Part shown: piece after piece, positions 1 to 64,000 of the stretch | How positions within the stretch are numbered: the stretch's first letter is position 1 | Layout: every line of letters begins with the position of its first letter | Assembly: GCA_052327205.1 (NCBI GenBank) | Contig: CM126209.1 | Span: 121,396,001 to 121,460,000 of the forward strand | Direction of reading: 5' to 3' | DNA: 64,000 nt | Source of the DNA: Somniosus microcephalus | Taxonomy: Eukaryota | Notes under the pieces: generated by a model | Database searches by the model: none | Told to the model about the DNA's origin: nothing | Seen by the model: the letters and a program-made list of their open reading frames with translations, nothing else | Translations under genes and position numbers: made by a program

Positions 1-1306
1 TGCATCTTCCACTTTTATTGAGGCGGTGATGCCTTTCAAGGTTCCTAGTTTCTCTTGAAACACTTCTTTGGCGTTGGCCAAGATGTCTTTTAATCGTTCA
101 GGTATGGCGTCATCATCGTTTTTTTTCTTACTGGTCACCGTCAGTGCCTGAATGGAGTGCCAGTCTAAACATATTTTCCTGATCCATTCACGTCCCAACA
201 GCGGTGGACCACCATCTTGTAGAATGTATAAATACAACTTTTGTATTTCCTTGCCATTGTATACAACAGGCACCCTTATTTTTCCTTTGGGGTATACTTT
301 CTGCCCCGTATATGTTTTCAAGATAATGGATGTGTCTTTTAAAGGTATATGCGGAAATAGCCGCTCATAATCCCGTCGATTTATGACAGTCAGAGCTGAT
401 CCTGTATCTAGCTCCATTTTAACTGGGACCCTGCTATCGTGAGGGTAACCCAAATGGTCTGGTAATCATCTTTGGCAATTACATTATGTAATTTGAGACA
501 GCTTAGTCTCTTGTTTTCGGAGTCGCTATCGCTCTTCTGGTCTTCGGAGCTACTGTCCGTCATCATTTGTACCTTTCTGTACTTTTCTTTATTGATTTTT
601 CTTTCCTGTCTGTGGATTTTTTTTGTCCAGATTGGCATACCCGTGCAATGTGTCCAATCTTTCCGCATTGCCTGCATGCTTTGTCCTTGAACCAGCAGTC
701 CCTCTGGTCATGGGTGGATCTGCCGCAGCGATAACATCTCTCGAAGCCCTGTGTCATTTCATGGGTGCCGAAGTCCTGTGTCTTTTGTTGTATCTCTGCA
801 GCTCCTCTTGCGGCTGCTTCGTATGATACAGCCATACTGAGAGCCTTGTCCAGTATTAAATCTTTTTCAGAAAGCAGCCTTTTCTGTGTTCCTTCACTTA
901 AGAGACCGCAGACGAATTTGTCTCGAAGATAATCTGCTAGTCCTGCCCCGAATTGGCAGTGTTTTGATAGCTTTCTTAATTCGGTGAGGTAATCAGCGTT
1001 ACTTTCATTCTTGTGTTGATTTCTCTTGAAGAATTTGAATCATTCCGCTATCAGCAGCGGTGTTGGGTTTAAGTGCTCCTGTAGGGTATCAACAATTTCT
1101 TTAAAATTCTTGTCCTTTGGTTTGGCTGGAGTGATTAAATTTCGTAACAGCCCGTATGTCTTTGCGCCCATTAGCTTTAGTAGTACTGAAGCTTTTTTTT
1201 CATCTTCTTTTCCATTTGCGGTGCAATATACCTCCACTCTTTCCACATATGTGGTCCAATCCTCTATCTCGTTATCAAAAGCATCAATATTGCCAGACTT
1301 AGGCAT
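1..1306 (-). pseudogene. gag-pro(-pol) of Gypsy element, disrupted
   Basis: ATG at 1306 (MPKSGNIDAFD); premature stop near 1040 and frameshift near 620 relative to the copy at 54134+. Confidence 0.9.
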
Positions 1307-1759
1307 CCTAGAAAAAAAATGGCGCTTCCCGCGCTTTGCTTTCTTTTCTGCAGTAAAGATATGGTGCTTCCCGCGCTTCCCCGCCGCTGCTGCCGATGAC
1401 AACGCTGTTTCCCGCGGTTTCCGTTCTTTTTATTTATTTATTTACAGTTGGAGACTCGTTCCCGCCGGACTCTCTCTCTAGGTCTGAACGCCGACCTGCT
1501 CGCAGCGCCGGCCGTCTCCCGAGTGTTCCCTCCCCGTCTGTTACTGCTTGCCTCTGCTTTCGCTGCTTGGCCCAGCTGTAGAGCCAGCCGCTGGAGCCCC
1601 AGCCCGACGCCCAGGAAGGATTATTGCAGTACCTGCCACCAGCTTGGCTAGCTGGTGAAACTACAGCTTTTTCTTTTTCTTGATTTTTCTTCAACTTTGG
1701 ACGCCAGAGGAATCGATGTCCTTGAGGTGCTGCCGAATTGCAGGTAAGTCCGTTTCCAA

Positions 1760-1769
1760 TTCGTCGCCA
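1760..1769 (-). promoter_or_regulatory. Primer-binding site TGGCGACGAA (tRNA-Ser(GCU)-type)
   Basis: Directly after the LTR; complementary to the 3' end ...TCGTCG-CCA of vertebrate tRNA-Ser(GCU). Confidence 0.7.
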
Positions 1770-1770
1770 C

Positions 1771-1947
1771 TGTTGTGTCTGTGTGTTGATAGAGACACTG
1801 AAGACAGGAGTTGGTTTCATAGGTGTTTACTAAACAAAGTCTGGAGGGGAACTAACTGATACAACACAATATACAGGCTTATATAGCCCGAGTGACCATT
1901 ACCGGCATTACAGTACACATGGGGCTCTTAAAGGCACATACACTACA
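1771..1947 (-). repeat. 5' LTR (177 bp) of the Gypsy element
   Basis: TG...CA termini on minus strand, TATATAA box, colinear similarity to LTR 53270-53460. Confidence 0.85.
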
Positions 1948-2539
1948 GCAGAGGCTGGAAAATCACTGTGACGGGCTCTCTTACGATGAGGAAGCAGAGA
2001 AGCCCTCTGTTCTGGCATGTCCAGGTAGGTGCAGTGGGGTCTGTAAATCTCACTCAAGTTTCACTGGTGGGTAGCCTGGAGTCAGGCTCACAACTCTCTC
2101 ATTGGGAGTTGAATGCTCAGACTTTGGGGATGCTTTTTAGTCCCCCATTTATCAGTGGAGAAAGTTGTCTGAGGAGTAAACCCCATTTTGTTTTCAAAAT
2201 ATCCCCTGTGGAGCCAGAGGTCTCCACTGTGTAGCAGTGAAACTGAAAGTTAATTTAGATAATAGTATTGACTTCAGAGGAAGGGATACAGTATAAAGGA
2301 GGCAGCGCCTGATACCGAGATACCCCGCGCCCCACGAGATCAGTTTCCAAGGAGGGTCCACAAGCTAAGCACCTGTGGCTGCAAGTAAATGGGTGAACGT
2401 GTAGCCGCTGTGCTGGCATGGTTAGGCTCCTTCCCTCTTCCCCTCATACAGGCTAGAAATGTTTTCCAATGCAAGGGGAAGACGTACAATCAGAAACTTC
2501 AACTCACAAATGCGACATCTGAGCAACTACTCACATGTA

Positions 2540-3381
2540 GGGGTCGATTTTCATTGACCCGTGGAGTCGAGATTGGAGGCGTGCGGGGGTTAAAGTCCCA
2601 AATTTGGGGGTCCCGACACCATCCCGCCCCCAACCTGCCTCCATGTAAGTTTCAAAGGAGGCGGGTACCCGCCCCACACTGGGACCCGCCTACCCGAGGC
2701 GGGAAGGGATTAGTGCCAATTAACTGCCTGTTAACAGGTAGTTAACAGGCAGTTTTTAGCCTAATCCCTATTTTTAAGCTTGAACTGTGGGATTCCCGAC
2801 GGCTCCAAACCACGCCAAGTTAGAGGAGTTGGGCCGTCGGGTTGAAGGACTTGGAGGGGTCGGGATTTCGGTGTTCAGGTGAGTGATGTGTGCATGAGTG
2901 CAAAGGTAAGTGTGTTTGGTGTGTCTAAAGTGTGTAAAGAAGTTTAAATTACCTGTACTTACCTTTACAGCCTTCCTTCCTCTAGGCTTCGGGAGTCCAT
3001 CATCTAACCGGCACAGAAAGCAGAATGGCTGCGAACTGTCAAAAGTGACAGCCTGCAGCTTTCTGTGCAGGTGAGATTTCTAACTGAGTCTGTGTAGAAG
3101 GACTCAGGTTAGAAGTAAGACTGTCAGTGTTTGACAGCTTCAAACAGCTGTGAAACACTGATATTTCATCTGTCAAAACGTCTTGACAGATGAAATTTCA
3201 GTCTGTGACGTCACCTGTTGCTGGGTAGCCCTTAATTGGCCTGCTGAGCTCGCTGGGCGGGCTCAACAAGGTCAATCAAGTTAAAATCGCGTGGATTGGC
3301 CGCATCTCGATGGAGGCAGGACTACAACCCCGAAAATTGTAGTCCCGCCTCCTTCCCGACTTCTGAATGAAAATCACCCCC
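2540..3381. mobile_element. Non-autonomous PIF/Harbinger-type MITE
   Basis: 16-bp TIRs GGGGTCGATTTTCATT / AATGAAAATCACCCCC; 3-bp TSD GTA on both sides. Confidence 0.8.
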
Positions 3382-4260
3382 GTAATCTCCCAGCATGCAC
3401 AGGTGCTTCCGTTGCCGTCAGTAGGCTACATCTGCCCGATACTGTAATTCAGGGTACCACCAGCTGCATAGCCCACCTACACACTTGCCTTGATCATCAG
3501 GAGAGCAAGCAATAATTTCTAATGATACAATGGCAAAAGCACTGGTGGTTGTCTGACCAGGAGAATCACAGGATGGCAGAGATATCACATAAGAATCTGT
3601 TTCAAGCAAATGCCAAAGTTATATAGTCTGAGAAACTATTCTCTTTAATATTGAATCATCATACTTCAAACCGTCTATCAAGTGAACAGCAGCTGTTCTT
3701 CCTGTAACATTTAAGTAATTGCACAGTGTCCCTCTACATGTCCTTTAAACTGCTGCATACAATTATGCAGTATCTTTTTTTATCATTATATTCCCTGTTT
3801 GAACAAAGGCTTAATATTCAATGCTAAACCTCTTCAAAATGAATGCTTAATGCAACACATGAGTGTAATTCAAGTAGAAAGTGGTGAAAATGAAATCTGG
3901 GTCAGTGTGAAAGATACAGCTTCCTGCAGTTTGCAAAGGGCCTGTAGTTTCTCATGGCTGTTTATCCTGCTGTTGCCCAGCTTCTACCCTCTGCCTAATG
4001 AGATTTTGGATTGTCTAATTTAGCCATTACAGCTTCTTTAAATCTATTCCGCTCTTCATCCACAGATTCCCTTTCTAGACACAGCAGTGTAGCAAAGTGC
4101 TCACCAATCATCGGTTAGTAAGCCAGGGACTCATGCGGAGTCTTTCACCTTCTCCAAATCACGTTCTCTTGTTCGGTTCTTTCTTTACCTTAGCCTGAGA
4201 TAAAATCTTCTGACAAATTCATGGCCCCATTTTAGATCTGCTCTCCTTGTTAGTCAGACA

Positions 4261-4639
4261 TAGAGTTGCCAACCCTGGTTGGACGTATTCCTGGAGGTTT
4301 CATCACATGACCTCCCACCTCCAACCGCCCCACCCCCATACTCCTGCCATTGGTCGCCCGACACGTCCATCCTTGCGGCGTACCGCCTCCCCACGGCCAA
4401 TTGGGAAACAGGCAGATTCTTTGTTTCCCGATGGATGATTCTTAACTCTCAGTCGAACAGCTTTGTTTCCCTATCTCCAATATTTTTATAACCAATAAGC
4501 AAAAGGAAATTAAAAATAACCACAATTTTTTTTTAAAAGCCCAATGATTTTCTCCCAGGGTTTGCTCACAGCAGTGTCCTGGAGAATAATCTTCAATTCC
4601 TGGAGAATCCAGGTCAATCCTGGAAGGTTGGCAACCTTA
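4261..4639. mobile_element. Non-autonomous hAT MITE
   Basis: TIRs TAGAGTTGCCAACC / GGTTGGCAACCTTA; 8-bp TSD GTCAGACA/GTCAGGCA; related inverted copy at ~45615-45975. Confidence 0.8.
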
Positions 4640-4821
4640 GTCAGGCATCAAGGAGTAATCTTCGGAAGTGGGAATGGGCCCACATCACAAAACTGTTCCT
4701 AATTTAGCACAAATTAACATGCTCATTCCAAGAGGTCACAAGGTGGCTGGTTTAGAAAATGGAAAGTTCACATTCTTATGCAGTAGGTTGTGTTCTTCTG
4801 AGGCAGGGGCTGAGAGACAGC

Positions 4822-5594
4822 GGGCCAAATCTTGCTGGAGTGAGGCATCTCACGGGCGTGCCATTAGTTAGACTTTTTCCTGCACCCTTCAGTTCAAAAT
4901 TCTTTTGCACTGTAACTTGCTGGAAATGCGACCTGACAACGAGGCATCTCTGGGGTCTTAGTAAACAATGGAACCAACAGTGTATCTCCTTAACCAATGA
5001 CATTTAAGGATTGAGAAAGAAACAGAGGAACAGCAGAGAAGGAAATAGGGTGAATTCATGTCAAATCAGGTACAGAAAGAAAAATAAAGAGGGAAAGAAA
5101 AATTGGATTAAGAGAGAGAAAAAAAGAGACGGGAAGAAAAAGTAAGAAAAAAATGTACACATTTTAAATCTTAAATTTTAAAAATCTCTAAGAACAATTT
5201 ACTACATGCAGGAATGAAACTCAACAGTTTAAATTGTTCCTTTTCTGGGTGGAGAGATTGATTGGCATTGCATTAACAATTATCATGTCATTAAAAGGAT
5301 ATTTATGCTATTAATTATGAGCCCCAACTTTCCATGATGAGTTTAATTGGCAATTAATGTGCAAATCCAGCAAGTTCTTAAAAATAACGGGGCGGCTAAG
5401 GGCGAAATGTCATTAGTATGAAGCAAACAGTGGAGCAGTGTAAATCGATCAGCAAGTTCTGGAGATTTCATCAAGTTCTGGTGACTCACAACTCATGCCG
5501 CATCTCTTCATTCGCTGAACTTGCTGGCCGATTTGCGCATTAATAATGGTGTGCCTCATTAATATACCATTATTTTTCCAGCGGGATTTGGCCC
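4822..5594. mobile_element. Harbinger-like MITE, degenerate
   Basis: TIRs GGGCCAAATCTTGCTGG / CCAGCGGGATTTGGCCC; TSD not clear. Confidence 0.6.
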
Positions 5595-6109
5595 ATTGTT
5601 GGGACAGAGTAGAAGAAGCTTCATTCCGTGTCTAACCATATCCAAGCTAGGAGCACTTGATGCTGTCACTGGGTGCCCAAAATTGAAAGCGTTCCATTCA
5701 CCTTACTACATTTCCGTTTCTCGCACCAGCCATTCTGTTGCTTCTCGAAGTGAGACAATTTAAGAAGCTTCTTTGACTGTAAAGTTCTTCTCAGTAGGTT
5801 CACACTGCACCAGCACCATGAGTTTAATGTATATCAAGCTGAGTTTCACCATCAATAATCTCTTGTGACACGCTCATTCCTAGCAGACAGACATTAGCTT
5901 TACTGTTCATTGTTTCTTAATACTGGCCACTCTTTTTCTAAATGGATGAAGTTCCATTCTCGGATTGGCACTCTGTTCTTTACAGAACACCTCACTTTTG
6001 AAATATCAGCACTATCGCATTGGTCTCTGCTAGCTTCTCCTACCTGTTGGTTAACCTCTTGGCACTAGCAGTAACATGCATGTTAATTGAGCCCAGTCTC
6101 AAGTGAAGC

Positions 6110-6735
6110 TTTGGTCCCTTTATATCTCGAGGATTACAATACTATGGGGTAGAAGTTATGCTGCAGCTATACTAAACCCTGGTTAGACCACACCTGGAAT
6201 ACTGTGAGCAGTTCTGGGCACCACACCTTAGGGAGGATATATTGGAGGGAGTGCAGCGTAGATTTACCAGAATGATACCAGGAATTCAAGGGTTAATTTA
6301 CGAGGAGAGATTACACAAATTAGGGTTGTAATACTTAGAAATTAAAAGGTTAAGGGGTGATCTGATCGACGTTTTCAAGATATTAAGGGGAACAGATAGG
6401 GTAGATAGAGAGAAACTATATCCGCTGGTTGGGGATTCTAGGATTAGGGGGCTTAGCCTAAAAATTAGAGACAGACCTTTCAGGAGTGAAATTAGGAAAC
6501 ACTTCTACATGCAAAGGGTGGTAGAAGTTTGGAATTTTCTTCCACAAATGGCAATTGATGCAAGATCAATTGTTAATTTTAAATCTGAAATTGATATATT
6601 TTTGTTAACCAAAGGTATTAAGGGATATGGGGCAAAGGCAGGTATATGGAGTTAGGTCGCAGATCAGTCATGATCTCATGGAATGGCAGAACAGGCTCGA
6701 GGGGCTGAATGGCCTACTCCTGTTCCTATGTTCCC
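6110..6735 (+). mobile_element. CR1 LINE 3' fragment
   Basis: Degenerate [13 protein letters not shown] and RGDLI RT C-terminal motifs; 3' end GGGGCTGAATGGCCTACTCCTGTTCCTATG. Confidence 0.85.
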
Positions 6736-6859
6736 AGAATCTAGCCCAATATATTTCCAAGGTTTTCACTCTTGGATGCTAGCACACATCATTGTCGAAA
6801 GATTCTTCTTAGCCATTGAGGGGCCATGTAGGCCTGGGAAGCTTTCACATTTTAATTTA

Positions 6860-7125
6860 TTTTTCATTCATTCTCAGGATATGGGCGTCACTGGCAAGGC
6901 CGATATTTATTGCTCAGTTACCCTTAAGAAGAGGATGGTGAGCCTTTTTCTTGAGCCTCTCAAATCTGTGTGGTGAAGGTGCTCCACAATGTTGGTAGGT
7001 AGAGAGTTCCAGGATTTTGACCCAGCGACGATGAAGGAACGGCGATATATGTCCAAGTCGGGATGGTGTGTGACTTGTAGGGGAATTTAGAAGTGATGCA
7101 CCTGCTGCCATTGCCCTTCTAGGTC
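6860..7125 (-). mobile_element. CR1/L2-group LINE 3' fragment (second family)
   Basis: Ends ...KKKAHHPLLKGN; homologous plus-strand copy at ~43250-43530 (KSWNSLP). Confidence 0.65.
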
Positions 7126-7772
7126 TTAGAGTCATAACAGCATAGAAGGAGGCCATTCAGCCCATCGAGTCCGTGCCAGCTCTCTGTAGAGCAATCCAGT
7201 CAGTTCCAGTCCCCCGCTCTATCCCCGCAGCCCCGCACGTTTATTTCCCTCAATTACCTGTCCAGTCTCCCCTTGAAAACATTGAGGGGGAAAAATCCAG
7301 TTGATTAGCGCCTCCCGTTAGCGCCCTAAGAGGGCGCTAGCGGGGCGCAAAGCAACTAGCGCCCGGGCAAGGCGATGTTTGCGCCGCTCGCGAAATCGAC
7401 CAAACATTTTGCGGCGCCGTTAAACACTACCGCCACGATCTCCTGCGCCCGCAGATTGTGACGTCAGTCGAGCGTGCAACGCCCCAGTAGCGCCCCGGAC
7501 CGGATATTGAGTGGCGCCCCCTGCCTTTCCACCTGCTGCTAGCAACGACAGATAGAGGGGAACGTTTTTGCAGTCGGGAAGGGTCTGGGGGAGCACTATT
7601 TAAAGGCGGTCGCTTCCTGCCTTTTTTTGTCGGCGACATTTTTACACCAGGCAGTCTGAGAGAGAGAGACTTCTGGAACGATTCAACGCTGCGTGAAGGA
7701 GTTTTGGGTACTGAGCAGCACTCTGCAGGTTCATTTTGATTTGACCTTCATTGCAGCGATTTAGAAGAGACT

Positions 7773-8951
7773 GTGGGGGCTGCACTGATTCGGGGCGTCG
7801 TCCTGCACCTGCAGAATCGGAGGCAGCAGAGACGCAGAGAGAGAGTGGCAAACATGGCCAGAGGGAGGAGGGCCAACAGGCCTCTGCACAGCAGACCTTA
7901 CCCTCCCAGGGTATTCCGGGAGCAGTTCTCCTACATTCATTTGTCTGAGGAGCAGTGTTTTTCGCAGGCTGCGCTTCAGCAAGGAGGTGGTCACTGAGCT
8001 CTGCCACCTGCTGCAACCAGATCTGCAGCCTCAACTGAGGACCAGGACGTCTCTGTCGGTGGCAGTGAAGGTGAAAGTTGCTCTGAATTTTTATGCTAGC
8101 AGCTCCTTTCAAGCATCTACTGGGGACATCGCCAATATCTCCCAGTTCGCTGTCCATTGTTGTATCCGAGAGGTGACAAAGCCCTGTATAAAAGGAGACA
8201 TCAGTACATCTCTTTCCCCATGACCCGGGCCAAACAGCATGAACGCGCATGTGGCTTTGCTAGGATAGCAGGCTTCTGCATGGTGCAGGGCGCCATTGAC
8301 TGCACGCATGTGGTATTGCGGGCACCGCATGAAAATGCAGAGGTATTCTGAAACCGCAAGGGCTACCACTCCTCAAATGTGCAGTTGGTCTGTGACCACA
8401 GACAGCTCATACTCGCCGTCAATGCCCGCTATCCTGGCAGCAGCCACAATGCTTTCAGCCTGTGCCAGACTGGTGTGCCAGACCTTTTCCAGGCACCGCA
8501 TCACCCAAGTGGATGGCTCCTCATGGACAAAGGTTATCCATTCTGCACCTGGCTGATGACACTGCTCCATAACCCCAACACCTCTGCCGAGCTGCGGTAT
8601 AATGAGAGCCATATCACCAGAAACATAATTGAGCAGACGATTGGCATGCTCAAGCAACGGTTCCGCTGTCTGGACCACTCAGGAGTCGTCCTGCAGTACT
8701 CTCCTGAGCGAGTCTCCCTCTTCATAGTTGTGTGCTGCATGCTTCACAACCTGGCAATCCTGAGGACCCAGCCAATGCCACCAGGGATTTGTGCACCACC
8801 TGAGGAGGAGGAGGAGGAGGAAGAGAAGGAGGAAGAGGAGGAGGAAGAGGATGAGGAGGATGATCAGCAGCAGCACCAACGTGGGAGGGAGGCACACAAT
8901 GTTGCCAATGCAAGGGCAGTCCGTGAACGGCTGATAAGAAGCCGCTTCTAG
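7773..8951 (+). pseudogene. Harbinger DDE transposase (HARBI1-like), frameshifted
   Basis: Motifs VQGAIDCTHV, NARYPGSSH, LLMDKGY, RNIIEQTIGMLKQRFRCLD, CCMLHN and an acidic tail, spread over several frames. Confidence 0.9.
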
Positions 8952-9219
8952 GCCCCTACTCAGAAGATGGCTTCTGGCATGGAGAACATCATGGAAAGCA
9001 ACCCGCACCCCCTATTGCCGGCCAAAGCTGGAATGATTGCAAAGGCCAAAAATGTACATTTTGAATATAACAACTTTTTTCTTTAACAAATTCTGTATGT
9101 GTCATTTATTCAGGACAAACAATTAGAAACAAACACAACAAATCATGAATTAACAGAACTGGTTCTCACAAGATGGAGATAAACGGCAAAACAGTAAACA
9201 AATGTAAACAAACGAACCT

Positions 9220-10686
9220 TGTAAGATTCGCAAAGTTTGTGTATTTCCCCGAAGGTTATTATCGATAAAAGGGACCCTGTGTGGACATTTCTTTGAAATT
9301 AAAAAGCGTGTCCAAGATGGCGTCCGTGCTTCGTGGCAGAAAGCCTGCGGGTCTCCAAAATGGATTCTGCAACCCAGGCTGTTTGAGGTAAATCGAAACT
9401 AAGGCTGCAGGTTTCCTGTGAACAGAACTTTGTGATTTGGGACCCAGACAAACTGTGAATTATGTATTAGGCCGAATCAGAGGCAGATCTGAATTCAATG
9501 AGGCCTACAGTTGAAGCCATCAAACAGTCTGCATACATAATCAGAAACAGATTAAACACATCCATCGAGGCTGGACAAGCCCATCAAGGACTTTCAGGAC
9601 AATACGAGTCCATTATCGGGCTGGTAGAAGCAATTACCGGCCAGCTAAAAACCCGTCAGTATAGATTGCTACCATTATTTTAACTAGCCCGCCAAAAATA
9701 AAACAAAAAACTAACCTGATTTGGCAGGCAGATAAGGTTTTTCGACAAAGGTATCATTGAAGGCCCCCAGGTAGCAATTGGGGGTAGTCGTTGGAAGAAG
9801 AAGACTGCTGCTCGGCTGCTGTCGGTATCGCCGCTCCCCGGTCCTTCGGCCCCTCACCCTCGTGGCTGCCGCCCATTCCCCCGTCCCGCGCTTACCCCCT
9901 GGCCTTTGCCCGTGCCCTCTCCAACTCCATCTAGACTCGCCCCGACACCGGGTTGGGCGAACACGGGCAATTCAGGCCGGGCGAAGCGGGACGCGACGAG
10001 GGGAGGAGGAGGAAGACCACCCGGGGAAGGCCAACTGAGGGTAGGCTTCGAATTATTGGGCCTTCAGCCTCAGCTGACCTGCGAGTATCTTCATGCAAAC
10101 TCAAGCTGTCGGCGAAGAATCATCCCTGCAAAGTAAAGTACCCAAGCAGAGACTGTAACTTTGGGGTACTCGAACCTGGACAACGCCCTTGCAGCACCCG
10201 GAGCCCATGTGATGACGGCAGGCTCCAGAGAGCACCGAGAGCGAACCCCGAACCCAACCGCTGTTTTGAGTCTAACAAACCCTTTTGATTGGTGAGCATG
10301 AATTCTGACCCCTCATAGATTAACCTAGTTAGGTATAGGGGGTGGGATAAGGATAAGGGGATTGTTAAGGTAGTTGTTTTTCCCTCGACGTGCCGTGTGT
10401 TCCCCATCCCCTGTATAAGTATAGTATTATTATGACTCTCTTGTAATTTTTGCCTGTAGAAGTGTACACTAATAATTTTCCATAAGATTGTATCAAGTTT
10501 TCCTCTTCAATAAAATCTTGGTTTTGTTTGCATCCAACCACCTGTCTACTCGAGTCTTCTCCGTATCGCTGCCTGTATCTAAGTCCGGTGTCCAGAACCC
10601 AGGGGGCGAGCGATTCAAACCGCTCAAGGAGGGTAGTCAGAGGCAAAGCTGACGGACCCGAACACGCCTGTGCAAAACCCCCTACA
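9220..10686 (+). mobile_element. Solo LTR (1467 bp) of an ERV or LTR retroelement
   Basis: TGTAAG...CCTACA termini, 4-bp TSD ACCT (9216-9219, 10687-10690), AATAAA at 10508. Confidence 0.8.
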
Positions 10687-10731
10687 ACCTTGACTTTTAC
10701 TACAAACATTCCCACCATTTATTTAGACCTC

Positions 10732-12050
10732 CTACTGTTTGCCCTTCGAGGATGATTTAAATCCCCTGCGCACTTCCCCCCTTCCCACCCTACTGCTCCT
10801 CTGTAATGGGGCCCCAGTGGCTGCAGCAAGGCTGGTGGAAGACTGCTGAATGTCAGATGGTGAGACTACAGATGCCCTTGAAGGATGCCCTCGACCAGCT
10901 CTGGGCCTGGAGGCCCCGGCTGCAGACTGCACCAACTCTGCATGGGCGGCCGCAGTCTGGGTTGGCTGTGTTGCAGGCAGTGGCAGGTGCAATGGGGAAG
11001 TGCCAGTGGTGGGAGCAGGAATGCTGTAAATCTGAGAGAGGACAGGATCTTCCTGCTTGACCGACGCATGGGCACTCCCACGGGGCGGTACCTCAGCATC
11101 CAGAGCAATCTGCTTGAGCACAGATTGCTGGCCTGCTGCGGCACCGTCAGAGCCCCAGGGCAATGTGGCCGTCCCAGCGACGATAGCAGCAGTCAGTGCT
11201 TGTGTGACATCAATCTGAGACTGCATGAGAGCAGTCTGAGACTGGATGGCGCCAGCCAATGACTATATTGCAGCACTAAGCCGTTGCGTTGCGTCAGCCT
11301 GTGCTACAGTGGACTGCTGCACAATCCTAGCCAGTCCATCAATGTTTTCGGGCACCCTTGCCATTGCACCCATGAGCTCAGTGTGCATGCTCAAGGCCAG
11401 GCTATTCATGGCCGCGATGTCGAGGTCCTCATCCGAGTCCTGTACAGCAGGACTCGTTTGCCTACTCGCCCTTCGGTGAGCTGGCCCCCGAGCTTCCCTA
11501 CCCCCATGGCGTTGCTGCAGCCCACTGGGTCCCGGAGCTTCGCCCTCATCAGACCCTACCCCCCGCTCCCCTCCAGGGAAGGCGTGGTCCCAGTGTTGGC
11601 ATGGGCTCCCTCGGGAGATGCAGGCGCTGCGGCTCCGGCTTCCTCTTCCTCTTTGCTTGGGGCGTCGCTGCCACTGGTAGGTTGAGGGACAGGCTGGTCA
11701 GCTGGTGGTTCACTATCTGAAAGCAGGGAGGTACAAGAGTGGCTTTAGCGTCAGGACAGGGGGCAGTAAGGGAGCAAGGACTGGAGACATTTAGTAAGTT
11801 GGATTGAAAGTGTAAAAGGCTGGTGTTGTGAGGAGCAAATGGAATGAGAGAGGAGAGAAAGCTGATGAACATACCATTGCTGTCCCCAAGGGGGTCGACC
11901 TCTCCAGCAGCCACGGCACCTATGACCTGGCTGGCAACGATCCTGTGCACTCTGTGGCTAGAGAACAGCCCGTCGCCGCTCCACAGCGCCAACCAGAGCT
12001 GCCAACGTCTGGTCGCTGAAGTGCTGAGCTCTTTCCCTGGGCCTATCCAT
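10732..12050 (-). pseudogene. Harbinger Myb/SANT-like DNA-binding protein gene, decayed, probably intron-containing
   Basis: MDRPRERAQHFSDQTLAALVGAVERRRAVL at 12050; low-complexity Ala/Ser/Pro-rich C-terminal ORF 10732-11259; position opposite the transposase. Confidence 0.65.
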
Positions 12051-13104
12051 TGGTGGTTCCAGCACAATTGATGTACAGGTCTCTCCAGGCTGAGATTCAA
12101 GGCTACAATGAGCAGGGTGTAGCTGGACAGCAACATCGACCCTCCCCTTTAAGAACTGGCAGTGCCAGTCTGTCTGTGTTCCATTGCTAACTGACATCAC
12201 ATGTGCTTCGGCAGCGCTCTGAGGTAGCGCTTTGCTCCTCGACGTTAGTGCCTTAAGACAGGTGTGTAGCACCTGATTTGGCGCTCAAATCACCTCCAGG
12301 CGTGATAGAGGCCAAGTTTGCAGTTGGAGGTGATAATTAGCGCCGGGCGCTAAACATTGCGCCCAGCCGATAATAGCGCCCCAAACGGGGAAATATCGAA
12401 TTTCTCCCCGAGTGTCTCCACCTCCACCACTTCCGTCGACAGCGAATTCCAAGTCATCACCACTCGTTGCGTAAAAATGTTTTTCTCACGTCCCCCCTGT
12501 ATCTCTTGCCCAAAACCTTAAATCTGTGACCCCTAGTCCTTGTACTATCAACTAATGGGAACAGCCTTTCTCCGTCTAGCCGATCCAGACCCGTCAAAAT
12601 CTTGTACACCTCTATCAAATCACCCTTCAACCTCCTTTGCTCTAATGGAAACAAATCCAGCTTCTCCAACCTGTCCTTGTAGCCAAGATCGCCCATCCCC
12701 GGAACCATTCTGGTAAATCTCCTCTGCACCCTCTCAAGGGCCTTCACATCCTTCCTAAAGTGTGGTGACCAGAACTGGACGCAATACTCCAGTTGTGGCT
12801 GAACCAGCGCTTTATAAACTCCCAGGTCCCTCTGCCCCTGCACACTCTTTAAAACGGTGCCATTAAGTGTATAAGGTAGTGGAGGTCGCCAAAGTAATCC
12901 TTTGGTTTAAGAGTGTCCAAGCTTTTTGTCTTCTTTAGCTGTTTATTTTGGAGCCTTGCAGACCTTATGTAAAGTTTAAATCAATGTGCGGCTACTAGTT
13001 AATCTTAGCTTTTGCATTTTCCACCAATGAGGCAACAGAGCAAAGAACTGCCCTTTCCAAACCTCCAGTCCTACAAAATTCAAATAGAACAAAACAATGA
13101 GTAA

Positions 13105-13365
13105 TAAGAAAGACTTGAATTTATGCAGCGCCATTCACAACCTCAGGACTTCCCAAAGCACTTTACAGCTAATGAAGAATTTTTGAAGTGTTGTCCCTGT
13201 TATAATGTAGGAAACGCGGCAGCCAATTTGCAGCCAGCAGAGTCCCACAATCAGCAGTGTGATAATGACCAGATAATCTGTTTTTAGATATTGGCCAGGA
13301 CACCGGGGATAACTCCCCTGCTCTTCTTTGAAATAGTGCCATGGGATCTTTTATGTCCACATCTT
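13105..13365 (-). mobile_element. Deu-domain SINE (SacSINE1-like) fragment
   Basis: Homologous to 42205-42635 (+); contains AAATTGGCTGCC..TTTCCTACATTA and GCATAAATTCAAGTCTTTC tail. Confidence 0.7.
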
Positions 13366-13939
13366 GTCCGAATGATGGTACTTTCGACAGAAAGAAATAT
13401 AACTGGTGGAAATAAAGATGAGTCATCATACACCAGGTTGTTTTTCCAATTAGTGGGATGAGGGATGTGGTTTGCCCCAAGGATCTGTAATGGGACCTCT
13501 TCTGTTTTTCATTTATATAAATGATTTGGACATTGGCACAAGAGGCATGATATCAGAGTTAGAAGAATTTTTTTTTTTTTTTTTTACAGAGGGTTGATAG
13601 AGCTGTAATGCTTCACCACAAGTGACTATTAAGCCAGACTATAACATTATTTAGAAAGGAATTGAAGAACTATTTGAAAACAATATATAAAAAGATTCAG
13701 GGAAAAGGCAGGGAAGGAGGATTAATTAGTTCTAATTGAAGAGCTAGCACTGGGCTGCATGGCTTACCTGGCCATGATTCTGTTGCCAGGGCCCAGGGGT
13801 CACATATAGCCCATGGACCCCTGTTTGGGCACCATTGTCCTAGTTTGCCTCCAGTGACTGCACTTCAAAAAAATAATTCATTGACAGAGAGGCCCTTTGG
13901 AATGTCCTGAGGATGTGAAAGACGCTATATAAACACAAG

Positions 13940-15985
13940 GAGGGTGAAATTGGATAGCACGAAGAAATGGGCACGTGCACCACGATGCGAGATATGCCCA
14001 TGCACGTTCAAGGAGCGCAAGAAGCATGTGCTGCCTGCTAATTATAATTATTGTAGTGCACAGCCTAGCGCTGAACGTGCTGCTGACAGGCTGTGCATTC
14101 ATCAGGGGGCCAAAGTTCATGTTGTTCGAGCAAGGCTAGCTTTACTTAAGCTAGCCTGCTCCTCTTAAAGGCAGTCTGCACCTCTTAAAGGTGAGCTGCC
14201 TTCTGCAGATGCAAAATTTTAAAAGCGCTTCAGCACTAACCCAAATGGCTCAGCAGGCCAGGGAAAGGGCACCCAGCGTCTTGGACACAGAACTACAGCT
14301 TTGTGTAGGGCATCAACACTGGACCCACAGGGGGCCAGGAGGCCCTCCAGAAAGAAGGATGTGGGACCAGATCACCGAGGTGGTCACAGCTTGCATTGTT
14401 GCCCCTGGTCCTGGCTCCAGCGGCCAAAAAAGTTTCATGACCTCAGACGAGTGGTCAAGGTCAGTGAATGCATCTTCAAAAGCTGTCTCCTATCAATTGC
14501 ACCACGAGCCTCACACATTGCTCCATGTGCGACCCCTTCCCCCGCCCCATCAGTCACCTACTAACAAACACGAGGCACACCTCACATTCCTAACTTCACT
14601 TCAGCCCGTTGGAGGAGATGGTGCTGGCCATTCTTGGCAGGGACATGGCTGAGCCCTTGGCCAGTGGCAGGGCTGAAAGAATACAAGATGCTGGTATCCT
14701 CATACATTATCCTCTTTTTCACATCCCACTTCTCCCTCATCCCACACTATCTTCTGATTTACAAGCCTCACATGATGTAAGCATGTACCTCTTGCTTTAC
14801 CCCCCCTCCCCTCACCACAACCCTAGCCTTGTGCCTTCTTCATTACAGACACCTAAGAAAGCCAGCCTGCCCAGCCAGTGGGTCAACAAGAAGAGGGGGA
14901 GGAGAGTGAAGAAGATGAAGAAACACCGTCACTCGATTTGACACCCCCAGCCAGCAGCTTCTCGAGGTCGTCCTGCAAGACTATCTGCAGTGTCCCCCAC
15001 AGAAAGTCAGCAGCCTTCTACCAGCCATGCTGCAGCCACTGGGGTAGCACTGTGTAGGAGCTGTAGGATAGGCAAAGGCACAAACAAGACACTCACTAAG
15101 GGAATGCACAAGGGGGATTAGTTGATTTTTTGATGTAATATTGGATGCATATATGGATAAAGTTGGATTGGAAAGTTTGCTTTGTGTTGGCTTTTATTTC
15201 AGCATTGTGGCCAAGAGGATGCTGTGATGGTCAGTAACAGAGGGAAGGTAAGATGTGGGACGAATTTTGAAAGGGGAATTCGGGTTGCGTTCACTGGTAC
15301 TGCAGGCAGATGATTCGGGCCCGCATATCCCAGCCAGAAAGGGGCTGTCTGGGTTGCCACCTTCCTTCTGCTTCCTCCTCTTCTGCTTCTTCCTCTTCCT
15401 CCTCCTCCTCTTCCTTCCCTCCTCCTCCTCCTCCCTTTGCTGCCTCTGCTCCATCTCTATGTCATGCTGCAGCCCAAGGGGGATTGCAACTAGAGTCCCC
15501 AGGACTGGGACAAAGTGGTGTTCTCAGGGGCCTTCCTTTAAGAGCCAAAGCCTTGCAAGCATCCAGCTGCACTCCCTTCACACTTTAACAACTTTTTAAA
15601 TGTCTTACACCAAGCCACTACTCAAATAAAATGTAAAGAAACCAGTACAAAAGCAAAAATCTAAACTTACCTGAAAGTTGCATGTATCCCTATAAGAAGC
15701 GATGGTAGGGGGTCTGTTGTACAGCTGAACGCACATTCTGCCGTGCGTGCTTTGGAGAGGGCATTAAAAGGAGTGGCGATGTCCAAAATACCAGAACATG
15801 CATCAATTCATGATCTGACTCATCTAAATATCTGGAGCAGCGCAGGCAGCAACAGTGTTGCCGACATGCGCAAAATGGTGGCCGTCGTGTTCTGCGCCAG
15901 AAGTGGCTGGATGTGAGGCAGCCGCCATTTTTTCTTCCAAACCGGCCTTAATGGCTGGTGCAAATGGGCCGAATTTCACGGCCAA
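13940..15985. mobile_element. Degenerate internally deleted Harbinger element
   Basis: Myb-like MAQQARERAP...KKFHDLRR remnants (+, 14240-14940); transposase acidic-tail remnant (-, 15250-15530); GGGTGAAATT / AATTTCAC-like ends. Confidence 0.6.
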
Positions 15986-16964
15986 GCTCTTTTGAATTTG
16001 CAGTTTGCTGAAGTCGGCAAGTATTTTTTTAACTAAAGAAACTAGTTTAAAAGGGGCGTGCCTGGAGGACATTTGTTAGGTTAATCTCTTTCTCTTTAGC
16101 AAGTGAGAAGTACTGGAACAGCCATGGCCCATTGACATCACAATAATGTCACATGTAAGTGATGTGTGTGCGTGTAATGTGTTCCGAGATAATTTACATC
16201 AATGTTACTTTTTCACCACTTTAACACCAAGGGAAAACTGTAGTTTATTCCTGCCCTGTGGAAATTAGCAGCCATGTGTATTAACATTATTGTTTGTCTT
16301 CCGAAACATGATGCAGGGAAATTAGGCGGATGAGCTCCTGAGTAACATAATGTTTACAGGAGAAAGGAAAATCATTTTTCCAGAACAAACTCTCATGATG
16401 GAAACCTTTACTAGGGACAGAGAACGGTACCGTGGACCTCAGGTGTTGATATCCGAGTTCCTGACCTTCACCCTTTCTATGTGTGAGGGTCAGGATAAGA
16501 AGGAGGGTCACAAGCACTGTTCCCTCTAAGGTGCGCGGCTGCGCTCGCACACTAATCCCTGAGCTCCCACGCAGCTGAATTGAAATGCCCTGCAGAGAGC
16601 TGGACAGTAGCTGGAGCGGGGGAGGGGCCCAATACACGATGGCCCCGGGAATCCAGACAGACTCGTTTGTGAGTCTTGCGGCCTCAGAAGCCAATCACAA
16701 CTGCAGCTCTTGAAGCGTGTGTTCCGATGGTTGCTGTGTAACGCTGGGAGGGGTTTGGTTTTCTCCCTTGAATTTGGACCTTTCAGTGGGACAGCGGAAG
16801 AATCCCCCGCACTTTGATTATTTGCCTTTGCAGCCTTCCGTGCTGGCTCACAGTATACCGGAGCCGTGCATGCGCAGTATCCAGATAGGCCGCACTTTCG
16901 TTGACTTCATGCAGAGGTCAGGGGATCCGTTGGTGGCCAGTGGGGGAAAGGTCGAGGATCGAAA

Positions 16965-18371
16965 GGGGGGAGAGAGAGAATCGGAGGAGGGAGAGAGAGA
17001 GACTGGGGGAGAGAGATACCGGGGAGAGAGAGAGAGAGACTGGGGAGAGAGAGAGAGAAACTGGGGTGGGGGAGGAGAGAGAGAGAGACAGGGAGAGAGA
17101 GAGGGACTGGGGGAAGAGAGAGAGTGACTGGGGGAAGAGAGAGAGAGACTGGGGGAAGAGAGAGAGAGACTGGGGAAGAGAGACTGGGGGAGAGAGAGAG
17201 ACTGGGAGAGAGAGAGACTGGGAGAGAGAGAGAGACTGGGGGAGAGAGAGAGACGGGGGGGAGAGAGAGACTGGGGGTGAGAGAGAGACTGGGGGAGAGA
17301 GAGAGACTGGGGGAGAGAGATACTGGGGGGAGAGAGAGAGAGAGACTGGGGAGAGAGAGAGAGAAACTGGGGTGGGGGAGGAGAGAGAGAGAGATGGGGT
17401 GAGAGAGAGACGGGGTGAGAGAGAGACAGGGAGAGAGAGAGACTGGGGGGAAGAGAGAGAGAGACGGGGAAGAGAGAGAGAGACGGGGGAGAGAGAGAGA
17501 GACTGGGGATGAGAGAGAGAGACTGGGGAGAGAGAGAAACTGGGTGAGAGAGAGAGAGACTGGGGAGGAGAGAGAGAGGCTGGGGAGGAGAGAGAGAGAC
17601 GGGGAGGAGAGAGAGACTGGGGAGGAGAGAGAGAGACTGGGGTGAGAGAGACTGGGGAGAGAAAGAGAGACTGGGGGAGGAGAGAGGGACTGGGGGAGGA
17701 GAGAGAGACTGGGGAGAGAGAGAAACAGGGGAGAGAGAAAGAGAGACTGGGGAGGAGAGAGACTGGGGAGGAGAGAAACTGGGGGGGAGAGAGAGAGGGG
17801 GCGGGGGGAGAGAGAGAGGGGTGGGGGAGAGAAAGAGGGGCTGGGGAGAGAGAGAGAGAGACTGGGGGAGGAGAGAGAGACTGGGTGAGACGGGGGTGAG
17901 AGAGAGAGATGGGGTGAGAGAGAGAGACGGGGAGAGAGAGAGAGACGGGGAGAGAGAGAAACTGGGGGTGAGAGAGAAACGGGGTGAGAGAGAAACTGGG
18001 TGAGAGAGATGGGGAGAGAGAGAGAGAGAGATGGGGAAGAGAGAGCGAGACGGGGAGAGAGAGCGACTGGGGGGAGAGAGAGAGAGACGGGGAGAGAGAG
18101 AGACTGGGGAGAGAGAGAGAGAAAGATGGGGAACAGAGAGAGACTGGGGGAGAGAGAGAAACTTGGGGAGAGAGAGAGAGAAACTGGGGGAGAGAGAGAG
18201 AAACTGGGGGAGAGAGAGACTGGGGGGGACAGAGAGACGGGGAGAGAGAGAGGGACTGTTGAGAGAGAGAGACTGGGGGAGTGAGAGAGAGACTGGGGGA
18301 GGAGAGAGTGACTGGGCGAGAGAGAGAAAAACTGGGGGAGGAGAGAGGGAGATGGGGAGAGAGAGAGAGAC
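16965..18371 (+). repeat. GA-rich degenerate tandem array (GAGAGAGAGACTGGGGGA-like); continues at 28847-29085 and 29856-30045
   Basis: Visible purine-rich repeat; the three pieces are separated by the ERV and a LINE. Confidence 0.95.
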
Positions 18372-19840
18372 TGCAAAGGAATAGCCATATTTCAGAAAAA
18401 TACACTATCCTAGGAATGGAATTTTGACTTTATTAAAACATGAAAACTGGGTTTAAAAATCTAAAAGCCTCAAAGACACAAATCTGTAGATACAGGCTTC
18501 TGAGATAAGATGGGTTTGTTGACACAAAGCTGTAAACACCATACAAGCTTTTGAAATGGGTATGGCTGTCAATACTAAAACAAAGGCCCTATTGAAGAAG
18601 CAAAGGGTTGCTTCCAGAAAGTCTGCAGTTTGGGAGAAACACAATATCATTACCCAGTTTAAAGTGTTATAAACTAACACTTCGAACAGATACACAGAAC
18701 ATTAAAAAGCCATGTGCCTTTGATAAAAGTAACATCAAATGAAAGACAGGAGACATAAGTTTGTAATACAACCAACTAAGATGGCTAGGAAAACAATCAA
18801 GTACTTGGTTGAAGTGTTTTTGATTTACATATTGTAAAAGGTACAAACAGAAGACTTTGTAGATATGATATCAATAGATGCACCAAGCAATCACATTGTG
18901 TTTGTACTGAACTTGGAATAACTGGGAGACGAGAAGTCTGCTTTCAACCAGCTAAAGTGATTTAAGAATTAAATAGAAGACCTTCGTAAGAATGGCATCA
19001 AATAGATACATCTGTCATAACCATTTTTTATGATAAGCTTTGAACACCTACATAGCAGACAGAATTCTGCAAGCTAACAGCTGAATTGACAGTAAGAAAG
19101 AAAAAAAGTCAACAGAAATATGACTAGAGATAATTAGCTTACATCAGCAGAAAACTTCAAAGGATATACCACTGCATAAAGAGTATAAAAAATAAAACTT
19201 TCAGATAGGAAGTCAGAAGTCGCTGAAAGGGGTAAGCGATTCTCTCACTCTTCAGAGGCAGGCTCTGTAAGTTTTTAACTCTTTGAGTCTCGGGGGTCAA
19301 AAGGGTACCTTTATTTGATTTTGGTGGATATCCTAGATTAGAAATAAGGCTTAGAAATGTAAAAATGTAATGAAGTTAAGATTTGAGAATAAGGATCTCT
19401 GAGAATAAGAATTGTAAGCTATTTGTTTTTAGAACTGTTAATATTGCGACTCAAATCACCAGCTGTTAAATACATGTTGGTTCTTTAATAAATCTACATT
19501 TTTTTAGAATTGTTTCACAGAGTACTTCTGTATCAAACTTGTGAACTCAATTTCTGTACACTCTTTGGTGAGGAGTTGCAGAGTTCTGGGGATGTTTTCC
19601 GAACCCTCATAATATCCGGAAGGTTACAGTCTAGTTAAACTTACTAAAAGTGCTATCTGGAAGACGGTAAGATCTTCAAGTCATTCCTTTCCTTTAGGGA
19701 GAGATAGTCTGGACCTTTAGACCCAATTAAGCGTCTTATAGGATTCGGCTTTCTCTAACTTTAGTTGAAGGCGAACGTCTGGGGAATATGCCTGATCCGG
19801 GGTAGCCTGAAAAGGGCTAGGATTAGTAATTATCCCTTTA
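18372..19840 (+). repeat. ERV 5' LTR (TATAAAA 19184, donor GTAAGT 19267, AATAAA 19487)
   Basis: Direct repeat of 27378-28846; starts TG; followed by PBS. Confidence 0.95.
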
Positions 19841-19842
19841 GT

Positions 19843-19856
19843 TGGCACCCAATGTG
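19843..19856 (+). promoter_or_regulatory. PBS, tRNA-Lys1,2-type
   Basis: TGGCACCCAATGTG equals TGGCGCCCAACGTG with two CpG-type transitions. Confidence 0.8.
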
Positions 19857-20194
19857 TGTGTTAACAAGTTGATACAGAACCTATACTTATATTTATATCT
19901 ATATCATCTTGTAGATTGTTAAGTATAGAAGAAGTGTTTTACTGACAGTGGTACTAAGACCCAGATTTATGTCTCTAGAGACAACAAGTCCCTGATCAGG
20001 CCTTGTAGAACTTAAATCAGAACTTCCTCAATATACCATTGAGGTCTAAAAATTTCTTATAAAGTTCATATTAAACCCTAACCGAGGTTAGGTCCTGACG
20101 AAATGGCAAACTGTTGGAATTGGCTAAGTCTTTTTATTAGGAAATTGAAACGATTGCTTTATTAGGGGAAATAATCCTATCCCTATACCTCCAC

Positions 20195-20750
20195 GAAACA
20201 TAGAAACATAAAAGATAGGAGCAGCAGTAGGCCAGTCGGCCCCTTGAGCCTGTTCTGCCATTTAATGAGATCATGGCTGATTATCCAAATTCAGTACCCT
20301 GTCCCTGCTTTCTCCCCATATCCCTTGACCCCTTTAGCCTTAAGAAATATATCTAACTCCTTCTTGAATATATTTAATAAGTTGGCCTCAACTGCCTTCT
20401 GTGGTAGAGAATTCCCCAAGTTCACCACTCTCTGGGTGAAGAAATTCCCTCTCATCTCAGTCCTAAATGGCTTACCCCTTATCTTTAGACTGTGGCCCCT
20501 TGGTCTGGACTCCCCCGCCATCGGGAACATCCTTCCTGCATCTAGTCTGTCTAGTCCTGTTAGAATTTTATAAGTTTCAATGAGATCCCCTCTCATTCTT
20601 CTAAACTCTAGCGAATATAAGCCTAATTGACCCAATCTCCCTTCATATGTCATTCCTGCCATCCCAGGTATCAGTCTGGTGAATCTTCGCTGCACTCCCT
20701 CCATGGCAACAACATCCTTCCTCAGATAAGGCGACAAAACTGCACACAAG
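20195..20750 (-). mobile_element. CR1 LINE 3' fragment inserted in ERV gag
   Basis: ORF 20291-20869 part ([13 protein letters not shown]...RGDLIETYKIL...FFTQRVV) and CATAGAAA tail. Confidence 0.9.
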
Positions 20751-21758
20751 ACCAAGTGATAATTTTTGAAATAGAAGGCTTTGATGCCGACGGAGCTGTT
20801 AGAACTCATCGCACGATTAATGTTGATCCCCAGAACCAGGGGATACAGAATATCCTGCGGGATAATCAAACAAATACTCCAAATCCACTAAATTCCTTAA
20901 TGATAAGGTGCACACCTGCACAACTGGGAGGCCTAATGAACGGTGCCCAACAAGGTGGTGGCAACCATGGCCAAATAGCAGGACCCGGAGCAGCCTATGC
21001 TCCTGGGGGCCATGGATTCCAGTTAAGGTGGCAAGCTCATGATGAAATAAATGACCACAATCTTCGAGAAAACTATAGACAGCTTAGAATCCATTATAAT
21101 CAATGCCGACAGGCACTAGCTCAATCTTATTTAAATGCTGAGGTGCAATGATTAATGGTCCAGTAAGCCAACCCCGGCAACCACAAATTGCACCCCTAGG
21201 TCAAGTAAACCTGAGCTCTATCTACACAATGTGTGGTAGACTGTGAAATACCAGCCAGGAAAAAACCTGCTGGCTTCTAACTAACCTTGATAAATTGGAA
21301 AACTGTTGCCAAGGTTGGAATGCCCAACACCTGAGGCAACTACTGCAAATGATACTACGTAAATACCCCCATTAAACCAGTGTAACAACTCGGTTCAAAT
21401 ATATGCTTATGTTCTCACGGCAACTCAGGGAGGGCATGTAATGGGTTCCATCAAGGAAATACTCACTAATACAGCCAAGGGCTGGTAGCTGCCTATAGAA
21501 TAGGCAAAGTACTTACACAGGATAACTGGGACATTGTCCACAGTTGCCTGGCCAATCAATATCAAAATACAGCCCTCAGACTTGCCTGTGAGGGTGCTCT
21601 AAACGATTATCGAGATAACCAACAAAGATGGGATAATGTCAATCGCATTATCCAATTAAATCATGACCTCTTAGGTCTACCACAAACTAAACCTATAATG
21701 AGATCAGAAACTAGGGATAAAAAAAACGGAGAAGGTACCTTTGGTACTCAGAAACAAG

Positions 21759-22515
21759 GGCCTAGATTTTCAGTATAGACAGTTTTGGGGCGCTAACCTT
21801 TGCGCCCGCCCGAAGTTAGCGCCCGCCCCAAAGTAGCGCCCCGTTGCCGGAAATTCAGTGGCTTCGCCCTAAGAGGTTGGTGGAGCGCTAAAAGAGGCGT
21901 TCCACTACTATCTTTAGGCGCTAAGCCGGCGGTGCAGAGCGCAACACCCGAGCTCGGGCGCAGCGCACGGCAGACACTCTGGTGCCAGTGAGCTCTTAAA
22001 GGGGAAGGGTGCATGTGTTTTTTTTCCATAGGCAGAGTTTGGGGGGAAAAGATGACGAGGAGGAGGAGGAGGAGGAGGAGGAGGAGGAGGAGGTGGTGGT
22101 GGTGGTGGTGGTGGTGGTGTCCGGAAACATAAATACACCGTTCACAACCACACACTTGATCCTTCCACACAACACATGCAGAGTGCCGTATATGGTGCAG
22201 GAGGAGTGCCCTTTAATTTGCGCTCCCCAGGGTGTGTTGCGTTCCATTTTACAAACGCTCTGGACGCCAGCCGCACAATGGGGCGGTCCGACTGAAGTTT
22301 GGATTCGGGGCGGCCAAAGGGCGTTGCACGAGGATGTGACGTCATCTTCTGCGCGCGCATCCGGGCGGCCGCTAAACTTTGCGCCGGCGCTAACGGGCAA
22401 CTTAATTTGGGGCGGGGCGCAAACTGCGCTGCGCCCAGGCGCTACACGCATAGCGCCCGAAAATCACTTCTCTTAAGGCGCTAACTGCTGGCGCAAGCAA
22501 CTGAAAATCTAGCCC
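21759..22515. mobile_element. Harbinger-type MITE inserted in ERV gag, with (GAG)n(GTG)n microsatellite
   Basis: 16-bp TIRs GGCCTAGATTTTCAGT / ACTGAAAATCTAGCCC; TSD AAG/ATG; removing it restores the gag frame (KQGLY). Confidence 0.85.
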
Positions 22516-24945
22516 ATGGACTATATAGACCGAAGTCTCAAGTCCACCCCGCCCAGACACAAACTCGTGGCTCGGGGCCCCCAAGAGGGTATTCCAGAAG
22601 GTTTACACCCCCAACTCACCCACAATACGAGAAAGATTTCTCCCCAGAAAGATGGGATAGACGAGGGGCTAGACCTCGAAAGGAAAGCGAAGGACAGTGG
22701 ACTCCCTATGGGGGCAGTTTCTACACTGGCCAAAACTATCAGAGAGCCATGGGAGGATACTGGGAAAACCGAAATGGGGATTAAAAAGATTCCCGGCAGA
22801 ACCAATGTCCACCCCAACAGGAGGATCGTCAAGATAATAAACGGTCTGACAAACCCCCTCAGGGATCTGGAAAACATGATACCCCCAAGAGGGAGGAACA
22901 AAAATCAGTTAAAATAATTAAAGACAAAGGAGCAAATGAAACTCAGCATCCTGAGGATGAACAATCCCAGGATTGGAGGCCTGGCACCCAGCCAGGGCCT
23001 CTTGAATTCCCCTATGCCCTCGCAACCTTGCCCACAAACACACAAGTGAAGGCCCTGTTTGATACGGGAGCTGATTACACTGTAGTAGATCCTGCAATTA
23101 TAAAAACTAAGTAGACAGGTTTGGGAAGCCCAATTTGTAAAAAATCATTAGGGGGATTCACACAAGAGAAAACCAAAATAGTTAATTTTTATAAAATACC
23201 TATTACTAAATATGGAATCACGGTGACCCTAGATGTAGGACTGGTACCACAATTGGCCTGTTCCCTCATTATAGGACAACCAGACATGAAACATTACCTT
23301 AAAACTTCAACCAGACTTGTAGAAGCAGCCACAGACCAGGATGACAGGGAAAAACATGTTTGAACACAGCTTGATCGAACTTGCCTAGAGGGGGAAGGCA
23401 AAGACCTCCTCAAGCAGCTCATTAATAGATACTACTCTTATCTATAACGCCATCCAAATCAATGTGGAAAGATAGAGCATCTCCCCATCATGGAGGATGA
23501 TGATACGGAGGAGGGAATCAGACAAATACCTATGAGACCGCTCAGAGAGTACCATCAAGTCATTTACTGTGATTGATCATCGATGACGATTAAAAAAGTG
23601 ACATCCCAACAATCCTCAGCTGGGATGGGGATAGTAGTAGGGACTTTGAGATTCCTATTCTTTTTATCCAGAAGAATTACTGTCTATACCCCTTGGCCAT
23701 AAGACAGTGCAATATGCTGAAGCCGCAGCATTACGGTATGCTTTAGAAAAGGCAGACCCTATTAAACCCACACTAATCTTTATGGATAGTGACTATTGTA
23801 AAAGAGGATATAACTAAGATCTAGTTTTCTGGGAACAAACAAATTTTACCAATCATAAGGGTAAACCCATAAAATATAAATCATTGTGGGAAGATATTCT
23901 CCGTTCGAGAATGGAGAAACAGAATTGTCAGGTGATTCATGTAAACGGGCATACCACTGGGACAGTACACTCAAAAGGAAACAGCCTTGCAGACGAACAA
24001 GCAAAACGTTCAGTCTGCATGACACCCCCTCGACAGGGACCTGTCAATGTTAGTGTAATCACTAGGGCAGAACGGGCAGCTAATCAGAATGAGGAACTGA
24101 TTCAGCTATTAGACCCAACAAAAGAGAATACACCAGGATATCCACCAAAGTACTTTGACTCGGAAACCCCTACGGGTATTGTGCTAGTTAAGTTGCCCAA
24201 GGGAAACCGAGAGGTACCCCCGAGACACAAATGAGGACAGCTTGTAAAAGAAGCTCACGAGGGCATAAGTCAAGCACATTTTGGTGCCAGAACAACATTC
24301 TGCAAATTGACCTGTAAAACATATGTGGCAAATTGTGAGCCATGCTATTTAACCAATAAGTCATCACTAATTAAGCCACCACCATTGGCTCCTGTGAAGG
24401 CTGATGAGCCAATGGGAAAATTCTTTATTGACTTTATTGGACCACTTTCCCCGTCTTTGGGATATAGACATGTTCTCGTTTGTGTAGATGGATGGACTTC
24501 CTTCTGCTGGCTGGTCCCCACAAAAACTGTTTCGGAAAATGCACTTGCCAGGGCTATTTCTGATATAATTACTGTAGCTGTGCACCCAAAACCTTACACT
24601 CCGATCAAGGATTCAAGGTTTTCAAAGACTACTGCGAACAAAGGGGGATTGGGTTAGAGCACAGCACGCCACATCATCCGCAATCAGCGGGGCTGGCGGA
24701 ATGTAAAAACCAGGGAGTAAAAAAGCTATTGGTCAAACTGTTGAGAATCAGGGGGAATAAGTGGACCACCATCATTCTGGAGGTGCAGCTATCACTCAAT
24801 AATGTGCCCACATCTGCATCAGGGACAGTGTCCCCTAAAACTCCATATTATCTGATGTATGGGCTTGAGATGCCTACACCGCTTACCCATAGTTCTTTTA
24901 TTGCCTCTACACACTCTGAGTCCTTGACCCGACAGCAACAGTTAG

Positions 24946-26451
24946 TGTCAGTGTCCCAGCTACACGTTCCTCTGCTGGCCGCCAGAGGGCGGTTTAGGAG
25001 GCCTCAGTACACTGCTGCCATGTCTCTGTGCCTCTCTCCTCACCTGTGTCTCATTAGGGTAATTGTCTCATCAGAGTAATCAGGCCTGTTATTTAAGCTG
25101 ACTATTTCCGGCCCCAGTCGCTCAGTCTTGAGTTCTCATGCCTGCTAGTCACAGGTTAGTTTCTGGTCCTTGCCCTGCGTTTTGTATACTCACTCTTGTT
25201 TCTTTGAATTGTTACTTTGATCTTTGGTTTGAAGAATTCACTGTACGTCCTGTATTTGAAGAGCCTTCTACTAAAGCATCTTTTGAGTTTTACTTCATCC
25301 CAGGTCTCTGGCTGTCTGTCTGCACTTGGGTCCACTACCTCACCCGTAACAGCAAGACTTTGCCATCAACATGGACCCAGCAGAAACCAGCCAACCAAGG
25401 GAGGAGATTAATCAACTGTGCTCTGCCCTGATGAGCCAGGGAGCCACGGTCGGGAGGCATGACCGTTTGCTGCGGGAGATTCGTGATAGCCTGCATTCCC
25501 TAACCGAGGCTGTTTGGCCACAGCCATGTGGGAGCAACAAACCCCTTCCTGGTCCAACTGTCGGATGTTCACCGAGGAGATGAGGCGAGTCTTCGACCAT
25601 CCTGTTAGCGGGCGAGAGGCGGCCAATAGACTGCTCCATCCCCATCAGGGGAATCATAGTGTATCGGACTATGCCATTGAATTCCGTACTCTCGCCACGG
25701 CATTTTGATTCAACTGGGTGTAATGAATCACCCGGGCATATTGATTCTCCTGGGCATACTGAATCTCCTGGGCATATTGAATCTCCTGGGCATATTGAAT
25801 CACCTGGGCATATTGAATCACCTGGGCATAATGAATCACCTGGGCACATTGAATCACCTGGGTGTAATGAAGTCCATTCAAGATACTCCGGAAGATAAAC
25901 CCAGTTATCTACCGTCTCCTGAGGAGCGCTCCTGGGTTCTGGCTCGGGACATCCAGGATCCTGGGCTTATCCGGCAGTTCCACCGGCACCAGCCAGAGGC
26001 TACTGTGGGGACGTCAGGTGCCATCCCTAGGCGGGGGGGGGCTACTGTCAGGGTCCCAGCTACACGTTCCTCTGCTGGCCGCCAGAGGGCGGTTTAGGAG
26101 GCCTCAGTACACTGCTGCCATGTCTCTGTGCCTCTCTCCTCACCTGTGTCTCATTAGGGTAATTGTCTCATCAGAGTAATCAGGCCTGTTATTTAAGCTG
26201 ACTATTTCCGGCCCCAGTCGCTCAGTCTTGCGTTCTCATGCCTGCTAGTCACAGGTTAGTTTCTGGTCCTTGCCCTGCGTTTTGTATACTCACTCTTGTT
26301 TCTTTGAATTGTTACTTTGATCTTTGGTTTGAAGAATTCCCTGTACGTCCTGTATTTGAAGAGCCTTCTACTAAAGCATCTTTTGAGTTTTACTCCATCC
26401 CAGGTCTCTGGCTGTCTGTCTGCACTTGGGTCCACTACCTCACCCGTAACA
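24946..26451 (+). mobile_element. Non-autonomous Sushi/chromovirus LTR retrotransposon (1506 bp) inserted in ERV integrase
   Basis: 406-bp LTRs 24946-25351 and 26046-26451 (4 differences), TSD GTTAG, gag remnant (ATAMWE..MRRVFDHP..SVSDYAIEFRTLA), chromodomain tail (PEERSWVLARDIQDPGLIRQFH). Confidence 0.92.
25706..25870 (+). repeat. 18-bp tandem repeat (TTGAATCACCTGGGCATA), about 9 units
   Basis: Visible tandem array in the internal part of the mini-element. Confidence 0.9.
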
Positions 26452-27367
26452 GTTAGATTTAAAAAAAGAAGTAACAAAGGAGATTCATCGAATTGATCAG
26501 TGGATAAGGGAAGCAAATAGGCAGAAAAAATTGGCAAATAAAGCATAGCAACCCATAGTAGGAGAATGGGTGCAGGAAAAGAAGTTCGAGCAAAAACCTG
26601 GTTTAAGACCAAAGTGGAAAAAACCTGTTCAAATACATTCTGTTATTAACGAAAGAACAGTTAAAATACATATTAACCAGCCGAATGGCAAGCATATTCT
26701 TAAAACTGGCTCCGTAGACAATATCAAAAGATATCCTGCGGGATACTGAAAAGGAGGAACAATACAAGGTGCAGTCGTACACTGTCTTTCAAGACCCAGC
26801 TTGGAGCACGACACAGGAAATGGATGCGATCGAATTGCTGACGATGGTCAGTCAGACGGTGTCGCTGGCTCCTCCACACGTTGCTTGGCAACGCATCAGG
26901 AATTGGATTCACAAAAAGCAGCAACCGAAACAAGGAAAGATAAACGAGTTACTTCAGCGAAGGAGGAAGACACCACGGATGAAGAAGGAATCAACTGAGT
27001 GCCTGGCAAGGCCTTTACGAAAACATGCATCTGTACACAAGCCGGATCGAAGGAACAGCGTGTCAAGCTTCAACTAGTTTCAAATGACGTCTCCTTGACT
27101 CGTATGAATAACTCACCTCTATGGAACGTACATCTGCCGATTGGACATTCTAAGTACATGTTGTTTCGCTAATTGCATGACTATGTACCAATCATCCTTT
27201 TAAATTGTGTTCAATTTAAAATAAGGCAAAACATTGTCGTAGGATGACTTAAAAGGAATTTTCATGTAGCACATGATTGTGCATCTCGTGAAATTAATGT
27301 GCTATTGTAACCTTATTAGGAATATTGACCAAACTCTGCCCTGATGTTATGAGCTCATTTTTTGGTC

Positions 27368-27377
27368 AAGGGGGGGG
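27368..27377 (+). promoter_or_regulatory. Polypurine tract of the ERV
   Basis: AAGGGGGGGG immediately before the 3' LTR TGTAAAGG. Confidence 0.85.
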
Positions 27378-28846
27378 TGTAAAGGAATAGCCATATTTCA
27401 GAAAAATACACTATCCTATGAACGGAATATTGAGTTTATTAAAACATGAAAACTGGGTTTAAAAATCTAAAAAGCCTCAAAGACACAAAGCTGTAGATAC
27501 AGGCTTCTGAGATAAGATGGGTTTGTTGACACAAAGCTGTAAACACCATACAAGCTTTTGAAATGGGAACGGTTGTCGATACTAAAACAAAGGCCCTATT
27601 GAAGAAGCAAAGGGTTGCATCCAGAAGGTCTGCAGTTTGGGAGAAACACAATATCATTACCCAGTTTAAAGTGTTATAAACTAACACTTCGAACAGAAAC
27701 ACAGAACATTAAAAAGCCATGTGCCTTTGATAAAAGTAACATCAAATGAAAGACAGGAGACATAAGTTTGTAATACAACCAACTAAGGTGGCTAGGAAAA
27801 CAATCAAGTACTCGGTTGAAGTGTTTTTGATTTACATATTGTAAAAGGTACAAACAGAAGACTTTGTAGATATGATATCAATAGATGCACCAAGCAATCA
27901 CATTGTGTTTGTACTGAACTTGGAATAACTGGGAGACGAGAAGTTTGCTTTCAACCAGCTAAAGTGATTTAAGAATTAAATAGAAGACCTTCGTAAGAAT
28001 GGCATCAAATAGATACATCTGTCATAACCATTTTTTATGATAAGCTTTGAACACCTACATAGCAGACAGAATTCTGCAAGCTAACAGCTGAATTGACAGT
28101 AAGAAAGAAAAAAAGTCAACAGAAATATGACTAGAGATAATTAGCTTACATCAGCAGAAAACTTCAAAGGATAAACCACTGCAAAAAGAGTATAAAAAAT
28201 AGAACTTTCAGATAGGAAGTCAGAAGTCGCTGAAAGGGGCCAGCAATTGTCTCACTCTTCAGAGGCAGGCTCTGTAAGTTTTTAACTCTTTGAGTCTCGG
28301 AGATCAAAAAGGTACTTTTATTTGATTTTGGTGGATATCCTGGATTAAAAATAAGACTTAGAAATGTAAAAATGTAACGAAGTTAAGATTTGAGAATAAG
28401 GATCTCTGAGAATAAGAACTGTAAGCTATTTGTTTTTAGAACTGTTAATGTTGCGACTGAAATCACCAGCTGCTAAATACATGCCGGTTCTTTAATAAAT
28501 CTATATATTTTTGGAATTGTCTCAGAGTATTTCTGTATCAAACTCACGAACTCAATCTCTGTACACTCTTTGGTGAGGAGTTGCAGAGTTCTGGGGGGGG
28601 ATTTCCAGACCCTCATAATATCTGGAAGGTTACAGTCTAATTAAACTTATTAAAAGTGCTATCTGGAGGATGGTAACATCTTCAAGTCGTTCCTTTCCTT
28701 TAGGGAGGGATAGTTTGGACCTTTAGATCCAATTAAGCGTCTTATAGGATTCAGCTATCTCTAACTTTAGTTGAAGGCGAACGTCTGGGGAACATGCCTG
28801 ATCCGGGGTAGCCCAAAAAGGGCTAGGACTAGTAAGTATCCCTTCA
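27378..28846 (+). repeat. ERV 3' LTR
   Basis: TG...CA, 1469 bp, direct repeat of 18372-19840. Confidence 0.95.
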
Positions 28847-29085
28847 AGATGGGCGAGAGAGAGAGAGAGACTGGGGGAGAGAGAGAGATAGAGACTGGGA
28901 GAGAGATAGAGAGACGGGGAGGAGAGAGTGAGAGAGACTGGGGGGAGAGAGAGACTGGGAGAGAGAGAAAGAGACTGGGAGAGAAAGAGACTGGAAGAGA
29001 GAGAGACTGGGAGAGAGAGAGAGACTGGGAGAGAGACAGAGACGGGGAGGAGAGAGAGAGCGAGATGGGAAGGAGAGAGAGAGAG

Positions 29086-29855
29086 ACTGAAACTAAGTAC
29101 TCAGCCGGACCCTGACCAGCCCCAGACCAACACAGCCGTCCAAACACCAATCCGAGTGAACCAAATCATTAAAAAATGCAAAGAAACCTACCTGGAACAT
29201 TGGAACAAAATAACCGAAAGCCAAAGCAGATTAGAATGTTACCGGGCCCTAAAAAGAGAATATAAACTGGCAGACTACCTCACGACCATCAGAGACACAA
29301 AACAGAGACAGACCCTCACCAGGTACAGACTAAGCGACCACCAACTGGAAATTGAAAAAGGCAGATACAAGAAATCCTGGCAGCCTAGAGAGAATAGAAT
29401 ATGCGATCAATGTCTGGCTGGCGAGGTTGAAACAGAAATGCATTTCCTCCTAAAATGCGAAAAATTCAACACATCAAGAAACATATTATTCAACAAGCTA
29501 AGCCAAACAACCCCAGATTTCAAGGAATTGGATGATCTGTCAAAATTGAGATTAGTCCTAGGAGAAGGAGACAGACCATACCTTGGGGCTAAATATGTAA
29601 CAACATGTCACAACCTGAGGACTGTTTAAAAGTAAGACTGTTTAAAATTAATATTGAACGTACCAAATGAAGTAGAAAGACTGTTTAAAATTAATATTGT
29701 TTAAAAGTAATATTGTATATACCCAACAAATGTCAAATCGATTGACACCTACAGAATGTTGGAAAACTGTACCTTTTTGCTATGTAAGCTTTGGCAATAT
29801 GGTTCTCTGTAAACTTTCATGCCAATAAAGCATTTGAACTGAACTGAACTGAACT
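29086..29855 (+). mobile_element. 5'-truncated non-LTR retrotransposon, probably RTE-X-like, with (GAACT)n tail
   Basis: Open frame to 29629 with LTRYRLSDHQLEIEKGRY...ICDQC...ETEMHFLLKC zinc finger; AATAAA then (GAACT)4; clade assignment tentative. Confidence 0.75.
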
Positions 29856-30471
29856 GACTGGGGGGATAGAGAGAGAGACTGGGGGAGAGAGAGAGACAAG
29901 GAGAGAGAGAGAGACTGTGGGGAGAGAGAGAGACTGGGGGAGAGAGAGAGATACTGGTGGGGTGGAGAGAGAGAGGCTGGGGGAGAGAGAGAGAGAGAGA
30001 CGGGGGAGAGAGAGGGACAGAGACAGAGGGAGAGAGGGGTGAGGGTCCAGACACGTGTAGTCCATTCCTGGGGACTGAGTGGCGGCCGCACTTTGGAACA
30101 ACACAGGGAGGCGCAGCACATGTACAATGGCCGCTGGAAGGAGGCTAAAGCAAACAGGTTTTAGGCCCCCAGTGAAACAAAAATGAGAATTTTTAAAAAA
30201 ATTCAGAAAATTGTTTAAAGCTGGAAAAAAATACGGGAAAGTGATGTTGAATGTCCCGTGGTAAGTTCCAGTTAAATTTTGCCAAGTGTTGTCCCCTTTT
30301 TGAAAGAGTCTATCAGGGTTATTTATATCATGTTATGAGAGAGAGGAAAAAGTTTGTGCCCCTGTTTGTACCTCAGAGTCTGTGAGAGACGGAGGGAATG
30401 GGAGCAGGAAAAGAGGAAACAACTTCTCCAAAACTGATCCCAACTCATTTCCAAGTCTGGGGATAGATAAC

Positions 30472-30605
30472 ACAATAGCAAAATACTGCGGATGATGGAA
30501 ATCTGAAATAACAACAGAAAATGCTGGAAACACTCAGCAGGCCAGGCAGCATCCGTGGAGAGAGAAACAGAGTTAACGTTTCAGGTTTGTGACCCTTCGT
30601 CAGAA
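30472..30605 (-). mobile_element. 134-bp Penelope pLTR-type mini-insertion
   Basis: 15-bp TSD CTGGGGATAGATAAC (30457-30471, 30606-30620); similar to 35730-35870. Confidence 0.75.
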
Positions 30606-30607
30606 CT
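30570..30607 (-). ncRNA. Minimal type I hammerhead ribozyme motif
   Basis: AGTT-CTGACGA-AGGGTCACAAACCT-GAAA-CGTT-AACT on the minus strand. Confidence 0.7.
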
Positions 30608-32016
30608 GGGGATAGATAACCTCACTGCCTTCTTAGGAAGTTTAACCACTTTATTCACTTTCTTATTTGAGCTCCGTTTGGAATTAGAGTTTATTTTATT
30701 ATTTTTTGTTGTATGTTTAACGACAGCGTTGAAGAGGGGAAGAGAAACTTGGAGCAACTTCTTCTGTCAAAGCTGCAACGAGACTTGAAAGAATTTAAAG
30801 ATTTTTAATGAACTTTTCACAAAAAATGAGTGTTAAAAACATTTTTTCTCCCCTTAGTTTCGAATATGATTTTGGAAGAAACAGAAACAAAAATCAATTT
30901 TTCCCTCATCTAAACAAGTTTTAATCAGGTCTTGAAGTCCAAATGCTTTTACAGGCTCTGATATGCTTAAAACATTTTAAAATTGAAATTTCTCAATATT
31001 TGATTTAGCGATTGAGTGAAGTGAGTAGCTTTACACAAACATGCAACCATGCTGTTGAGGAGGGGGAGGGCAGGGAGGATTTGTAGGAGTTACGTATTAC
31101 TTTTTATTGACTTTTAAAAATATATCATTAATACGTTTAGGAAGAGAACCAAAAAAGGGGAAAAACACAAACCATTTTATTTTGTCTGTCGTTCTATTGT
31201 CCTAACAAGTCCCAGGAATAATGTAAATATAGATTTCCTCTTAAATGTTTAGTGGAGTGTTAATAGAAACATGAGTTATGTAATGGTGTATAAAACTTGC
31301 AGGAAGCTACTTTAGAAGAAACTATTATTTGTTTATTGAGAAAGACACATAAAATACTTTGATTAAACTGATAATGTACCATTTTGATTTGGTATAAATG
31401 TTTGAAATAGGAGATTAAAAATTGAGAGTACAATGAAGTTTGTTTCCCACTATTTAATTGGGAAGTACCTAAAATAATTCAATACATTTCGTGATAAGAG
31501 CAGGGATTAATATTGTGGAGAATGTTTGAGAGAAAAATATTAGAACGGAAATTCATAAATTAACATCTTTACGTCAACGTATTAGTAAATATTTCCAAGT
31601 CAGTCTGATTGGTTCTCTTGTCCAGGAAGAAAGATGAATGTTTATTTATGTTAAATCATAGCTTTTCCCGCTTTTTGTTTTTAATTCAGTGACACAAATT
31701 GTGTATGTGTTTTTCTGCACTTGTGAATAAGTGCTGCATTTCTGACATGTTACACGGTGGGTGTGCTGGTTCAAAAAGACGACGTTTATGAATGGAAGTG
31801 ATTGAAGTTGGAAATACGGATACTCGTTTTTGTTCAATTCTTTTTAATACTGTGAACTAAAGAACTACAGCACTTTATATTTGTTGGTTGTCTGCTTGCA
31901 TTGTGATTAATATTCTAATAATTTACGTGGACGTACAGCACGTCAGTGCCATAGGAAAACTGCTGTTCCTGCTGTTTGTGCAGCCATTGCTATAGTGACA
32001 TGAGGGATGGGCTAAT

Positions 32017-32405
32017 ACATAGAAACATAGAAGATAGGAGCAGGAGTAGGCCATTCGGCCCTTCGAGCCTGCTCCGCCATTCAACGAGATCATGGCTGAT
32101 CATCCAAACCCTAGCACCCGGTCCCTACACCGACAGCCATCCCACCCAAGCCCTATCCCCGTAACCCCACGTATTTAATCCCCCCTAACACTAAGGGTCA
32201 ATTTTTAAAATTTTTTTTTATCATGGCCAATCAACCTAACCCACACATCTTTGGACTGTGGGAGGAAACCAGAGCACCCGGAGGAAACCCACGCAAACAC
32301 GGGGAGAATGTGCAAACTCCACACAGACAGTCACCCAAGGCCGGATTTGAACCCGGGTCCCTGGCGCTGTGAGGCAACAGTGCTAACCACTATGCCACCG
32401 TGCTC
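32017..32405 (-). mobile_element. HE1-type V-SINE (~32110-32405) next to a CR1 3' tail (~32017-32105)
   Basis: tRNA-like head GCACGGTGGCATAGTGGTTAGCAC...GGTTCAAATCC and V-domain GTGTGGAGTTTGCACATTCTCCCCGTG. Confidence 0.85.
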
Positions 32406-32649
32406 CATACGTTGAGAACTTTAAAATTAATACAAATTGCACAAATAGATATGCCTCTTTCAGCTCACCTTGGGCTTTTGGATTGTTTGTCGATGCATAA
32501 CCTTGTAACTGAGTGACGGTTCTGAAGTGTTAACGCATTATTGTGCAGTTCTTTTACATCCCAGTCATTTCTGACAAGTAATTTTTAATTAAATAGAGTT
32601 TGTACATGATGAACTAAAAGCTTTTAATTAATTCTACCGTAAACAAACT

Positions 32650-32917
32650 TGCAGGATGGGCATGTAAATGACAAATGAATTTCAATATAGAGAAGTGTGA
32701 GGTGGTGCATTTTGGTAGGAGGAATAAGGAGGCTACCTACTCCTTGGAAAATAAGAGTCTAAATGGGGTAGAGATCTAGGGATATAGTTTCACAAATCAT
32801 TAAAAGTAGCAACGCAGGTTAAAAAAGCCAAAGGAGTGCAAATAAAGCACTGGGGTTAATTTCTAGAGGAATAGAATTCAAAAGCAGAGAAGTTATGTTA
32901 AACTTGTATAGAACCTC
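32650..32917 (+). mobile_element. CR1 internal fragment
   Basis: FNIEKCEVVHFG motif. Confidence 0.7.
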
Positions 32918-33569
32918 GTCAGATTGTCTCATGATTTGAGATGGTGGGGTGGCAATATGGCATTACTGTATATATGCTTTTAAGTGGTTGCTGTTGTTGT
33001 AAAAGTTGTTGTTGTTTTAAAATTTGCTCACAGACGAAAAGGTCGCGCTCAAAAGAGTTTGTGGCCCGCTCAGTACAAAAAAAATTCGAGGGAACATTGG
33101 TCACAAGTGCGTTCAACCTGTGCAGAGAGGGAAGACTGTCAACCTGCCGGCAGGCTGTAGAACTGACGTAGCAGATCGCCCGTCTGTTATAGAAACCGCA
33201 CGGTTTTCATTTCTATTGAATTCTGTTGAAAATATTGTGTGGTTTCTATTAAGAGCGACCAATCCATAATGCCAGTTATACAGCCGGTCGGAGAGTTGAC
33301 AATCTACACCCATTAAGAGCAGAATTCAGTGTGTGACAGGTGAGCACGAACTTGGGCACAATGGAAGATTTTACAGTCTGCTCGACTAATTTCTTATTAC
33401 ATTTTTATTACATTTCCACGGTAACTTCATTTTAAATGAATGGTATTTGGATGACGCAGTTGATAATTGACCACTCTCCCCAGCAGCCCCATAGCATGAC
33501 ACTGAGCCACACAGACCAGAAAGACCCAGGTTCAAGGCCTAGCCTGAGCTGAGGAGCCAATTGGTTCCT

Positions 33570-33845
33570 TAAAATTAGAGCTAGGCCGTTCGGGGGTGAT
33601 GTCAGAGAGCACTTCTTTGCACAAAGGGTGGTGGAAATCTGGAACTCTCTCCCCCAAAAAGCTGTTGAGGTTGAAGATCAATGAAAATTTCAAAACTGAG
33701 ATTGATAGATTTTTGTTAGGCAAGGGTATTAAGGGTTAGGGAACCAAAGCGGGTAGATCGAGTTAGGATGCAGATCAGCCATGATCTAACTGAATGATGG
33801 AACAGGCTCGAGGAGCTGAATAGCCTGCTCCTGTTCCTATGTTTT
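33570..33845 (+). mobile_element. CR1 3' fragment
   Basis: FFAQRVVEIWNSLP motif and CR1 3' end. Confidence 0.75.
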
Positions 33846-34125
33846 ATGTGCACAGCCACCCTTTGGCTCCTAGCCATTCTGCAAGGACAGGCAAGTCTGT
33901 CCATGCCTGACGTACACTCATACATACTGTTATAAGCAAGGCTGGACAGGATAGTAATTGGAAGCATGAAAACCCTGCCTGGTTTCCCCTTCCTCCAGCC
34001 CAGGAGTGGCGTGGACAATTGCAGCATCTTTACCACCAGCCCAGCTAAGATCAGCTTGCTCTGCGCAGGTGGGAATCAACCCCGGGACCTCCTGATCTAT
34101 ATGATGGAGATTCACACGCGGCAAA

Positions 34126-34260
34126 CAACGTTTCCTCTAAACTGCGCGCGGGCGTGGTCGCGCAGTAATCTGTAGGCTTTTACATTGGAAATACCACGGA
34201 TGCGCAGAAATTGAAAGAAACTGGCCGTGCAGAATAAAACGCAGCTTACAAGGCACACTG
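34126..34260. mobile_element. 135-bp hAT MITE
   Basis: Left end CAACGTTTCCTCTAA like the 16515 TIR; 8-bp TSD GCGGCAAA/GCGGTAAA. Confidence 0.65.
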
Positions 34261-34753
34261 GCGGTAAACCACCCAACAAAACCATCAAGGCAGCGCCCGT
34301 TATTTAATTTTAAATAAACATTTTAGGAAGAGATATCAACTATATCGAGTAAATGGAGATCGGCGCAAATTGAGATCTTTTCATTTTTGCTGTGCAGTTA
34401 GAAGTTGTTAAAATCTTTTAACATTCTTTAAATAGAGATGTAATTATAAAGTAATAACCCAGCAATTACAACGTTAATTCACAGCAATACTTTTGCTATC
34501 ACCCAGCATTTAAATTTTAATTACAAGTTATTCATTCGTAATTATGTGGAACTGCAATGAAACTGTATGGAATGGCCAAAGCATTACTATCAATTAATAT
34601 TTTAATTATAAAGCTATTACCTGATCATTAGAATTGTTATTTACTATCAAGGCAAATTGTTAAACAAATGATTTTCTGCATTGGTCTTTATCCCCCAGTT
34701 ATTTTCTGCTCTCTCCTGATGGTGCCCATTCCTTGCTGGAATATGATTAGATT

Positions 34754-36154
34754 GCCATGGTGTGGAGATGCCGGTGTTGGACTGGGGTGGACAAGTGTAA
34801 GAAACCACACAACACCAGGTTATAGTCCAACAGCTTTATTTGAAATCACAAGCTTTCGGAGCGCTGCTCCTTCGTCAGTTGAAGTGGAGAGATGCATAAA
34901 AACACAGCTTATATAGTCAGAGAATAATTTCAGATGTTTACAGGTAATCTTTCTAACTGCCATTTATCACACCTCGGCAGAGAGATAATCACAGCAATCA
35001 AAGGTGTAAATGGTGTCCAAACAGGTCAGTCAGGAAAACATTACATCAAAGAGCAATGAGGTGGGGTCACAAGGGGTCAAATGTTGCAGATGCTGGGGTC
35101 TGTATGAAAAACAAAAAAAGACAAAAAACATTTTTTTTGCTGGAAATCACAGCAAGTCCGGCCGCATCTGTGTGGAGAGAACAAGCCAACGACGACTCGA
35201 GTCTGGATGACCCTACGTCAGGTGGGGTTACATGTAGCGTGACATGAACCCAAGATCCCGGTTCAGGCCATCCTCATGGGTGCGGAGCTTGGCTATCAGT
35301 TTCTGCTCGATGATTTTGCGAGACATGCCAGATCATCAACACAGATACCATCATCACACGTGAGGACACCACCCACCAGGTACATGGTACATACTCATGT
35401 GACTCGGCCAACGTTGTCTACCTCATACGTTGCAGGAAAGGTTGCCCCGGAGCACGGTACATCGGCGAGACCATGCAGACACTGCGACAACGGATGAACG
35501 GACACCGCGCAACAATCGCCAGGCAGGAGTGTTCCCTCCCAGTCGGGGAACACTTCAGCAGTCAAGGACATTCAGCCTCCGATCTTCAGGTAAGCATTCT
35601 CCAAGGCGGCCTTCGAGACACACGACAACGCAAAATCATCGAGCAGAAACTGATAGCCAAGTTCCGCACCCATGAGGACGGCCTGAACCGGGATCTTGGG
35701 TTTATGTCACACTACATGTAACCCCACCTGACGTAGGGTCATCCAGACTCGAGTCGTCGTTGGCTTGTTCTCTCCACACAGATGCGGCCGGACCTGCTGT
35801 GATTTCCAGCAAAAAAAATGTTTTTTGTCTGTTTTTTTGTTTTTCATACAGACCCCAGCATCTGCAACATTTGACCCCTTGTGACCCCACCTCATTGCTC
35901 TTTGATGTAATGATTTCCTGACTGACCTGTTTGGACACCATTTACACCTTTGATTGCTGTGATTATCTCTCTGCCGAGGTGTGATAAATGGCAGTTAGAA
36001 AGATTACCTGTAAACATCTGACATTATTCTCTGACTATATAAGCTGTGTTTTTATGCATCTCTCCACTTCACCTGACGAAGGAGCAGCGCTCCGAAAGCT
36101 GGTGATTTCAAATAAAGCTGCTGGACTATAACCTGGTGTTGTGTGACTTCTTAC
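34754..36154 (+). mobile_element. 5'-truncated Penelope-like element with inverted pLTR arm
   Basis: 13-bp TSD ATATGATTAGATT; GIY-YIG endonuclease (NVVYLIRC...RYIGETMQTLRQRMNGH...GLNRD) at 35320-35721; inverted arms 34797-35320 / 35629-36154. Confidence 0.92.
36069..36105 (+). ncRNA. Minimal hammerhead motif in Penelope pLTR (mirror copy 34846-34882, minus strand)
   Basis: TCAC-CTGACGA-A-GGAGC-AGC-GCTCC-GAAA-GCT(G/T)-GTGA. Confidence 0.7.
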
Positions 36155-36661
36155 ATATGATTAGATTCCACTGCATCGGTCACCTTCTGATATCGCAACC
36201 AAGGGTTATTCTTCGTAATTGAAGGAACAGTGAGTGCCGGCAGACTACTCGACCAAGTAAGGAATCACAGCTAAGCCTGATTTGCATGCTGTACAGCAGA
36301 GATCACTGAATAGCAATCTAGAGAGGACACCGCTGGATGATTACCCCCAGCTCTCCCCCACCCCATCCAGCACAGGGTGTTGTGACTAATTACAATACTC
36401 TAGGTCAGTACAGATTGAGAATCGAACCTAGGGCTTTCTGATGCAAATGGCATCGTACCACATTGGCCGGTTCCATTACTCACTATGGCACCTATATTCA
36501 CAGTGGTCAATCCGCTGTGAAATCAGCTGCTCATAATTGTGTAACTATAGGGATGACACTCCCTCCTAGCCTGTTTCCTTATGGGCCATTCCCTTACCTC
36601 CACCGCCCATGATGGGACAGCTGAAAGCAGTGGCTCACCACAGGGGGAAACACAAGCCTTA

Positions 36662-36868
<207 letters not shown>

Positions 36869-38439
36869 CTACAAACAAAGCAAAATAAAAATATAAGAGA
36901 AACCCAGGCTGTCAGATTGATGGACTTATAACGTTAGCTATGTGTCAGTTTTTTCCCCTTCCCCTTCCCCTTAAAGTATGGCTTGTGCTGGGATTTGTTC
37001 CATGGGGACTTGCAGTCTGCTGGTAACTGGTCTAAGTCGATATTAATCATACGGACAATGACGGACAGAAAGTGACCTCCATCCAGCCTGTCACACACAA
37101 CTGCGATGCCTTGTGCATCACTGCATATACACTCACCACCCCACCCTAAAGCCATGAAAACACCCGGCAGATGCGAAAAAAACTGTACTGACCTAGAGTA
37201 TTATAAAATCCCAGGCCAATTAGGGGGGGGAAAAATCTGGAAAATTCCTCTCCAACCCCCTTTAGGCAATCAAATCTAGTCCAGAAGACCACTCTGGCCC
37301 TGGTTAATGTTATACGGCACCTTCCTTTTATACGAGGTGATCTCCGCCCCAGTAAGAAACAGGTCCAGCTCTCGCTTGAAGGAATTAACTGTGAGCCTGG
37401 ACAGTAATGGTGAAAAATTATTCAACTGTGGAGGCATCACAGCCGAGCCTGATCCTGTCCTTAACCAGGCACTTTTAATTCGGAGTCATTTGACAGTGAT
37501 CAGGGACAGGCACCTTGGTTGACTTTTCCTCTCCCTACCTCAAGGGGACCAAGCCCAGCTGTAGCACCTTCACTGCCATCCCAGTTGCTGAAGCTGCTAA
37601 CGCTGCATAGATAACGGCTTGAACATGGGGCCTTGATTTTGCTTCATCTAGAAACACTGTGCCAGCTGTCAGTGTGTTTGCATCGACTTCATTAGAAGCA
37701 AATGTTCCGTCGCTGCACATTATAAATATTTAGAACAGATCATTCTGCCTGTCACTGCATTACATAGAATTACATAGAATGTACAGCACAGAAACAGGCC
37801 ATTTGGCCCCTCTGGTCTATGCTGGCATTTATGCTCCCCATGAGCCTCCCCCTACTCCTGACAGAAACGAGCCTGCAAAATCCTTAAACACAAGCACCTT
37901 GCAATGTAGAAGGAGAAGGCTTGATGGACCAATTGGTACTTGTACATAACATAGCTATCATCATTTTCCCTTTTCTAAGAGATGCAAGGTTGGAATGGGG
38001 CCTATGGAACAGGATGGAAATAACTTTCACAATGCTCTTCTGATGGCCTAGTGGGTAAAGGCACAGCCCATTGTAGCACCAAGACACAAAAGACTGGAAG
38101 GTCCCAGCTTAGATTTTCAGTCTGTACAGAGTAACTGATCTCAGCCAGGAGAGCAGTGGGGGTGCTACAAGTCGTCTCGGCACCACACTGGGAAATCAAA
38201 ATCAGACATGGCCCTTGCTCCTGATCAGTGTGTGTGTGTGCATGAGTTTGCGAGTGTGCGTGTGGGTGTGTGTGAGTGTGCATGTGTGTGGGTGCCAGGT
38301 GATGATTGGTTTGGGAGCTCGTCTGCAATGCCTTCCACAGTGGAATAGCCTGCAGATATTCATTGTCCACATTCACACTGCAGCCTATGGAACCCCCTGC
38401 CCCTAACAAAAACAGTCATTTCTTTAGTAGGGGAAAAAA

Positions 38440-38580
38440 AGAAAGACTTGAATTTATATAGCGCCTTTCGCGACCACTGGACATCTCAAAGCGCTTTACA
38501 GCCAATGAAGTACTTTTGGAGTGTAGTCACTGTTGTAATGTGGGAAACGCAGCAGCCAATTTGCACACAGCAAGCTCCCA
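38440..38580 (-). mobile_element. Deu-domain SINE 3' fragment
   Basis: Same tail as 13105 and 42635 copies. Confidence 0.65.
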
Positions 38581-40009
38581 CTTGAGGGAAACATGAGGGA
38601 AAATAACATTCCCAAGAGGAGGTGAACGTGTGACTTCCTCTCACTGAGGATATTCCCGTTTGCAGTAGAGCTGGGTCACTGAAAAGCTTTCAGCTCTGCA
38701 GTAAAGCTCTGCATGTTGGCCTTTCTACAGGCCATTCTGTCAAGTGAATGCAAGAGAGCAAGAAATAAAGCAAGACTATCAGCCCATCATCCCCACTCCT
38801 TCCACTGCCCATGTACACCCTGCCCTATCGAGACTCTACCACACACCTTTAAGGGAAACTCCCACCTCACTAGACCGGAGCATGGGTCATAGACTTGGCC
38901 CCTTACACCATTACAGCCCTATCTCCGAACCGTGCTCCTGTCTAGTGAGGCTCCCCCATAGTGAACGGAGCCTCCCAAATTGCCCCTTTAATCTCGGGGG
39001 GAAAATCGGCATAAATTTTCCTTTATTTGCAAAGGCAATTGATCCATCCTCACACCGCCACAGCCTGCTGCTGTCCAGACACCATTCCTTGCCTCACACT
39101 ACTGGGATCAGATGGGCTATCCTTGGCTACAGCAAACAAAAGACACAATGTAAGGAGCTTGGCAACAATTCCATGTTGCACACAGATAAATAAATCACCA
39201 GGCACGGTGCTCTCGGGAGCTGAGGAGTTGACAGGCTCTTATTATTATCATACAAATTATTCCTGCACACATTACGCTAAAGAAAATGTACATACTGTGA
39301 AACCCGGCAAAGGAAATTGAGAAAAATCTATTAAGCTAGCCTTAATTCTCTTTCAAGTAATTTTATTTGTGATTCGTGTAATTTAAGTGGCAAACATGTA
39401 GCAGTATGTGATTCCAGATAAATAACGGGCCTCTTGATTTATCTGTTATTTGCCCTGAATTCTATTCTTGCCATTCATTAATATTTCAATAATATGTAAT
39501 AAAAACTCTGGAAATCTGAAATCAAAAGAGCAAATGTGGGTCAGAATCTGAATGGGAAATGTAATGTGTTGGACTGTTACGTTGTGTACTTCTGACATCT
39601 TCTATTTTGATTTTGGAGCATATAATCTCTTTGTTGCTATTAAGCATCACCTTCCATGTTTACAAGCCATGCAGCTCCATTTCCCAGCAGTGTTGTAGTA
39701 TGCTGAAACTGATGAGCTTGGCTTTCATCCACCAGCCACTGGCAGGGACACTCCACTGTGCAGTATGTCCAGTAGAACCTCGAGTAACCACACTCTCAGT
39801 GTTCACACTCTCAATGTTCTGGGAGTTTTGATTGAGCTTTGCATAACTTAGCTAAAATACAATTGAGTATTTTAAGTTGTGTCTAGTGCTTGGTAGAATT
39901 TACTATCCACTTAGCTTTGATTTTTATTATTGAGTCAGGGCTTCAGGGCAGGAAACCAGCAGAACCCAGGCTTCAGGTCAAAAGCCAGCAGGACTTAGGC
40001 TTCAGACTA

Positions 40010-41540
40010 GGAGACCAGCAGGACTCAGGGATTTGGAGCAGGAGACCAGCAGGACTCGGGGATTTGGAGCAGGAGACCAGCAGCACTTGGGGATTTGGAG
40101 CAGGAGACCAGCAGGACTCGGGGATTTGGAGCAGGAGACCAGCAGCACTCAGGGATTTGGGGCAGGAGACCAGCAGGACTCGGGGATTTGGGGCAGGAGA
40201 CCAGCAGCACTCGGGGATTTGGAGCAGGAGACCAGCAGCACTCGGGGATTTGGAGCAGGAGACCAGCAGCACGTGGGGATTTGGAGCAGGAGACCAGCAG
40301 GACTCGGGGAGTTGGGGCAGGAGACCAGCAGCACTTGGGGATTTGGAGCAGGAGACCAGCAGGACTCGGGGAGTTGGGGCAGGAGACCAGCAGGACTTGG
40401 GGATTTGGAGCAGGAGACCAGCAGCACTCGGGGATTTGGAGCAGGAGACCAGCAGCACTCAGGGATTTGGAGCAGGAGACCAGCAGGACTCGGGGATTTG
40501 GGGCAGGAGACCAGCAGGACTCGGGGATTTGGAGCAGGAGACCAGCAGCACTCGGGGATTTGGAGCAGGAGACCAGCAGGACTCGGGGATTTGGGGCAGG
40601 AGAGCAGCAGGACTCGGGGATTTGGGGCAGGAGACCAGCAGGACTCGGGGATTTGGAGCAGGAGACCAGCAGCACTCAGGGATTTGGGGCAGGAGACCAG
40701 CAGGACTCGGGGATTTGGGGCAGGAGACCAGCAGCACTCGGGGATTTGGAGCAGGAGACCAGCAGCACTCGGGGATTTGGAGCAGGAGACCAGCAGCACG
40801 TGGGGATTTGGAGCAGGAGACCAGCAGGACTCGGGGAGTTGGGGCAGGAGACCAGCAGCACTTGGGGATTTGGAGCAGGAGACCAGCAGGACTCGGGGAG
40901 TTGGGGCAGGAGACCAGCAGGACTCGGGGATTTGGAGCAGGAGGCCAGCAGCACTCGGGGATTTGGAGCAGGAGACCAGCAGGACTTGGGGATTTGGAGC
41001 AGGAGACCAGCAGCACTCGGGGATTTGGAGCAGGAGACCAGCAGCACTCAGGGATTTGGAGCAGGAGACCAGCAGGACTCGGGGATTTGGGGCAGGAGAC
41101 CAGCAGGACTCGGGGATTTGGAGCAGGAGACCAGCAGCACTCGGGGATTTGGAGCAGGAGACCAGCAGGACTCGGGGATTTGGGGCAGGAGAGCAGCAGG
41201 ACTCGGGGATTTGGGGCAGGAGACCAGCAGGACTCGGGGATTTGGGGCAGGAGACCAGCAGGACTCGGGGATTTGGAGCAGGAGACCAGCAGCACTCGGG
41301 GATTTGGAGCAGGAGACCAGCAGGACTCGGGGATTTGGAGCAGGAGACCAGCAGGACTCGGGGATTTGGGGCAGGAGACCAGCAAGACTCGGGGATTTGG
41401 GGCAGGAGAGCAGCAGGACTCGGGGATTTGGGGCAGGAGACCAGCAGGACTCGGGGATTTGGGGCAGGAGACCAGCAAGACTCGGGGATTTGGGGCAGGA
41501 GACCAGCAGGACTCGGGGATTTAGAGCAGGAGACCAGCAG
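40010..41540 (+). repeat. 31-bp minisatellite (GGAGACCAGCAGGACTCGGGGATTTGGAGCA), about 49 units
   Basis: Visible tandem array; produces the repetitive multi-frame ORFs. Confidence 0.97.
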
Positions 41541-42204
41541 GAGTCAGGCTGCCAGAATTTTATTGTGATATCTCATTTTTAAAGTGATAAATGTGGGTTG
41601 TAACTCCACATGCAGTGAACTTGATTGGGTAATCTCAATCAGAAGTCAAAACCTCATAACTGTATCAGGTTCAGATTAGGTGGACACTTGATTATCTAAC
41701 ATTCTGCCGAGGGGGCAGGGATAATTGTGATTCCACTGTAATCATGTTGTTAGTCATTACAACTAAAGTTGATTTTATTGTCTGCCCCAGTGACTCAGTG
41801 GGAAAGTTCTCTTTTTGCCATTGAGCCATAAAGACCAGAAAGTCCCAAGTTTGATTCTTGGTCTGTGTTGAGTTAGACTATCTCAGTTAGGATGGGGGCA
41901 GGGTGGGGTGCTGCAGCTGACCTGGAGAGGAGAAAAATCAGCCAGTATTCTCACTTCCGCTCATTATCCAGACACCAGTGCAAAGTGCCTGTGTGTAGAG
42001 ATTCTTGTGAACAAAGGACTTGGCTTGTGATAGCTGCCAAGGCAAATTGCCTGCCATGGTCTCAAAAGGCACACAAAGGAAGAATGCCACTTGTAAAAAG
42101 TAACAGAGGGATGGTAGGAAGGCACCACCCCCAACATAACCATCCATGTCCAGGAATATAAAGGACATTGAATAAAAAGTTGGTATTATTTTGTAGCACA
42201 CAGA

Positions 42205-42635
42205 TCTCTCCCCTCTGAGTCTGAAGGTCGTGGGTTCAAGTCCCACTCCAGAGACTGCAGCACAAGGCTGATACTCCAGTGCAGTACTAAAGGGATGCTG
42301 CACTGTCGGAGGTGCCGTCTTTCGGATGAGGTGTTAAACCGAGGCCCTGTCTGCCCTCTCAGGTGGACAGAAATGATACCACTAGCATTATTTCAAAGAA
42401 GAGCAGGGTAGTTCTCCCCGATGTCCTGGATGATATTTCTACCTCAACCAACATCACTAAAACAGATTATATGGTTATTATCTCATTGCTGTTTATGGGA
42501 TCTTGCTGTGCACAAATTGGCTGCCATGTATCCTACATTACAACAGTGACTCCACTTCAAAAAGTGCTCCATTTACTGTAAAGTGCTTTGGGACATCCTG
42601 AGGTCGTAAAAGGTGCTATATAAATGCAAGTTCTT
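42205..42635 (+). mobile_element. Deu-domain SINE (SacSINE1-like), near full length
   Basis: tRNA B-box GGTTCAAGTCCC, Deu core, tail GCTATATAAATGCAAGT. Confidence 0.75.
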
Positions 42636-42825
42636 TTTTACAGATGGATTTTATATCTTTGTTCACCCCACATAAGTAGGCAACGCCTAAAATTATTGTT
42701 TAAAATGTTTACCAGCAGATAGAAAGATATACAAACATACAAGGATCCTACAGCATGACTGGCTGGGATTCACATAATGGCATGGATGGTTAGGCAACTA
42801 CAAAGGTCCAGTGGAGATGACTCAC

Positions 42826-42951
42826 ATTGGGAATAAAACCTGCTGTGAGCTTCTTCTGCAGGACAGCATCCCAGTTTATGTCAGCTAGGTAAGGAGAGCC
42901 CTGTACATCGGCCAGGCTGGAGAGGCGCTGGGTTGAGCTCACTGCAATCAG
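42826..42951 (-). CDS. stk32a: STK32 kinase exon
   Basis: CAG|LIAVSSTQRLSSLADVQGSPYLADINWDAVLQKKLTAGFIPN|GTGAGT, 126 nt, phase 0. Confidence 0.9.
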
Positions 42952-43629
42952 CTGAAAAGAATTAATAAAAATTACTAATAGTAGGGGGGAAAATCCAACA
43001 AAACAGATTTACACAATGTTAGAACCTTCACATCAGATTCATCCACATCAGACTCATACAATGTAAATACCTTACATCATATTTATACAAAGCATCTATT
43101 GCACTGGTATATGTTAACTGTTCATGCCTCCAATAAGCCACTTTGATATGTTTCTGAGAGATGTGACAAAGTGCTATATGCTACATGAAGGCTTTCTTAT
43201 AGATCACTGTGCAACAAAACCATTGACAACTACATAGTGATCATACCACCACCTGGAAGGACAAGGGCAGCAGGTCCATGGGAACAACATCACCTCCAAG
43301 TTCCCCTCCAAGTCACACACCATTCCAAATTGGACATATATCGCCATTCCTTCATGGTCGCTGGGTCAAAATCCTGGAACTCCCTACCTAACAGCACTTT
43401 GGGAGTATCTTTACCACACGGACTGCAATGGTTCCAAGAAGAAGGCTCACCGGCACCTTCTCAAGGGCAACTAGGGATGAGCAGTAAATGTCGGCATTGC
43501 TAACGACGGCCATATCCCGAGAATGAATAAAAAGCAGAGAGCGCAAAATATTGGTGCTTCTGGCAACTGAAAGAGTATGTATCTTGAAGCAATTTAAACA
43601 GACAATTGGACGCTGTCATAAGGGTTCAT

Positions 43630-44353
43630 GGGGGCGAAATTCCTCTCGTTTGCGCCTCCGGTGGGAGGTGGTAACGGGGCACAAATGGTTTTTCGCACCC
43701 CTCGAGGTGATAACCGCATTTCCCGCGAAATTCCATGGGAGGTTAGCGGCGGCGTTACCGGGTATTGCCCCGATCTTCTGCGCCCGGAGATCATGATGTC
43801 ATCTCTGGGCGCAGCGTCCCGGTAGTGCCTCAGGAGAAAAATTCCCCCTCGCGTCCCGCAGCAACGGCAGGCAATGTTACCGACTGCTGCAGGGGTCACG
43901 AAGTGAGGCCGGCCACTCGCGGGGTGCCATTTAAAGGCGTGGTGGTCGTCCGATGTGAAAAAAAATCATGGACTTAAAAAAAAATTCTGAGCATCGGACG
44001 CGGGCTGAGTGCCGCGATCGGTCAGCCCGGCACTCTCGCACCCCGGTGCTCCAGCAGATGCCAAAAAAAATGCAGAGCTGGCAGCGGCGAGCCCTTCCTT
44101 TTAATTGATGGAAGAGCCCCTGCAACGCGGCAGTGCCACACAGTGCTGATGAGATCATCGCCCCAGATCGGGACATTCCCCTCCTCTTGCACTCCAAGAG
44201 GCCGGTGGAGTGCTTGATTTAGCGCACCACTTCCCTCTTGGAGCAAAAAATGGGAATTTCTCAAATGTTTGAAAAGGTTAGCTCATGGCACTAACTTTTC
44301 AAACATTTTTGACTTAGCGCCCCAAATGGCCCTCTAGGGGAATTTCTCCCCCC
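43630..44353. mobile_element. Harbinger-type MITE
   Basis: GGGGGCGAAATTCC / GGAATTTCTCCCCCC ends; TSD CAT. Confidence 0.7.
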
Positions 44354-44449
44354 CATAGGTTTTACTGGCGAGTTGAGCTAAGATGGGCTGAATGGTCTTC
44401 CTCATCTCCAGTTATCTTGTGACGATGAACAAAACAATGATGGCAAAAC

Positions 44450-45212
44450 GGGATGGATTCAGTGGTAAAATTAACAGTGAGACTAACAGCGTTATTAATA
44501 TACGTTATTAACGTACAAATCAGATAGCAACGTCCAGTGACCGCACACGCGCAGTTAAATACATAAATCAGGAAGTTACTGTCTGAGATGCCCTGCTGCT
44601 CCAGTATCACGTCAAGAGACTCGCCATTGAAATACATGGAACGGCATGAAGTTCTGCACTTACCTGATATATACCCACTAAACTCGTCAGAAAAAGTTAG
44701 GGATCATCCATTCCAGTGTAAGTATCCTTTTAACAGTGTGGTAAGTCTTAATTACTGCCAAACAACCTCTCTGGCACTGAAAATTAACTTAAACAAATGT
44801 AGAGTCTCATTCCTTCAGCTTTTAAATATTGTTGGGGATTTAAAAGGATTAACAAATAGAAAGAATTAAAAAAAACTTTTTCTTTCAGTCTCTTTTATCT
44901 CTCTTAATCCTATTTTTCTTTCCCTCTATTTTGATTTATGTACATGATTTGACATTGAATTCAATATTTTAACTGACACTTCCTAGTTTCGACTACTCAT
45001 TAAGGATTCTTCAATCTGATTGGTTAAGGAGATACACAGTTGCTTGCCCTGTTCACACAGGTCTCAGATGCTCTGTAGAGGGCGCTGCGCTGTTTGGGTA
45101 GTTAGCTGACAGCAGCTTCCAGTGCAAGGGCCCATTAAAATGTCCATGGGCAAGTGCAAGTGTAATGAACGACTGGCGTTGTTCATTCGCCGCTGACTGC
45201 AAAATCCGTCCC
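44450..45212. mobile_element. Harbinger-like MITE
   Basis: GGGATGGATT / AATCCGTCCC ends; TSD AAC/AAT. Confidence 0.55.
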
Positions 45213-45614
45213 AATATTTTTCTATGTATTCAAATTCAACAGGGAAACCAACAAACAAAGACATAAATCCCATACCCCACAGTCTTCCTGTTTAGTTGGA
45301 TGGGTTAACGATCCCATGGCACCCATTTGAAACGAGCAGGGAGAGGAGGGGAAAAAATTGCCGAGAAACTAATACATTTTACCATTTTCTTCGCACTCAA
45401 AGGTAGCTATTCAAAGATGAATACAAGAGAAAAAAACAGGAAAACGCTGCAAGTATCAGAATGATGGGCTATTGGAAGGCCTGCAGTTAACCTGCACAAA
45501 GGAGACTTGGATCATTGTGGTTATCCCTACCTCCCACCACAGAGGGCAGCAGCCTACCCTCGTCCAGAGTTTTCAGATCGCTGAGCTTTTCCTATTATAC
45601 GAATATCATTCCAC

Positions 45615-45975
45615 TTGCCAACCCTCCAGGACTGTCCTGGAGTCTCCAGGAATTAATCTCCTGGACACTGCTGTGAGCAACCTGGGTGGAAAATCATAAG
45701 GGCATTAAAAAAATGTGCTTTTTTCCCCCCATTTTCTTTGAACACTTTCGCTTATTATAAAAATATTGGTGCTGGCTAAAATGGCTGCTTGACTGACAGT
45801 CAAGAACAATCCAATCTGGTAACAAAGAGTCTGTGCGCTTTGCAATTGACGTGGGAAGGTGGCACGCCACAAGGATGGACCAATAGCAGGAGGGTGTGGG
45901 TCGGGATGGTTGAGGGAGTGTGAGGTCAGGTGATGAAATCGACCGGAATACGTCCAATTAGAGTTGGCAACCCTA
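45615..45975. mobile_element. hAT MITE, inverted relative of 4261-4639
   Basis: TTGCCAACCC...GTTGGCAACCCTA and shared interior. Confidence 0.7.
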
Positions 45976-46000
45976 CATTCGGTGCCGAATCTGTCCTTAC

Positions 46001-46117
46001 CTTCCGAAGCAGTGACACCAATCCACTGGACCAGGTAGAGGGGTAGTTTATGCTGACAGAGTTGAACATGTGAAGGGCTTCGTTAACAGAAGTGCTGGAA
46101 CGGATTTCATACGGTCT
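46001..46117 (-). CDS. stk32a: STK32 kinase exon
   Basis: CAG|RPYEIRSSTSVNEALHMFNSVSINYPSTWSSGLVSLLRK|GTAAGG, 117 nt. Confidence 0.9.
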
Positions 46118-46747
46118 CTGTGAAAAGATATAAACGTTGTCTGTTTATATAGCGCTAAATATCAGAGGCAGCCACCTACCAAAAGTTTGCATTCATTGTC
46201 TAAATAGCTACATAATTTCTAAGTCAATATAATTATTTCATTATATTTTGAATTTATATCTTTTAATTTAAATTTAATAGTTAACAAAACTGCGAAAAGT
46301 AAAAGGAACATTTCTGATAGAGGAAAGAGTCTGCTGACTCTCATTGTCTTGGCTGTTTGGGCACGGTACCAAGGTGCTGCCAACGTCCATACACCAAGAC
46401 CCTAGCACGAGTCACCAATTTTAGGGAGAAAAGGTTCCGGAGAGGGTCGATATTTTTGCATCTGCTGGGGTCCCCAATGGATGAGTGGGTTTACTCGGAG
46501 GCAGCTGAAACCCAGAGGGTCTCAGGTCCAATCCCTGGGTGGTGCTCTGCTAGCTGATGTCAGCCAGGGTAGAGGCCATGAAGATCAAATAGCCTGCCGC
46601 GCTCATAGTCACAGCTCATACATGAATAATACTACCTGCAACTAGCAGTTATAGAACCATAGCCAGCAAGGAAGCAATGCCTTGGGGAGGAGAGGGGCGA
46701 AAATTAGCAAGGAAGAAAATGATAATGTATCCACATCCTTAGACTCA

Positions 46748-46966
<219 letters not shown>

Positions 46967-47714
46967 TCAGTACAATGAATATTCTTTGTTCATTAGTGCA
47001 GGTAGAAAATAAATATAGTTTCCCCCCCATGTCCCGTGAGAAGATTCTCCCAGACTGGAGAATATTTTCAGAGAGGTAGAATGAAGGAATATGCAAACTA
47101 GCAGCAGTTTAAAAACAGACATGTTTTATCACTTCACACTTCCAGCCATAATGGCTGGTCCATCAGCTGGTCTGGAAAGTTCCCAGGAGCTCCCAACGTG
47201 CTTATCTGCACCCCCCTACTCAGGGGAGAAGGGGTAGATCACATGACCATAACTATTCCTAGCTTAATCTTTGAGGGGTTGCTATAGATGACACCATACG
47301 AGGCTGGAAAAGGCCATTGTAGTCCATCTGCCCAGTCACAAATGTTCCAAAAATATGTTAGCTTGGAATTTTCTCATTGAAAACTATGCATTTCTTGGTG
47401 GTTTTGAGGCAGTAAGTTGGGAAACACAGAGCAGTGAGATGTTCCACTGCAACCCCAGCTCACAAAAATGTCCGCCTTTAGCTTCCTCCCAGTCAACCTG
47501 CCCCACTGGGTGTTAATTTCTGCAGGTGGGTGAGCTCTTTGAATCTCCACCATATTGTTCAGTTTCTGCCTCTGCAACGCCCTCCGCCCTCAAGGAAACA
47601 GCGCCACTACATAAGTGGCTTTAAGAAGAGCAAGACGGTGACCCAGAGGTAGATTGGCTGAGTGAAGACCGTAGTTGTCAGAGAGCTCGCCACTAACTTG
47701 CAGCTTTCTCAAAT

Positions 47715-48120
47715 AGAATCATAGAATGATTACAGCACAGAAGGAGGCCATTCGGCCTGTCGAGCCCGTGCCGGCTCTCTGCAAGAGCACATTAGCTAGT
47801 CCTACACCCCCGCCCTTTCCCCGTAGCCTTGCAATTTTTTTTCCTTCAGGTTCTTATCTAATTCCCTTTTGAAAGCCGTGATTGAGTCTGCCTCCACCAC
47901 CCTTTCAGGCAGTGCATTCCAGATCCTAACCACTCGCTGCGTAAAAAAGGTTTTCTTCATGTTGCCTTTGGTTCTTTTTCCAATCACCTTAAATCTGTGT
48001 CCTCTGTGTTCGCGATCCTTCCGCCAATGGGAACAGTTTCTCTCTATCTACTCTGTCCAGACCCCTCATGATTTTGAACACCTCTATCAAATCTCCTCTC
48101 AACCTTCTCTGCTCCAAGGA
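47715..48120 (-). mobile_element. CR1 3' fragment
   Basis: FFTQRVVRIWNALP, RGDLIEVFKIM. Confidence 0.85.
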
Positions 48121-48124
48121 TAAT

Positions 48125-48975
48125 AACAACAACAACTTGTATTTAGTTAGCGCCTTTAAAGTAGTAAAACATCCCAAGGTGCTGCACAGGAGTATTAAAA
48201 GACAAAAAATTTGACACCAAGCCACATAAGGAGAAATTAGGGCAGGTGACCAAAAGCTTGGTCAAAGAGGTAGGTTTTAAGGAGCGTCTTAAAGGAGGAA
48301 AGAGAGGTAGAGAGGCAGAGAAGTTTAGGGAGGGAATTCCAGAGCTAAGGGCCTAGGCAACAGAAGGCACGGCCACCAATGGTTGAGCAATTATAATCAG
48401 GGATGCTCAAGAGGGCAGAATTAGAGGAGTGCAGATATCTCGGGGGGTTGTGGGGCTGCAGGAGATGACAGAGATAGGGAGGGGCGAGGCCATGGAAGGA
48501 TTTGAAAACAAGGATGAGAATTTTGAAATCAAGGCGTTGCTTAACCGGGAGCCAATGTTGGTCAGCGAGCACAGGGGTGATGGGTGAACGGGACTTGGTG
48601 CAAGTTAGGACACGGGCAGCCGAGTTTTGGATGACCTCAAGTTTACGTAGGGTAGAATGTGGGAGGCCAGCCAGGAGTGCGTTGGAATAGTCAAGCCTAG
48701 AGGTAACAAAGGCACAGATGAGGGTTTCAGCAGTGGATGAGCTGAGGCAAGGGCGGAGACGGGTCATGTTAAGGAGGTGGAAATAGGTGGTCTTAGTTAT
48801 GCCACGGATATGTGGTCGGAAGCTCCTTTCAGGGTCAAATATGACACCAATGTTGCGAACAGTGTGGTTCAGCCTCAGACAGATGTTAGGGAGAGGGATG
48901 GAGTCAATGGCTAGGTAATGGAGTTTGTGGCGGGGACCGACATCAATGGCTTTGGTCTTCCCAATATTTAATTGG
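48125..48975 (-). mobile_element. L2 LINE 3' fragment
   Basis: AFVTSRLDYSNALLAGLP...ITPVLADQHWLPVKQRLDFKIL; (TTG)n tail. Confidence 0.85.
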
Positions 48976-49690
48976 AGAAAATTTCTATTCTCATCCCCTC
49001 AAAATCAGCTTTTCTCCAATCTATTTCCCTGGTTTTTGTCATACTTATGTCCTTCTCAATTTTCATCTTAAAGCGTATTATATTATGGTCACTATTGCCT
49101 AGATGTTCCCCTACTTTTACTTCTCTTATCTGTGCTGGTTCATTCCCCAATACTAGATCCAATAGCGAATCCTCCCTTGTTGGGTTTTTTACATATTGGG
49201 TTAGAAAGGAGTCCTGTACACAATGTAGGAACTCCATTCCCTTATCCCCTTTACCTACCTCTTCTATCCAATTAATATCAGGGTAGTTGAAATCCCCCAT
49301 GATTATTATTCTATGTTTTTTACTCATTTCCCTAATTTGTCTGTATATTTCTTCCTCCACCTCCCTCTCACTATTAGGTGGTCTGTAGACTACACCTATT
49401 AGTGTGATTAATCCTTAATTATCTTTTATCTCTATCCATATGGATTCTACTTTTGTCTTGCTGATAGCTGCGTCACTTTTTTCTACTGCCATTATGTTAT
49501 CCCTAATAAGTACAGCTACTCCACCTCCCCCTTTTCCTTCTCTATCTTTTCTAAATATGTTATACCCTGAAATGTTCAATTCCCAGTCCTGATTTTTCTG
49601 TAGCCATGTCTCAGTAATCCTTACTATGTCTGGTTCCTCGCAACACATGATTGCCTCCAGCTCCCATGTTTTACTACACACTGTGTGCAT
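48976..49690 (-). mobile_element. CR1 AP-endonuclease region fragment
   Basis: ITETWL, GGGVAV, MGDFNYPDINW, LDLVL, SDHN motifs. Confidence 0.85.
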
Positions 49691-49949
49691 TGCTGTACAG
49701 ACAGTTTAACTCATTTTTAAGAGGATTTCCTCTCACTTTATGTTTAACCATCTTTTTAGACTCCTGTTCTATAACTCTATTTATTCCCTTGCCATCAATG
49801 TCCTCCTTTACTTTATTCTTTCCTATGCTCTCTTTTCCTGTTTTGTTTATAGTTGGGCTGGTTACATTTCTTGCAGATCCCTTCCCCCATCTTACAAGGA
49901 AGAGGCAAGGTTTGATGAGATGAGATGAGAGTCATACCGTAAACGTCTA

Positions 49950-50715
49950 AATCACATCAGTAGATATCCTCTCAACCTCTCAATGCATTAGACGGCCATC
50001 CTTCCCCTCCAGAGACTACTAGGGAATTATGCTGGCTGCTAGTCAAAGCCTTGCAAGCTACATCACCAAGGATCCAATCATTCTCTGTGGCTATTAAAAT
50101 GACCACTGCATTGCATTTTTTGCTATTGCTTCCTTCCAGGTAACCTCAAGTGATGTCTCTCACAACAGTCAAGTAGCTGTGCACCACTGCATAAAGAAGG
50201 CCACCAATGTTTCATTCAGGCAGGTTTCTAAATTTGTCAATTTTCAATCAACTCTTCCAAACAAAGAGATAAAGTCCTCAACTGGACTAGCTGGGTTCCC
50301 ACAAGTACAGAGTGCCATTGACTACAGTCGTAGCACTGATAGCCTCTTAGGAAAATCCCTAAAGCTCATCAATCAGAGCAGCTTCTATTCTAATAACGTG
50401 CAAGTAGTGTTTGATGCCAATCACGTAATATATATGTCAATGCCCCCTATCCAGAGGAGGTCAGAAGGATGGATGTTTCTTAGATCCTCCAGGTGCCTTA
50501 TTGCCACTTTCTCACTTTGTCAGTCAACAATGATGAGCCAATGATATCTCCTATTGTTGTGGCTGTTGACTGTTATAAGGCATCCACACACAGAAGGAGC
50601 AACTTGGAACAAATAGTATTGTTCTTCAGCAGACTATAGGAATATTGAAGTCTCGTTTCAGGTCCCTTAACAAATCTGGTGGTGCCCTGTAATGCAGCCT
50701 GAAAAGGGTTTCAGG
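49950..50715 (+). pseudogene. Highly decayed Harbinger transposase remnant
   Basis: AGFPQVQSAID and NVQVVFDAN motifs. Confidence 0.6.
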
Positions 50716-50719
50716 AGTT

Positions 50720-53220
50720 TATAGAATCATAGAATGATACAGCACAGAAGGAGGCCATTTGGCCCATTGCACCTGTGCTGGCTCTTTGAAAGAGCTATCC
50801 AATTAGTCCACTCTCCTGCTCTTTCCCCATAGCCCTGCAAATGTTTCTACTTCAAGTATTCATCCAATTCCCTTTTGAAAATTATTATTGAGTCTGCTTC
50901 CACCACCCTTTCAGACAGTGCATTCCAGATCATTACAACTCATTGCGTAAACATTTTTTTCCTCATGTCGCCTCTGGTTCTTTTGCCAATTACCTTAAAT
51001 CTGCATCCTCTTTGCCAGTGGAAACAATTTCTCCTTATTTACTCTATCAAACTCCTTCATCATTTTGAACATCTCTATCAAATCTCTTAAAACTTCTCTG
51101 CTCTAGGGAGAACAATCCCAGTTTCTCCAGTCTCTCCACGTAACTGAAGTCTTTCATACTTGATACCATTCTCGTAAATCTCCTCTGCACCTCTCTAAGG
51201 CCTTGACATCCTTCCTAAAGTGTGGTGCCCAGAATTGGCCACAACTCCAACTGGGACCTAACCAGTGTTTTATAAAGGTTTAGCATAAGTTCCTTGCTTT
51301 TGTACTCTATGCCTCTATTTATAAAGCCGAGGATACCATATGCTTTTTTAATAGTCTTTTCAACTTGTCCTGCCACCTTCAAAGATTTGTTTTCGTACAC
51401 CCCCTGGTCTCTCTGTTCCTACAGCCCCTTTAAAATTGTAACATTTAGTTTATATTGCCTCTCCTCATTCTTCCTACCAAAATTAATCACTTCATACTTC
51501 TCTGCGTTAAATTTCATCTGCTATGTGTCTGCCCATTTCACCAGTCTGTCTATTGTTCTCCTGAAGTCTGTTACTATCCTCCTCACTGCTTACTATATTT
51601 CCGAGTTTCATGTCATCTGCAAACTTTGAAATTATCCCCTCTATATCCAAGGCCAGGTCATTAATATATATTAAAAAGACCAGGGGTCCTAATACTGACC
51701 CCTGGGGAACACCACTGTACACTTCCCAACTGTCTGAAAAATAACCGTTCACCACTACTCTCTGCCGTAGCCAATTTTGTATCCACACAGCCACTGCCCC
51801 TTTAATCCCATGGGCTTCAGTTTTGCTAACAAGTCTATTACATGGGGCCAGAAATTCAGGTCTCCGCGGGTGAGTACGCGCTGTGTACTCACGCGTAGGG
51901 CCAACGAAAGTGCCAGTTTTGTGCATGCACTGCGCATGCGCTGGAAACCGGAACTTCCGTTCCCTTGAAGGAAGGGGTTCGAGGGTCAAACGCGTGCGCC
52001 CGAGAGGCAGCACGTATGCCTGGAACTTCCGATTTTTTACAGGTTTCTCCGGGAGGGTAAGTCTCTAGCAGCTGCGCGTTTAAAAAGCAGTCGCAAGGCC
52101 TGCTTTTAACAAGGTAAGTGGTGAATTAAGTAAAATTAAAACATTTTTTCCACAGGTTTATTATTTTTAAATACTTTAAAGAAAGGTAAGTTTATTTTTA
52201 GCCCTGTTAAAAACTGTAATTAATTTTTTCAAAAATTTTAATTATTGTTTAAAAGCTATTTTATGTAATTTATAGTTATTTTAAAAATGTGATTTAAAAA
52301 AATGTATTTGAAGTTTTAGTTAGGTTTTGGGGCTGATCTCTATTATAGATTTGACAGGTCTTCCTGTCAAATTTATGAATAGAGATTCCCTGCTACGATT
52401 GGCTCTCCATGGCCCACGTGATCCCAGGGGACGCTTCGAACTAACTACGCCCCTAGGATACGCAAGCACTGCACGCTGGCAGCTGGAGAACACCCAGGAT
52501 CGGGTCCGCAGCACAACAGCAGGCGCGCTAGGTAAGTGCAGGTCGGGGGCTTGCACCCGCGGGAAGCCTCCAACCCGAATTTCTGGGCCACTGTATTTTA
52601 TCAAACACCTTTTGAAAGTTCAGAAACACAACATCAACCGCACTACCCTCATATACCCTCCGTTACTTCATCAAAGAACTCAATCAAGTTAGTCAAACAT
52701 GAATTGCCTTTAACAAATTCATGCTGCCTTTCATTTATTAACCTAGATTTTTCCAAGTACCAATTAATTTTGTCTCTGATTATTGTTTCTAAAAGTTTCC
52801 CCACCACCAACATTAGGCTGACTGACCTGTAGTTGCCAGGTTTATCCCTCTCCCTTTTTATAAACAGAGGTGTAACATTTGCAGTCCTCTGGCACCATTC
52901 CCATAACTAAGGAGGATTGGAAGATCATGGTCAGAGCCTGTGCAATTTCACCCTTACTTCCCTCAGCAACCTAGGATGCATCCCATTGGACCGGGTGACT
53001 TTTCTACTTCGAGCACACCAACCTTTTAAGTACCTCCTCTTTATCTATTTTTATCCTATCCAATTTCTTTACTAGCTCCTCCTTTACTCCTACATTGGCA
53101 GCATTCTCTTCTTTAGTGAATACAGATGCCAAGTACCTCAGTCCATGCCCTCTGCCTCCACAAGAAGATCTCCTTTTTGGACCCTAAATCGGCCCCATCC
53201 TTACTTTTATTACCCTTTTA
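50720..53220 (-). mobile_element. CR1 RT fragment interrupted by a Harbinger-type MITE (~51844-52589)
   Basis: SGVPQGSVLGP...FADD; MITE ends GGGCCAGAAATTC / GAATTTCTGGGCC. Confidence 0.85.
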
Positions 53221-53269
53221 TTAACTGTTAGCTTCTATTACATGTTACATCACTTTACAATTTACAAAG

Positions 53270-56200
53270 TGTAATGTATGTACCTTTAAGAGGAACTATG
53301 TTTTTGAAGCCCCTGTATACTGTAGTACCAGTAGTGACCACTCGGGTATATAAGCCTGTGTAGCGTCTTGTGTTGTTAGTTCACCTCCAGACTTTGTTCA
53401 GTAAACACTTGTTAAATCAACTCCTGCATTCCGTGTCTCCATTAACACACGGATCTAACGGTGGCGACGAGTTAGAAACGAACTTACCTGCAATTCGGCA
53501 GCACCTCAAGGGGATCGATTCCTCAGACGAAGGTCGAAGCCAGAAGCAAGAAAAAAAATAATAACTCGAGGAAACTCGAAAACGAGGCCAGGCTTGGTCT
53601 CCAGTCTGTGGTTTCCCCAGCTAAACGGGCTGGTGGCAGGTAGTGCACTGATCCTTCCTGGGCTGCGGCGGGCTAGAGCTCGATCGGGTGGCTCTGCAAC
53701 GGGGCCGGGCAGCGAGTCGGGAAGCAGAAGCAAAGAGAGAGAGAGGGTGGAGCACTCAGGGCGCGGCCGGTGCTGCAAAGCAGGTCGGCGTTCGGACCGA
53801 GCAGAGGGAGGGGAAAGTCCCAGAGCGTCCGCTCCACGGCGGGAACGGTTCTCCAAGTAACGGAGAAACTATTGAAGCGATATATAAAAAAAAATAGAAA
53901 TACCGCAAAAAGCTGCAGGTCGCAACGGGAACCGTGGAGAACAGCGTTGGCAGCAGCGATTGGGGAGGCGCAAAGACCATAGTGCGTCGCCATTAAAAAA
54001 AATATATATATATATATTCATCGCCAGCAACAGCGTTGGCAGCAGCGGCAGCGGCGGGAAAGCGTGGGAGGCGCCATCTTAACTCGGCGGGGAAGAAAGA
54101 AAAGCGCGGGAAGCGCCATTTTAGATTTTCAAGATGTCGAAGACTGGCAATATTACTGCTTTCGATAGTGATATAGAAGATTGGACCACATATGTGGAAA
54201 GAGTGGAGGTATATTGCAAGGCGAATGAAGTAGCGGATGATAAAAAGGCATCGTTACTTCTAAATCTGATGGGCGCAAGGACATACGGGCTGTTACGAAA
54301 CTTGATCACTCCAGCCAAACAGATGGACAAGAATTTTAAGGAGATTGTTGATACCTTACAGGAGCACTTAAACCCAACACCGCTGCTGATAGCGGAACGA
54401 TTCAAATTCTTCAGGAGGAATCAGCACAAGAATGAAAGTAATGCTGATTACCTCACCGAATTACGAAAGCTGTCAAAGCACTGCCAATTCGGGGCAGGAC
54501 TGGCAGATTCTCTACGAGACAAATTCGTCTGCGGTCTCCTAAGCGAAGGAACACAGAAAAGACTACTTTCTGAGAAAGATTTGACACTGGACAAGGCTTT
54601 GTGTGGCTGTATCATACGAAGCAGCAGCAAGAGGAGCTGCAGAGATACAGCAAAAGCCACAGGACTTCAGCACCCATGAAATGACACGGGGTTTCGAGAG
54701 ATGTTATCGCTGCGGCAGATCCACCCATGACCAGAAGGACTGCTGGTTCAAGGACAAAGCATGCAGGCAATGCAGAAAGATGGGACACATTGCACGTGTA
54801 TGCAGATCTGGAAAGAAATCCGCAGACAGCAAAAAGGTCAATAAGGAAAAGTACAGAAAGGTACAAATGATGACGGACAGTAGCTCCGAAGACCAGAAGA
54901 GCGATAGCGACTCCGGAAACAAGAGACTAAGCTGTCTCAAATTACATAATGTAATTGCCAAAGAAGATTACCAGACCATTTGGGTTACCCTCACGATAGC
55001 GGGGTCCCCAGTCAAAATGGAGCTAGATACAGGATCAGCTCTGACCGTCATGAGTCGATGGGATTACGAGCGGCTATTTCCGCATATACCTTTGAAAGAC
55101 ACATCCATTGTCTTGAAGACATATACGGGGCAGAAAGTATACCCCAGAGGGAAAATAAGGGTACCTGTTGTATACAACGGCAAGGAAATACAGAAGTTGT
55201 ATTTATACGTTCTGCAAGATGGTGGTCCACCATTGTTGGGACGTGAATGGATCAGAAAGATACGTTTAGACTGGCACTCCATTCAGGCACTGACGGTGAC
55301 CAGTAAGAAAAAAAACGATGATGACGTCATACCTGGACGATTAAAAGAAATCTTGGCTAACGCCAAAGAAGTGTTTCAACAGGAACTAGGAACCCTGAAA
55401 GGCGCCACCGCCTCAATAAAAGTGGAAGATGCGGCAATTCCCAAGTTTTTTAAGGCAAGGCCGGTGCCATACGCAATTCGTCCAGCCGTCGAGGCAGAGC
55501 TGGAGAATTTGGAAAAAGCAGGCGTGTTATCCAAGGTAGATTGGAGTGAGTGGGCAACACCCATCGTCCCAGTCATGAAGAAAACGTTGAATAATGATAA
55601 ATCTGAAGAACAGAGAAAAGTTCGCATCTGTGGGGCCTTCAAGGTGACTGTAAACCCGGTTCTTCACACGGTACAGTATCCTCTTCCGAGGATAGAAGAT
55701 ATTTTCGCCTCACTATCTGGAGGGAAACGTTTCACCAAAATTGACTTAGCACAGGCATATCTACAGATGGAGGTTGAGGAGGCCTCTAAAAAGTATCTCA
55801 CGATAAACACACACAAAGGCCTGTACCAGTACAATCGACTGGTTTTCGGAGTGGCATCAGCTCCGGCTATCTGGCAAAGAGCTATGGAGCAAGTCCTGCA
55901 AGGGATTCCGGGGACTCAATGCTACCTAGATGACATCCTTGTAACAGGAGAAAACGACAACGAGCACCTTGCCAACTTGGAGCAGGTGCTCACGAGGCTG
56001 AGAGAACGGGGCCTACGAGCAAATCGCCCCAAATGTGAATTTTTCCAGAAACAAATATCATATTGTGGCCATGTCATTAACGAAGAAGGGTTGCATAAGT
56101 CACCTGAAAAAATTGAAGCGGTCGTAAAGGCCCCAGCGCCTGAAAATGTCTCACAATTAAGGTCGTTCCTGGGATTAGTAAATTGCTATCATAAATTTTT

Positions 56201-58370
56201 ACCAAACTTGTCGACGGTTCTGCACCCGTTTAACGCACTGCTACAAACGGGAGTAGTTTGGAAATGGAGCGAAGACTGTAAACGTGCCTTCCATAAATGC
56301 AAAGTCTTGATCACATCCAGGGAAGTGTTGGCTCATTACAACCCATCACTGCCAATCAGACTGGCGTGCGATGCATCCCCTTACGGCGTGGGAGCAGTAT
56401 TATCGCATAGATTCCCTGATGGCTCGGAGCGGCGGTTAGCTTTGGCGTCACGCTCATTGAACTCAGCTGAGCGTAACTATGCCCAGATCGACAGGGAGGC
56501 ACTCAGCCTGGTGTGGGGGGTGAAGAAATTCAACCATTACCTACACGGACAAAAGTTTACCTTGTTGACTGACCATCAACCCCTCGTCTCCATATTCAAC
56601 CCTAAAAAGGGCGTTCCCATTATGACAGCGCAAAGGCTACAGAGGTGGTCCCTTTTCCTAGGGGCACATCAATATGACATAGAGTACGAAGGAACAAAAC
56701 AGCATGGGAATGCTGACGGGTTATCGCGCCTACCGTTGCCAACGGTGGACCCAGTGGAGATATTCCACTCGACCATAGTGGAATGTCTACCGGTGACAAA
56801 TTCTACCATTGAAAAGGAAACGCGAAATGACCCGACTCTCTCACGAGTCTATGATTTAACGGTGAAGGGATGGCCAGCACATGGCGAACCACTGTTGCCA
56901 GCATTCTCGCAAAGAAGAGAACAGCTGTCAGTGTGCCGAGGAACCTTGATGTGTGGATCCAGAGTGGTGATTCCACCCAAACTCAAGGATAGAATGCTAA
57001 AGGAGCTTCACGAGGGGCATCTGGGTGGAGTGAAAATGAAGAACTTAGCCAGAGCGTTTGTGTGGTGGCCAGGTATCAATGGAGACATCGAAGAAATGAC
57101 CAAGAGCTGTCTAGGATGCCAGAAGGTCCAAAACGCACCACCACAAGCCCCTCTACATCCATGGGAGTGGCCCTCATCTCCATGGCAAAGGGTACATATC
57201 GACTTTGCTGGTCCATTTATGGACTCAATGTTCTTAATCGCGGTGGATGCACACTCCAAGTGGCTGGAGGTAATAAAGATGTCCTCCACCACCACGGAAA
57301 AAACCATCACAGTATTAAGGACCATATTCGCCAGGAATGGGCTGCCTGAACAGATCTGTTCTGATAATGGACCGCAATTTGTATCCGAAGAATTCAGGAA
57401 GTTCTTAAAAAACAATGTGGTTAAGCACTACACGTCCGCCCCATACCATCCCGCCACCAATGGATTGGCTGAAAGGTTTGTCCAGACCTTCAAGAAGGCC
57501 ATAAAGGCCATGGGTAATGAAGACATAAATCTACAACATAAGGTAGATAACTTCTTGTTTGCGTACAGGAACGCAACACATGTGGTTACAAACCAAACCC
57601 CCGCCATGATGTTTTTCAATAGAAGACTAAGATGCCGGCTGGATTTGGTCAAGCCAAACGTCAGAAGGGACGTAGAGAACCGGCAATTTCAAAGCATGAA
57701 TGAAAGGCCAATTAGAACCTTCCAGATAGGTCAACCAGTTTTGGCCCGGGACTACCGTACCGAGAAATGGCAGCCTGGAACTATTTGCACACGACTAGGA
57801 CCGCTGATGTATACCGTGGACATTGGAGAAAGCATAATAAGGCGCCATGCTGACCAGATCATAGAGTCATCTGAAAAAGGACAACCTACACCACGACTCT
57901 ATATGCCTAGTGATGAAGCAGAGATACCCATAGTCTCTACCTCCGATCCGGTGATACTGGAACCAGATGAACCCGACACTGGCATTGAAGCCGAATCGAC
58001 CTTGCCAAAAGAACCTACTACACCACCGAGGCGTTATCCGGACCGAGTCAGGAAGCCTCCAGAGAGACTGAATTTGTAATTGATTAACTTCAGCAAATGT
58101 GTATATTATTGTTCTTGTAAAAATGTTATTTAATGATTACTTAAAATGTTATGTACTATTTATCTAAAAGGGGAGGAATTGTAGTGTATGTACCTTTAAG
58201 AGGAACTATGTTTTTGAAGCCCCTGTATACTGTAGTACCAGTAGTGACCACTCGGGTATATAAGCCTGTGTAGCGTCTTGTGTTGTTAGTTCACCTCCAG
58301 ACTTTGTTCAGTAAACACTTGTTAAATCAACTCCTGCATTCTGTGTCTCCATTAACACACGGATCTAACA
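53270..58370 (+). mobile_element. Full-length Ty3/Gypsy (Mag-type) LTR retrotransposon
   Basis: 191-bp LTRs 53270-53460 / 58180-58370 (3 differences), TSD CAAAG, PBS TGGCGACGAG 53462, PPT AAAAGGGGAGGAA. Confidence 0.97.
54134..58079 (+). pseudogene. gag-pol (Gag, 2x CCHC, PR LDTGS, RT YLDD, RNase H, IN) with one frameshift near 54600
   Basis: ORFs 54134-54679 and 54603-58079; 2 nt missing versus the 1-1306 copy. Confidence 0.92.
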
Positions 58371-59613
58371 CAAAGCAGATGAGAATGAAGAATAGGAAGA
58401 AGAAACTGGCCCTCCATCACCATATCATGAGGAGTCTGCACAGAAGGGAGAAGTGGTGCCTGCAGCATTGCATGCAGCTCAAGAGAGAGAGAGAGAGAGG
58501 AGGCAACACAAAATAAACAGCAACTTTCAATAAATGTTACTCAAGAAACACATTCCTTATTTTTTCTTGGGATGTGGGCAACACTGGTTAGGCAGTATTT
58601 ATTGCCCACTCCTAGTTACCCTGAGCGAATTAGGAGTCAACCACATCATGTGATACTAGGTGTGATGTAGGCCAGACTGGGTAGTCGGAAGGACTATAGT
58701 GAACCTTTTGCGTTATTAGCAACACTCCAGTAGCTCTAATTAATTTCCTGGTGCTAGCCCTCAAATGGCCACATTTATTGAATTCAATGCCAATCTTACA
58801 GGTTAACTACTCAGAACACAAATCTGCAATTACATCTACTCCATACCATTGTGTCTACCCCTTGTGCCTAATACCAACAACTTGCATCTATACAGCGCCA
58901 TTAACATAGTAAAATGTAGTATTACCTTGCTAACTTGAAGCTCCGATCTTTTACTTCTACATGGTGCTCCCTGTGCAACAGAATGCCGAGGGGTGGGTGG
59001 CTGAGACATTTCTGCTGGAGCCTTCAAGGACTGAGGTGAAGCTCACCTCAATGATGCTGATGTCCTTGAAGAACCTGCCTCCAGCTGCTTCTCTCTTGTG
59101 ACTGCAATGGGTACCAAGTCTTGGCCTGAAGCTGCTTTTTATGCTGGCACTAGAGGGGGCAGGTAGGACGGCACCTCATTACACTGGACCTGAAATTGCA
59201 GTCAGAGGCTTCCTATGGGCGAAAGCCTCCGAACCGCAAGTAAAATCCATAAGTACCTGATGGCCCCAGACCTACAAAGACCTGCACTCCTGGACCTGCA
59301 GGCGTACGCCTGCGTAAAGGTCCATGGATCCCAGGGGCGCACACGGTTCGCAAGAGTCCCGGGATCTCGTGGGCTGGCCCAACCAATCAAAAAGGGGGAT
59401 TCCCATTCTGCTTCTGGGAATTCCACTTACGTACGGAATCCCTATAAGCATATTAGGAATCCCTAAAAATACACTTTCACCCCACTTAAATAAAAAATAA
59501 ATCATCACATGTTATAAATTAATTCAAATACAATTTAATTAAACATTTAAAACAAAAATTTAATTTTTTGGAAAATAAATTTAAACATTTTAAAAGGGCC
59601 AAAAATAATCTAA

Positions 59614-62600
59614 TGTGGCGGAGACCACACAGGGACAATAACACAATGCTGTTATATGTACCTAAACACAATTCACTATGTATAGCAATGTTGTGATGTG
59701 TACATGCTGGGTTGGGTTATTGGTGCAGGGTCCCTTTAAGAGCGTCGGTAGCGTGATGACGTCATAGCCTCTGCACGGGGCTGAGCCCTTCAGACCTCGT
59801 GGAGAGTGATTAAAGAAAGACACGTTTTGCCTTTGCTTAAACAAAAGTCTCTGCCTGTTGTTTTCTATCGATCCCACCAGTGGTGACCCCGCTGCTCTTT
59901 TGGACGATTCCAAAGACCTCATCTGAAATGGCGACGAACGCCGTTTCCATCAAATTACCCAAGTTTTGGGAACGACAGGCTGCCGCTTGGTTCGCCCAGG
60001 CCGAGGCTCAATTTGCACTCCAGGACATCACCGCGGACGACACGAGGTACTACTACGTCGTCTCTGCTCTCGGCAGCTCCACCGCGACCAGAGTCACGAA
60101 CCTGCTCGAAAACCCCCCGGAGCTCAACAAATACGGTACGCTGAAAGCGCACCTCTTACAAACTTTCTGATTCACCGAAGCCGAACGCACACGCCGGCTT
60201 CTCTCTCTACCCGGGCTTGGCGACTCCAAGCCCTCGGAGCTGATGGACCACATGCTGGCCCTCCTGGGCACACACATGCCGTGCTTCCTCTTCAAGGAAC
60301 TGTTCCTTCAACAGCTACCAGGTCAGGTACGGTCGGCTTTAGCCAACTCTTCCACTACCGATTTCCGCGAACTGGCCAAGGAGGCCGACAAATTTTTCTC
60401 CGCCGGGCAACAGTACTGCGCGGCCATGCGGAGCCCTGCCCCCACTGATACAGCCCAACAGTGGCAACCCTCAAGCCTCTGCTTCTACCATGCGCAGTTC
60501 GGCCCCAAAGCCAGGAAGTGCTGGTCCCCGTGCAGTTTCCCCGCGTCGAAACAAACCAAAGGCCACTCATCGGCAGCTATGGCTGTCGGCCGTTCAGGCA
60601 GTTTGTTGTTTATTACAGACACCGACTCCGGACGTCGTTTCCTTTGCGACATGGGCGCCCAGGTGAGCGTCCTGCCCGCGTCAACCATAGACATTCAAGG
60701 GGACAACCACGGCCCCGTCCTCGAAGCCGCCAATGGCAGCTCCATCCGCACCTTCGGGAAACGGAACGTGGCGCTTTGTTTTGGCGGGCAGCGGTTCACC
60801 TGGGACTTTGTCACAGCAAAAATGTCCACTCCCCTTCGCGGCGCTGACTTCCTCTGCGCCAATGGCCTTTTGGTGGACGTCAAGAACCGACGTCTCATCA
60901 ACGCGGAAACCTTCAGCTCGCTCCCATGTTCCCTCAGCGGGTCCAGCACAACGCAGTTGTCCAGCGCACTCTCGGCCTCCGACAAGTTTTCCCGCCTCCT
61001 CGCCCAGTTCCCGGACCTCACGAAGTCCACGTTCTCGTCCGCCGCCACCAAACACGGGGTAGAACACCACATCTCGACCACCGGTCTGCCCGTCTACACC
61101 CGCGCTCGGCGCCTCGACCCGGGGAAGCTCACCATCGCCAAAGCCGAGTTCGACACCATGGAGTGCCTCGGCATCATCCGCCGGTCGAACAGTCCATGGG
61201 CTTCGCCCCTCCACATCGCCCCGAAGCCAGGCAGCGGGTGGCGCCCGTGCGGAGGTTACCGGCGCCTCAACGACGCTACGACCCCCGACCGCTATCCGAT
61301 TCCACACATCCAGGACTTTTCCGCCCGCCTGGCCGGGAATGTGGTATTCTCGAAAGTGGGCCTCGTCCGAGGTTACCACCAGGTCCCTGTCCGGCTGCAG
61401 GACGTCCCGAAAACCGCAGTGATCACCCCGTTCGGGCTATTCGAATTTCTCCGCATGCCATTCGGCCTCAAAAATGCCGCACAGGCTTTTCAACGCCTAA
61501 TGGACACCGTGTTACGGGACCTGACATTCCTGTTCGTATACCTGGACGACATCCTCATCGCCAGTGCCTCCAGGACGGAGCAGGTGTCCCACCTCCGGAC
61601 ACTCTTCGAACGACTCAGCCAACACGGCCTAATCGTCAACCCGGCCAAGTGTCAGTTCGGGCTGTCCTCAATCGACTTTCTCGGACACCGCATCACGAAG
61701 GACGGGGCAGTGCCACTGCCATCGAAAGTGGAGGCCGTGAAGGATTTCCCGCGACCCCTCACCATGACGGCCCTGTAGGAGTTTTTGGGCATGGTGAACT
61801 TTTACCATCGTTTCGTCCCCCGAGCAGCCCAGCTTATGCGGGCCCTTTACAAGGCCCTCAAAGGCAAGCCCGACAAACTCGCCGTTGACTGGTCCGATGA
61901 GATGGCCAAGTCTTTCACGGACACGAGAAGGGCCCTGGCTAACACGACCATGCTGGCGCATCCGTTACCTGATGCACCGATCGCTCTCACCACCGACGCC
62001 ACGGACTATGCAGTCGGCGCCGTCCACGAACAGTGGGTCAACGGCGCCGAGCAGCCGCTTGCCTTCTTCAGCCGGCAGCTCTGCCCCAACGAGCGGAATT
62101 ACAGCGCCTTTGAACGCAAGCTTCTCGGCCTCTACCTCGCCGTCCGTCACTTCCGTTTCCTGCTGGAGGCCCGCCCGTTCACGGTGTTCGTGGACCACAA
62201 GCCATTGACCTTCGCCATGGCCAAAACCTCCGAGCCGTGGTCGGCCCGTCAGCAACGCCAGTTGGCCTCCATCTCGGAGTTTACAACGGACATCCAGCAT
62301 GTGGCTGGGAAAGACAACCCCGTCGCCGACTGTCTCACCCGAGCCGCCGCCAGCGCCGTACACCTCGGCATCGACTACACCCGCATGGCGGCTGACCAGG
62401 CCTCTGACCTGGACGTCCAGGCCTACAGGACAGCGGTCACGGGTCTTCAACTAGCGGACGTCGCGTTCGACGCTGCCAGCACCACACTCCTGTGCGACGT
62501 CTCCGTTGGGCAGCCTCGTCCCGTTGTGCCCGAAAGGTGGAGATGGCAAGTTTTCGACGCTGTCCATAATCTTTCCCACCCGGGCAGGAAGCCGTCACAG

Positions 62601-63986
62601 AAGCTGGTGGCGGCTAAGTTCATCTGGCACGGGCTCAGGAAAGACGTTCGCGACTGGGCCAGCACCTGCATGGTATGCCAACGCTCGAAAGTACATCGCC
62701 ATACTAAGGCCCCGTTGGCGCCTTTCGCGGTGCCCGAGATGCGGTTCGACCGCGTTAATGTGGGCCTGGTGGGGCCCCTGCCGCCCTCCCGCGGGTTCAC
62801 CCACCTCCTCACAATGGTCAACAGAACCACCCGATGGTCGGAAGCCGTCCCGCTGTCTTCAACGACGGCCGCTGATGTGGCTCGGGCATTCATCAGAACT
62901 TGGGTCGATAGTTCGGCACCCCATCTGACATTTCCTCCGACCGGGGGCCCCAGTTCACGTCAGAGCTCTGGAACGCTGTCGCCCGAGGCCTCGGGTTGAG
63001 ACTCCACCGCACCACAGCATACCACCCTCAGGCTAACGGACTGTGCGAACGGTTTCATCGCTCCATGAAGGCAGCGCTCTGGGCCAGCCTCCGGGATGGC
63101 AGCTGGATCGACAGACTCCCATGGGTCATGCTGGGACTCAGGACTGCTCCCAAGGAGGACCTCCAGTCCTCGTCCGCCGAGCTCGTCTACGGACAGCCGC
63201 TACGGGTTCCCGGGGATTTCGTGCCCAACGCAACGGAACCTTGGTCCGCAGCCCGTCAGCGGTCCGACCTTCTGGACAACGCCAAGGTTTTCGCGCCGGT
63301 GCCCACGTCGCAGCACGGCCTCCCGCAGTCCCACGTTCCGCAGAGTACGTTTTCGTCCGCCACGACGCCCACCGGGGACCTCTTCAGCCACCCTACGAGA
63401 GACCATTCCGCGTCCTGGAAACCGGGGACAAGACCTTCCTAGTGGATGTCGGCGTTAAGCCGGACTGCATTTCCGTGGACCGTCTTAAGCCGTCCCACCT
63501 GGATCTGGACCGACCCGTTGAGTTGGCACAGCCCCCGAGGCGGGGCTGACCTCTGGTTTCCGCACCCGGTCCCTCCGACGAACCCCCCGGTCCCCGCCCC
63601 GGAACTGAGGAGCCGTTCTGACCGTGTGATCCGGCCCCCCTAACGACTGACATTGCCAGTGTTAGTGAATTCTGGGGGGACGTATGTGGTGGAGACCACA
63701 CAGGGACAATAATACAATGTATAGCCAATGCTGTTATATGTACTTAAACACAATTCACTATGTATAGCAATGTTGTGATATGTACATGCTGGGTTGGGTT
63801 ATCGGTGCAGGGTCCCTTTAAGAGCGTCAGTAGCATGATGATGTCATGACGTCGGTTGTGTGATGATGTCATAGCCCCTGCATGGGGCTGAGCCCTTCAG
63901 ACCTCGTGGAGAGTGATTAAAAAAAGACACGTTTTGCCTTTGCTTAAACAAAAGCCTCTGCCTGTTGTTATCTATCGATCGCAACA
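59614..63986 (+). mobile_element. Full-length Ty3/Gypsy element, CsRN1/Kabuki-type, decayed
   Basis: LTRs 59614-59879 / 63685-63986, 4-bp TSD CTAA, tRNA-Trp PBS TGGTGACCCCG 59881, CHCC Gag motif CFYH-x9-C-x3-C. Confidence 0.93.
59928..63549 (+). pseudogene. gag-pol of the CsRN1-type element with stops and frameshifts
   Basis: Stops at 60168 and 61776, frameshifts near 62910 and 63340, protease DMG instead of DTG, RT YLDD retained. Confidence 0.9.
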
Positions 63987-64000
63987 CTAAACTAATTTTA

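Follow-up and report, generated by a model that had tools for sequence, protein, structure and literature searches.

Non-autonomous hAT elements of vertebrates such as MER1, MER30 and the Charlie derivatives are described in PMC5753468 as having short TIRs, 8-bp TSDs, no transposase and many copies. According to PMC6887750, a SINE V domain was spread by the Mariner MITE MER6, and Teratorn is presented in PMC5822658 and PMC6431247 as a multicopy piggyBac-herpesvirus fusion with its own transposase and intact viral genes. Fish foamy-like ERVs are characterized by a 4-bp TSD and a GGGTG PPT/LTR junction (PMC5210030), and foamy-like ERVs have already been reported from sharks (PMC5210030, PMC5512871, PMC10699275).

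In the Somniosus microcephalus window (the whole 64-kb stretch of DNA analysed), a hAT-type copy spanning 16.6 kb in total surrounds a foamy-like provirus (Table 1). The predicted borders were recovered, with the 8-bp TSD GTCACAAG identical at 8/8 positions and the 15-bp TIRs at 13/15, and no further match to the left TIR with up to 2 mismatches was found elsewhere within the window. The genome search that had been proposed with both ends of the element showed them to be multicopy (521 first-look candidates for the left end and 1,209 for the right) and to belong to one family. Among the 59 best-scoring other copies, both ends were recovered in 32, 25 of them with their own 8-bp TSD at 6/8 identity or better; the remaining 27 were read for 10 to 30 kb without reaching the opposite end. 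The TIRs recur in other family copies, and the pairing of the two ends exceeds chance, since both are multicopy and were found together in those 32 copies.

Table 1. Features of the 16.6-kb hAT-type copy and its contents, in coordinates of the window.
Feature	Positions	Strand	Basis or remark
Left TSD, GTCACAAG	16507-16514	+	identical to 33100-33107
hAT-type element left end, TIR 16515-16529	16515-16960	+	79-86% identity to the 39 other best copies scored
GA satellite, left part, unit ~18 bp, family feature	16961-18371	+	after left end in 36/38 other copies
Provirus left 4-bp TSD, AGAC	18368-18371	+	right copy AGAT 28847-28850, one change at inferred CpG
5' LTR, foamy-like provirus	18372-19840	+	K2P 4.9% vs 3' LTR
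Primer-binding-site-like motif	19843-19860	+	sequence
CR1-type LINE 3' fragment in provirus	20195-20756	-	tblastn to host LINE ORF, E 4e-48
Broken gag region, split by TIR element	20757-22900	+	PF20672 Gag_FV_central, E 8e-8
~760-bp element with terminal inverted repeats, in provirus	21760-22517	.	absent there in 20 related proviruses
Broken pol: spumavirus protease, RNase H, integrase	23040-24945	+	PF03539, PF00075; PFV integrase E 5.5e-21
Small LTR element, 410-bp LTRs 1.5% apart, 5-bp TSD GTTAG, in integrase gene	24946-26451	+	
Integrase C-terminal part, ~650 bp, polypurine tract (GGGTG junction)	26452-27377	+	PF18103
3' LTR	27378-28846	+	LTR pair with 18372-19840
GA satellite, middle part	28847-29089	+	array detection
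Young LINE, 5'-truncated, (AACTG)n tail, in GA satellite	29090-29857	+	ORF; 99-100% copies in other arrays
GA satellite, right part	29858-30039	+	array detection
hAT family interior, part 1	30040-30471	+	co-linear with other copies
134-bp mini-element, 15-bp TSD, hammerhead-like core motif	30472-30605	-	private to 16.6-kb copy
hAT family interior, part 2	30606-32025	+	
SINE-like insertion with CR1-like tail	32026-32406	-	private; absent from other copies
hAT family interior, part 3, including CR1 RT fragment 32621-32915 and right TIR 33085-33099	32407-33099	+	
Right TSD	33100-33107	+	8-bp copy of left TSD

The base element of this family has ~3.0-3.5 kb plus a GA array of variable size, ranging from absent to over 29 kb across the family; together they make up ~4.8 kb of the present copy, in agreement with the in-place accumulation that the original prediction had offered as one of two options. 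The satellite follows the left end in 36 of 38 other copies (Table 1), and the CR1 fragment is also family-wide: of 29 right-end loci, 23 span one of its borders and 26 the other. The family spread with the GA satellite and the CR1 fragment already aboard, and each copy gathered separate insertions afterwards. Paired copies vary from 1.1 to 29.3 kb (median 4.4 kb), 7 of them having at least 10 kb; three exceed the copy studied here, including one of 26.3 kb with an 8/8 TSD, and long copies full of insertions and devoid of any provirus are common. As in the MER1, MER30 and Charlie derivatives described in PMC5753468, the TIRs are short, the TSD has 8 bp, transposase is lacking and copies are many, although the shark family, at 3-3.5 kb, exceeds them in size and contains a GA satellite as well as a CR1 fragment acquired by capture. 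It resembles MER6, as presented in PMC6887750, in being a DNA transposon amplified with a retroelement fragment inside, but its ends are of hAT type, what it carries is a satellite and a piece of CR1, and the provirus is not family-wide.

The predicted contents (GA array, provirus with three insertions, LINE, mini-element, SINE-like piece and CR1 piece) are all present, but two of them, the GA array and the CR1 piece (32621-32915), are family features rather than local insertions. The mini-element, announced as a hammerhead, shows a hammerhead-like core motif and folds with two hairpins, while Rfam gave no hammerhead match, neither at the gathering score nor at E up to 1, and no RNA family in the whole element. 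Of the putative host gene, named stk32 in the original prediction, only one kinase-type exon was seen in the window, at 46790-46948 on the minus strand. The 3' end of the young LINE has 4,619 exact matches in the genome, as counted by a 32-base pattern, and a relative with 68% identity contains a GDSL ORF1, an endonuclease and an RT. The LINE may belong to the RTEX clade, in which an esterase ORF1 is combined with an ORF2 for endonuclease and RT; esterases occur in CR1 and Penelope elements as well (PMC3905857). A side result deserving separate attention is that the internal GA satellites of this transposon family grow and receive a GA-seeking LINE.

The provirus bears spumavirus-type Gag, protease and integrase, a 4-bp TSD and the GGGTG PPT/LTR junction, features shared with the foamy-like ERVs of fish as these are described in PMC5210030, PMC5512871 and PMC10699275. 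Unlike them, it belongs to a lineage without RT and env that nevertheless has many separate integrations. With its integrase, the PDB search matched only PFV integrases (E 5.5e-21). The motif after the 5' LTR may be a Lys-type (tRNA-Lys) primer binding site. RNase H was found together with the Gag, protease and integrase, and the RT is missing as predicted, within a pol gap of ~1.26 kb at 23473-23481; env gave no match in the ~650 bp located 3' of the integrase C-terminal part. The CR1-type fragment at 20195-20756 is absent from the corresponding place in 20 related proviruses, and the 4-bp TSD is exact in 20 of 37 related LTRs having both ends.

All 39 other proviral copies that were scored are co-linear across the RT-less junction. 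Among 20 protease-positive relatives, evenly sampled and 89-95% identical, 13 have a YVDD motif where this provirus has its gap, a count that is based on motif presence and gap size, since a Gypsy-type ORF probe without the RT region gave no matches. The provirus is a member of a widespread deletion lineage lacking RT and env, integrated many separate times, and its copies were likely produced with the enzymes of RT-bearing relatives. Since the RT-less form is widespread and such relatives exist, no carrier is needed. ETn and MaLR are non-autonomous ERVs of this kind, internal deletion lineages amplified beside complete relatives; the present lineage resembles them in its amplification and differs in being of spumavirus type rather than class II or ERV-L type. 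A foamy-like ERV lineage amplified without RT and env beside RT-bearing relatives is a side result of more interest than the nesting itself. A literature search returned no title or abstract opening matching a non-autonomous or RT-less foamy lineage, a GA-targeting RTEX LINE or nested hAT cases in sharks, a negative that holds for a collection with few subscription journals rather than for print at large.

The provirus LTRs differ by 4.9% (CI 3.8-6.1) and the nearest relative of the hAT copy by 7.3% (CI 6.2-8.5), with transversions of 1.3% and 2.9%, respectively. The LTR pair looks younger than that relative, but the age gap is modest, and without CpG sites the intervals overlap (4.1%, CI 2.9-5.1, for the LTRs; 5.6%, CI 4.6-6.6, for the hAT copy). 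Among 1,021 hAT pairs, 1,020 are more than 5.5% apart and one, with different right flanks, only 5.1%. Given this pair and the non-CpG overlap, movement of the family could have lasted until about the age of the provirus. In a related organism, represented by two studies, a contig with 4.2% divergence extends from the left flank through the TSD and 29 letters into the element, 2 below our 31-letter bridging rule; data from another organism (B), in which only part of the flank was covered, were left aside. As the contig crosses the TSD into the left end, the hAT copy was at this site before the 4.2% split.

We consider it very probable that the element at this locus is a member of a multicopy, non-autonomous family with 8-bp TSDs, which a hAT transposase supplied in trans likely mobilized, and that the provirus entered its GA satellite later, most likely through its own integrase and after the transposon had settled. 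The insertions within the provirus (the small LTR element, at 1.5%) would have followed, and the GA-seeking LINE, with 0-1% divergence from its relatives, would be the youngest insertion. One mismatch in the proviral TSD (AGAC/AGAT) counts against this explanation. Ordinary nesting, and not the transport of a virus by a transposon, is likely, because neither the LTR nor the proviral interior was found in any of the 59 other hAT copies, in the span read; our rough chance expectation is 0.5-1.7 proviral interiors within the family.

The original prediction's other option, a DNA-transposon carrier, finds no such support, and it is in our view extremely improbable that the family acts as a genuine Teratorn-like carrier with the provirus as its spreading cargo. 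The family did acquire two passengers, satellite and CR1 fragment, and a further LTR, from the same broad family as those of the provirus, borders a GA array close to pieces of hAT interior. However, the reciprocal tests were equally negative, no GA flank or hAT-type element being found around the provirus-type LTR at the 57 nearest LTR loci and no hAT sequence around the 20 nearest RT-less proviruses. The proposed search for copies sharing the array/LTR junctions, conducted genome-wide with up to 2 mismatches, returned only the locus itself for the right junction and two matches for the left one, one of them itself. The second, that other LTR, was rejected as a cargo duplicate, since its identity is only 73-79%, no proviral interior accompanies it and no hAT ends to match turned up within 50 kb. 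Viral DNA between transposon ends recalls Teratorn as portrayed in the sources cited above, but this provirus is broken, comes with LTRs and a 4-bp TSD of its own and occurs in one family copy only, among the copies examined. As predicted, no transposase or other Pfam family appeared in the hAT interior and right end, scanned in six frames over 30040-33099.

A non-replicative move leaves no duplicate, so these negative searches do not touch a scenario in which the provirus entered the hAT element elsewhere and the loaded element (~12 kb then) reached this site by a single cut-and-paste hop, late in the active life of the family, leaving no copy behind. The intact TIRs and TSD would fit it, as would the 5.1% pair, near the LTR age, and the overlapping non-CpG intervals. 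Nevertheless, we judge it very unlikely. It has no positive sign; an element in place before the 4.2% split leaves a narrow window after an integration at 4.9%; all other hAT pairs are further apart; the TIRs of the young 613-aa hAT family (10 of 20 loci fetched) are of another kind; and long insertion-filled copies commonly arise without a provirus. Slightly less probable still is that the element is real but belongs to another superfamily. P and Merlin are also cut-and-paste superfamilies with 8-bp TSDs, and the lack of an internal transposase would suit them, as would the absence of a cognate with matching ends among 50 hAT-domain (PF05699) loci. Against this, the TIRs are short and start with CA, and the TSDs of the family follow nTnnnnAn, the target preference of hobo/Hermes-type hATs, with T at position 2 in 22 of 25 and A at position 7 in 19 of 25 (hand count).

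If the carrier reading were true, a defective provirus would move without reverse transcription, a retroviral parallel to Teratorn, while a single hop would mean a DNA transposon relocating a retrovirus unable to copy itself. Ordinary nesting, the reading we prefer, matters mainly for annotation and for the ordering of events in a very large genome.

The 8-bp TSD GTCACAAG is present at both edges of the element and the adjacent 15-bp TIRs agree in 13 of 15 positions, exactly where the original prediction had placed them. Of the two mismatches, one characterises the family (CAC on the left, CAA on the right), and the other is confined to this copy. Pfam recognised no transposase in the interior (six frames of 30040-33099). 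Among the TSDs of other copies, T occupies position 2 in 22 of 25 and A occupies position 7 in 19 of 25 (hand count), a target bias linked to hAT transposition. A young 613-aa hAT family of the genome has TIRs that differ from those of the element (10 of the 20 loci fetched), and the hAT label of the family studied here is therefore based on the TSD, the TIRs and the T2/A7 bias. The young autonomous hAT family (fetched loci L241-L254) is ~2.85 kb long; its open frames reach 613-637 aa and its 8-bp TSDs are perfect. A 155-bp MITE (L218:420-574) shares the TIR type of the studied family, and a TIR-like motif resembling both lies just right of the element.

Features of the hAT element and its surroundings (window positions)
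Feature	Position	Description	Occurrence
TSDs	16507-16514, 33100-33107	8 bp
TIRs	16515-16529, 33085-33099	15 bp
Foamy-like provirus	18372-28846	LTRs ~1,470 bp, TG...CA ends
LINE	29090-29857 (+)	young, (AACTG)n tail	4,619 exact 3' ends genome-wide
Interior segments	30040-30471, 30606-32025, 32407-33099		common family layout
Mini-element	30472-30605	134 bp, 15-bp TSD, hammerhead-like core	insertion private to this hAT copy
SINE-like piece	32026-32406		private to this hAT copy
CR1 RT fragment	32621-32915		family-wide
TIR-like motif	34126-34140	resembles the TIRs of the family and of the 155-bp MITE	outside the element
Long inverted repeats	34951-36000	96%, flanking a 135-aa ORF that resembles a nuclease, presumably Penelope-type	outside the element
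Minisatellite	40009-41542	31-bp unit, ~49.5 copies, 93%
Protein kinase domain piece	46790-46948 (-)	exon-sized, kinase-type

In the 6.45-Gb genome, the ends of the element are multicopy (521 left and 1,209 right first-look candidates, the best 40 of each being scored). We examined 59 other copies, 38 of 39 from left ends and 21 further ones from right ends, over 10-30 kb each, with one short copy covered in its 3-kb locus. Both ends were recovered in 32 of them, and 25 of these 32 have their own 8-bp TSD with at least 6 of 8 positions matching (18/21 and 7/11 in two batches). The common layout runs from a 446-bp left end through GA satellite to the interior segments, compact copies being 3.0-3.5 kb. 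The 32 two-ended copies have a median length of 4.4 kb (range 1.1-29.3 kb), 7 reaching at least 10 kb and 3 being longer than the copy in the window, so 16.6 kb is not unusual for the family. Of 29 right-end loci, 23 run across one border of the CR1 RT fragment and 26 across the other; the family therefore amplified with passengers aboard, as with the retroelement fragment carried family-wide by MER6 (PMC6887750). The element also works like other non-autonomous hAT derivatives (PMC5753468). The GA array varies across copies from absent to >29 kb, and in one case it exceeds 29 kb without reaching the interior (L140, L290, L299; G000:C2:205083094-205113093). Several hAT copies that pair most closely share a contig, at distances of 0.3-3 Mb (L121/L122, L126/L129, L278/L279), as expected from local hopping. 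The 134-bp mini-element is dispersed, recurring in many fetched loci, and its hammerhead-like core is unrecognised by Rfam.

The LINE (loci L158, L296, L300, L137 and L273 besides the window) prefers GA satellites: its 3' end is followed by one in 20 of the first 30 listed loci (strict cut-off), and its 3' ends often cluster on one strand. The LINE or a relative is present in 8 of the 59 hAT copies, 7 times in one of them, and the family therefore supplies some of its landing sites; hAT sequence lay within 1.5 kb of none of the 30 LINE 3'-end loci examined. A relative of this LINE carries an esterase ORF1.

The provirus is flanked by a 4-bp duplication (AGAC/AGAT) and has GGGTG at its PPT/LTR junction; a 4-bp TSD and this motif are traits of fish foamy-like ERVs (PMC5210030). 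Pfam recognised spumavirus Gag, spumavirus protease, RNase H and an integrase C-terminal domain, and foamy virus integrases were the sole PDB matches of the integrase piece (E 5.5e-21). Neither RT nor env was detected in the provirus. Foamy-like ERVs in sharks were known before (PMC5512871, PMC10699275).

The original prediction had offered two readings, a DNA transposon ferrying the provirus as cargo or accumulation in place. As far as sampled, the hAT family as a true carrier of the provirus is refuted. Neither LTR nor proviral interior occurs in any of the 59 other hAT copies in the span covered, which stops short of the far end in 27. Chance alone would place 0.5-1.7 proviral interiors and 2-9 LTRs inside the family, if copy numbers are roughly approximated by candidate counts. 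A GA flank is absent from all 57 nearest LTR loci; both ends were recovered for 37 of these, and 20 of the 37 carry their own exact 4-bp TSD. No hAT sequence was seen in the 20 nearest RT-less proviruses fetched, nor any of the three insertions of the window's provirus at the same place and orientation; the two of these 20 that have both ends each possess a separate TSD, and their LTR pairs differ by 4.1% and 5.0%. Genome-wide pattern searches (up to 2 mismatches) for shared array/LTR junctions returned no duplicate of either: the right provirus/GA junction matched only itself and the left GA/provirus junction matched twice. The second left match (L332, L334-L338) is an LTR of the same broad family at a GA array edge, adjoining degraded hAT interior pieces (82-86%); we reject it as a cargo duplicate and regard it as a separate insertion, given that the LTR is only 73-79% identical, the locus lacks a proviral interior, and 50 kb of sequence there yielded no matching hAT ends. 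The element thus fails as a Teratorn-like composite of the kind described in PMC5822658 and PMC6431247.

Accumulation in place within a non-autonomous hAT-type copy is very probably the correct reading. A single early cut-and-paste hop with the provirus aboard would leave no duplicate behind, and we consider it highly improbable. The two LTRs differ by 4.9% (CI 3.8-6.1), and the hAT copy differs from its nearest relative (among 45) by 7.3% (CI 6.2-8.5), the median hAT pair distance being 10.3%; transversions amount to 1.3% versus 2.9%. Without CpG sites the intervals overlap and 1 of 1,021 hAT pairs, with different right flanks, is only 5.1% apart; movement of the family may thus have continued until roughly the age of the provirus. 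In public runs of a related organism from two studies, a contig that differs by 25-26 substitutions over 593 bases spans the left flank, the TSD and 29 letters of the element, 2 short of the bridging rule; thus, the hAT most likely occupied this site before the split at ~4.2% divergence. The small LTR element inside the provirus has LTRs 1.5% apart, and the LINE matches other copies at 99-100%.

The RT-less junction is not private to this provirus, being crossed co-linearly at 93-94% identity in 40 of 40 scored matches (39 besides the window; best 40 of 1,135 candidates). Protease-positive relatives, 20 sampled at even steps from 58 protease matches, are all 89-95% identical up to ~23481 and diverge beyond; the extra stretch contains the RT motif YVDD in 13, and 8 realign with the window ~1.26 kb further on. 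The short region preceding the 3' LTR is unbroken in 11 of 20 related proviruses. One paper reportedly treats cartilaginous-fish endogenous foamy viruses. An RT-less foamy lineage appears in none of the titles and abstract openings of the literature searched; copies of this kind might still be included in supplementary ERV tables. The junction common to 39 other copies, together with the RT-bearing relatives, indicates that the lineage spread via separate integrations, likely copied with the enzymes of those relatives. The RT-less form, with its junction at window positions 23473-23481, is a widespread lineage of a foamy-like ERV family marked by this deletion; it is also short of env and likely non-autonomous.

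Follow-up and report, generated by a model that had tools for sequence, protein, structure and literature searches.

Positions 18372 to 28846 of the window (the whole stretch of 64,000 nucleotides of Somniosus microcephalus DNA that was analyzed) hold a decayed copy, devoid of both reverse transcriptase (RT) and env, of a high-copy family of foamy-like endogenous retroviruses. This family carried gag and pol in one frame, with a TGA codon between them in most copies. It is likely that it made Pol by occasional readthrough and spread in germ cells, its RT-less members borrowing RT from their sisters. The original prediction, an endogenous foamy-like virus, was confirmed by foamy affinity in every gene tested, but it was incomplete: loss of RT and env, the size of the family and the one-frame gag-pol arrangement were missed, as were the non-autonomous nature of the window copy, a deletion derivative, and the non-foamy type of its gag-pol junction. 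A foamy-like endogenous retrovirus in a cartilaginous fish is, by itself, already known. The features of the copy are collected in Table 1.

Table 1. Features of the foamy-like provirus and of its host site, in window coordinates
Feature	Position	Strand	Match or detail
Left target-site duplication (TSD)	18368..18371	+	AGAC
5' LTR, 1,469 bp	18372..19840	+	ends TA; TATAAA at 19184, AATAAA at 19487
Primer-binding site (PBS), tRNA-Lys1,2 type	19843..19856	+	reads TGGCACCCAATGTG; decayed at two positions
gag, about 530 codons without its two nested inserts	20103..22976	+	ATG at 20103; broken here
Nested LINE 3' fragment	20200..20744	-	absent from sister copies
Nested non-autonomous DNA transposon	21759..22515	.	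16-bp terminal inverted repeats
gag-end codon	22974..22976	+	TGG here; TGA in env-bearing copies and most of the family
Protease (PR), gag frame	22977..23472	+	PF03539; catalytic Asp codon 23061
RT-deletion junction	23473..23476	+	TAGA microhomology
RNase H (RH)	23540..24010	+	Asp codons 23571 and 23785
Integrase (IN) N-terminal extension, zinc-binding domain and core	24060..24945	+	Asp 24430, Asp 24603, Glu 24699
Nested non-autonomous LTR element	24946..26448	+	418-bp LTRs, 98% identical
Integrase C-terminal part	26449..26745	+	PF18103 SH3_11
env 5'-end remnant, about 90 codons, cytoplasmic leader	26746..27025	+	overlaps pol 3' end in another frame
env-deletion junction	27025..27029	+	the bulk of env and some of the accessory region absent compared with env-bearing loci
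Polypurine tract (PPT)	27371..27377	+	gives GGGTG PPT:LTR junction
3' LTR, 1,469 bp	27378..28846	+	TG...CA
Right target-site duplication	28847..28850	+	AGAT, one mismatch to left
STK32 exon bounding the host intron	36731..36868	-	STK32A match, 5.9e-17

The LTRs were found at the predicted length, and their alignment contains 1,398 identical columns (K2P 0.049). The PBS matches 12 of 14 nt of the tRNA-Lys PBS printed for AciFLERV in the supplement of PMC5512871, the last 4 of 18 nt being different; many sister copies match the first 14 nt exactly. The predicted 4-bp TSD is imperfect at the window copy but real for the family, being exact in 6 of the 8 proviruses with both ends present and likewise, in a sample of 20 LTR places, at 10 solo LTRs. 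The GGGTG PPT:LTR junction, a motif described in PMC5210030 (section 3.4), agrees with a foamy-like element, as do the Lys-type PBS and the 4-bp TSD.

Gag of the window copy scored 32.5 bits against PF20672 Gag_FV_central (cut-off 30), and family Gag scored 49.7 bits. No CCHC motif is present in any forward frame of the 70 gag stretches searched (70/70), and the Gag tail is, by inspection, rich in Gly, Arg and Gln. The foamy-like CA, Gly/Arg-rich tail and missing zinc knuckle described at the outset are therefore upheld, and the peptides SSAGMGIV, SIPLGHKT, GYPPKY, KFFIDFIGPL and LRPKWKKP all occur in the translation. In the profile searches that had been suggested, Gag, protease and the integrase C-terminal domain passed foamy-type Pfam cut-offs. 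The coding regions are interrupted by three unrelated nested elements that make up about 2.8 of 10.5 kb; the LINE fragment is, judging by its appearance, presumably CR1-like, and the nested LTR element carries a Retrotrans_gag remnant below cut-off. The window copy is further broken by frameshifts and by 13 stops in the codon columns that were scored. Since minus-strand STK32 exons lie in the window (Table 1 and at about 46867 and 42888), and an exon that we take to be STK32-like, from a motif only, lies about 44 kb to the left of it, the plus-strand provirus is intronic and, as had been proposed, antisense to STK32. The copy would have integrated in this orientation, then received its three nested insertions and decayed neutrally.

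The suggested count of copies and solo LTRs gave 5,679 exact LTR matches genome-wide, with solo LTRs predominating in a sample. Only 10 env-bearing loci were found; they are more diverged than other copies and would represent the parents of the family. Foamy Env (PF03408) exceeded its cut-off in 11 matches at nine loci, eight of which share 77-94% DNA with the window gag-pol, while the ninth shares LTR and env. In env-bearing loci, the place between env and 3' LTR where foamy viruses have accessory genes and an internal promoter holds about 0.8 kb of broken frames, and a Pfam scan of two stretches gave no match. Among copies covering the env junction, env is absent from all 18 RT-positive copies and from 25 of the 26 RT-less ones; a single env deletion is common to nearly all sampled copies. 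Since the family is large, yet only 10 env-bearing loci were found, it probably spread inside cells, RT-less copies borrowing RT. By losing env, the virus would have become an intracellular retrotransposon, from which roughly 10,000 LTRs and some 300-400 internal regions would derive.

The window copy lost RT through one in-frame deletion of 1,272 nt, corresponding to about PFV Pol residues 150-570; in env-bearing loci, the RT stretch is present between both sides of the junction. Exact junction matches genome-wide numbered 67 for the deleted and 138 for the RT-intact form, 35 of 38 mapped RT deletions were exactly 1,272 nt long, and the identical skip was seen in 4/4 public runs with four organism labels. 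The same deletion thus occurs in many independent insertions with their own TSDs, alongside RT-positive potential helpers. This deletion removed RT with its tether and multiplied to roughly 110 copies. In a DNA tree of RH-IN, which is star-like, RT-less copies were not resolved as a clade. The four-gamete test revealed all four gametes in 3,344 of 6,735 site pairs, as co-packaging would predict; RT-less RNAs may have entered the same particles as RT-positive ones and been copied there in trans. Among the copies sampled, which were the best-scoring ones rather than a random draw, the dN/dS-type ratio of shared variants was 0.29 for RT-positive and 0.40 for RT-less copies, indicating purifying selection, and that of singletons was near neutral (0.84 and 0.93, respectively).

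There is about an even chance that RT-less copies gave no useful protein at all, the remaining PR-RNase H-IN region and the in-frame deletions mattering only as RNA, through packaging, Pol encapsidation or escape from nonsense-mediated decay. In foamy genomes, CAS-II is located in 3' pol. The part of PMC7828637 consulted states that these genomes need this second cis element, with a Pol-encapsidation signal and central PPT. A 951-nt gag deletion that removes CA was also multiplied (8 copies), and variants private to RT-less copies showed no significant selection (20/9, ratio 0.64, p=0.26). Against this stand the deletions themselves, which are in frame in 4 of 5 shared cases (binomial p=0.045 against 1/3) and in 7 of 10 large ones (p=0.02), and the location of the RT-deletion ends near domain borders. 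Both properties are as compatible with RNA stability as with use of the proteins. A role as RNA only qualifies the RT-borrowing step and is compatible with readthrough.

As to the arrangement of gag and pol, modal lengths carry the Gag frame into PR, and only one of 1,745 codon columns has a stop as its commonest codon. One natural stop-free frame runs through Gag tail, PR, junction and RNase H, and another opens right after the TGA and continues for 531 aa through PR and RT. The codon before the protease is TGA in 148 of 242 exact genome matches and TGG in the other 94. TGA was found in all three env-bearing copies that cover the stop, in 21/34 RT-positive and in 11/35 RT-less copies; under three further organism labels, it accounts for about 78-85% of the contig depth. 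In a control of 27 other Trp columns, TGA accounted for 30 of 1,411 TGG/TGA/TAG codons and at most 6.8%; the gag-end TGA is in frame and is not a product of CpG decay. A conserved in-frame stop thus separates two coding regions under selection. No in-frame ATG is kept between the stop and the catalytic Asp of the protease, and pol lacks the foamy arrangement of an independent ORF that opens at an ATG of its own outside the gag frame.

Because TGA lies in frame before the protease and no in-frame ATG follows it, we think that Gag-Pol was somewhat more probably than otherwise made by UGA readthrough, judging from codon patterns across copies. TGG copies (94/242) would have made only the fusion and may have depended on, or complemented, TGA copies. 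Folding z-scores at the stop (-0.6 to -1.4) do not support an RNA stimulator; a hairpin there is partly broken in env-bearing copies, not all of which keep its stem. The stop context is UGA-AGG, and UGA-A falls outside the leaky contexts listed in PMC3542737.

Alternatively, splicing may have removed the TGA and placed pol behind the Gag start codon or some other start further upstream, so that Pol was translated without recoding; this would be a variant of the foamy splice strategy. The lack of a significant stimulator would suit it, and foamy viruses do use a spliced pol mRNA (per the consulted part of PMC7828637). A donor-like GTAAG is kept in gag in 36 of 48 copies, an AG is found 14 nt downstream of the stop in 68 of 72, and both are in phase 0. 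However, the acceptor has no pyrimidine tract (41% pyrimidines), the Pol frame stays open over the 15 codons that separate the stop from the acceptor region, and pol of known foamy elements starts at an ATG of its own outside the gag frame, as the coordinates of NviFLERV-2 and AciFLERV show; no such ATG is kept here. We therefore regard splicing as unlikely. Far less likely still is that TGG was the ancestral, working state of an obligatory Gag-Pol polyprotein, as in single-ORF retrotransposons, with TGA an inactivating change spread in trans. The sizeable TGG fraction would agree with it, as would a related foamy-like protein (P0019) that has a single Gag-Pol frame of 1,687 aa and groups weakly with the family (87/78). 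But TGA is the codon of the more diverged env-bearing copies, such decay is not seen at other Trp codons, and TGA is enriched in RT-positive copies (TGA/TGG 21/11 versus 11/20 in RT-less ones, Fisher p=0.024).

That RT-less copies arose by post-integration deletion followed by segmental duplication or gene conversion, without retrotransposition, is highly improbable: a few duplicated loci exist (L015, L026 and L027; L087 and L097), but RT-less copies lie on many contigs with differing flanks, their mean divergence in RH-IN (6.7%) resembles that of RT-positive copies, and their distinct 4-bp TSDs largely refute such an origin.

The suggested tree was built with RT and, since the window copy has none, with that of a sister copy (L077). 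Family RT clustered with mammalian foamy viruses (support 99/96) in a clade of seven named mammalian foamy Pol proteins and three other sequences, apart from gypsy and gamma/epsilon-like sequences; named references in this tree did not include ERV-L or lokiretroviruses. Grouping with two non-foamy retroviral RTs was rejected by the AU test (p=2e-6). The RT core is 48-52% identical to mammalian foamy viruses, compared with at most 35% for named non-foamy matches in that search, which makes a distinct foamy-like lineage plausible. The best solved-structure match for PR-RT was foamy PR-RT (4.5e-99 versus 2.4e-32 for Ty3), and those for integrase and Gag were PFV integrase and PFV Gag. An A9 protease is in frame with RT, RT has a YVDD active site, and integrase has the N-terminal extension and SH3_11. 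An ERV-L/ERV-S-like class III virus or a lokiretrovirus, for which a gag-TGA-pol order would be ordinary (XtERV-S has it, according to the consulted part of PMC8278194), is thus scarcely credible: besides the RT identities and clade, foamy Gag, protease and Env profiles exceed cut-offs, and a pattern search revealed no dUTPase-like motif.

By textbook definition, foamy viruses express Pol independently of Gag, and they are said to require Env for budding. We tentatively suggest that a foamy lineage with UGA-readthrough Gag-Pol packaged its enzymes in orthoretroviral fashion and became an Env-free germline retrotransposon with about 10,000 LTRs, co-packaging having let its TGG, RT-less and capsid-less genomes exchange parts. 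If true, not every lineage of the foamy clade uses a separately spliced pol mRNA, a strategy that the tetrapod-coelacanth branch may have acquired later. A family that is foamy by Gag, protease, RT, integrase and Env, yet keeps gag, TGA and pol in a single frame, is relevant to the timing of the spliced-pol strategy's origin, and the large natural series of env-bearing, env-less, RT-less and capsid-less genomes shows which parts a foamy-like genome needs in cis.

The family resembles exogenous foamy viruses (PFV/SFV, FFV, EFV) in its long LTRs, Lys-type PBS, 4-bp TSD, GGGTG junction, Gag_FV_central without zinc knuckle, A9 protease, YVDD RT, integrase with N-terminal extension and SH3_11, and the foamy Env of its parents. 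Unlike them, it has gag and pol in a shared frame, with TGA and without a pol ATG. CFEFV, a cartilaginous fish endogenous foamy virus, was reportedly described by Wang, Chen and Cui (2023, J Virol 97:e01816-22). The family may be a CFEFV member and hence perhaps already described. Like CFEFV, and like CmiFLERV, for which only pol was detected (PMC5512871), it is a foamy-like element of cartilaginous fishes. In foamy viruses, Pol comes from a spliced mRNA and never as Gag-Pol, as the consulted part of PMC7828637 has it. Foamy fossils have been termed extremely rare (PMC8922424); unlike these, the present family was massively amplified without env. With the amphibian and teleost elements NviFLERV and AciFLERV, it shares a foamy-like pol, the 4-bp TSD and a Gly/Gln/Arg-rich Gag tail without Cys-His box. 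Their pol is, however, a separate ORF in another frame, overlapping gag by 125 nt in NviFLERV-2 and by 1 nt in AciFLERV (PMC5512871 supplement), whereas here there is one frame. Reported copy numbers of amphibian and teleost elements are 9-131, and env of AcERV and DrFV is under purifying selection (PMC5512871, PMC5210030). A single stop between gag and pol in one frame is shared with XtERV-S, where it is TGA, and with gamma- and epsilonretroviruses, in all of which it is read through; these are different lineages, and XtERV-S has a gamma-type env (from the consulted part of PMC8278194). Gamma- and epsilonretroviruses use UAG with a pseudoknot or stem-loop (PMC3542737), a structure unsupported at the junction of the family.

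Deletion derivatives are known for MaLR and IAP. Env-less 'superspreaders' and complementation in trans are reviewed in PMC8922424. Like these superspreaders, the family lost env, reached a high copy number and had defective copies that probably multiplied on borrowed proteins. Unlike them, it belongs to a foamy-like lineage, and only RT is lost from its non-autonomous form, in which the Gag-PR-RNase H-IN frame stays open.

The foamy-like endogenous retrovirus (ERV) of the original prediction is real and, as to its host group, of an already known kind. What is new is, first, an in-frame gag-TGA-pol junction in the place where the defining test for foamy viruses looks for a separate pol and, second, the amplification of an env-less and partly reverse transcriptase (RT)-less family to thousands of LTRs. 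The two LTRs (1,469 bp each, K2P distance between them 0.049) and the Lys-type primer binding site are present as described, all of the quoted peptides occur in the translation of the element, and Gag_FV_central, Spuma_A9PTase, SH3_11 and RNase_H profiles score over the Pfam cut-off. The 4-bp target site duplication (TSD) has the claimed length without an exact match (AGAC/AGAT, one mismatch). The top solved-structure matches of the element are PFV integrase (IN) and foamy protease (PR)-RT. Exons of STK32 lie on the minus strand both left and right of the provirus (the left-hand one, identified by motif only, is a probable STK32 exon); thus, the insertion is intronic and antisense to the gene, as had been proposed. 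The window copy is decayed: its reading frame is shifted in several places, and 13 stops fall in scored columns. It carries three nested elements unrelated to the provirus; minus these inserts, it measures ca. 7.7 kb.

The provirus is surrounded by a long GA-rich simple repeat, with a LINE-like 3′ fragment to its right. A tandem array of ca. 26 copies of an approximately 62-bp unit lies in an STK32 intron, and the window contains an inverted repeat (525 bp, 97% identical, 309 bp between arms), which is a foldback or MITE-like element.

Coordinates of the provirus, of features in and around it, and of sister copies with shared rearrangements
Feature	Position or locus	Remark
Provirus	18372-28846	
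5′ LTR	18372-19840	
3′ LTR	27378-28846	
Primer binding site	19843	Lys-type, decayed
Gag start of window copy	20103	ATG
Nested LINE fragment	20200-20744	
Nested DNA transposon	21759-22515	16-bp inverted ends
Gag-end codon	22974-22976	TGG in window copy
RT deletion junction	23473-23476	
Nested small LTR element	24946-26448	
Env in env-bearing loci	follows equivalent of 27025	
Polypurine tract of window copy		G7
GA-rich simple repeat	16900-18371, 28851-29000	
LINE-like 3′ fragment	28910-29629	
Inverted repeat	34796-35320 / 35629-36155	
Tandem array	39932-41548	
951-nt gag deletion	21074-22763 minus insert	L004, L007, L011, L025, L028, L035, L082, L091
Env-bearing copies with 2,295-nt deletion	G000 C5:42.35-42.36 Mb; C20:21.88 Mb	L061-L062; L059-L060
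Tandem or head-to-head pieces	G000 C1:74.38-74.41 Mb (L139); C13:55.008-55.016 Mb; L033	

In the window copy, protease passes straight into RNase H, and only ca. 600 bp lie between the end of integrase and the 3′ LTR. Each gap is a family trait and not peculiar to the window copy. With a junction-spanning query, 39/39 other scored copies covered that query end to end, the scored set being 40 of 1,154 candidates and biased towards the junction. The deletion is exactly 1,272 nt long in 35 of the 38 mapped cases, has a 4-nt microhomology at the junction, and corresponds to the loss of approximately residues 150-570 of PFV Pol, so that polymerase and tether are gone while PR and RNase H are left in place; it is also seen in four of four public sequencing runs carrying four organism labels. 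Among copies covering the junction, env is absent from 18/18 RT-positive and 25/26 RT-less ones, the 26th having a longer gap.

A strict first-pass search with the Pfam foamy Env profile gave at least 11 matches at no fewer than nine loci, and a tenth env-bearing locus was added by DNA search. Eight of the nine Env-profile loci are 77-94% identical in DNA to gag-pol of the window copy, and in those of the eight that cover the site, the two junction sides are separated by an RT stretch of ca. 1.25 kb. Two env-bearing copies have a 2,295-nt in-frame deletion in common, which takes away PR and RT together with the greater part of RNase H; it follows that a pol-defective, env-carrying form also multiplied.

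The count of copies and solo LTRs proposed with the original prediction returned 5,679 exact matches to an LTR 20-mer in the whole assembly, and 10 solo LTRs with exact 4-bp TSDs among 20 sampled LTR places, 18 of which had no adjoining internal sequence. Exact-pattern counts for the junction were 67 (RT-less) and 138 (intact). Scaled by pattern match rates in the copy sample (23/37, 26/38 and 43/80), these numbers suggest some 110 copies without RT, 200 copies with RT and 10,000 LTRs, estimates that are rough because the match rates were taken from the best-scoring copies. Distances between paired LTRs of 21 env-less copies range from 0.017 to 0.101 (median 0.052), and the LTRs of the single env-bearing copy with both are 90-93% identical. 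At 2.2e-10 substitutions a year at each site, the rate assumed in PMC4422223, the window copy would be ca. 110 million years old, and several times younger at a faster rate.

Pieces of the family were also multiplied in tandem (LTRs recurring every 2-3.6 kb; three matches to the gag end at a spacing of 3.4 kb), and a head-to-head pair of copies was seen. A near-identical trio with the same truncation point (L015, L026 and L027) is a segmental duplication or a set of unmerged haplotypes, and two of its members were left out of variant counts.

Sister copy L077 retains a natural 531-aa PR-RT frame, which matches foamy Pr125Pol at 4.5e-99 versus 2.4e-32 for Ty3 and whose RT core is 48-52% identical to those of mammalian foamy viruses. 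In an RT tree of 27 rows (a subset of 71, in which ERV-L, coelacanths, amphibians and CFEFV are not represented by any named sequence), L077 belongs to a clade (99/96) whose other members are seven named mammalian foamy Pol proteins plus three further sequences. The sister group of this clade (99/97) has teleost sequences among its members. Gypsy and gamma/epsilon-like rows lie apart from the L077 clade, which bears out the predicted foamy affinity. The AU test rejected a placement beside two unnamed retroviral RTs of non-foamy type (p=2e-6). A Scyliorhinus RT fragment is among the nearest relatives, consistent with a cartilaginous fish host; P0049, a Scyliorhinus torazame gene model in which a foamy-like RT fragment is fused to a PRDM-type SET domain, is probably a gene-prediction artefact. 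No relative of the integrase piece was found among viral contigs, and the sole match in an RNase H-IN protein search was an epsilon-like fish protein. A DNA tree of 60 copies was star-like, the order among env-less copies being not recoverable. P0019, a foamy-like protein of 1,687 aa that joins Gag and Pol in a single open frame, groups weakly with the family (87/78) and adds another instance of gag-pol fusion towards the root of the foamy clade; its Gag gave no significant alignment with that of the family.

The gag-pol junction was analyzed in 85 copies, which remained of 87 mapped ones after removal of two near-duplicates. At modal lengths, a single frame runs through Gag, PR, RT, RNase H and IN. 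Stops are found in at least 15% of copies at ten of 1,745 codon columns, nine of which are CGA codons subject to CpG decay. The tenth, at the end of gag and 29 codons upstream of the catalytic Asp, is bimodal, TGA or TGG. TGA is present in 3/3 env-bearing copies covering the codon, in 21/34 RT-positive versus 11/35 RT-less copies (p=0.024) and in 148 of 242 exact matches genome-wide, whereas at 27 other Trp columns it does not exceed 6.8%. Under three other organism labels, TGG accounts for 15-22% of contig depth, which was measured against a TGA copy and is not copy number. From the stop up to the active site of protease, no in-frame ATG is kept across copies.

Since there is one frame, the TGA is unlike other Trp columns and no ATG is kept after the stop, we lean towards readthrough of the TGA as the simplest route by which Pol would be produced. 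Against readthrough, a donor-like site in gag and a weak in-phase acceptor exist, and the stop context is outside the leaky contexts listed in PMC3542737. A hairpin 3′ of the stop, visible by eye, was rejected as a readthrough signal: it does no better than shuffles, and among three env-bearing copies two do not keep it intact. Linkage between TGG and the two closest shared sites is weak (D′ 0.14 and 0.10, against 0.61 on average at distances below 60 nt), which hints at its repeated origin; A-to-I editing, considered as the source of TGG, was set aside, a hint from two sites in the face of pervasive recombination being too slight to bear it. We found no report in the literature of readthrough in a foamy-like ERV or of an RT-less derivative of one; how gag and pol are arranged may have been shown before in the CFEFV text or supplements.

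Singleton variants are near neutral (ratio 0.84 in RT-positive and 0.93 in RT-less copies), while variants common to at least three copies are constrained (0.29 and 0.40, respectively; p=1.7e-7 for RT-less). It thus follows that the frame was in use during replication. For variants private to RT-less copies, constraint was not significant (ratio 0.64, p=0.26). Four gametes occur at half of site pairs, and a 951-nt in-frame gag deletion is present in six RT-less and in two RT-positive copies, which points to recombination among the deletion types; co-packaging of genomes followed by recombination would lead one to expect both observations. Because RT-less copies cannot supply RT, complementation in trans is what established retrovirology (PMC8922424) implies for them. 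Of five shared deletions, four preserve the frame (p=0.045), a bias that may reflect protein use or only RNA stability and packaging signals.

By descent, the family belongs with foamy viruses; its mode is that of an env-less retrotransposing ERV with a predicted Gag-Pol in the style of orthoretroviruses, to which the putative readthrough product is likened. Foamy viruses, according to PMC7828637, produce Pol from a spliced mRNA and never as Gag-Pol, whereas the family has an in-frame gag-TGA-pol arrangement with no pol ATG. In newt and cichlid foamy-like ERVs, pol lies in another frame than gag (PMC5512871 supplement), in contrast to the one frame found here. An in-frame TGA is shared with the class III element XtERV-S, for which it is described in PMC8278194.
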